Of a stretch of DNA of 20,000 nucleotides, positions 1 to 20,000 are shown piece by piece. The translations under genes were made by a program, and so were the position numbers. Source of the stretch: an uncultured virus (IMG/VR IMGVR_UViG_3300028840_003224) (lineage: Duplodnaviria; Heunggongvirae; Uroviricota; Caudoviricetes); the IMG/VR virus record IMGVR_UViG_3300028840_003224, positions 53,905 through 73,904 of that record; one strand, written 5' to 3'. The notes under the pieces are model-generated. The model did not search any database and had not been told where the DNA came from. It was given only the letters and a program-made list of their open reading frames with translations. Within the stretch, counting starts at the first letter, position 1. Every line of letters begins with the position of its first letter.

Positions 1-2
1 AG

Positions 3-338
3 GAAGGCTTCCGTGTCACGCAGGTGGATATGTACACCATGGTTGACGCCGAGTCAATCGAACGAGTCTGGTTCGACTGCGAAGACTTCGGAGATGAAAT
101 CGCGAGCGAGATCCGGTACGGCGAAGTAGAGACTGGCCTCGAAGCCCCGTACAATCGTCACTATGAAGCCAGGGAGGTCGGCATCCAGATTACAGATGGT
201 CGGTGGATCGGCTGGACGCACTGGTACGGCGGTGGCAAGCACGGCGATCCCGAGTCAATCGACTGGCAGCCGTACGCCTACTTCCTGGAGTGCACCGAGA
301 AGCTGGTCAAGGTAAAGACCTGGAAGGCGGTGGACTAA
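3..338 (+). CDS. Hypothetical phage protein, 5'-partial
   Basis: Frame is open from the window start; TAA 336-338 overlaps the next ATG (TAATG); contains GWTHWYGGGKHG. Confidence 0.75.
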   Translation, partial: EGFRVTQVDMYTMVDAESIERVWFDCEDFGDEIASEIRYGEVETGLEAPYNRHYEAREVGIQITDGRWIGWTHWYGGGKHGDPESIDWQPYAYFLECTEKLVKVKTWKAVD

Positions 339-715
339 TGTGGAGCCTCTGGCACCCCGAGAAGACTGAGCATGGCCTTCAGTTCCGGCTCAGCTACAAC
401 ATCAACTGGCAAGCCGCCGAGCTGCACGTCATAAAGAACGAGTTCGTCTACGGTTCGCCTGCTAAGCGGTTCCTCGCTCAGACCGAGTGGGTCGACCTCG
501 AAGACCTCAAAGGGAGCGACGCAGATCCCAGCTTCCGAGTAAAGGACCGGGAGGGCGGGAACAACCACTTCCAAGCTCTGTTCGACTGCTTGTGGGAGCA
601 GGGCTACCGACCACCATCCGGCGAGGACCGGAACAAGGACGCCATCGTGCAGGCTAAGGACAGCCACCTGGACGACCTCCGAATGATCATCAAAGGACAC
701 ATGGACATACAATGA
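338..715 (+). CDS. Hypothetical protein (MWSLWHPEK...)
   Basis: ATG 338 coupled to upstream stop; ATGA overlap with next gene. Confidence 0.75.
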   Translation: MWSLWHPEKTEHGLQFRLSYNINWQAAELHVIKNEFVYGSPAKRFLAQTEWVDLEDLKGSDADPSFRVKDREGGNNHFQALFDCLWEQGYRPPSGEDRNKDAIVQAKDSHLDDLRMIIKGHMDIQ

Positions 716-981
716 ACAAGAACTCTCCGTTCTGGCCGGTCAACGACGCGGCCTCCCGCCAAGTCTACGCGTCGCCGCCAACGCTGGCGGTCGTCCGCAT
801 CTACTCATCCGTCAACTACTTTGAAGATCGCAGGTTGGAGTTGGAGTGGCGAGGCAGCAAAGCTCTCACCGTGGCCCAGCTGTACGACAACGCCTTGGGC
901 GGTTACTGGATCGAGGACGCTTTCATGCCTCGCGAGCACTTGCGTTTCATCACTGTCGGCAAACCATTTACAAAGGACTAA
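712..981 (+). CDS. Hypothetical protein
   Basis: ATGA overlap; AAGGA upstream; fits gene tiling. Confidence 0.7.
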   Translation: MNKNSPFWPVNDAASRQVYASPPTLAVVRIYSSVNYFEDRRLELEWRGSKALTVAQLYDNALGGYWIEDAFMPREHLRFITVGKPFTKD

Positions 982-983
982 CC

Positions 984-1793
984 ATGTGGAAACGAATTCG
1001 TATAGCTATCGTGGTCGCTCTTATTACGACCGCGCTATTGATCGGCAGCCAACTGAAGGCCCAGCCGTTCCAGACGTACCCGGAGCAGAGGTGTGTGAAG
1101 AACGAAGGCTACGGGATGATCATCAACGACTTGGAGTGTCACGCCAGGGCGGGACACCCGATGCGGAACGAGAAGGACCCAGGGAACTGGGTTCATGAAC
1201 TCTGCCACCAAGTCAGCAGCGACATCCGTTGCAAGACCAAGGCGAACGACAACGCCATCTACCTGCTGAACAATCACTACGTGATCTTCGTCGAGCCAGA
1301 CGTCACCTTGAAGCAGGTGGCTGCGATGGTGCACAAGACGCGGCGGACTGAGACCTGGAAGTTGTACCTCGTCGAGCAACAGCGTTACTGGAACCGCGAG
1401 CCACTCTACATCCTGGACGAGGGCAACGCGTTTGCCATGAGCGTTCTGTATCACACGATGGCGGGCACCGAGGACCCTTACAGGTACACGAAGGCGAAGG
1501 AATTCATCTACTTCTCCGAGGTGCTCCTGAAAGCCGTCAAGTATTACGACCCAGACTACGCCCAGCTGGAAGACCTGGAAGCGTTCATCAAGTACCAGAA
1601 CAACCGAGTGAACAACATCCTCAAGCTGTACGACTACGAGGGTGGCGGCCCTGTGCCTGATGAGATCATCCCGGATGAGCTACCGGTGCCTGATGAGATC
1701 AACCCTGACCTTCCAATCGACTACGTCTTCAGCGGAGCCAGCTATCACAACCGTGGCCGGACGAAGAAGTTCTTTAAGAAAGCGGGGAAATAA
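984..1793 (+). CDS. Secreted or membrane-anchored protein with HExxH motif (putative zinc metallopeptidase)
   Basis: AAGGA RBS then ATG 984; basic plus hydrophobic N-terminus ending LKA-Q; WVHELCH motif with a downstream DE; Pro/acidic C-terminal linker. Confidence 0.65.
   Translation: MWKRIRIAIVVALITTALLIGSQLKAQPFQTYPEQRCVKNEGYGMIINDLECHARAGHPMRNEKDPGNWVHELCHQVSSDIRCKTKANDNAIYLLNNHYVIFVEPDVTLKQVAAMVHKTRRTETWKLYLVEQQRYWNREPLYILDEGNAFAMSVLYHTMAGTEDPYRYTKAKEFIYFSEVLLKAVKYYDPDYAQLEDLEAFIKYQNNRVNNILKLYDYEGGGPVPDEIIPDELPVPDEINPDLPIDYVFSGASYHNRGRTKKFFKKAGK
1653..1701 (+). repeat. Direct repeat GTGCCTGATGAGATCA x2, 33-bp period (PVPDEI)
   Basis: Copies at 1653-1668 and 1686-1701. Confidence 0.85.
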
Positions 1794-2050
1794 TGGCAAG
1801 TGCACTAGCAAGTTTCATTTTGGTGGCCTGTTTATGTGGCATGCTCTTCTTCGCAATCATCGTGGTCTCCAACGAACGTGACGAGTATGCGAAGAAGTGG
1901 CGGGATCAACTGGCCGAAGTCACCCGCTTGCAGTTCCTCTGCAAGGACAACAGCAAGTCTTCGCAGAAGGCAATCGATGAGCTGAGGCTGCGCAACTCGG
2001 CCATTATGGCTCGGCTCGTCGAGATCAAAGACATTGTGGAGGACGTATGA
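1793..2050 (+). CDS. Membrane-anchored coiled-coil protein
   Basis: TAATG coupling; N-terminal hydrophobic helix then heptad-like segment. Confidence 0.7.
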   Translation: MASALASFILVACLCGMLFFAIIVVSNERDEYAKKWRDQLAEVTRLQFLCKDNSKSSQKAIDELRLRNSAIMARLVEIKDIVEDV

Positions 2051-2223
2051 AACCGAGCGCAATCAAACTCCTGGCTGCCGTCCGTGACGCCCACTCAGCC
2101 CTCGACAGGTTCATCGCCGCCGAGGGGTGGCGTCACGAGGACGAGATAAAGCCAGCGTACTGGGCAGCCGTGCAAGCCCTTGAAGACTTCAAAGCAGAAA
2201 TGGAAGAGGACCCTGGCCTGTGA
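2047..2223 (+). CDS. Hypothetical 58-aa protein (MKPSAIKLL...), not in ORF track
   Basis: GGAGG RBS, ATGA overlap at 2047, GTGA overlap with the HNH gene. Confidence 0.7.
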   Translation: MKPSAIKLLAAVRDAHSALDRFIAAEGWRHEDEIKPAYWAAVQALEDFKAEMEEDPGL

Positions 2224-2729
2224 GCGAGAAGTGGAAAGACATAGAAGGCTACGAAGGTGCATACCAAGTGTCTGACCTTGGGCGTGTCCGCTCGTTGCCT
2301 AGGGAAGCCAAGCATCCGACGCACGGAACCTGCCAGTTGAAGGGCCGGGTGCTGAAACACTTCTTCAACAATTTCGGGTATCACCAAGTTGGGCTATCTG
2401 GAAGAACCTTCAACGTTCACAAGCTGGTGGCAGAGGCGTTCCTAGGCCGTCGCCCAGAAGGTCACGAGGTTCGGCACGGGCCAGCAGGTTTAGGCGACAA
2501 CTCTGTTGACAATCTCAGCTATGGCACCCGACAGCAGAACGCGTTAGATCAACGAAGAGATGGAACCCATGGAGGGTCACCAGTAATCAGGAGTGACGGT
2601 GTTCGCTTCATAAACATCAGTGTTGCGGCTGAGGAGAGCGGTACATACCACAGTAACATTTGCAAAGCTTGCACCGGACAACGAAACACAGCAGGAGGGT
2701 ATAGCTGGACTTATGAGATTCAGACCTAA
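2220..2729 (+). CDS. Free-standing NUMOD4-HNH homing endonuclease with C-terminal NUMOD1-like HTH
   Basis: EKWKDIEGYEGAYQVSDLGRVRS (NUMOD4); VHKLVAEAF...VRH...DN..DNL......N (HNH); NICKAC..RNTAGGYSW tail. Confidence 0.92.
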   Translation: MSEKWKDIEGYEGAYQVSDLGRVRSLPREAKHPTHGTCQLKGRVLKHFFNNFGYHQVGLSGRTFNVHKLVAEAFLGRRPEGHEVRHGPAGLGDNSVDNLSYGTRQQNALDQRRDGTHGGSPVIRSDGVRFINISVAAEESGTYHSNICKACTGQRNTAGGYSWTYEIQT

Positions 2730-5283
2730 CACATACTATATAGATTCTGAGACGGTTGGCTTTCAAGGTCTCATCACCCTCATCCAGTGGGCTTACGAGG
2801 ATGGGGATGTTCACCTGCACAACCTCTGGGATGTGCCGGTGCGTGACACCATTGAGCTGCTGGAGAAGTTCGTAGAGAAGGGTAAGACCCTGTGCTTCTT
2901 CAACGCCAACTACGACACGTTCCACATGTGCAAGGTGTACACGATGTGGAAGCTGCTGGCTGAGCGTGTAGGTCCTGACGCTGTGCCGAAGAACATCCAC
3001 GTGGATGTCCTGGCGCAGGCAGAGAAGGACGCCCGAGACGGCGACTGCTACAAGCCTGACAACGTCATCTGCCTGATGCTGCACAGCCGCAAGGGCAAGT
3101 TCCAGACGCTCATGTCGCGGCACGACGTGCGTGTGACGAAGGTCCCGAGACAGCTCGGGTCGAAGCTGGCTCAGGAGCTGGAGAAGCGTATTGAGCTGGA
3201 CGGCATCTTGTTCGCTAAGAGAGCCAACCCCAACGCTCCGAAGTGGGGCGTGTACGACAGGATTAAGAAGGGCAAGGAAGATGAGATCGATCCGGACTTC
3301 GTCGATGTTACACTGAAGTTCAAACCTGCGAGAGGGCTGAAGTATCTGGCCGAGCACTGCCTCGGTCTGGACCCTGAGTTCCACTCGTTCAAGGATGTCT
3401 ACCCAATCCGCCCGCACAAGCTGGCAGAGATCGGGTACGCTCCGTTCGCCTTGGGAATCAGCAAGCCTGAGGTGGATTGGAAAGTATGGGATAAGCAGCG
3501 TAAACTGAAGGGCTACGCATGGCCCGCGCTCATTCATATTGACATTAAACACTGGAGAGATAATGAAGAGGCTAGACGCTACGCACGAGACGACGTTGTC
3601 TACACACGGTTGCTCGACGAATACTTCGGCTTCCCAGAAGCAGGAGACAATGACTCAGTGCTTGCATGCATGGTCGCCTCTGTTCGTTGGCATGGTTTCA
3701 CCATCGACGCCACAGAGATCGCCAGACTACTTGCAAAATCCCGCCAAGTGCTTGAGGCATCCCCGGTAAACATCAACAAGCCTTCCAAGGTCAAAGAGTA
3801 CATCCGCGAAGTGATGGACGAGACCGAGGCAACCTTGATCGACAAGAGCACGAAGAAGGCGAACCTGGAGAAGATACGTGACGAATACATTGTTGATCCT
3901 GATGATTGTGACCCTGAGCTGGGCGGTGAGCTGTGCATTAAATGTTTTGGCGACGGCTGCATTCGGTGTTCTGAAGCGGGCTTCCTCCCGGCTGGACCAA
4001 CCCCAGCGTCCAAGCGGGCCGACGAGATCCTGCACATTAAGGCCGCAGCGAAAGAAGTCGAACTGTACACAAAGCTGCTGCAAGCCGGACGGTTCCACGC
4101 CGCGTTCAAAGTTATTGGAACCTTGTCATCCCGTATGGCGGGCGGGGAAGGTCTCAACGCGCAAGGCATTAAAGGGTCTGACGAAGTTCGGTCGAGCTTC
4201 CCGCTGAAGTGGGGAGGCATGGTTCTGTGCGGTGGTGACTTCGACGGCTTCGAGGTGACCTTGGCAGACGCTGTGTTCCAGGACGCCAAGCTACGGGCTG
4301 ACCTGCTGGCTGGCAAGTCTATCCACACCATGATGGCGGTGGAGATCTATCCGAACAAGACTGAGGAAGAGATCAAGGCATCGAAAGGATATAAGGACGG
4401 TGGCGATGTCGATATGTACACTCGTGGCAAGCAGGCTGTGTTTGCAACATTGTACGGCGGCGACGCAAACACCATCAATAAAAAGCTGTCGATTCCTAAG
4501 AAGGTCGCCGAGACCGCATTCGACAACTTCCAGAACAAGTACCCAGGCATCAAAGCAGCACGTGACAAAGTTGCCGAAGACTTCGCAGCTCTGGAGCAGC
4601 ACGGCGAGGTTGGTACAGGCAAGATCACGTATAAGGTGCCTGCTGAGTATGTCGAAACGTTCCTCGGATTCCGACGCTACTTCCCTATCGAGAATAAGAT
4701 TGCTAAGGCCATCTTCGACCTCGCCCACGACGTTCCCAAAGCCTGGAGACGACTTGACTTTAAGGTCGTCCGAAGAGACCGAGAACAAACGCCAGCGGGA
4801 GCAGTGTCATCGGCGTTATATGGAGCAGCTTTCCAGATACAGGCAGCGAATATCCGGGCGGCTAACAACCACCTCATCCAGTCACCTGGAGCTATGATCA
4901 CGAAGGACTTGCAGCGACAGATCTGGGACATCCAGCCCAGCGGTGTGAACCCCTGGCGGGTGGCTCCGATCAACATCCACGATGAGGTGCTCAGCGTGAC
5001 CGACCCGGACTACGTCGACGAGGTGACCGATGTCACCTTGCGGGTGGTCGAGTCATACCGCGACCGGGTGCCGCTGATCGGCATGGACTGGGTCAAGAGC
5101 ATGGAGAACTGGGCAGGGAAGAAGGGCGCGAAGGAAGCGGTCATCTCCATCGGCCCGCACGGCATCAAGGAAGTGTTCGACGACGAAGAGTACGTGGCCC
5201 CGATGGGGATCGAAGAACTGGAGGCGTTGGACGAAGTGCCTGACCCCTGCCTAGACCTTAGCAGCTTGGAGAACATGATATGA
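2713..5283 (+). CDS. polA: Family A DNA polymerase with 3'-5' exonuclease, no 5'-3' nuclease domain
   Basis: ExoI IDSET, ExoII FNANYD, ExoIII YARDD; SSRMA..LNAQGI; motif A GDFDGFE; motif B KQAVFATLYG; NHLIQ; motif C NIHDE. Start taken at ATG 2713. Confidence 0.93.
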   Translation: MRFRPNTYYIDSETVGFQGLITLIQWAYEDGDVHLHNLWDVPVRDTIELLEKFVEKGKTLCFFNANYDTFHMCKVYTMWKLLAERVGPDAVPKNIHVDVLAQAEKDARDGDCYKPDNVICLMLHSRKGKFQTLMSRHDVRVTKVPRQLGSKLAQELEKRIELDGILFAKRANPNAPKWGVYDRIKKGKEDEIDPDFVDVTLKFKPARGLKYLAEHCLGLDPEFHSFKDVYPIRPHKLAEIGYAPFALGISKPEVDWKVWDKQRKLKGYAWPALIHIDIKHWRDNEEARRYARDDVVYTRLLDEYFGFPEAGDNDSVLACMVASVRWHGFTIDATEIARLLAKSRQVLEASPVNINKPSKVKEYIREVMDETEATLIDKSTKKANLEKIRDEYIVDPDDCDPELGGELCIKCFGDGCIRCSEAGFLPAGPTPASKRADEILHIKAAAKEVELYTKLLQAGRFHAAFKVIGTLSSRMAGGEGLNAQGIKGSDEVRSSFPLKWGGMVLCGGDFDGFEVTLADAVFQDAKLRADLLAGKSIHTMMAVEIYPNKTEEEIKASKGYKDGGDVDMYTRGKQAVFATLYGGDANTINKKLSIPKKVAETAFDNFQNKYPGIKAARDKVAEDFAALEQHGEVGTGKITYKVPAEYVETFLGFRRYFPIENKIAKAIFDLAHDVPKAWRRLDFKVVRRDREQTPAGAVSSALYGAAFQIQAANIRAANNHLIQSPGAMITKDLQRQIWDIQPSGVNPWRVAPINIHDEVLSVTDPDYVDEVTDVTLRVVESYRDRVPLIGMDWVKSMENWAGKKGAKEAVISIGPHGIKEVFDDEEYVAPMGIEELEALDEVPDPCLDLSSLENMI

Positions 5284-5573
5284 GCCAAAAGGACATGCTG
5301 CCAAAGATGCTGCTTGTCAGAGTTCGCATCAACCCAGATGGCGATGGGTGCACTGGGTTGTACGGCCCTTTCGGAATCCTGATAGCTGGAGGCGATGAAT
5401 ACCACGACAGCATCAGTGCGTACATCGACGGGTACGTGGACGCCCTGTCCAACTACCACGAGGTGAAGGTGGAGAACTGGACGCTGCCGAGCGACCACCC
5501 GGAGACTTACAACATCAACTGGATGCCTCACGACATCCTTGATCTGCCTATTGAAGGGATGGAGAAGCCATGA
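5280..5573 (+). CDS. Hypothetical acidic protein, probable paralog of next gene
   Basis: ATGA overlap; shares GLY...SIxAxIDGYVD pattern with 5570-5872. Confidence 0.75.
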   Translation: MSQKDMLPKMLLVRVRINPDGDGCTGLYGPFGILIAGGDEYHDSISAYIDGYVDALSNYHEVKVENWTLPSDHPETYNINWMPHDILDLPIEGMEKP

Positions 5574-5872
5574 AGTTCGACATCGTAGTAGTTGAAGGGG
5601 ATCGCGGGCGGATGGGCCTGTACGTGAATGGCGGGCTGGAGATGGACGACTTCACCTGTTCTCAGTTTCGGGTGTCTACCTCAATCCAGGCCCGCATCGA
5701 GGGGTTCATGGATGGCGTCGACATGGTCTGCGATTACCATCCGGACGGATACTCATACACACTCTCCCAATGGCGTTACGTGGGCCCTGAGAGCCTCTCA
5801 GAGGGTTACGTGCACAACGGGCTTCCCATGTACCTGACCGAAATCCAGGAAGTTTTCCTGGAATTGATTTGA
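5570..5872 (+). CDS. Hypothetical acidic protein
   Basis: GGAG RBS, ATGA overlap; GLY...SIQARIEGFMD. Confidence 0.75.
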   Translation: MKFDIVVVEGDRGRMGLYVNGGLEMDDFTCSQFRVSTSIQARIEGFMDGVDMVCDYHPDGYSYTLSQWRYVGPESLSEGYVHNGLPMYLTEIQEVFLELI

Positions 5873-5896
5873 CACCGGTCTGGGGTGGTGTATGAT
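5869..5896 (+). promoter_or_regulatory. Sigma70-type promoter TTGACA-N16-TATGAT
   Basis: -35 at 5869-5874, -10 at 5891-5896, followed by TTAGGTAGACAAAACA. Confidence 0.8.
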
Positions 5897-5932
5897 TTAG
5901 GTAGACAAAACATCACAAACAAGGAAACAGAC

Positions 5933-6208
5933 ATGCCGAACGAATCAAACATGCGAAACCTAAAGGCCCTGATGGACCTGCTGTCGGACAACCACGCTGA
6001 CATCACCGCACAAGCGGCTCACGTCAACGCACGAGTCATCTTGGCCGACGAGCGCAACTCGGAGCGGGCTGGTTCTGGCAGTGTAAGCCTCAAGTGGGCC
6101 GCTCGCCAGTTGGAGACCCTGGAAGAGCTGCTGGATAATCAACGGCGGCGAACGGCTCGCGTCCTGGCAGAAGTCAAAGCAATCAGAAAGAATCTGAAAA
6201 CGGTTTGA
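5933..6208 (+). CDS. Hypothetical coiled-coil protein
   Basis: AAGGA RBS then ATG 5933, just downstream of a promoter. Confidence 0.75.
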   Translation: MPNESNMRNLKALMDLLSDNHADITAQAAHVNARVILADERNSERAGSGSVSLKWAARQLETLEELLDNQRRRTARVLAEVKAIRKNLKTV

Positions 6209-6218
6209 AAGGTGAGCC

Positions 6219-6497
6219 ATGAAACTTGAACAATGGGCAGTGTCCAACCTCAGCGGCCCTTACACTCCTCCGGAGTGTCAGATCCGGTGCATCTCGGGAG
6301 TCGTCAGCGGGAGCCCGCTGTTCGAGGACGGGAAGTTCATCACGACGTCGCGCATCGTCTCTGTAGAGGGCCGAGTAGTGACGACCAACAGCGGCAGCGA
6401 ATACACCCTGGGCGACCCAGACCCTGACTACGTCGCGTGGTGTGTAGAGAACGGCTTCGACCCGCCGTCCGAAGAAAACCCTATCCGAGTCCTTTGA
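6219..6497 (+). CDS. Conserved-looking phage hypothetical protein (TSRI...TNSGSEYTLG)
   Basis: AAGGTG RBS; typical codon usage. Confidence 0.75.
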   Translation: MKLEQWAVSNLSGPYTPPECQIRCISGVVSGSPLFEDGKFITTSRIVSVEGRVVTTNSGSEYTLGDPDPDYVAWCVENGFDPPSEENPIRVL

Positions 6498-6522
6498 GGA
6501 GGGAAGCTTATGAAGATTTAAT

Positions 6523-6551
6523 TTGACAAGGCAACATTTGTGTGATAAGAT
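6523..6551 (+). promoter_or_regulatory. Sigma70-type promoter TTGACA-N17-TAAGAT with extended TG, heading the RNA cluster
   Basis: -35 at 6523-6528; TGn then -10 at 6546-6551 in an AT-rich intergenic stretch. Confidence 0.8.
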
Positions 6552-6755
6552 TGAGTATACCTTTAACGTAAACAGAAGAACAAGGCCACCGACCGAACGG
6601 CTGTGGCAGACAACCAACCAGGAGGACAGACCAATGTTTCAGGGGCTGTAATGGCCCCATCAGAGGACGACGAGCTAGGTGCTCAGTAGTGGTGAAATTG
6701 AGATAAATGATTTACCTCATACGATAAACAACACAGCCTAGCAAGTCAACACTGT

Positions 6756-6824
6756 GGACGCTTAGCTCAGTATGTTGAGAGCGCCCCGCTTGGGGAGGTC
6801 GCTGGTTCAAATCCGACAGGTCCA
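6756..6824 (+). ncRNA. tRNA-like RNA with collapsed anticodon arm (CCCC-GCTT-GGGG)
   Basis: TA-GCTC...GAGC D arm, AGGTC variable loop, TTCAAAT T loop; acceptor-like stem extends 6751/6828; anticodon arm 12 nt instead of 17. Confidence 0.7.
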
Positions 6825-6830
6825 CAGTAT

Positions 6831-6903
6831 TCCGGGATGGCGCAGTTGGTAGCGCGGCAGATTGTTAATCTGTAGGTCACTGGTTCGAGCCCAGTTCCCG
6901 GAG
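6831..6903 (+). tRNA. trnN: tRNA-Asn(GTT), CCA not encoded
   Basis: TCCGGGA/TCCCGGA acceptor; GCAGA-TTGTTAA-TCTGT anticodon arm; ACTGG-TTCGAGC-CCAGT T arm; discriminator G. Confidence 0.95.
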
Positions 6904-6965
6904 CTTGGTGAATTCTAGACGCGAGCACCTCTCTACCGGGACGTGGTGCGAAGCACACCAATGAC

Positions 6966-7034
6966 ATGTTTGTAGCTCAGTTGGTAGAGTGCCGGTGCCA
7001 CCGGTGGTCGGGGGTTCGAGTCCCTCCAGGCATG
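6966..7034 (+). ncRNA. tRNA-like RNA with 3-nt anticodon loop (CCGGT-GCC-ACCGG)
   Basis: Canonical D arm (TAGCTCAGTTGGTAGAGT) and T arm (GGGGG-TTCGAGT-CCCTC); acceptor ATGTTTG/CAGGCAT; anticodon arm 13 nt. Confidence 0.75.
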
Positions 7035-7047
7035 CTTGAAAGAGAGT

Positions 7048-7144
7048 GCGGAGAAAGAGGCGGGCAACAGTCCGGTTTTGACCTCACTAAGGCGAAGCAG
7101 TTTTGTGAGGAAGCTGTGGACCTCGACCCTCCGCTATTGAAACA
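7048..7144 (+). ncRNA. Unknown structured RNA, copy 1 (four-way junction, kissing loops)
   Basis: Stems GCGGAG/CTCCGC, GAGG/CCTC, CGGGC/GTCCG, GTTTTG/TAAGGC, GCAGTTT/AAGCTGT; loops ACCTCAC and TGTGAGG complementary; covaries with copy 2. Confidence 0.75.
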
Positions 7145-7151
7145 GAAGGAA

Positions 7152-7252
7152 GCAAAGTGAGGAGGCGGGCAGCGGCCCGGTTTTGGCCCTCACCAGGGCG
7201 AATCAGTATTGTGAGGGTGCTGAGGACCTCCAAGATCTTTGCAATTGAAACA
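7152..7252 (+). ncRNA. Unknown structured RNA, copy 2
   Basis: Stems GCAAAG/CTTTGC, GGAGG/CCTCC, CGGGC/GCCCG, GTTTTG/CAGGGC, TCAGTAT/GTGCTGA; loops GCCCTCAC and TGTGAGG. Confidence 0.75.
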
Positions 7253-7256
7253 CCAC

Positions 7257-7354
7257 CCTGGCTGCGGGGACTCTGGGACGTCCAGGTGTGACGTCCTTGC
7301 TTGTAACTGAAGGGTTCGATCCCCATTGGGTAGGTTGCAAGCCCCGCAGCTGGG
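7257..7354 (+). ncRNA. Structured RNA with T-loop hairpin in a three-way junction
   Basis: Closing stem GCTGCGGGG/CCCCGCAGC; hairpin GGACGTC/GACGTCC; stem CTTGTAACT/GGTTGCAAG enclosing GGG-TTCGATC-CCC. Confidence 0.65.
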
Positions 7355-7374
7355 ATTTCACAACGGAGAAGACG

Positions 7375-7449
7375 ATGAACTTACTTTTACCACTGTTGAT
7401 AATCGCCGTGCTGCTGGTGGCGTGGCTAACTGGAGGTGACAACATCTGA
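7375..7449 (+). CDS. 24-aa single-helix membrane peptide (MNLLLPLLIIAVLLVAWLTGGDNI)
   Basis: GGAG RBS; TGATG coupling to next ORF; not in ORF track. Confidence 0.6.
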   Translation: MNLLLPLLIIAVLLVAWLTGGDNI

Positions 7450-7691
7450 TGCTTGACGTACTGAGCGAAGAGAAGACGAAGAACGAAGGGAACGACATCG
7501 GCCCGTTGGTGTGGGACTGCCTCGCCAGCCATACTAGCCTGCCTCGGGCCGCGTGCAAGTCCCTGATCTACTGCCTGATCTACGGCGGACCTGTGCTCAA
7601 GATCTGCCGAGACAACAAGCTGGGTATCACCGAGATCATGTTGATCCGGACCACGTTCGACGACATTATGGAAGGCCATATCGCCCTTTAA
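7449..7691 (+). CDS. 80-aa protein resembling the PolA fingers/O-helix region
   Basis: GGAGGT RBS; RAACKSLIYCLIYGG matches RxxxKxxxYxxxYG. Confidence 0.65.
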   Translation: MLDVLSEEKTKNEGNDIGPLVWDCLASHTSLPRAACKSLIYCLIYGGPVLKICRDNKLGITEIMLIRTTFDDIMEGHIAL

Positions 7692-7714
7692 CCCTTAACC
7701 ACTTGGAGACTGTC

Positions 7715-7879
7715 ATGCGAAGTAAATGGCACGAGAGACAGGAAGAGAAGAAAGCCCTCATGGAAGAGAACGCAACGGAGCGTGCGAAACGCTCAAACAA
7801 AGAGCAGCTTGAGGCTCTTGACTTCCGCCTTGGGAAAGGCGTCGGAGCGAAGAAAGAAAGGAAACGGCTGGCCGAATGA
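7715..7879 (+). CDS. Small basic phage protein (QLEALDFRLGKGVGAKKERKRL)
   Basis: GGAG RBS then ATG 7715; ATGA overlap downstream. Confidence 0.75.
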   Translation: MRSKWHERQEEKKALMEENATERAKRSNKEQLEALDFRLGKGVGAKKERKRLAE

Positions 7880-8142
7880 TCGATCTGATACTGGGCTGGG
7901 CGTTGGCAGCCACCGTCATACTGCTGCTATTGTCATGGGCCCATAGTGACATGAACCGAGAGCTGGAGAGAGCCCTACAAGGGTGGCGCAAGGCAGCGGC
8001 CCTCAAGGACGAAGCTAAGAAGGAGCGCATGAGGTCCGACAAAGAGTGCGAACGACTCAAGTTAGAGCTGTCTGTGGCGAACGCTCGCCGCATCCAAGTC
8101 CTCGACGATATGCATGAGGCCCTCGAACAGCACGAATATTAA
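7876..8142 (+). CDS. Membrane-anchored coiled-coil protein
   Basis: N-terminal hydrophobic helix, charged helical remainder. Confidence 0.7.
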   Translation: MIDLILGWALAATVILLLLSWAHSDMNRELERALQGWRKAAALKDEAKKERMRSDKECERLKLELSVANARRIQVLDDMHEALEQHEY

Positions 8143-8147
8143 ACGCT

Positions 8148-8216
8148 TGCGGATGGGCTGGTGCTCAGCCGGGCCTCATAAGCCTGGACTCGAAGGTTCA
8201 ATCCCTTCATCCGCAA
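8148..8216 (+). tRNA. tRNA with CAT anticodon (Met or Ile2), shortened D arm
   Basis: TGCGGAT/ATCCGCA acceptor; CGGGC-CTCATAA-GCCTG; GAAGG-TTCAATC-CCTTC; only 15 nt between acceptor and anticodon stems. Confidence 0.8.
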
Positions 8217-8218
8217 CT

Positions 8219-8336
8219 TGATCGGTTCTCCTCGCGGCTTGCAGTACACAAGCTGCCAACCCCTGCCAGGGGTAACTAGCGGGGAAGCGGGCTCGCGCGA
8301 GCCCACGGCATGGGGTGCAATTCCTTGGCCGATCAC
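8219..8336 (+). ncRNA. Enlarged tRNA-like RNA: acceptor plus T-like arm, tetraloop hairpin instead of anticodon arm, branched domain instead of D arm
   Basis: TGATCGGT/GCCGATCA; TGGGG-TGCAATT-CCTTG; GGGCTC-GCGC-GAGCCC; TCCTCGC/GCGGGGA enclosing two hairpins. Confidence 0.65.
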
Positions 8337-8345
8337 TTACTGAAA

Positions 8346-8458
8346 TGCACCGAGGACTCTAGACCCGTGGTCCTCTGGTTGGTGCAGTCTCGTCTGGGCT
8401 TGGGCGGCGAAGTGGTAGACCAATACCCTCACCCCGGCCCAGCGAGGCGAACGGGTAT
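8346..8458 (+). ncRNA. Candidate structured RNA, two stacked stems with possible pseudoknot
   Basis: TGCACC/GGTGCA plus GAGGAC/GTCCTC; GTCTCG/CGAGGC plus CTGGGCT/GGCCCAG; loop ACCCGT complementary to ACGGGT 8451-8456. Confidence 0.5.
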
Positions 8459-8531
8459 GCCCCGTTAGACTAATGGCCATGTCGCCACCCTTTCAAGGTG
8501 GAGGTTGCGAGTTCGAGTCTCGCACGGGGTA
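8459..8531 (+). tRNA. trnE: tRNA-Glu(TTC), CCA not encoded
   Basis: GCCCCGT/ACGGGGT; CCACC-CTTTCAA-GGTGG; GCGAG-TTCGAGT-CTCGC. Confidence 0.93.
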
Positions 8532-8533
8532 CT

Positions 8534-8610
8534 GTGGTCGTAGCTCAATTAGTTAGAGCGTCGGATTGTGATTCCGAAGGTTGTGGATGCGAGTTCCACC
8601 GGCCACCCCA
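8534..8610 (+). tRNA. trnH: tRNA-His(GTG) with atypical elbow, CCA encoded
   Basis: GTGGTCG/CGGCCAC; TCGGA-TTGTGAT-TCCGA; GTGGA-TGCGAGT-TCCAC; C73 then CCA. Confidence 0.9.
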
Positions 8611-8635
8611 AACACCCTTAACCCTGGAGAGAATC

Positions 8636-9013
8636 GTGGAAGAACAAGTATTTGAACTCATCGAGACCGTGAAGGCTGGCTTGCCAGTCGTGTCCGAACA
8701 AGCTGTGCGTGCCTTACTCATCGACAAGTGGGTGGGGTTACTCTTCGGTCTCTTAGGCTTGCTCGTGACCATCCCGGCCAGTGTCTGGGCCATTCGGTGC
8801 TGGTACAAAGACTGCAAGCATGACGACGACTACATGATGGACCGCGACATGGAAGGCTTCATGCTGGTCGCCGCCGTCGTCCCTTCCGCTCTCGCGATCA
8901 TATCCTTGATCATCGTCGGCATCAATCTGTCCAGCATCATCAGCATCTCCAGCTGCCCGGACTACTACGCCGTGCTGCAAGTCATCGAGATGGCGAAGGG
9001 CGCGGTCAAATGA
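8636..9013 (+). CDS. Membrane protein with two TM helices
   Basis: GGAG RBS then GTG 8636; the listed start at 8498 overlaps tRNAs. Confidence 0.75.
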   Translation: MEEQVFELIETVKAGLPVVSEQAVRALLIDKWVGLLFGLLGLLVTIPASVWAIRCWYKDCKHDDDYMMDRDMEGFMLVAAVVPSALAIISLIIVGINLSSIISISSCPDYYAVLQVIEMAKGAVK

Positions 9014-9309
9014 TCTACATGGAATACGACCCGGACTCGGCAGGTACTCGCATCTCGTTCGTCGTTAAGGACACGTGCGACAACTCGATCCCGCAAGGGG
9101 TTGCCCACGCCCTCTTCGAGGGACTGGACGGCCAGTTCTTCACAGAGGGCCCACACCGTGCCCGAGCACCGCAGACCACGTTGAACCTGTTCAAGGTCGA
9201 CCTGCTTCTGCATGCTGCTAGGTGCGAGCAGAGGGACGCTGACATCCGCCAGCAGAAGCGGGACTTCGAGGCCAAGTATGGCAAAGAGCCGCCGAGGGAT
9301 TACAAATGA
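9010..9309 (+). CDS. Hypothetical protein
   Basis: ATGA overlaps at both ends. Confidence 0.7.
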   Translation: MIYMEYDPDSAGTRISFVVKDTCDNSIPQGVAHALFEGLDGQFFTEGPHRARAPQTTLNLFKVDLLLHAARCEQRDADIRQQKRDFEAKYGKEPPRDYK

Positions 9310-9734
9310 AGAAGTCATTTAAGAAGCTGACACTCGACGAGCGGGTATCCAAACTGCCGGTGTGGGCACAGGACCACATCAACGACTTGGAGCGTGACGT
9401 ACGGAACACCCGGCGACGGCTCGACCGCTTCCTCGACACCCAGACACCTACCAAGGTGTGGGTGGAGGACTATGTTGCTGGCGTGAAGAGCTACGTGCCT
9501 GACGACCGGGTTGTGATCTCCCACCAAGGGGTGACCTTGGAGGTGAACGCCCGTGGTGATGAAGGCATCAGGCTCCAGTGGCGTCCTCAGGGCACTCACG
9601 GCCTCGGAGAGCTGAGCTTCGTCCCGGTCAGCTACCAGCAGGCCAGGATCACCAACCTGCTCTATCAGCCAGCAGAGCTGGAACGTCTCGAACGATTTAA
9701 GCAGCGAGCCGAGGAGAACCCCGATGCACGGTAG
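9306..9734 (+). CDS. Hypothetical protein (KLPVWAQDHI)
   Basis: ATGA overlap; typical codon usage. Confidence 0.75.
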   Translation: MKKSFKKLTLDERVSKLPVWAQDHINDLERDVRNTRRRLDRFLDTQTPTKVWVEDYVAGVKSYVPDDRVVISHQGVTLEVNARGDEGIRLQWRPQGTHGLGELSFVPVSYQQARITNLLYQPAELERLERFKQRAEENPDAR

Positions 9735-9948
9735 ATTCTACCCAGAAGGCACCGACCCACCGAGGTTCATCCACCCCACGTTACCGCCATTTGAAACGGA
9801 GACAAGAGAAATGTGCAGCCGCCAATCCAACAACGACCGAGCATTCAACACTCTGTGCCTCATTGTCGGCATCTGTGCTTCGGTGCTGTGCGTGGCTGCC
9901 GCCACCGTCGCAGTGTCCGCTCTGATTTATTTGGTCAATTCTATTTGA
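9724..9948 (+). CDS. Small protein with C-terminal TM helix
   Basis: GAGGAG RBS; stop lies inside the next -35 box. Confidence 0.65.
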   Translation: MHGRFYPEGTDPPRFIHPTLPPFETETREMCSRQSNNDRAFNTLCLIVGICASVLCVAAATVAVSALIYLVNSI

Positions 9949-9972
9949 CAACTGAGTTCCGCGCGGTAAGCT
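9945..9972 (+). promoter_or_regulatory. Sigma70-type promoter TTGACA-N16-TAAGCT
   Basis: Followed by TTAAGTAGACAAAACA, nearly identical to the 5897 downstream element. Confidence 0.75.
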
Positions 9973-10019
9973 TTAAGTAGACAAAACAACTGATTCACTA
10001 ACCCTTTCTGGAGACCGTC

Positions 10020-10229
10020 ATGTCGGACGCGAAGAAACTGAAGAAGACGCGGAAGCACCTGAGCACGCTTACTCGTGGTCAGCTCGTAGCTCTCGCCACG
10101 CAGCGCACAGAGATGGGCTACCAAGCCATCCTGAAGTGTGCCACCGAAGAACTCGTCAACACCCTCGCCCAGGTGGCGAACGTGTTGAAGCCCATCGACG
10201 TCAGCGGCGTCGTGGAGGTGAGTGAATGA
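10020..10229 (+). CDS. Small basic hypothetical protein
   Basis: GGAG RBS, downstream of promoter. Confidence 0.75.
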   Translation: MSDAKKLKKTRKHLSTLTRGQLVALATQRTEMGYQAILKCATEELVNTLAQVANVLKPIDVSGVVEVSE

Positions 10230-10582
10230 AATGGCTAAGCATCTTCGTCGCCTGTACCATCGTGCTTGCCGTAGTCTGTGCGGAGACTTCCGCTCAGACT
10301 CGCAGGTATACATCGACTCGCTACTCGCAGATCCGTTCTGGGCCGATTGTCAGCTACTATGTGGACTTGACTCCAAGGCCTACAGTAACACGCGGACTTA
10401 CCGGGTCCAACGTGCCGCCGCACAACCCGATCTTTGATGGACCTAAGAAGTCCTACCGGTCGGGAGCGTACCGTAGCTCCAGCTCCAGCTATGCACCCAC
10501 TCGGTACTACGGCGGCTACTACCAGCTGATCATCAACCCCTACGTCGACCAGACGAAGTACAAAACCCTGGGAGTCAAATGA
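10226..10582 (+). CDS. Secreted Ser/Tyr/Arg-rich protein
   Basis: GGAGGT RBS; signal peptide ending TSA-Q. Confidence 0.7.
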   Translation: MKWLSIFVACTIVLAVVCAETSAQTRRYTSTRYSQIRSGPIVSYYVDLTPRPTVTRGLTGSNVPPHNPIFDGPKKSYRSGAYRSSSSSYAPTRYYGGYYQLIINPYVDQTKYKTLGVK

Positions 10583-10797
10583 CGGTACCAACACTAATAG
10601 CTGTAGTGGTTTCGGCGTGGGCATTCGTCGCGACGGTGCTTGCCATAGTAAACGCACAGGAACTGCGTGAAACGAAGGAAGCCAAGCACAACGTGGTCAG
10701 GGACTGGACAGAGTCTAGTGACCGAAGGAGCGACGCGAAGTCAGAGTTCTTCGAGGAACTCGAACGCATCACGGAGAAGTACAGGAGTAAGTGCTGA
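10579..10797 (+). CDS. Small membrane-anchored protein
   Basis: GGAG RBS; ATGA overlap; N-terminal TM. Confidence 0.7.
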   Translation: MTVPTLIAVVVSAWAFVATVLAIVNAQELRETKEAKHNVVRDWTESSDRRSDAKSEFFEELERITEKYRSKC

Positions 10798-11024
10798 TGA
10801 GCCCATCAAAGAATTGGTTGAGGACGTGCCGGATTGGGACACCTTCAAAGAACGTAACCGATCTGTTCTACCGTCTTGGTGTGAGCACGATCACTCACGA
10901 CAGCCTTATCGACGAACTGCGAGAGGCGTTGTTCGACAACGACGTCGACCGCGCCCTGCACTGGGCCGACAGGATCATCGACGTCACTGACGAACTGAAA
11001 CACTTCATCCGGGAGAGCAACTGA
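10797..11024 (+). CDS. Hypothetical protein
   Basis: AGGAG RBS; TGATG coupling at both ends. Confidence 0.7.
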   Translation: MSPSKNWLRTCRIGTPSKNVTDLFYRLGVSTITHDSLIDELREALFDNDVDRALHWADRIIDVTDELKHFIRESN

Positions 11025-11284
11025 TGATGATCAAACTGAAGACAATTACTGGGTTCTTCATCGTCAACACTAGCCACGTGACGGCGATGTCGCGGCTCAA
11101 AAACGGTGAGGAGTTCAAGTCACGCATCTACGTCAACGGCCCTGCTTGCGACAGCTGGTTCCAATCAGCCAACACGCTCGAAGAGATCTGGGACATGATG
11201 GAAGAGGAAGCCCTGCTGCAACAGCGGCTGCGACGTCCGCTCTGGAAAACAATCACCGACAGCCTGGGAATTACAAAGACATGA
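11024..11284 (+). CDS. Hypothetical protein
   Basis: GGAG RBS; TGATG and ATGA coupling. Confidence 0.7.
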   Translation: MMIKLKTITGFFIVNTSHVTAMSRLKNGEEFKSRIYVNGPACDSWFQSANTLEEIWDMMEEEALLQQRLRRPLWKTITDSLGITKT

Positions 11285-12267
11285 AACTCGAAGACATCGG
11301 CTTCTACACCCTGGAAGACTCTCGAACGGAGAGCCTCAGCATCAAAAGCCCAATGTGGCGTTGCGAGATGATCCTGACCGAGCGTTGCAACTTCAAGTGC
11401 CCGTACTGCCGTGGCCTGCGTGACGACTGCCAAGGCGATATGCCGGTCACCCGTGCTATCGAAGTGCTGGACCAGTGGTGCGCACAGGGCCTGAAGAACA
11501 TCCGCTTCTCTGGCGGCGAGCCGCTGCTCTACCCTCACCTGCACCAGCTCTGCTGTCGTGCGAAGGCTCAGGGTGTGGAGCGGATTGCTATAAGCACCAA
11601 CGGCTCGTTCCCGTACGACCGCTACCGATCCCTGATCGACGCTGGTGTCAACGACTTTAGCATCTCGTTCGACGCGTGCTGTGCTGAGGACTGCGAGACG
11701 ATGTCTGGCACTAACGAGTCCCGCATCCGCAAGTACGAACGGATCACCGAGAACATCCGCCAACTGTCCGAGCTGACCTACGTCACCGTGGGTGTCGTCC
11801 TGACCGACGACAACAAGGACGACCTCGCAGGTATCGTGGCGACGGCGTCTGAGCTTGGTGTGGCTGACATCCGGATCATCCCGGCAGCACAGGAAGGCAA
11901 CATGATCGAGGGCGTGGAGGCGATCCCGCAGCACACCCTGGACAAGCACCCGATCCTCGCTTACCGTGTGGCGAACCTGCTGGCGGGTAAGGCGGTTCGT
12001 GGCATCAAGCAAACGGACACGTCCACCTGCTCCATCGTTGTCGACGACTCGGTCGTCTGTGGCAAGTACCACTTCCCTTGCGTGATCTACATGCGGGAGC
12101 AGGGCGAGCCGATTGGTGAGGTTGGCCCTGACATGCGCAAAGATCGAGTCAGGTGGATGGTCAGGCACAACACACACGCGGACCCGATCTGCCGAAAGAA
12201 CTGCCTGGACGTATGTGTGCAGCACAACAACAAGTGTGTTGATTGCTTCGCGAGGAAACGCAAGTGA
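11281..12267 (+). CDS. Radical SAM enzyme with Cys-rich C-terminal (SPASM/twitch-like) region
   Basis: CNFKCPYC, FSGGEP, ISTNG, SISFD; C-terminal C...FPC...CRKNCLDVC. Start at ATG 11281. Confidence 0.92.
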   Translation: MKLEDIGFYTLEDSRTESLSIKSPMWRCEMILTERCNFKCPYCRGLRDDCQGDMPVTRAIEVLDQWCAQGLKNIRFSGGEPLLYPHLHQLCCRAKAQGVERIAISTNGSFPYDRYRSLIDAGVNDFSISFDACCAEDCETMSGTNESRIRKYERITENIRQLSELTYVTVGVVLTDDNKDDLAGIVATASELGVADIRIIPAAQEGNMIEGVEAIPQHTLDKHPILAYRVANLLAGKAVRGIKQTDTSTCSIVVDDSVVCGKYHFPCVIYMREQGEPIGEVGPDMRKDRVRWMVRHNTHADPICRKNCLDVCVQHNNKCVDCFARKRK

Positions 12268-12521
12268 ACGATTACTTGACCGCCATTGAGCAGGTGGCCT
12301 GTGCCAAGCCGCCGCAAGCCAGCATCATGGTGTACCAGATGACGTCGTTGGGCTTGCTGACTCATGACGATTTCGAGGAGCTGAGGCTTCTGATCGACCT
12401 TGAGTGCGGCTGCGAAGTCTGTGGCGGCACCCGTGGTGGCTGCCCTGGGAACGAGAACGTCGTAGACGGCACGATCATCTGCGACTACTGCTGGTGCGAC
12501 CAGCTAAGGCACAAAGAATGA
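12264..12521 (+). CDS. Small zinc-finger protein
   Basis: GAGGA RBS, GTGA overlap; CEVC...CDYC. Confidence 0.7.
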   Translation: MNDYLTAIEQVACAKPPQASIMVYQMTSLGLLTHDDFEELRLLIDLECGCEVCGGTRGGCPGNENVVDGTIICDYCWCDQLRHKE

Positions 12522-12904
12522 CGACCTTCATACTCCTAGTTTGCCTCGCCGACGTCAACCCAGACGTGGTGGAGGTGCGTGAGTTCGACCTGATTGTACA
12601 GAACGATGTGTGGCTCGTCTCCAGCCAGAACGGAGAAGAGTACCAGTCGCTTCGTCAGTTCATCTTCTTCAACTACGAGGAAGGCGAACCGGTGGCCAAG
12701 CTGTGCGTGCACACGAGCCTGACAGCCACCTGCTACACCCGTAGCGGTCGCCCGTACCTGAGCTACGTTGCCGAGGATGGGCGGCTGATGTGCCTCTATG
12801 GCGCAGCATACCGGAGCGTGCCGACCGGCAAAGACCTGAGGCACGCCCACAAGTACATGATATACAAGATGGCTAAGGATTGGTTCCTGGCCGCCCCACG
12901 TTAG
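12518..12904 (+). CDS. Hypothetical protein
   Basis: ATGA overlap at 12518; typical codon usage. Confidence 0.7.
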   Translation: MTTFILLVCLADVNPDVVEVREFDLIVQNDVWLVSSQNGEEYQSLRQFIFFNYEEGEPVAKLCVHTSLTATCYTRSGRPYLSYVAEDGRLMCLYGAAYRSVPTGKDLRHAHKYMIYKMAKDWFLAAPR

Positions 12905-12916
12905 AAAGGACCCCTC

Positions 12917-13063
12917 ATGAGCGTAGAGATTTGGGAAATGGAACAGGTTCTGTCCGAGTACAGTGACGCCCGGTCGGTCACCTTGCTCGTCAACGGCGTG
13001 CAGGAAGAGTTCACGATCATACCCGGCGACGACGGCCCCGTAATCAAGGTGGACACGATATGA
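12917..13063 (+). CDS. 48-aa acidic protein (MSVEIWEM...), not in ORF track
   Basis: AAGGA RBS; ATGA overlap downstream. Confidence 0.7.
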   Translation: MSVEIWEMEQVLSEYSDARSVTLLVNGVQEEFTIIPGDDGPVIKVDTI

Positions 13064-13284
13064 CAATGACCTACGAGCAAGCACTGGACGTGTTCGACCA
13101 CAAGCTGCGGCTTGTCATGCAAGGGCGCATGATCGAGTCGGACCAACTCTACGAGGCCATGCGGGTCGTACTGGTACACGGACGTGAACCTCTTGCAGTC
13201 GCTTTGCGTAAGCGTGATCGCCTCACCCGCGACCTGCGACTGCTCAACCAAGTCATCGACGGAGACACTCCGCGTGGAACCTAA
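13060..13284 (+). CDS. Hypothetical protein
   Basis: ATGA overlap; fits tiling. Confidence 0.7.
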   Translation: MTMTYEQALDVFDHKLRLVMQGRMIESDQLYEAMRVVLVHGREPLAVALRKRDRLTRDLRLLNQVIDGDTPRGT

Positions 13285-13672
13285 GAAGTTCAAGAGCAAG
13301 CACGGCCCCGAGCACAAGATCCAGGCCAAGTTCATCAAGTACCTGGAGATGCGCGGCTGGCGTGTGGAGCGGATGATTGGGAACCAGCTACAGATGGGCA
13401 TCCCGGACATCTATTGCATGCACCCCGTCCACGGCACCCGGTGGGTGGACCTGAAGCACGCAGGGAAATACGAATTCACTAAAGCACAGATCGTCAAGTG
13501 GCCTCTGTGGCGAGACCATGGTGTGGGCATCTGGATCATCGTCGGGTGGTCGGACGAAGAGTACAACAAGCTGTTCGCCCCGCCAAACTGGGAAGACTAC
13601 TGGAAGCCCAAGTACAATGACTACAATGTTGACATTATTATGCAGGAGCTGTTTGACGACTATGCGAATTAA
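13274..13672 (+). CDS. VRR-NUC family PD-(D/E)xK nuclease (putative junction resolvase)
   Basis: GGAG RBS then GTG 13274; EHKIQ...GIPDI...WVDLK...TKAQ. Confidence 0.8.
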   Translation: MEPKKFKSKHGPEHKIQAKFIKYLEMRGWRVERMIGNQLQMGIPDIYCMHPVHGTRWVDLKHAGKYEFTKAQIVKWPLWRDHGVGIWIIVGWSDEEYNKLFAPPNWEDYWKPKYNDYNVDIIMQELFDDYAN

Positions 13673-14261
13673 GAAACTCATTCTGGACCTTGACGGCGTT
13701 ATGGTGGACTTCGTAACAGCAGCCATGCACAAGACCGGAGTCATCGGCTACCAGAACTCTGAATATCCTGTGCGGGCTGGATGGAACATCGTGAAAGCAC
13801 GCAACATCCTGGCGAAGAAAACAAGTTACCTGCGTCCGATGAGCGACAAACAGTTCTGGCAACACTTCGACTTGATCGACTTCTGGGCCAACCTCGACTA
13901 TTGGCCAGGAGCCTTGAGCTTCTGGAACAAGTTGAGGTGGGGCTTCGGTGTGGATAACATCTTTGTCTGCACCAGCGGGCTTACACCTGAAGCGGCGGCG
14001 GGAAAGTCTATCTGGGTGAAGAACATGCTCCCCGGCTTCAACCCGAAGCACCTGTTCATCGGCACCAGTAAGCACCTTCTGGCCGGGCCCGACCGTATTC
14101 TGGTCGACGACCGCGACAAGAATTGTCTGGACTTTTACGAAGCTGGTGGTATGGGAGTGCTCGTCCCCCGCCCGTGGAACTCTGCCACCATGATCGACGA
14201 CCGAGAGTTCAAGAGCACCATCAACTCTCTGCACATGATGAATGTGAGCATGCCAGAATGA
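13662..14261 (+). CDS. HAD-family 5'(3')-deoxyribonucleotidase
   Basis: LDLDGVMVDF, FWANL, CTS, K..W, ILVDD, PWN. Confidence 0.88.
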   Translation: MRIKKLILDLDGVMVDFVTAAMHKTGVIGYQNSEYPVRAGWNIVKARNILAKKTSYLRPMSDKQFWQHFDLIDFWANLDYWPGALSFWNKLRWGFGVDNIFVCTSGLTPEAAAGKSIWVKNMLPGFNPKHLFIGTSKHLLAGPDRILVDDRDKNCLDFYEAGGMGVLVPRPWNSATMIDDREFKSTINSLHMMNVSMPE

Positions 14262-14356
14262 ATCCACATGCCCTCGCCGCAACAGCTCGACTGTTCTGTC
14301 TGATCATCTTCTGTGGGTTCGTCATCATGGCATTGTACGCGGAGCGCAACAAATGA
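14258..14356 (+). CDS. 32-aa membrane peptide
   Basis: ATGA overlaps at both ends; one TM helix. Confidence 0.6.
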   Translation: MNPHALAATARLFCLIIFCGFVIMALYAERNK

Positions 14357-14868
14357 AACCATTCGACATGCAACTGGTGCTGGGAGAAAGTCAGTTCGAC
14401 TGCATGCTTTCCAGCATCGCTATGGTTACCGACATTGACAAAGAGTACATAAGGACGACACTATGCCCAGAGCTGACCTACCCATTCACGGGCCACTGGA
14501 AGAAACACCCGAAGGTCCCGAGCATGGACGAGGTGTGCGACTGGATCTGGACGACCACTTCCCAGGGCCTTATGCCTTTCAATCGCGACCCTGGATGCAC
14601 GTGTGCCCCTGGGTGCAACGTGGTACCAGTGTGGAAGGACGGGGAAGCCAAGTTCAAGGAACACTTGTCACTTGGCTGGGGACTACTGGAGGGAGTGATC
14701 GACCCGTGGGTGGGTCACGGCCATAAGGCCAGCCCACCCTCCGCTAGCGGCCACATGGTCGCCTGGAACAGCGACGAGGTGTTTGATCCTCGTGGCTACA
14801 AATACCCTTTCGACAAGTGCTCCGAAGTAAACTTCGAGCCGGTCAGATTCTGGTTGCTAATCGTATGA
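14353..14868 (+). CDS. Peptidase C39-like (papain-fold) protein
   Basis: Q...DCMLSSIAM (Cys), GHMVAW (His), VFDP (Asp). Confidence 0.65.
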   Translation: MKPFDMQLVLGESQFDCMLSSIAMVTDIDKEYIRTTLCPELTYPFTGHWKKHPKVPSMDEVCDWIWTTTSQGLMPFNRDPGCTCAPGCNVVPVWKDGEAKFKEHLSLGWGLLEGVIDPWVGHGHKASPPSASGHMVAWNSDEVFDPRGYKYPFDKCSEVNFEPVRFWLLIV

Positions 14869-15548
14869 GCTTGATAAACCTCAGACACTTCCACACCAAC
14901 GTGCGGACATTCAAACACCCTCTCCTGGACCACTGTAAGCCCTACAGGGACTCCGAACTGGACCTGCTGTGTGCGGTGGTGATAGGCTGTCCGGACGAGG
15001 GAGAGAGGCTTGTGCTCGCTCTCAGGTCATGTCTACGCCACATGATCCGTAGGTATCTCGCCAACTTCCCCCAGACCGAGGCCTACTTGGATGACATGGT
15101 CAGTGAAGGGTTTCTGGCAATTTGTGACTTAGTTGAGAATTTAAGCGTTGACTTATTGAATGGGCGGACTATACTTTATGTAGCGTCTCAACGTATTCAA
15201 TCCAGCATTGAGCTGATGCTGAACAAGGTGCAGAGTCTGTCGGCACCATCCAGGATGACTCAGTTCAGACGGGTGAAAGAAGACAAAGACCCAATCTATC
15301 TCAGCCAGACTAGCCTGGACGATGTGGATGTGGATGTGGACGACCAACGCATGATGTTCAACATCCGGGACGTGTACGAAGGTCTGGAGAAGATAGAGGC
15401 ACGTGACTGGCTGGACGCCATGCTGCTGTGTCCGGAGAACTGGGGCAGGACTGAGGCGGATCTGGCGGATGAGTTTGGTATAGGCAAGACCACCATCCAC
15501 CGAAGAAAGAAAGAATTGTACGACGAGTTCCTTAAACTTACGAGGTGA
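14865..15548 (+). CDS. Sigma70-like transcription factor (regions 2 and 4)
   Basis: LDDMVSEGFLAI (region 2.2-like); TEADLADEFGIGKTTIHRRK HTH. Start at ATG 14865. Confidence 0.7.
   Translation: MSLINLRHFHTNVRTFKHPLLDHCKPYRDSELDLLCAVVIGCPDEGERLVLALRSCLRHMIRRYLANFPQTEAYLDDMVSEGFLAICDLVENLSVDLLNGRTILYVASQRIQSSIELMLNKVQSLSAPSRMTQFRRVKEDKDPIYLSQTSLDDVDVDVDDQRMMFNIRDVYEGLEKIEARDWLDAMLLCPENWGRTEADLADEFGIGKTTIHRRKKELYDEFLKLTR
15148..15175 (+). promoter_or_regulatory. Candidate intragenic promoter TTGACT-N16-TATACT
   Basis: AT-rich patch; followed by TTATGTAG, like TTAGGTAG and TTAAGTAG after other promoters. Confidence 0.5.
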
Positions 15549-15550
15549 CG

Positions 15551-16105
15551 ATGAAGAATTTGCTGGCGATACTGAAGTTCACTGTGAAGGCCTCTCTCCT
15601 CCTGGCTCTGGGGTGGATCTTCGCAACCACTCTGTTGGTGGCTGGTCGATCAGAGATTGGTTACAACCAATGGCGCAACCGCGTGCTGCAAGTGCAGTAC
15701 CAGGAAGATCTTGTGCGACAGGTGGCCAAGTCACAGGCCTACTCCCGAGACCTGCTTGGCGCGGTCAAGTCACTTGCCCTGGAGAATGGACTCCTGTGCG
15801 AGCGAGAGAAGAAGACCGGCGAATACGTCTCAGCTCTCAGCGAAGAGAACTCGCGTCTGAAGGCCTCGCTCTCAGAAGCGGTCGCCCGACTGGAGACGCA
15901 GCAGGAGGAGCTGAACGACGCCTATGACTCCATGTTCCGGTTGCAGTTCAAGGTGGGCGTACTGGAGAAGGCTCTAGAGGCTTTGACTAACCCTCCGACT
16001 ATTAAGGAAGGCATTCCTGAGCCAGCCTCGGAACCGACCTTCGATGTGTTCGACGCCTTCGATGTGTTCGACGCCGTTACCCGAATCATTCCGATCTTAC
16101 TCTAA
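15551..16105 (+). CDS. Membrane-anchored long coiled-coil protein
   Basis: GAGGTG RBS; N-terminal TM; heptad pattern. Confidence 0.75.
   Translation: MKNLLAILKFTVKASLLLALGWIFATTLLVAGRSEIGYNQWRNRVLQVQYQEDLVRQVAKSQAYSRDLLGAVKSLALENGLLCEREKKTGEYVSALSEENSRLKASLSEAVARLETQQEELNDAYDSMFRLQFKVGVLEKALEALTNPPTIKEGIPEPASEPTFDVFDAFDVFDAVTRIIPILL
16040..16075 (+). repeat. Perfect 18-bp tandem duplication TTCGATGTGTTCGACGCC x2 (FDVFDA)
   Basis: Copies at 16040-16057 and 16058-16075. Confidence 0.9.
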
Positions 16106-16115
16106 GGAACCACAC

Positions 16116-16520
16116 ATGGCCATGAACCCCAGTGAAATCCCTTCGTTGTCCGAATGCCTCGACCGCTACCTCACCGCTGAGGTTGTGCCGGGCAAGGTGG
16201 AGAACGGCGACCATCGAGTGTTCTACACCTTCACGTTGCCGAGCGACGAGGTGGCTGGCATGACTGCCCAAGAGCTGTTCATGCTGTACCTGCAACCTGT
16301 CATCGAGAACTACATCGCGCCCTGCATCAACAAGCTGGAGCGGGTGTGCACCAAGGCGATGCCTCTCCCAGGAGAGAAAGACAAAGTGATCGGCTTCCGA
16401 TGCTGGCAGGGCAAGATCCCCGTCAACATCTACATCGCCCGCCGACCCAACCCCGACCGACACCAATACATCGTGGAAGCGATGGTTTACCCGAAACCGG
16501 AGACCGCCGATGATGAATGA
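16116..16520 (+). CDS. Hypothetical protein
   Basis: AAGGA RBS then ATG 16116. Confidence 0.75.
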   Translation: MAMNPSEIPSLSECLDRYLTAEVVPGKVENGDHRVFYTFTLPSDEVAGMTAQELFMLYLQPVIENYIAPCINKLERVCTKAMPLPGEKDKVIGFRCWQGKIPVNIYIARRPNPDRHQYIVEAMVYPKPETADDE

Positions 16521-16674
16521 GTACGATAGCCGGGACCTGTCTGACGCCCGCATGGACATCATCAAAGCGTTGCGTTGCTTGACACGTGTGAAGACCAACT
16601 CACCCTCGCGGGAGTTGTCCCTCGCACTAACCAAACTCGAAGAAGCCCAGATGTGGCTGTACAAGGTGAACTGA
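16513..16674 (+). CDS. Acb2/Tad1-like helical hairpin protein (53 aa), not in ORF track
   Basis: GGAG RBS; SRELSLALTKLEEAQMWL; TGATG coupling to the ligase. Confidence 0.75.
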   Translation: MNEYDSRDLSDARMDIIKALRCLTRVKTNSPSRELSLALTKLEEAQMWLYKVN

Positions 16675-17768
16675 TGGCAAGACGAGAATTCCTACAACTG
16701 GCAAAGGTCTTCGAGGAAGGCAAGCACGACCCATCGGGCATGTACGTCTCCGAGAAGCTGGATGGTACACGAGTCCTGTGGGACGGCGGCATCACCCGTG
16801 GCATGCGTACAGAGGATGTTCCCTGGGCTGGTATCATGAACCCGAAGGAACCCGGCGAGCGGAAGAAGAAGATCAAAGAGTTCTCGACCGGTCTGTGGAC
16901 TCGCCTAGGCAACCCAGTGTGCGCACCTGACTGGTGGCTCAACCAACTGCCTGCGATGTTCCTGGACGGCGAGCTGTTCGCTGGTCGTGGTAACTTCCAG
17001 ACGCTGCGGTCTATCACAGGCAAGCACGACGCCAGCGACGACCGGTGGCGAGATGTGAAGCTGGCGGTGTTCGGGGCCCCGTGTCCGACGCAGGTGTTTG
17101 CCCAAGGCGAGATTAAGAACCCCGGCTTCGTGTGTGACATCGACCAGATGACCATTATGAAGTTCGTGCAACGCCGGGCCGACAACGGCTTCCTCGAATC
17201 GTTCGTCCATATCCCAAGTCAGACGTTCGAGCAGGAGCTGCAACTGTTGCAGGCCAGCCTCCCCGCCGAGAGCGACGTCGTCTACCTCCACCAGCACGTA
17301 CTCCTGCCGGGTGACCGATCCAAGGCCGAGGCCAAGATCGACACGATGATGAGTAACGTGCTGGACGTTGGAGGCGAAGGCCTCATGCTGAGACAGCCCG
17401 ACTCGATCTGGCTGCCCAAGCGAGTCAAGGACCTGCTGAAGGTGAAGAAGTTCGCGGACGACCAGGGAACCGTCACAGGCTTCGTGAGTGGCCGCAAGAC
17501 CAACAAGGGTTCCAAGCTGCTCGGTTTGATCGGTGCTCTGATACTGGACTACAACGGCAAGCGGCTGGAGCTGAGTGGGTTCACGGATGAGGAGCGCAGG
17601 TTCGCCACCCCGTTCGACACGAACATCGCTGCGCTAGCCCCTGGTAAGGACATGCCTTCCGGCACCCAGGGCAAGCATTTCAAGATCGGTGACACAGTTG
17701 AATTCAGATACATGGAGCTGAGCGATGATGGAATTCCGAAGATTGCACGCTACTTGCGACAGGTATGA
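16674..17768 (+). CDS. ATP-dependent DNA ligase
   Basis: SEKLDGTR (motif I), LDGELF (III), EGLMLR (IV), LLKVK (V), OB fold ending GIPKIARYLR. Start at ATG 16674. Confidence 0.93.
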   Translation: MARREFLQLAKVFEEGKHDPSGMYVSEKLDGTRVLWDGGITRGMRTEDVPWAGIMNPKEPGERKKKIKEFSTGLWTRLGNPVCAPDWWLNQLPAMFLDGELFAGRGNFQTLRSITGKHDASDDRWRDVKLAVFGAPCPTQVFAQGEIKNPGFVCDIDQMTIMKFVQRRADNGFLESFVHIPSQTFEQELQLLQASLPAESDVVYLHQHVLLPGDRSKAEAKIDTMMSNVLDVGGEGLMLRQPDSIWLPKRVKDLLKVKKFADDQGTVTGFVSGRKTNKGSKLLGLIGALILDYNGKRLELSGFTDEERRFATPFDTNIAALAPGKDMPSGTQGKHFKIGDTVEFRYMELSDDGIPKIARYLRQV

Positions 17769-17991
17769 GCCTGTCGCCTACGAGCGGCGAATAGAGCCCC
17801 GAGAAGACGGCCAGTTCAACGTCATCCTGAGAAGCGGGGATCAGGAGATGGTGTTGGTGCAGCCTACGCTGGCACGTGCTCGCACCCTGCACGACATGAT
17901 GCCGCTCGATGTGTACGAGGGCGACATAGCACCTTGGTCTGTCAACTGCCACTTAGACAAGAGAAAGCCAGTCTATGAGAAACTCATCTGA
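17725..17991 (+). CDS. Hypothetical protein, start uncertain
   Basis: GGAG upstream; fills the gap; overlaps the ligase end by 44 nt. Confidence 0.55.
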   Translation: MMEFRRLHATCDRYEPVAYERRIEPREDGQFNVILRSGDQEMVLVQPTLARARTLHDMMPLDVYEGDIAPWSVNCHLDKRKPVYEKLI

Positions 17992-18340
17992 TGTGAAGGA
18001 CAAAAACATCAGGCTTGAGAACCTCAAATTCCGTGCCCGCGTGGAATACTACAACGGCACCGGAGTAGACTGTGGACTGTTCGAGTCTATCAAGGGTGCG
18101 CAGAAGGTGCTTGAGAAGTACCCTCGCGACGACTGGTGTGAGGCTGACAAGGACGACTATCGGTACAGGGAAGTGGACGAACGAAACAACTGGAGAAAGA
18201 GAAGCAAGTTTTATGTACCTCAAGATCCTATCGATGATCAAGACGGCGATCCCTGTCCGGGAAGCGGCTGCTGCAATGGCAGATCGTTTGGAGAATCTGT
18301 TCCAGGACGAGATGGAGACTACTGGCCAGAAGGCGAATGA
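17975..18340 (+). CDS. Hypothetical protein; C-terminus overlaps next gene
   Basis: Coding-like codon usage in the first two thirds. Confidence 0.55.
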   Translation: MRNSSDVKDKNIRLENLKFRARVEYYNGTGVDCGLFESIKGAQKVLEKYPRDDWCEADKDDYRYREVDERNNWRKRSKFYVPQDPIDDQDGDPCPGSGCCNGRSFGESVPGRDGDYWPEGE

Positions 18341-18470
18341 GCACGCCTACGACGTTGGCTACGAAGACGGTGTGGTGGACGGCAAGGCCGAAGGCCACGA
18401 GGAAGGCTACGAGGAAGGATACGCCGTAGGGCTCGAAGAAGGTGATCAGAACCCGTATAATTATATTTGA
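18213..18470 (+). CDS. Protein with FliH/Yae1-like GxxxG repeats
   Basis: GYEDGVVDGKAEGHEEGYEEGYAVGLEEG; stop inside the next -35 box. Confidence 0.65.
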   Translation: MYLKILSMIKTAIPVREAAAAMADRLENLFQDEMETTGQKANEHAYDVGYEDGVVDGKAEGHEEGYEEGYAVGLEEGDQNPYNYI

Positions 18471-18495
18471 CAGCTCCCATTCCGCATGGTATGAT
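18467..18495 (+). promoter_or_regulatory. Sigma70-type promoter TTGACA-N17-TATGAT with extended TG
   Basis: -35 at 18467-18472; TGG then -10 at 18490-18495; followed by TTAG. Confidence 0.82.
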
Positions 18496-18513
18496 TTAGT
18501 GTGGAGATAACGC

Positions 18514-18792
18514 ATGAAGAACATTATTCGCACGCACCTGATCGGGTTCATCTGGCTGGTTACAGCAGCTGACGTCTGGTGCTGCCAATGGCTTACCGCC
18601 GACATGGAGCTGAACCCACTGGCGCGCATCGTCATGGTCAACTTCGGCATCTGGGCCATGGTGTCCTTCAAGGTGTTCGGCACCTGGATCGCGACCGAGT
18701 GGCTGCGGCACTTACCTCTGTATTTCTCAGTCATCATCGCCCTACTGATGTTGACGTTAGTCCTTGTCCTGTCAGGAGTTATACCGATATGA
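18514..18792 (+). CDS. Small membrane protein, DUF5658-like
   Basis: GGAG RBS; D...T...ELNPLAR...FK pattern; three hydrophobic segments. Confidence 0.7.
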   Translation: MKNIIRTHLIGFIWLVTAADVWCCQWLTADMELNPLARIVMVNFGIWAMVSFKVFGTWIATEWLRHLPLYFSVIIALLMLTLVLVLSGVIPI

Positions 18793-19031
18793 CAACCCAG
18801 TATCTCATCACTTACGAGATGTTCACAAACGAATCAAAGAAGAAGAAGCCGGTATCCGACGTCGCCACCGAGCTGACATTTCTCAACCCCGTCGACTTCT
18901 ATGTGAAGAAGCTGAAGAGTAAGAAGTGGGATGGCTGCGTGATCCTCAACGTGTTCGTCCATGAAGAGGCCGACGTCACGACCCCTGGTTGCGACCAAGG
19001 GGCAGCCAGCTACACAGGGAGCGTCGAATGA
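18789..19031 (+). CDS. Hypothetical protein
   Basis: AGGAG RBS; ATGA overlaps. Confidence 0.7.
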   Translation: MTTQYLITYEMFTNESKKKKPVSDVATELTFLNPVDFYVKKLKSKKWDGCVILNVFVHEEADVTTPGCDQGAASYTGSVE

Positions 19032-19762
19032 GCAGCCCTCACATCGAACTGTTTGAGACATTGGCGACCCAGCCAGACAACCCAGAACCGACGACTGGCC
19101 TCTTGGTGGTGTCGACGCCTCGGTCTGGCTCCACCCTGTTCTGCGACGTGCTGACGAACGACGGGCAGGTGGGTATCGTAGACGAGTGGTTCAACGAGAA
19201 GCACTTTGCCGCGTGGCAAGAGGTGATGAACTATGACACCTTCAGCCTGCCAGAGTACCTGGACTTCGTCACGCGGAAGACAGCTCCCAAAGGCTGCTTC
19301 AGCCTACACGTCCACATCGGACAGCTGCTCCACATCTCCAAAGAGTATGAGTTCGCTGTCGGTGACATGGGCTTCGACCACATGGTGTGGATCTACCGCG
19401 AGGACAAGGTCCAGCAGGCTGTGTCGCTGGCCAAGGCCGTCTCTACCAATCAGTGGAAGAGCACACACGAGGCCAAGGGAGAGCCTGACCTGTCGTTCGA
19501 GAACATCGCCATGCGGCTGGCCACCATCATCGACCAAGACCAATTCTATCGACGTGTGCTGGGCGTCCACACCGACGACGCGTTCGCCTACGAGGACTTC
19601 CGGTCGCTGCCTTGCGGCTCTACCAGCCCGTGGAACAAGACGCTGCACGCACTCGGCCTCAACCCGCTGGCGTCACCACCCGTGCCGAGCACCGAGCGAC
19701 AACGAGACTTCAAGTCTCGCGAGGCCGCACGCGAGTTCCGCAACTACCTTTCTGGAGTATAA
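19028..19762 (+). CDS. Stf0-family PAPS-dependent sulfotransferase
   Basis: STPRSGSTLFC (5'-PSB loop), YREDKVQQAVS (3'-PB), QW, YEDF, RQRD. Start at ATG 19028. Confidence 0.87.
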   Translation: MSSPHIELFETLATQPDNPEPTTGLLVVSTPRSGSTLFCDVLTNDGQVGIVDEWFNEKHFAAWQEVMNYDTFSLPEYLDFVTRKTAPKGCFSLHVHIGQLLHISKEYEFAVGDMGFDHMVWIYREDKVQQAVSLAKAVSTNQWKSTHEAKGEPDLSFENIAMRLATIIDQDQFYRRVLGVHTDDAFAYEDFRSLPCGSTSPWNKTLHALGLNPLASPPVPSTERQRDFKSREAAREFRNYLSGV

Positions 19763-19763
19763 C

Positions 19764-20000
19764 ATGAGAGAGCTGAAAGCCATATCCCCTACGTCGCTGT
19801 TCCAGTGGGAGCGCGACAAGGACGACTTCTACCGCAAGTACCTGTCCGACTACCGGGCTCCGTACGACCCCCAGAGCCGACCGGCCAGCGTGGGCTCGGC
19901 GTTCGATGCTTTCGTGAAGTGCGCGCTGCACCATCACATCTTTGGCAACGATGGCGATGGCGTGTACGAGCTGAAGCGGCTGTTCAACGAGCAGGTGGAT
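19764..20000 (+). CDS. PD-(D/E)xK (RecB/Cas4-like) exonuclease, 3'-partial
   Basis: GGAG RBS; ISPTSL...FYRKY...VGSAFD N-terminal pattern; catalytic motifs fall outside the window. Confidence 0.55.
   Translation, partial: MRELKAISPTSLFQWERDKDDFYRKYLSDYRAPYDPQSRPASVGSAFDAFVKCALHHHIFGNDGDGVYELKRLFNEQVD

Follow-up and report, generated by a model that had tools for sequence, protein, structure and literature searches.

Two tRNA-shaped elements with collapsed anticodon loops beside a phage tRNA-Asn

What is a tRNA-shaped gene for in a phage genome when it has no usable anticodon loop? We addressed this question in a window of 20,000 nucleotides, the whole stretch of uncultured phage DNA analysed here. 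An earlier note had pointed out two tRNA-like elements at 6756-6824 and 6966-7034, with anticodon arms of 12 and 13 nt, flanking a tRNA-Asn. Rfam and the sequence both agree with that description. The two elements, e1 and e2, lie among the following features:

6523 to 6551, + strand: sigma-70-like promoter, TTGACA-17-TAAGAT with TG before the -10 hexamer (10/12 matches)
6751 to 6828, + strand: e1, a tRNA-shaped element with its core at 6756-6824, a closing helix of 11 bp and a bulged G6760
6784 to 6795, + strand: anticodon-arm stub of e1, CCCC-GCTT-GGGG, 12 nt, read from the sequence
6831 to 6903, + strand: canonical tRNA-Asn(GUU), called by ARAGORN, 68.3 bits in Rfam
6966 to 7034, + strand: e2, a tRNA-shaped element by Rfam, of tRNA-Trp descent by sequence match
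6992 to 7004, + strand: anticodon-arm stub of e2, CCGGT-GCC-ACCGG, 13 nt, read from the sequence
7048 to 7138, + strand: structured ncRNA R1 (predicted fold), beginning about 13 nt past e2
7156 to 7236, + strand: structured ncRNA R2 (predicted fold), a tandem relative of R1

Both elements match the Rfam tRNA model RF00005 over its full length (model positions 1-71) and above its gathering score of 29 bits, e1 with 32.8 bits and e2 with 51.0 bits. The anticodon loop is the sole part skipped in these alignments. Our own tRNA model gave e1 39.5 bits. The variable loops (AGGTC in e1, TGGTC in e2) and T loops (TTCAAAT and TTCGAGT) are present. The anticodon loops are reduced to 2-4 nt in e1 and 3-5 nt in e2, and neither element has the canonical combination of a 5-bp stem, a 7-nt loop, U33 and a purine at 37. 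The e1 stub can be written as C32 U33 closed by a 5-bp stem, positions 34-38 being absent. Judged by sequence, e1 and e2 cannot decode, and they derive from two different tRNAs. ARAGORN predicted five genes in the window. It had been expected to return both elements as undetermined or pseudo; instead it missed e1 and labelled e2 'tRNA-Gly (gcc)', 70 nt long with the anticodon at position 32.

Outside the anticodon arm, the helices of e2 are flawless: the acceptor has 7/7 pairs, the D stem 4/4 including G10.U25, and the T stem 5/5. It also has G18G19, and its acceptor, D and T arms and tertiary pair 15-48 are canonical throughout. The claim that D arm, T arm and acceptor pairing are intact holds in full for e2 and only in part for e1. 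In e1, one 3' nucleotide of the acceptor is missing, which leaves G6760 bulged, the T stem carries a C50xA64 mismatch, and the D loop lacks the GG (no G18G19). e1 is the more eroded of the two. Its acceptor helix is nevertheless extended by five pairs into the flanks (6751-6762 with 6818-6828), while the four canonical tRNAs of the window and e2 have only 0-1 such extra closing pairs. The e1 fold has an energy of -30.6 kcal/mol and z = -2.28; z-scores of -0.56 for e2, which is unremarkable, and -2.47 for tRNA-Asn make this measure not decisive.

The two elements are not an assembly artefact, since both are also found on a second contig, G001 (101.6 kb), a near-identical twin genome that is 96% complete. 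Across 73,281 aligned bases the two differ at a single position, 6788 (G here, A in G001), which lies in the hairpin loop of e1. DNA contigs of two public runs, both possibly the source of this DNA, showed no differences over 6500-7400. For 6400-7500, a search for RNA runs containing the sequence found none. A single-protein query with the polymerase matched only the near-identical twin; polymerases P0002-P0005 mark relatives at 77-83% identity.

We next asked which tRNAs the elements came from. e2 is 82-86% identical to annotated Rhodococcus phage tRNA-Trp, and its positions 8-65 equal those of an Actinomycetota MAG tRNA-Trp (L196, genome G055) except for C25T and the loop. Four more identical MAG copies (G051-G054), flagged as unpublished, add a count only. 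On these matches, e2 descends from tRNA-Trp(CCA). Relative to L196, the loop went from CTCCAAA (7 nt) to GCC (3 nt), which requires at least two events, while the anticodon stem is unbroken. Only one of the 51 non-loop core positions changed (C25T, keeping G10.U25) and the other 50 are the same. In the acceptor, by comparison, 7 of 14 positions changed with all seven pairs kept, two G-C pairs becoming U-A and two becoming U.G. This clustering of changes in the acceptor has a Fisher p of 3.5e-5, and the chance of all four altered pairs staying paired is about 0.03. The substitution pattern of e2 is non-random. The acceptor changes may predate the loop lesion, having arisen in a still-working phage tRNA.

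The strong TrpRS determinants in B. subtilis include the acceptor pairs G2-C71, G3-C70 and G4-C69, and the identity set further comprises C34 C35 A36 in a normal loop, G73 and the first pair, according to excerpts of PMC9976931. e2 retains G73, A1-U72 and G3-C70. Its 2-71 pair is now U-A and its 4-69 pair U.G, so two of the three strong acceptor pairs are gone; with the loop geometry lost as well, e2 lacks the full TrpRS identity set. We rejected two other assignments of e2. It is not a tRNA-Gly(GCC), because the body is that of tRNA-Trp and GCC is a loop remnant, which makes the ARAGORN call an artefact. Nor is it what is left of a Y-RNA chimera: stem and flanks are those of genuine tRNA-Trp.

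The best cellular match of e1 is tRNA-Ile(GAU), at 72% over positions 8-59, and this weakly suggests an origin from an Ile/Val-type tRNA. The two elements differ in ancestry; the earlier note had called their sequences dissimilar. A search for parents within the phage family by body similarity gave no clear candidate, the best values (0.67 for e1, 0.72 for e2) being typical of any tRNA pair.

The promoter at 6523-6551 scored best of six sites in 6100-8900 (mean of shuffles, 0.8), and no terminator-like site occurs on the + strand downstream of it before 8717. It is the likely start of a tRNA and ncRNA operon. The order of promoter, leader and tRNA-Asn recurs in relatives, where a tRNA or tRNA shape lies directly 5' of a ribosome-binding site and ORF or of an R-type ncRNA. 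In L005, L009 and L106 an R1-like RNA directly follows tRNA-Asn, which ARAGORN called in 29 of 80 viral loci. Searches of 6300-8800 for other Rfam families (E up to 5) returned sub-threshold, chance-level matches only. The Y-RNA motif GNCGAAN0-1G occurs seven times in the same region, including in R1, and is too short for this to be meaningful. A gene for a free-standing HNH/NUMOD4 endonuclease lies at 2220-2729.

Our preferred reading, which we hold tentatively and at a little less than an even chance, is that e1 and e2 no longer decode and have been retained as RNAs because of their tRNA shape, as modules for RNase P/Z processing or for stability. Both would lie on one long precursor transcribed from the promoter, together with a leader RNA, tRNA-Asn, at least two structured ncRNAs (R1 and R2), small ORFs and more tRNAs. 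What has been kept would be the features recognised by RNase P, RNase Z and the CCA-adding enzyme, namely the acceptor/T-arm stack and, in e2, also the D/T elbow. What has been erased would be what translation needs, namely the 7-nt anticodon loop and, in e2, also the acceptor identity pairs. The most likely role would be punctuation and protection, with putative RNase P/Z cleavage that may benefit the phage. Clean cuts at e2 would free a spacer RNA and fix the 5' end of R1. With its own leader and trailer paired in the 11-bp helix, e1 would cap the leader RNA with a folded 3' structure; the end of that RNA may be set by the RNase P cut at tRNA-Asn +1, two bases downstream of e1. Among the alternatives raised in the earlier note, an RNase P/Z processing signal appears to fit the operon layout best. 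The elements also fold as t-elements do, with a non-canonical cloverleaf and a conserved T arm, and would sit within a longer transcript, given the promoter and the lack of a terminator-like site.

In favour of processing or stability modules are the collapse of the loop alone, the substitution pattern of e2, the five closing pairs gained by e1, the layout, the case of L103 described below, recurrence in the family, and the precedents of t-elements, mascRNA and menRNA. Several observations point the other way. The lesions of e1 (no G18G19, T-stem mismatch, acceptor bulge) are typical of decay, and with its leader and trailer paired it would be cut poorly by RNase P at +1. tRNA-Asn alone serves relatives as a processing site, so that e1 and e2 are not obviously needed. 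Finally, both are lineage-specific, and some of the stubs in relatives look eroded.

A search of related phages for conserved short arms had been proposed. It turned up other stub-armed tRNA shapes, while e1 and e2 themselves were found only in the twin. A blastn search of about 160 related loci, with e1, e2 and nine further elements whose arms are short or aberrant as queries, recovered orthologs of e1 and e2 in the near-identical twin only. The strict e2 pattern occurred in five stretches of viral contigs, four with a 7-nt loop and the lone short one being the twin. Unlike e1 and e2, an unusual tRNA-Met of this cluster, which has a short D arm, is also present in L005 (polymerase 74% identical). 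Considering that no orthologs occur beyond the twin while this tRNA-Met persists, e1 and e2 are probably young or lineage-specific.

Stub-armed shapes as a class are more common. In a first set of 96 tRNA-model matches from 78 sources, the arm segment was shortened (<=21 nt) in eight, of a normal 22-24 nt in 72, and carried inserts of >=42 nt in another ten. Among the 45 matches of a second set, five were aberrantly short; L175 was short as well, though with a normal arm. Together, 13 of 141 matches (about 9%) are stub-armed, although five short sequences went into building our model and match it by construction. Because the model detects an element only if its acceptor and T arm are intact, the rule that only the anticodon arm varies is partly a matter of ascertainment. 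In L103, a tRNA shape with a defective anticodon (4-bp stem, loop CAGTACA, no U33) takes the place of the tRNA-Asn found in its relative L110; the 220 nt downstream are 94.5% identical between the two loci and the tRNA only 67%. The stub of L047 has a 3-bp stem, weaker by one change in its variant L147, and looks eroded. We did not count L055 6109-6182, called 'tRNA-???' by ARAGORN, as a stub, because a 17-nt arm can be drawn for it, with a G.G mismatch and UGU as the anticodon. Rsr-encoding relatives carry tRNA scaffolds with a Y-RNA module at the anticodon position. TROVE was found in 14 of 50 relatives and not in G001, and no intron-bearing tRNA was found in the loci searched.

The main rival is that the elements are young tRNA pseudogenes, Ile-like and Trp phage genes that suffered small deletions in the anticodon loop, have no function and await erasure. 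We regard this as quite possible, though we doubt it. The restriction of e1 and e2 to the twin favours it, as do the three further lesions of e1, and anticodon arms are eroding in other lineages too (L103; L047 with its variant L147). The earlier note had argued that a shared lesion with retained pairing speaks against random decay. The pattern in e2 supports this, but the pairing itself does not: a deletion within the loop does not touch the stem, which stays paired without selection, so stem pairing alone is weak evidence. One 5-nt deletion fits e1, and part of the change in e2 shortened a run of A residues, where slippage is likely. The G-to-A difference at 6788 (C-to-T on the other strand) is what a mutation-prone loop cytosine in e1 might produce. 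Harder to reconcile with pseudogenes is the same rare kind of lesion in two adjacent genes of unlike ancestry. Scattered helix-breaking changes are present in e1 and absent from e2; the latter took at least two loop events, yet 50 of its 51 other core positions are unchanged, all helices are intact and the acceptor is rewritten with its pairs kept, which is the stronger evidence against plain decay. e1 gained five closing pairs rather than losing any, and stub-armed forms make up about 9% of tRNA-model matches in this family despite the compactness of phage genomes.

Three other readings keep or explain the short loops differently. It is unlikely, in our estimate, that the elements are tRNA-shaped decoys. 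As such they would occupy a host factor with affinity for the tRNA body, which in the case of e2 could be a tRNA-Trp-specific protein such as a defence nuclease, and they would be uncleavable in the loop and unable to interfere with decoding. In the fullest form of this reading, to which we likewise give little credence, e2 would be a copy of the host tRNA-Trp body made for the purpose, one that can be neither cleaved nor charged, and e1 an older counterpart of the Ile type, both made in bulk to occupy a defence nuclease, modification enzyme or tRNA sensor. The exactness with which e2 keeps the Actinomycetota-type tRNA-Trp body, including U31-A39 of the anticodon stem, the letters CCA, G73 and A1-U72, would suit a decoy. 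So would the tRNA-Asn (nearly always) and tRNA-Thr(UGU) (often) carried in the phage family, since tRNAs of the Asn and Thr kinds are used by some phages against tRNA-cutting defences. However, no result supports a decoy for nucleases, synthetases or sensors, the analysis linked no defence or anti-defence gene to the locus, and a stoichiometric sponge is a weak strategy against an enzyme. The phage counter-tRNAs known to us are full decoding tRNAs with loop substitutions, and none is loopless. A decoy would also have to work in e1 without anticodon and elbow GG, and in e2 without anticodon-loop geometry and two of the three strong TrpRS acceptor pairs. Very improbable is a DNA-level origin, in which the anticodon-loop DNA was hit by a site-specific nuclease such as a homing endonuclease, or a module was lost imprecisely, and the short loops are resistant or repaired alleles. 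Relatives do have large modules exactly at the anticodon position, and the phage has its own free-standing HNH/NUMOD4 endonuclease. Yet that gene is 4 kb off with no tie to the tRNA genes, the stem and flanks of e2 are genuine tRNA-Trp without trace of an insert, and the searched loci yielded no tRNA with an intron. Finally, we find it scarcely credible that these are working tRNAs that decode with a miniature loop, for instance e2 as tRNA-Gly(GCC). The ARAGORN call and the pentaloop register U-G-C-C-A, with U before GCC and A after it, are in its favour. A U-turn, however, requires a 7-nt anticodon loop, and one of 3 to 5 nt cannot make this geometry; the body of e2 is also tRNA-Trp rather than Gly, and e1 has no candidate anticodon at all.

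If the elements work as processing or stability modules, phages reuse tRNA genes as general-purpose RNA parts. The shape read by host enzymes would be kept and the decoding loop and acceptor identity erased, and the shape would cut, cap or display other RNAs. The same scaffold in this phage family, with empty stubs, a Y-RNA module in Rsr-encoding phages and long hairpins, would then form a graded, testable series. Were the decoy reading true, stub-armed phage tRNA shapes would be a class of RNA anti-defence decoys rather than processing signals or dead genes. For annotation, the 'tRNA-Gly' label on e2 would wrongly enter codon-usage and anti-defence analyses of phage tRNA sets.

Among titles and abstract openings from outside subscription journals, we found no paper on phage tRNA genes with collapsed anticodon loops; several known systems are nonetheless comparable. 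The t-elements of plant mitochondria, in the parts of Forner et al. 2007 (PMC1920247) consulted, are non-canonical cloverleaves that direct RNase P/Z cuts. Like e1 and e2, they are tRNA-like and have a conserved T arm, and they lie in longer transcripts at RNA borders, as e1 and e2 would. They are organellar with ends mapped by experiment, whereas e1 and e2 belong to a phage operon and are known from sequence. Unlike t-elements, e2 still has exact tRNA ancestry and e1 a long closing helix.

The mascRNA and menRNA at the MALAT1 and MEN-beta ends share with e1 and e2 a tRNA shape and a compact anticodon-equivalent loop. In the sections of PMC11693755 drawn on here, they recruit RNase P and Z via the elbow, are not aminoacylated and define the end of the adjoining RNA. 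These RNAs come from eukaryotes, have a reduced D arm and lack linker residues, whereas e2 has a full canonical D arm and junction.

YrlA Y RNAs resemble e1 and e2 in being non-decoding tRNA mimics with D and T arms that are substrates of tRNA enzymes, as extracts of Chen et al. 2014 (PMC4201824) describe them. Genes for Rsr/TROVE and Y modules built on tRNA scaffolds occur in relatives of this phage. In contrast to YrlA, e1 and e2 lack the Ro-binding module (GNCGAAN0-1G helix), and their twin G001 lacks TROVE. The Rfam YrlA model reached 29 bits in the window (threshold 69), over tRNA-Glu/His and not over e1 or e2.

Phage tRNAs that evade tRNA-cutting defences (PMC11555353 is one example) are likewise phage genes altered in the anticodon loop and located in tRNA clusters. 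Those are full-length, decoding tRNAs with substitutions, whereas in e1 and e2 the loop is collapsed and decoding would be impossible. Ordinary tRNA pseudogenes of phage clusters are, like e1 and e2, tRNA-derived, non-decoding and lineage-specific. Compared with them, e2 is free of scattered helix-breaking changes and keeps its acceptor pairing, and the closing helix of e1 has grown.

Two tRNA-shaped elements with short, paired anticodon arms flank a tRNA-Asn gene in the window, as the earlier note described; both its sequence and the Rfam tRNA model (threshold 29 bits) bear this out. The model matched each element end to end, skipping the anticodon loop alone:

6523-6551, promoter-like site, the best of the region (TTGACA-17-TAAGAT, TG-extended, 10 of 12 matches)
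6756-6824, e1, the first tRNA-shaped element (32.8 bits)
6784-6795, anticodon-arm stub of e1, CCCC-GCTT-GGGG
6831-6903, tRNA-Asn(GUU), between e1 and e2
6966-7034, e2, the second tRNA-shaped element (51.0 bits)
6992-7004, anticodon-arm stub of e2, CCGGT-GCC-ACCGG

ARAGORN had been expected to report both as undetermined or pseudo. It missed e1 and called e2 a tRNA-Gly(gcc). Apart from its anticodon loop, e2 is a perfect tRNA. In e1, G18G19 is missing, C50xA64 is mismatched and G6760 is bulged, and the closing helix runs five pairs further into the flanks (6751-6762 with 6818-6828), compared with zero to one extra pairs in e2 and the four canonical tRNAs of the window. It is close to certain that both elements are tRNA-derived and unable to decode.

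In the phage collection, e2 best matched genes annotated as tRNA-Trp in Rhodococcus phages (identity 82-86%, E-values down to 1e-9), whose records are 4 nt longer than e2 across the anticodon arm. A pattern search of the species-genome collection fixed the letters of the e2 D arm, anticodon stem and T arm, left a loop of 3-7 nt free, and could detect only sequences identical at those letters. It returned five matches, all in Actinomycetota MAGs and all with a 7-nt loop. We base tRNA-Trp descent on the gene of one of these genomes (G055), leaving aside four further MAG copies identical to that gene, whose genomes are flagged unpublished. Over positions 8-65, e2 equals the G055 gene except for C25T, which preserves G10.U25, and the loop, in which GCC stands in place of CTCCAAA. 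Seven of the 14 acceptor positions differ, with all seven pairs still paired: 2-71 and 6-67 changed from G-C to U-A, and 4-69 and 5-68 to U.G. Changes thus affect 7/14 acceptor versus 1/51 core positions (Fisher p = 3.5e-5), and the chance probability of the four changed pairs staying paired is about 0.03. Bacterial Trp identity elements, as described in PMC9976931, are the discriminator (G73), the anticodon and the first pair, to which B. subtilis adds G2-C71, G3-C70 and G4-C69. Of these, e2 has kept G73, A1-U72 and G3-C70 and lost the loop geometry, 2-71 and 4-69. Its changes fall at positions of translation function and spare the determinants of tRNA shape. We rejected e2 as a tRNA-Gly, since it has the body of a tRNA-Trp and descends from one, with GCC replacing the CTCCAAA loop; this GCC is no glycine anticodon. 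The ARAGORN tRNA set of the phage consists of Pro, Asn, Met, Glu, His and the false Gly, with no normal tRNA-Trp or tRNA-Ile.

The origin of e1 is less well supported. Among annotated phage genes it best matches a tRNA-Val (75%, E = 0.02) and a tRNA-Ile (72%, E = 0.7), and its best match among E. coli genomes is a tRNA-Ile (E = 6). The longest match in G055 (72% over positions 8-59) is to a gene called tRNA-Ile(GAU) by ARAGORN. Read against this gene, e1 keeps the 5-position stem and C32 U33 and misses positions 34-38; one 5-nt deletion would account for the loop loss. An annotated 72-nt tRNA-Ile adjoining a tRNA-Arg in a prophage-like region of the E. coli chromosome (L183, 55-126), found in 49 of 5426 E. 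coli genomes, has a variable loop and T arm almost exactly as in e1. Read by eye, its D/anticodon region did not resolve into a standard arm.

The window is the final 20 kb of a 73.9-kb IMG/VR record (completeness estimate 70%). Among the phage-type genes of this stretch are those for a family-A DNA polymerase, an HNH endonuclease, a radical-SAM protein and a ligase. A free-standing gene for an HNH/NUMOD4 endonuclease of homing type (2220-2729) overlaps the beginning of the longest reading frame for the polymerase. The twin contig G001 (101.6 kb, 96% complete) is the same phage, with one difference in 73,281 aligned bases. This lies at window position 6788, the first base of the e1 stub loop, which is G in the window and A in G001 and turns G31.U39 into A31-U39. 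The chance of one random change falling in the 12-nt arm is 1.6e-4, for a single event judged after the fact, and the site, which on the opposite strand is a cytosine of the hairpin loop, may just be prone to mutation.

Polymerase relatives comprised 513 proteins at E <= 1e-20 (8000 candidates scored) on metagenomic contigs of about 100 kb, and the comparison set covered 80 viral and 80 metagenomic loci around such relatives. The signature tRNA of this phage family is tRNA-Asn(GUU), which ARAGORN placed within 10 kb of the polymerase in 29 of the 80 viral loci. It often stands alongside tRNA-Thr(UGU), usually with a strong promoter upstream and an ORF just downstream.

Downstream of the promoter-like site, no + strand terminator-like site was found until 8717. 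The promoter-like site is followed by a structured leader, e1, tRNA-Asn, a 62-nt spacer, e2 and two mutually related structured RNAs (R1 and R2), then by a further long-stem RNA, small ORFs, a short-D-arm tRNA-Met, a structured RNA, tRNA-Glu and tRNA-His. The plan in relatives is alike: promoter, leader and tRNA-Asn, then an RBS and ORF (within ~20-30 nt) or an R-type RNA (within ~10 nt). The R-type family has five sequences (window 7048-7138 and 7156-7236; L005 14282-14404; L009 14400-14488; L106 14593-14668), always immediately 3' of a tRNA or tRNA shape. Their fold combines two hairpins, the first being GGCGGGC...CCCGG, with an outer helix, and RNAalifold gave compensatory change in 13 of 22 predicted pairs on a rough alignment. 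In L103, an anticodon-defective tRNA shape (14947-15017; arm TCGG-CAGTACA-CCGA, 4-bp stem, no U33) occupies the slot of the tRNA-Asn (14781-14853) of its close relative L110. The next 220 nt are 94.5% identical between the two loci, versus 67% for the tRNA itself; this pattern is suggestive of cassette exchange or of a tRNA-Asn in the course of being lost.

Other unusual RNAs occur nearby. The tRNA-Met(CAU) at 8148-8217, like that at L005 15098-15167, is 69-70 nt long; its D loop is very short and its anticodon arm normal. It looks functional because it is kept in a relative with a 74% identical polymerase. Structured RNAs at 7257-7355, 8218-8340 and L083 1466-1533 carry T-arm-like hairpins (GGGTTCGATCCCC; GGGGTGCAATTCC) within long closing helices and resemble an acceptor stem plus T arm interrupted by large inserts. 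They escaped detection by both the Rfam tRNA model and a family-built one.

The family covariance model was built from 28 sequences, five of them short-armed and therefore matching by construction, and detects only elements with an intact top half. The first set gave 96 matches at E <= 1e-3 from 78 sources, which were sorted by the length of the stretch between position 26 and the T stem:

21 nt or less, 8 matches: e1, e2, L047, L069, L081, two in L082, L023
22-24 nt, 72 matches: normal
27-35 nt, 6 matches: mostly long-variable-arm tRNAs
42 nt or more, 10 matches: inserted module

The second set gave 45 matches from 70 sources, six at 21 nt or less; one of the six (L175) is normal in its arm, and two (L145 and L147) are further instances of the L047 element. 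No orthologs of e1 or e2 were found among the relatives' stubs; the L069 stub (CCCC-TAAC-GGGG) merely resembles that of e1. Of the ten long inserts, eight are large modules of 68-86 nt with GGGCCGAA / GYGTTATC-type words or close variants, and the other two are a long hairpin of 42 nt in L057 and a shorter, 47-nt insert in L066. Distant relatives carry chimeric RNAs of 120-137 nt, in which a tRNA whose acceptor, D arm and T arm are normal has a module in place of its anticodon loop. The tRNA/Y-module chimera loci are:

L068, 7011-7271
L066, 7135-7391
L052, 270-389
L065, 9450-9570
L038, 16221-16357
L172, 14879-15002

The module words are Y-RNA-like (CTTGCC-loop-GGGCCGAA ... GCGTTATC), and each chimera amounts to a circularly permuted Y RNA with its ends in a tRNA acceptor stem. 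Free-standing Y-like RNAs adjoin the chimeras; one such RNA (L068 7483-7547) scored 37 bits, with a threshold of 38, against the Rfam nematode stem-bulge RNA family, a Y-RNA homolog. TROVE (Ro60/Rsr) is encoded by all five chimera phages tested (L068, L066, L052, L065 and L038), and was seen in none of six stub phages (G001 included), several of whose records are incomplete. Overall it occurs in 14 of 50 records; among the 19 with a completeness of 90% or more, 9 have it. Y RNAs with tRNA-like domains occur in bacteria and phages, and their tRNA fold has been suggested to protect the RNA or mediate contacts (Chen et al. 2014, PMC4201824).

The earlier note took retained pairing as an argument against random decay. 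By itself this does not hold, because loop-confined deletions leave the stem untouched. Plain decay is instead opposed by the substitution pattern of e2, by its loop, which needs at least two events without a helix-breaking change elsewhere, and by the lengthened closing helix of e1. We tentatively favour e1 and e2 being tRNA-shaped processing or stability modules, since the parts that give the shape survive and those that serve translation are erased, since both lie at RNA borders within one predicted promoter-driven unit, and since the family repeatedly has a tRNA scaffold with a non-anticodon lower arm. The chief competing view, that both are recent pseudogenes, is rather less probable but a serious possibility: neither has an ortholog in the related loci searched beyond the twin G001, e1 is eroded, tRNA-Asn alone suffices in relatives, and the family model sees only elements whose top half is intact. 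Decoys, as the earlier note proposed, seem improbable, the exact tRNA-Trp body of e2 being their sole support. Scars at the DNA level are unlikelier still, and real decoding tRNAs very unlikely indeed.

In literature searched by titles and abstract openings, we found no account of phage tRNA genes with collapsed anticodon loops. For the favoured reading as processing or stability modules, the t-elements of plant mitochondria, as presented in PMC1920247, offer a model, and mascRNA, as presented in PMC11693755, a second.

What the first reader, a model, noticed from the sequence alone, without database searches (positions are those of the whole stretch)
7048..7252. Tandem pair of unknown structured RNAs: four-way junction with complementary kissing loops
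Seen: two diverged copies of about 95 nt (7048-7144, 7152-7252) fold the same way, and nearly all differences fall in loops or preserve pairing. P0 is GCGGAG/CTCCGC vs GCAAAG/CTTTGC (two compensatory pairs); P2 is CGGGC-AACA-GTCCG vs CGGGC-AGCG-GCCCG; P3 is GTTTTG/TAAGGC vs GTTTTG/CAGGGC; P4 is GCAGTTT/AAGCTGT vs TCAGTAT/GTGCTGA. Junction linkers GAA and GGA are invariant, and the P3 loop (CCTCAC) is complementary to the P4 loop (GTGAGG) in both. They sit inside a tRNA operon with no adjacent ORF to regulate. I recognise no riboswitch or ribozyme with this layout. Inference: a new phage ncRNA class; the loops could kiss within one molecule or hand-in-hand to build multimers, as phi29 pRNA does, or the RNA could be a ribozyme or protein decoy.
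Basis: partly seen in the sequence, partly recalled or inferred. Interest (0 to 1): 0.9.

Follow-up and report, generated by a model that had tools for sequence, protein, structure and literature searches.

The report
New kissing-loop cloverleaf RNA in phage
Two neighbouring copies of a previously undescribed, tRNA-sized folded RNA sit among the tRNA genes of an uncultured phage; two of its loops always match each other in related phages, which suggests the molecules clasp one another.

Summary
Window 7048-7134 and 7152-7242 (+) are two diverged copies of one RNA. It folds as a cloverleaf-like four-way junction (P1-P4, plus an outer P0 stem here). No Rfam family reaches threshold, and tRNA models and ARAGORN do not call it.

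A covariance model built only from the two copies found single-copy homologs in two related uncultured phages, each within 5 nt downstream of tRNA-Asn. A third, divergent one was found by eye.

On the four-sequence alignment, 97.7% of cells pair and 19 of 34 pairs change on both sides (2-4 when partners are slid). The P3-loop/P4-loop pairing was not in the search model. It covaries as CCUCAC/GUGAGG, CUGCUA/UAGCAG and CUGCAA/UUGCAG.

This is a real, new, rare phage RNA family: 5 copies in 4 lineages.

Best reading (inferred, about 0.5): it is cut from the tRNA transcript and self-associates in trans. A 3-nt P3-P4 linker cannot span a coaxial P3-kiss-P4 helix. The precedents are ROOL, GOLLD and manA RNAs.

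Function, expression and oligomeric state are untested. No RNA run was listed.

The parts
7048..7134 (+). Copy 1 of the RNA (87 nt core): P0, internal loop, P1, P2, P3, GAA, P4, GGA.
   Evidence: Sequence read. Scores 97.5 bits with R1 and 81.9 bits with R2. The cloverleaf evaluates to -28.6 kcal/mol.
7152..7242 (+). Copy 2 of the RNA (91 nt core), same architecture.
   Evidence: Sequence read. Scores 109.4 bits with R1 and 84.2 bits with R2. Its MFE is close to the cloverleaf.
7082..7087 (+). Copy 1 P3-loop motif CCTCAC (L3).
   Evidence: Complementary to 7105-7110. These are columns 47-52 of A4, which pair with columns 70-75: 100% of cells paired and 4 of 6 pairs changed on both sides.
7105..7110 (+). 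Copy 1 P4-loop motif GTGAGG (L4).
   Evidence: The duplex with L3 is -8.0 kcal/mol.
7188..7193 (+). Copy 2 P3-loop motif CCTCAC (L3).
7211..7216 (+). Copy 2 P4-loop motif GTGAGG (L4).
7135..7144 (+). Conserved single-stranded tail TATTGAAACA after copy 1. It may be a processing site (inference).
   Evidence: Repeat family D5, 92% identity, spacing 108. Homologs have A/C/U-rich tails UAAC.. or UUAC...
7243..7252 (+). Conserved tail AATTGAAACA after copy 2.
6831..6904 (+). tRNA-Asn(GTT). In three homologous phages the RNA starts 2-5 nt after this tRNA.
6966..7035 (+). tRNA-Gly(GCC), 12 nt upstream of copy 1, on the same strand.
6523..6551 (+). Promoter-like site TTGACA-17-TAAGAT upstream of the tRNA/RNA array. 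It is a consensus match only.
   Evidence: 10 of 12 positions match. 5 sites were found in the region against 0.9 expected.

Best explanation
These are two paralogous genes for a small (about 75-90 nt) structured RNA of a family not described before. The family is confined, so far, to a clade of uncultured roughly 100-kb phages that encode a family A DNA polymerase.

The RNA lies on the tRNA strand inside the phage tRNA array. I infer that it is co-transcribed with the tRNAs and released by the host tRNA-processing nucleases. The upstream tRNA genes encode no CCA, so the cut after their discriminator base would create the RNA's 5' end.

It folds as a cloverleaf-like four-way junction of P1, P2, P3 and P4. 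The connectors are 0, 0, 3 and 3 nt. This phage adds an extra outer stem, P0.

The P3 and P4 loops are classical 6-8-nt kissing loops, and they carry 5-6 (up to 7) mutually complementary bases.

I infer that this pairing forms between molecules, not within one. Short loops that are paired throughout stack the loop-loop helix coaxially on both stems, giving a rod of about 19 bp. The 3-nt P3-P4 linker cannot span such a rod. Two reciprocal kisses (L3-L4' and L4-L3') would give a closed symmetric dimer. Head-to-tail kisses would give chains or rings.

The tandem gene pair in this phage, with identical loops, would then encode a covalently linked pair.

Shown here: the family, the fold, the strand and the loop-loop covariation. 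Inferred: the processing, the trans pairing and any role in infection.
For: Family and homologs:
- A model (R1) built only from the two window copies finds L014 12401-12488 at 30.7 bits, E 2.5e-5, in 1.37 Mb.
- R1 also finds L107 9588-9672 at 25.6 bits, E 4.4e-4, in 0.65 Mb.
- Both hits lie on the tRNA strand, 2-5 nt after tRNA-Asn, about 1.7 kb downstream of a polymerase that is 70-72% identical to the window's.
- L010 holds a divergent copy at the same place. It has the same 5' start, L3, junction and 3' end as L107, plus a roughly 50-nt insertion in P2. R2 gives it only 11.9 bits.

Fold:
- On A4, 97.7% of 133 cells pair.
- 19 of 34 pairs change on both sides, against 2-4 when partners are slid by 1-3 columns. 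0 of 500 shuffles reach the observed value on any measure.
- RNAalifold returns the same cloverleaf.
- Single-sequence MFE gives the four-way layout for L014 and L107, nearly so for L010, and with a different P3 for copy 2.

Strand: U-G pairs kept in all four sequences (columns 40-57) would be A-C mismatches on the other strand.

Loop-loop pairing:
- It was not part of the model.
- 100% of its cells pair, and 4 of 6 pairs change on both sides: CCUCAC/GUGAGG, CUGCUA/UAGCAG, CUGCAA/UUGCAG. L010 has CUGCA/UGCAG.

Trans pairing:
- In L107 both loops are 6 nt and fully complementary.
- J3/4 is 3 nt in 4 of 5 copies.
- Between the two paralogs the loop motifs have 0 of 12 changes, against 12 of 56 in stems and 12 of 23 in other unpaired positions.

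Precedent (passages read):
- ROOL and GOLLD are phage RNAs 'often near tRNA islands'. Kissing loops first seen in them by covariation as tertiary contacts proved to be intermolecular bridges (bioRxiv 10.1101/2024.12.08.627333).
- manA RNAs under 200 nt build cages through intermolecular kissing loops (bioRxiv 10.64898/2026.07.01.735769).
Against: - Only 5 copies in 4 lineages are known, and the two window copies are paralogs. That is too few for a formal covariation test.
- A4 was fitted to the nested structure, which favours the nested helices.
- There is no expression or end-mapping data.
- The steric argument rests on known kissing-complex geometry, not on a model of this RNA. Partial or distorted intramolecular contacts are not excluded.
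- The excess conservation of the loops between the paralogs is weak: 0 of 12 against 12 of 56 in stems.
- Copy 1's MFE prefers the alternative CCUCAC:GUGAGG hairpin.
- In three lineages an ORF with a Shine-Dalgarno site starts about 20-45 nt after the RNA, which also fits a leader element.
- The family is absent after tRNA-Asn in most related loci I printed. It was present in 2 of 14 and 1 of 10.
Confidence: 0.5

Rival explanations
1. The RNA is a compact monomer. L3 and L4 pair within one molecule as a tertiary pseudoknot that locks P3 against P4. The folded RNA then binds a ligand or a protein, as a riboswitch-like aptamer, a decoy for a tRNA-binding factor or a sponge.
For: The same covariation fits this reading. 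The RNA is tRNA-sized with a 7-bp P1 in L107 and L010. It sits in a tRNA array. Side-by-side helices joined by loop-loop contacts exist in purine and lysine riboswitches (recalled).
Against: - The loops of 6-8 nt are paired almost throughout.
- The stems are 5-7 bp without bends, and the linker is 3 nt. From recall, I know no solved case of a 5-6-bp kiss under those constraints.
- Junction nucleotides are not strongly conserved (GAA/AAA/GAG and GGA/UGA), which is unlike a ligand pocket.
Confidence: 0.2
2. The RNA is a cis-acting leader or conformational switch. The P3 plus P4 state alternates with the L3:L4 hairpin and controls the downstream ORF or processing of the transcript.
For: - Copy 1's MFE adopts the L3:L4 hairpin.
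- In L107, L014 and L010 an ORF with a Shine-Dalgarno site begins about 20-45 nt after the RNA.
- manA was first proposed to be cis-regulatory.
Against: - The downstream genes differ in all four lineages: a 190-aa exonuclease-like protein (named from my reading of its N-terminal motif; no family search was run), 60-aa, 78-aa and 24-aa ORFs.
- In the window a second copy and another structured element follow instead of an ORF.
- No terminator-like site lies nearby, and I saw no pairing that would sequester the ribosome-binding site.
- P3 and P4 (13 bp) outweigh the 6-bp alternative, and both states covary.
- The constant neighbour is the upstream tRNA-Asn.
Confidence: 0.1
3. The RNA is a degenerate tRNA-derived element kept only as a processing signal, that is, tRNA-like punctuation for RNase P or RNase Z in the polycistronic transcript.
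For: It has a cloverleaf layout and tRNA size, and it is placed between a tRNA and the next gene. The same array holds other odd tRNA-like elements at 6756-6824 and 7253-7356.
Against: - No tRNA-model match appears even at E up to 10 in a 341-nt search, and ARAGORN makes no call.
- The connectors are 0/0/3/3, not 2/1/4-5/0.
- There are no D-loop or T-loop signatures.
- A processing signal does not explain the strictly maintained L3:L4 complementarity.
Confidence: 0.1
4. The RNA is a small self-cleaving ribozyme of a new class.
For: It has a multi-stem junction with a loop-loop tertiary contact, as in many hammerheads. It comes from a phage or metagenomic setting where such ribozymes are common (recalled).
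Against: - No Rfam ribozyme family matches at E up to 10.
- The hammerhead CUGANGA core is absent from copy 1, which has CUGUGGA.
- The few invariant unpaired nucleotides do not form an obvious catalytic core.
Confidence: 0.05

Closest known systems
ROOL and GOLLD RNAs
   Same: They are encoded by phages and prophages, often near tRNA islands, and their function is unknown. They contain covarying kissing loops that proved to be intermolecular bridges in homo-oligomers (passages of bioRxiv 10.1101/2024.12.08.627333).
   Different: They are 500-800 nt and ornate, against 75-90 nt here. There is no sequence or secondary-structure likeness, and no Rfam match. Oligomerisation of the present RNA is untested.
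manA RNA motif (RF01745)
   Same: It is a short (<200 nt) RNA linked to phages. Its loops form intermolecular kissing contacts that build pentamers and cages (abstract, outline and passages of bioRxiv 10.64898/2026.07.01.735769).
   Different: There is no Rfam match here. The fold differs. manA lies in 5' UTRs, whereas this RNA follows a tRNA.
phi29 pRNA
   Different: pRNA belongs to small phages with protein-primed replication and is part of the packaging motor. This phage is about 100 kb with a family A polymerase. The location, fold and length of pairing differ, and there is no Rfam match.
tRNA
   Same: It has a four-arm cloverleaf of 73-91 nt. P1 is 7 bp in L107 and L010. It has the same strand and transcription unit as the tRNAs.
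   Different: The tRNA model and ARAGORN are negative. The connector lengths differ. There is no D-loop or T-loop signature and no anticodon loop logic. The arms placed like the anticodon and T arms carry mutually complementary loops.
T4 species 1 and species 2 stable RNAs (recalled, not checked here)
   Same: They are small stable RNAs of unknown function encoded within a phage tRNA cluster and processed with the tRNAs.
   Different: I made no sequence or structure comparison. Two searches brought no text on them.
IMES-5 RNA (RF02995)
   Same: It is the only Rfam family with a weak match (24.4 bits). Its 3' domain is also a stem enclosing three hairpins, and the model aligns CCCUCAC with GUGAGGG as a stem.
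   Different: The gathering score is 96.1. The match straddles copy 1 and copy 2. No match appears in L095 (the L014 RNA), L107 or L010 at E up to 5.

Membership tests
tRNA (RF00005) | Scores at least 29 bits with the Rfam tRNA model, or is called by a tRNA finder. | tested here: not met
   There is no tRNA match on 7048-7252 at gathering, or at E up to 10 in 2.1-kb and 341-nt searches. ARAGORN tRNAs, none of them here.
tRNA (RF00005) | Cloverleaf with connectors 2/1/4-5/0 and conserved D-loop GG and T-loop TTCRA. | tested here: not met
   The connectors are 0/0/3/3. The P4 loop is TGTGAGG, TTAGCAG or TTGCAG, and the P2 loop is AACA, AGCG and so on.
IMES-5 (RF02995) | Rfam gathering score of 96.1 bits. 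| tested here: not met
   The score is 24.4 bits. No homolog matches.
phi29-type pRNA | Match to the Rfam pRNA model. | tested here: not met
   No such match appears at E up to 10.
phi29-type pRNA | Encoded by a small phi29-like phage with protein-primed replication, as part of its packaging motor. | tested here: not met
   The virus record is 73.9 kb, with a near-identical contig of 101.6 kb. The polymerase is family A. The motor role cannot be tested here.
phi29-type pRNA | Two loops complementary in trans that covary among relatives. | tested here: inconclusive
   Complementarity and covariation are met. Whether the pairing is in trans is not testable with these tools.
Known self-cleaving ribozymes (hammerhead, twister, twister-sister, pistol, hatchet, HDV-like) | Match to the family model, or the conserved catalytic core. 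| tested here: not met
   No match appears at E up to 10. Copy 1 has CUGUGGA where a hammerhead needs CUGANGA.
ROOL / GOLLD / manA (self-assembling phage RNAs) | Match to the Rfam family model. | tested here: not met
   There are no matches.
ROOL / GOLLD / manA (self-assembling phage RNAs) | Homo-oligomer held by intermolecular kissing loops. | not testable with these tools
   This needs native gels, SEC-MALS or cryo-EM. Only the covarying loop complementarity is shown here.
Riboswitch or cis-regulatory leader | Conserved association with a downstream gene class and an expression platform. | tested here: not met
   The downstream ORFs differ in all four lineages. No terminator-like site follows the RNA.

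The most novel reading that the evidence does not exclude
A tRNA-sized cloverleaf is the smallest natural building block yet seen for RNA-only self-assembly. Two covarying kissing loops on adjacent arms join molecules into closed dimers, rings or filaments. In this phage a gene duplication hard-wires two units in tandem. Made from the tRNA operon during infection, the assembly would act on the tRNA world of the cell, for instance by sequestering a host tRNA-processing or tRNA-targeting defence factor.
Probability: 0.35. Interest if true: 0.85.

Novelty: categorically new. Interest (0 to 1): 0.72.

Why it matters
Phage tRNA islands have long been known to hold stable RNAs of unknown purpose. 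The large ones, ROOL and GOLLD, were recently shown to be self-assembling RNA cages.

If this roughly 80-nt RNA also self-associates through its two matching loops, it would be a minimal natural module for RNA quaternary structure. It is small enough for complete mutational, structural and design work.

It would also show that covarying 'pseudoknots' in small RNAs can be intermolecular. Even without that, it adds a well-supported new RNA class tied to phage tRNA-Asn genes.

The class is rare: 4 lineages among about 160 related loci searched. That limits its reach, but it shows how such RNAs escape family-based annotation.

Tried and rejected
Searches for further family members that found none:
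- blastn 'distant' of 6700-7400 against 50,697 phage records. All 40 listed rows cover only the tRNA parts, query positions 63-336; 59 rows were not listed.
- Five DNA patterns over IMG/VR. They returned 1, 3, 16, 56 and 6 loci. Apart from the window's near-identical contig and the contigs of L014 and L010, all were judged to be chance.
  - L003 and L005 are simple hairpins.
  - L188, L203 and L206 lie inside a coding region with what I read as a methyltransferase-like motif.
  - The rest lack loop complementarity or P4.
All 120 loci scored at most 22 bits with R2, although they were pre-selected to match P2-P3, and the three alignments printed (one from genome contigs) delete or break P4. True members score 72-84 bits.
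- R2 over 2.0 Mb of related loci found no new member. L041, at 21 bits with 73% GC and many mismatches, was rejected.
- The metagenome search kept only the best 80 of 274 relatives.

Tools that did not help:
- The genome search with R1 on 50 virus records found nothing. It missed even the record that holds L014, so it is uninformative.
- My own structure-only descriptor (kissing 6-mer plus four stems) gave 28 hits against 11 and 5 in two shuffles. With 5-mers it gave 50 against 35 and 31. Only the known members share the sequence signature.
- MAFFT could not align L010 because of its insertion, so L010 is described by hand.
- Tandem Repeats Finder did not report the pair.

Other negative results:
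- The whole own genome, searched with filters off, holds only the two copies. The next best hit is 12.2 bits.
- No RNA holder was listed for the sequence.
- The earlier-findings look-up returned nothing.
- Literature: three full-text searches listed no paper describing a tRNA-adjacent small kissing-loop cloverleaf in phages. PMC2330249 has no passage on T4 stable RNAs.

Ideas considered and dropped:
- Protein coding: the indels between the copies are 1, 1 and 2 nt, and the changes are compensatory.
- Minus-strand RNA: folding is weaker (z -1.9 and -2.0), and the conserved U-G pairs would be mismatches.
- An anti-Shine-Dalgarno role for CCUCAC: the loop sequences differ completely in the homologs.
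- A type III antitoxin repeat array: the unit is about 105 nt and is single-copy in the relatives.

Full report
**Setting.** The window is the last 20 kb of a 73.9-kb virus record with 55.9% G+C. A near-identical 101.6-kb viral contig carries the same region.
- The window encodes a family A DNA polymerase, a radical SAM protein, a DNA ligase, a nucleotidase and a sulphotransferase.
- No cultured phage is close. tblastn of the polymerase against 50,697 phage records gives only matches below 60% identity that cover a third of the protein or less.
- Metagenomes hold hundreds of relatives. 513 proteins reach E <= 1e-20, and the 120 listed are 55-100% identical.
- On the + strand, 6756-8610 is a tRNA array. 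ARAGORN calls Asn, Gly, Met, Glu and His, and Rfam adds a weak tRNA match at 6756-6824.
- A promoter-like site lies upstream at 6523-6551.

**The observation.**
- The cores are 7048-7134 and 7152-7242. They align with 67 of 91 columns invariant, and each carries the tail (T/A)ATTGAAACA.
- The architecture is P0, an internal loop, then P1 enclosing three hairpins P2, P3 and P4. The connectors are 0, 0, 3 (GAA) and 3 (GGA) nt.
- The P3 loop holds CCTCAC and the P4 loop holds GTGAGG in both copies.
- Single-sequence folding is only moderately unusual (z -2.7 and -2.6). Copy 1's minimum-energy fold uses the CCUCAC:GUGAGG hairpin at -34.3 kcal/mol, against -28.6 for the cloverleaf.
- The window alone therefore does not prove the fold.

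**Known families.**
- At gathering thresholds Rfam 15 reports only tRNAs in the window.
- With permissive thresholds, the only match on the element is IMES-5 at 24.4 bits against a gathering score of 96.1. It straddles the two copies and is absent from the homologs.
- tRNA, ribozyme, riboswitch, pRNA, manA, ROOL and GOLLD models give nothing at E up to 10.

**Homologs.** I built a covariance model (R1) from the two copies alone and searched DNA around polymerase relatives. That was 79 viral loci and 79 metagenome loci.
- Two further lineages matched: L014 12401-12488 (30.7 bits) and L107 9588-9672 (25.6 bits).
- Both are single copies on the tRNA strand and start 2-5 nt after tRNA-Asn.
- A third phage, L010, has at the same position an RNA with the same 5' start, P3 loop, junction and 3' end as L107, plus a roughly 50-nt insertion in P2. 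The second model aligns it end to end at only 11.9 bits, so I count it as a probable divergent member.
- Among the loci with a tRNA whose downstream sequence I printed, the RNA follows it in 2 of 14 and 1 of 10.
- Other relatives have an ORF or odd T-arm-bearing elements there.
- Further pattern scans, a second model (R2), a structure-only descriptor and a filter-free search of the whole own genome found no more members.
- The family is rare: 5 copies in 4 lineages.

**Covariation.** On the four-sequence alignment A4, 97.7% of 133 cells are standard pairs and 19 of 34 pairs show changes on both sides. Sliding the partners by 1-3 columns leaves 38-46% of cells paired and 2-4 such pairs. None of 500 column shuffles reaches the observed values.

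| Helix | Pairs changed on both sides | Cells paired |
|---|---|---|
| P0 | 4 of 6 | 91.7% |
| P1 | 3 of 4 | 100% |
| P2 | 0 of 5 (nearly invariant) | 100% |
| P3 | 2 of 6 | 95.8% |
| P4 | 6 of 7 | 100% |
| L3:L4 | 4 of 6 | 100% |

- The alignment was fitted to the nested helices, which favours them.
- The loop-loop helix was not in the model, so its support is independent. Its sequences are CCUCAC/GUGAGG, CUGCUA/UAGCAG and CUGCAA/UUGCAG, with CUGCA/UGCAG in L010.
- RNAalifold returns the same cloverleaf.
- MFE folding alone gives the four-way layout for L014 and L107, nearly so for L010, and with a different P3 for copy 2.
- In L014, L107 and L010 the closing helix is continuous at 9, 7 and 7 bp. 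The internal loop plus P0 is a peculiarity of the window's copies.
- Conserved U-G pairs fix the strand.
- The linkers vary: GAA, AAA and GAG for J3/4, and GGA and UGA for J4/1.

**How it most likely works.** The RNA is real, structured and tied to the tRNA transcript. The constant neighbour is the upstream tRNA, while the downstream gene differs in all four lineages. This argues against a dedicated leader and for an RNA processed together with the tRNAs.

The adjacent tRNA genes encode no CCA, so endonucleolytic 3' maturation of the tRNA would create the RNA's 5' end. This step is inferred.

Because both P3/P4 and L3:L4 covary, the loops pair while the stems exist.
- The loops are 6-8 nt with 5-6 (7) of them paired. 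In L107 both loops are 6 nt and fully complementary.
- From established knowledge of kissing complexes such as TAR-TAR*, ColE1 RNA I/II and the HIV DIS, such loops stack the loop-loop helix coaxially on both stems.
- That places the stem bases about 19 bp apart, and a 3-nt linker cannot bridge this.
- I therefore favour pairing in trans. Reciprocal kisses would give a closed symmetric dimer if P3 and P4 lie side by side. Chains or rings would form if they are coaxial.
- The tandem copies, whose 12 loop positions are unchanged while 12 of 56 stem and 12 of 23 other positions differ, would form a linked pair. That statistic is weak.

Precedents (passages read):
- ROOL and GOLLD are phage RNAs often near tRNA islands. 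Covariation-detected kissing loops in them proved to be intermolecular.
- manA RNAs under 200 nt assemble by intermolecular kissing loops.

The biological role is unknown. A link to tRNA processing or to defence systems that target tRNAs is speculation.

**Rivals.**
- An intramolecular tertiary kiss in a ligand- or protein-binding monomer (0.2).
- A leader or switch (0.1).
- A tRNA-derived processing signal (0.1).
- A ribozyme (0.05).

The evidence for and against each, and what would refute it, is given in the Rival explanations section.

**Limits.**
- Only four lineages are known.
- There is no RNA data. No RNA holder was listed.
- The T4 stable RNAs, pRNA covariation and kissing-complex geometry are recalled, not checked here.
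- Supplements of the bioRxiv papers were not seen.

**Verdict.** This is a new, rare class of small structured phage RNA with a covarying loop-loop pairing. It probably self-associates. Interest 0.72.

Noticed in passing
window 7253-7356 (+): Directly after copy 2 lies a strongly folded element (-51.4 kcal/mol, z -3.46, 0 of 200 shuffles as good). It has a long closing stem and an inner hairpin GGGTTCGATCCCC that looks like a tRNA T arm. Neither ARAGORN nor Rfam calls it a tRNA. There is a weak CRISPR-DR2 match of 19 bits against a gathering score of 37.
   Followed up: partly
L108 11799-11880, L118 5258-5350, L136 5314-5440: In other relatives the slot after tRNA-Asn holds odd elements with a T-arm-like GGTTCRA hairpin inside long closing stems. 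ARAGORN does not call them as standard tRNAs there. The slot behind tRNA-Asn appears to be a variable small-RNA site.
   Followed up: no
window 6756-6824 (+): Rfam tRNA matches at 32.8 bits, just above threshold, but ARAGORN makes no call. By my reading the anticodon arm is a CCCC-GCTT-GGGG tetraloop hairpin, so this may be an anticodon-less tRNA-like RNA. The near-identical contig has one substitution in that loop.
   Followed up: no
window 6905-6965 (+): The spacer between tRNA-Asn and tRNA-Gly can form a hairpin (TTGGTG...CACCAA). It contains GCGAAGCA, the same string as the P3 end (GC), J3/4 (GAA) and P4 start (GCA) of copy 1. It may be a remnant of a third copy.
   Followed up: no
window 7157-7162 (+): Copy 2 carries a third GTGAGG in its P0/P1 internal loop, also complementary to the P3 loop. 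Copy 1 has GAGAAA there.
   Followed up: no
L024 and L025 144-491: Two related phage contigs encode a tmRNA with tag AKPLFATAA, next to tRNA-Thr and tRNA-Asn.
   Followed up: no
window 7375-7449 (+): A 24-aa hydrophobic ORF (MNLLLPLLIIAVLLVAWLTGGDNI) with a GGAGA ribosome-binding site follows the RNA elements. Its stop overlaps the start of the next ORF.
   Followed up: no
window 11146-12267 and 18989-19762 (+): The phage encodes a radical SAM protein and an Stf0-type sulphotransferase, which are unusual auxiliary genes.
   Followed up: no
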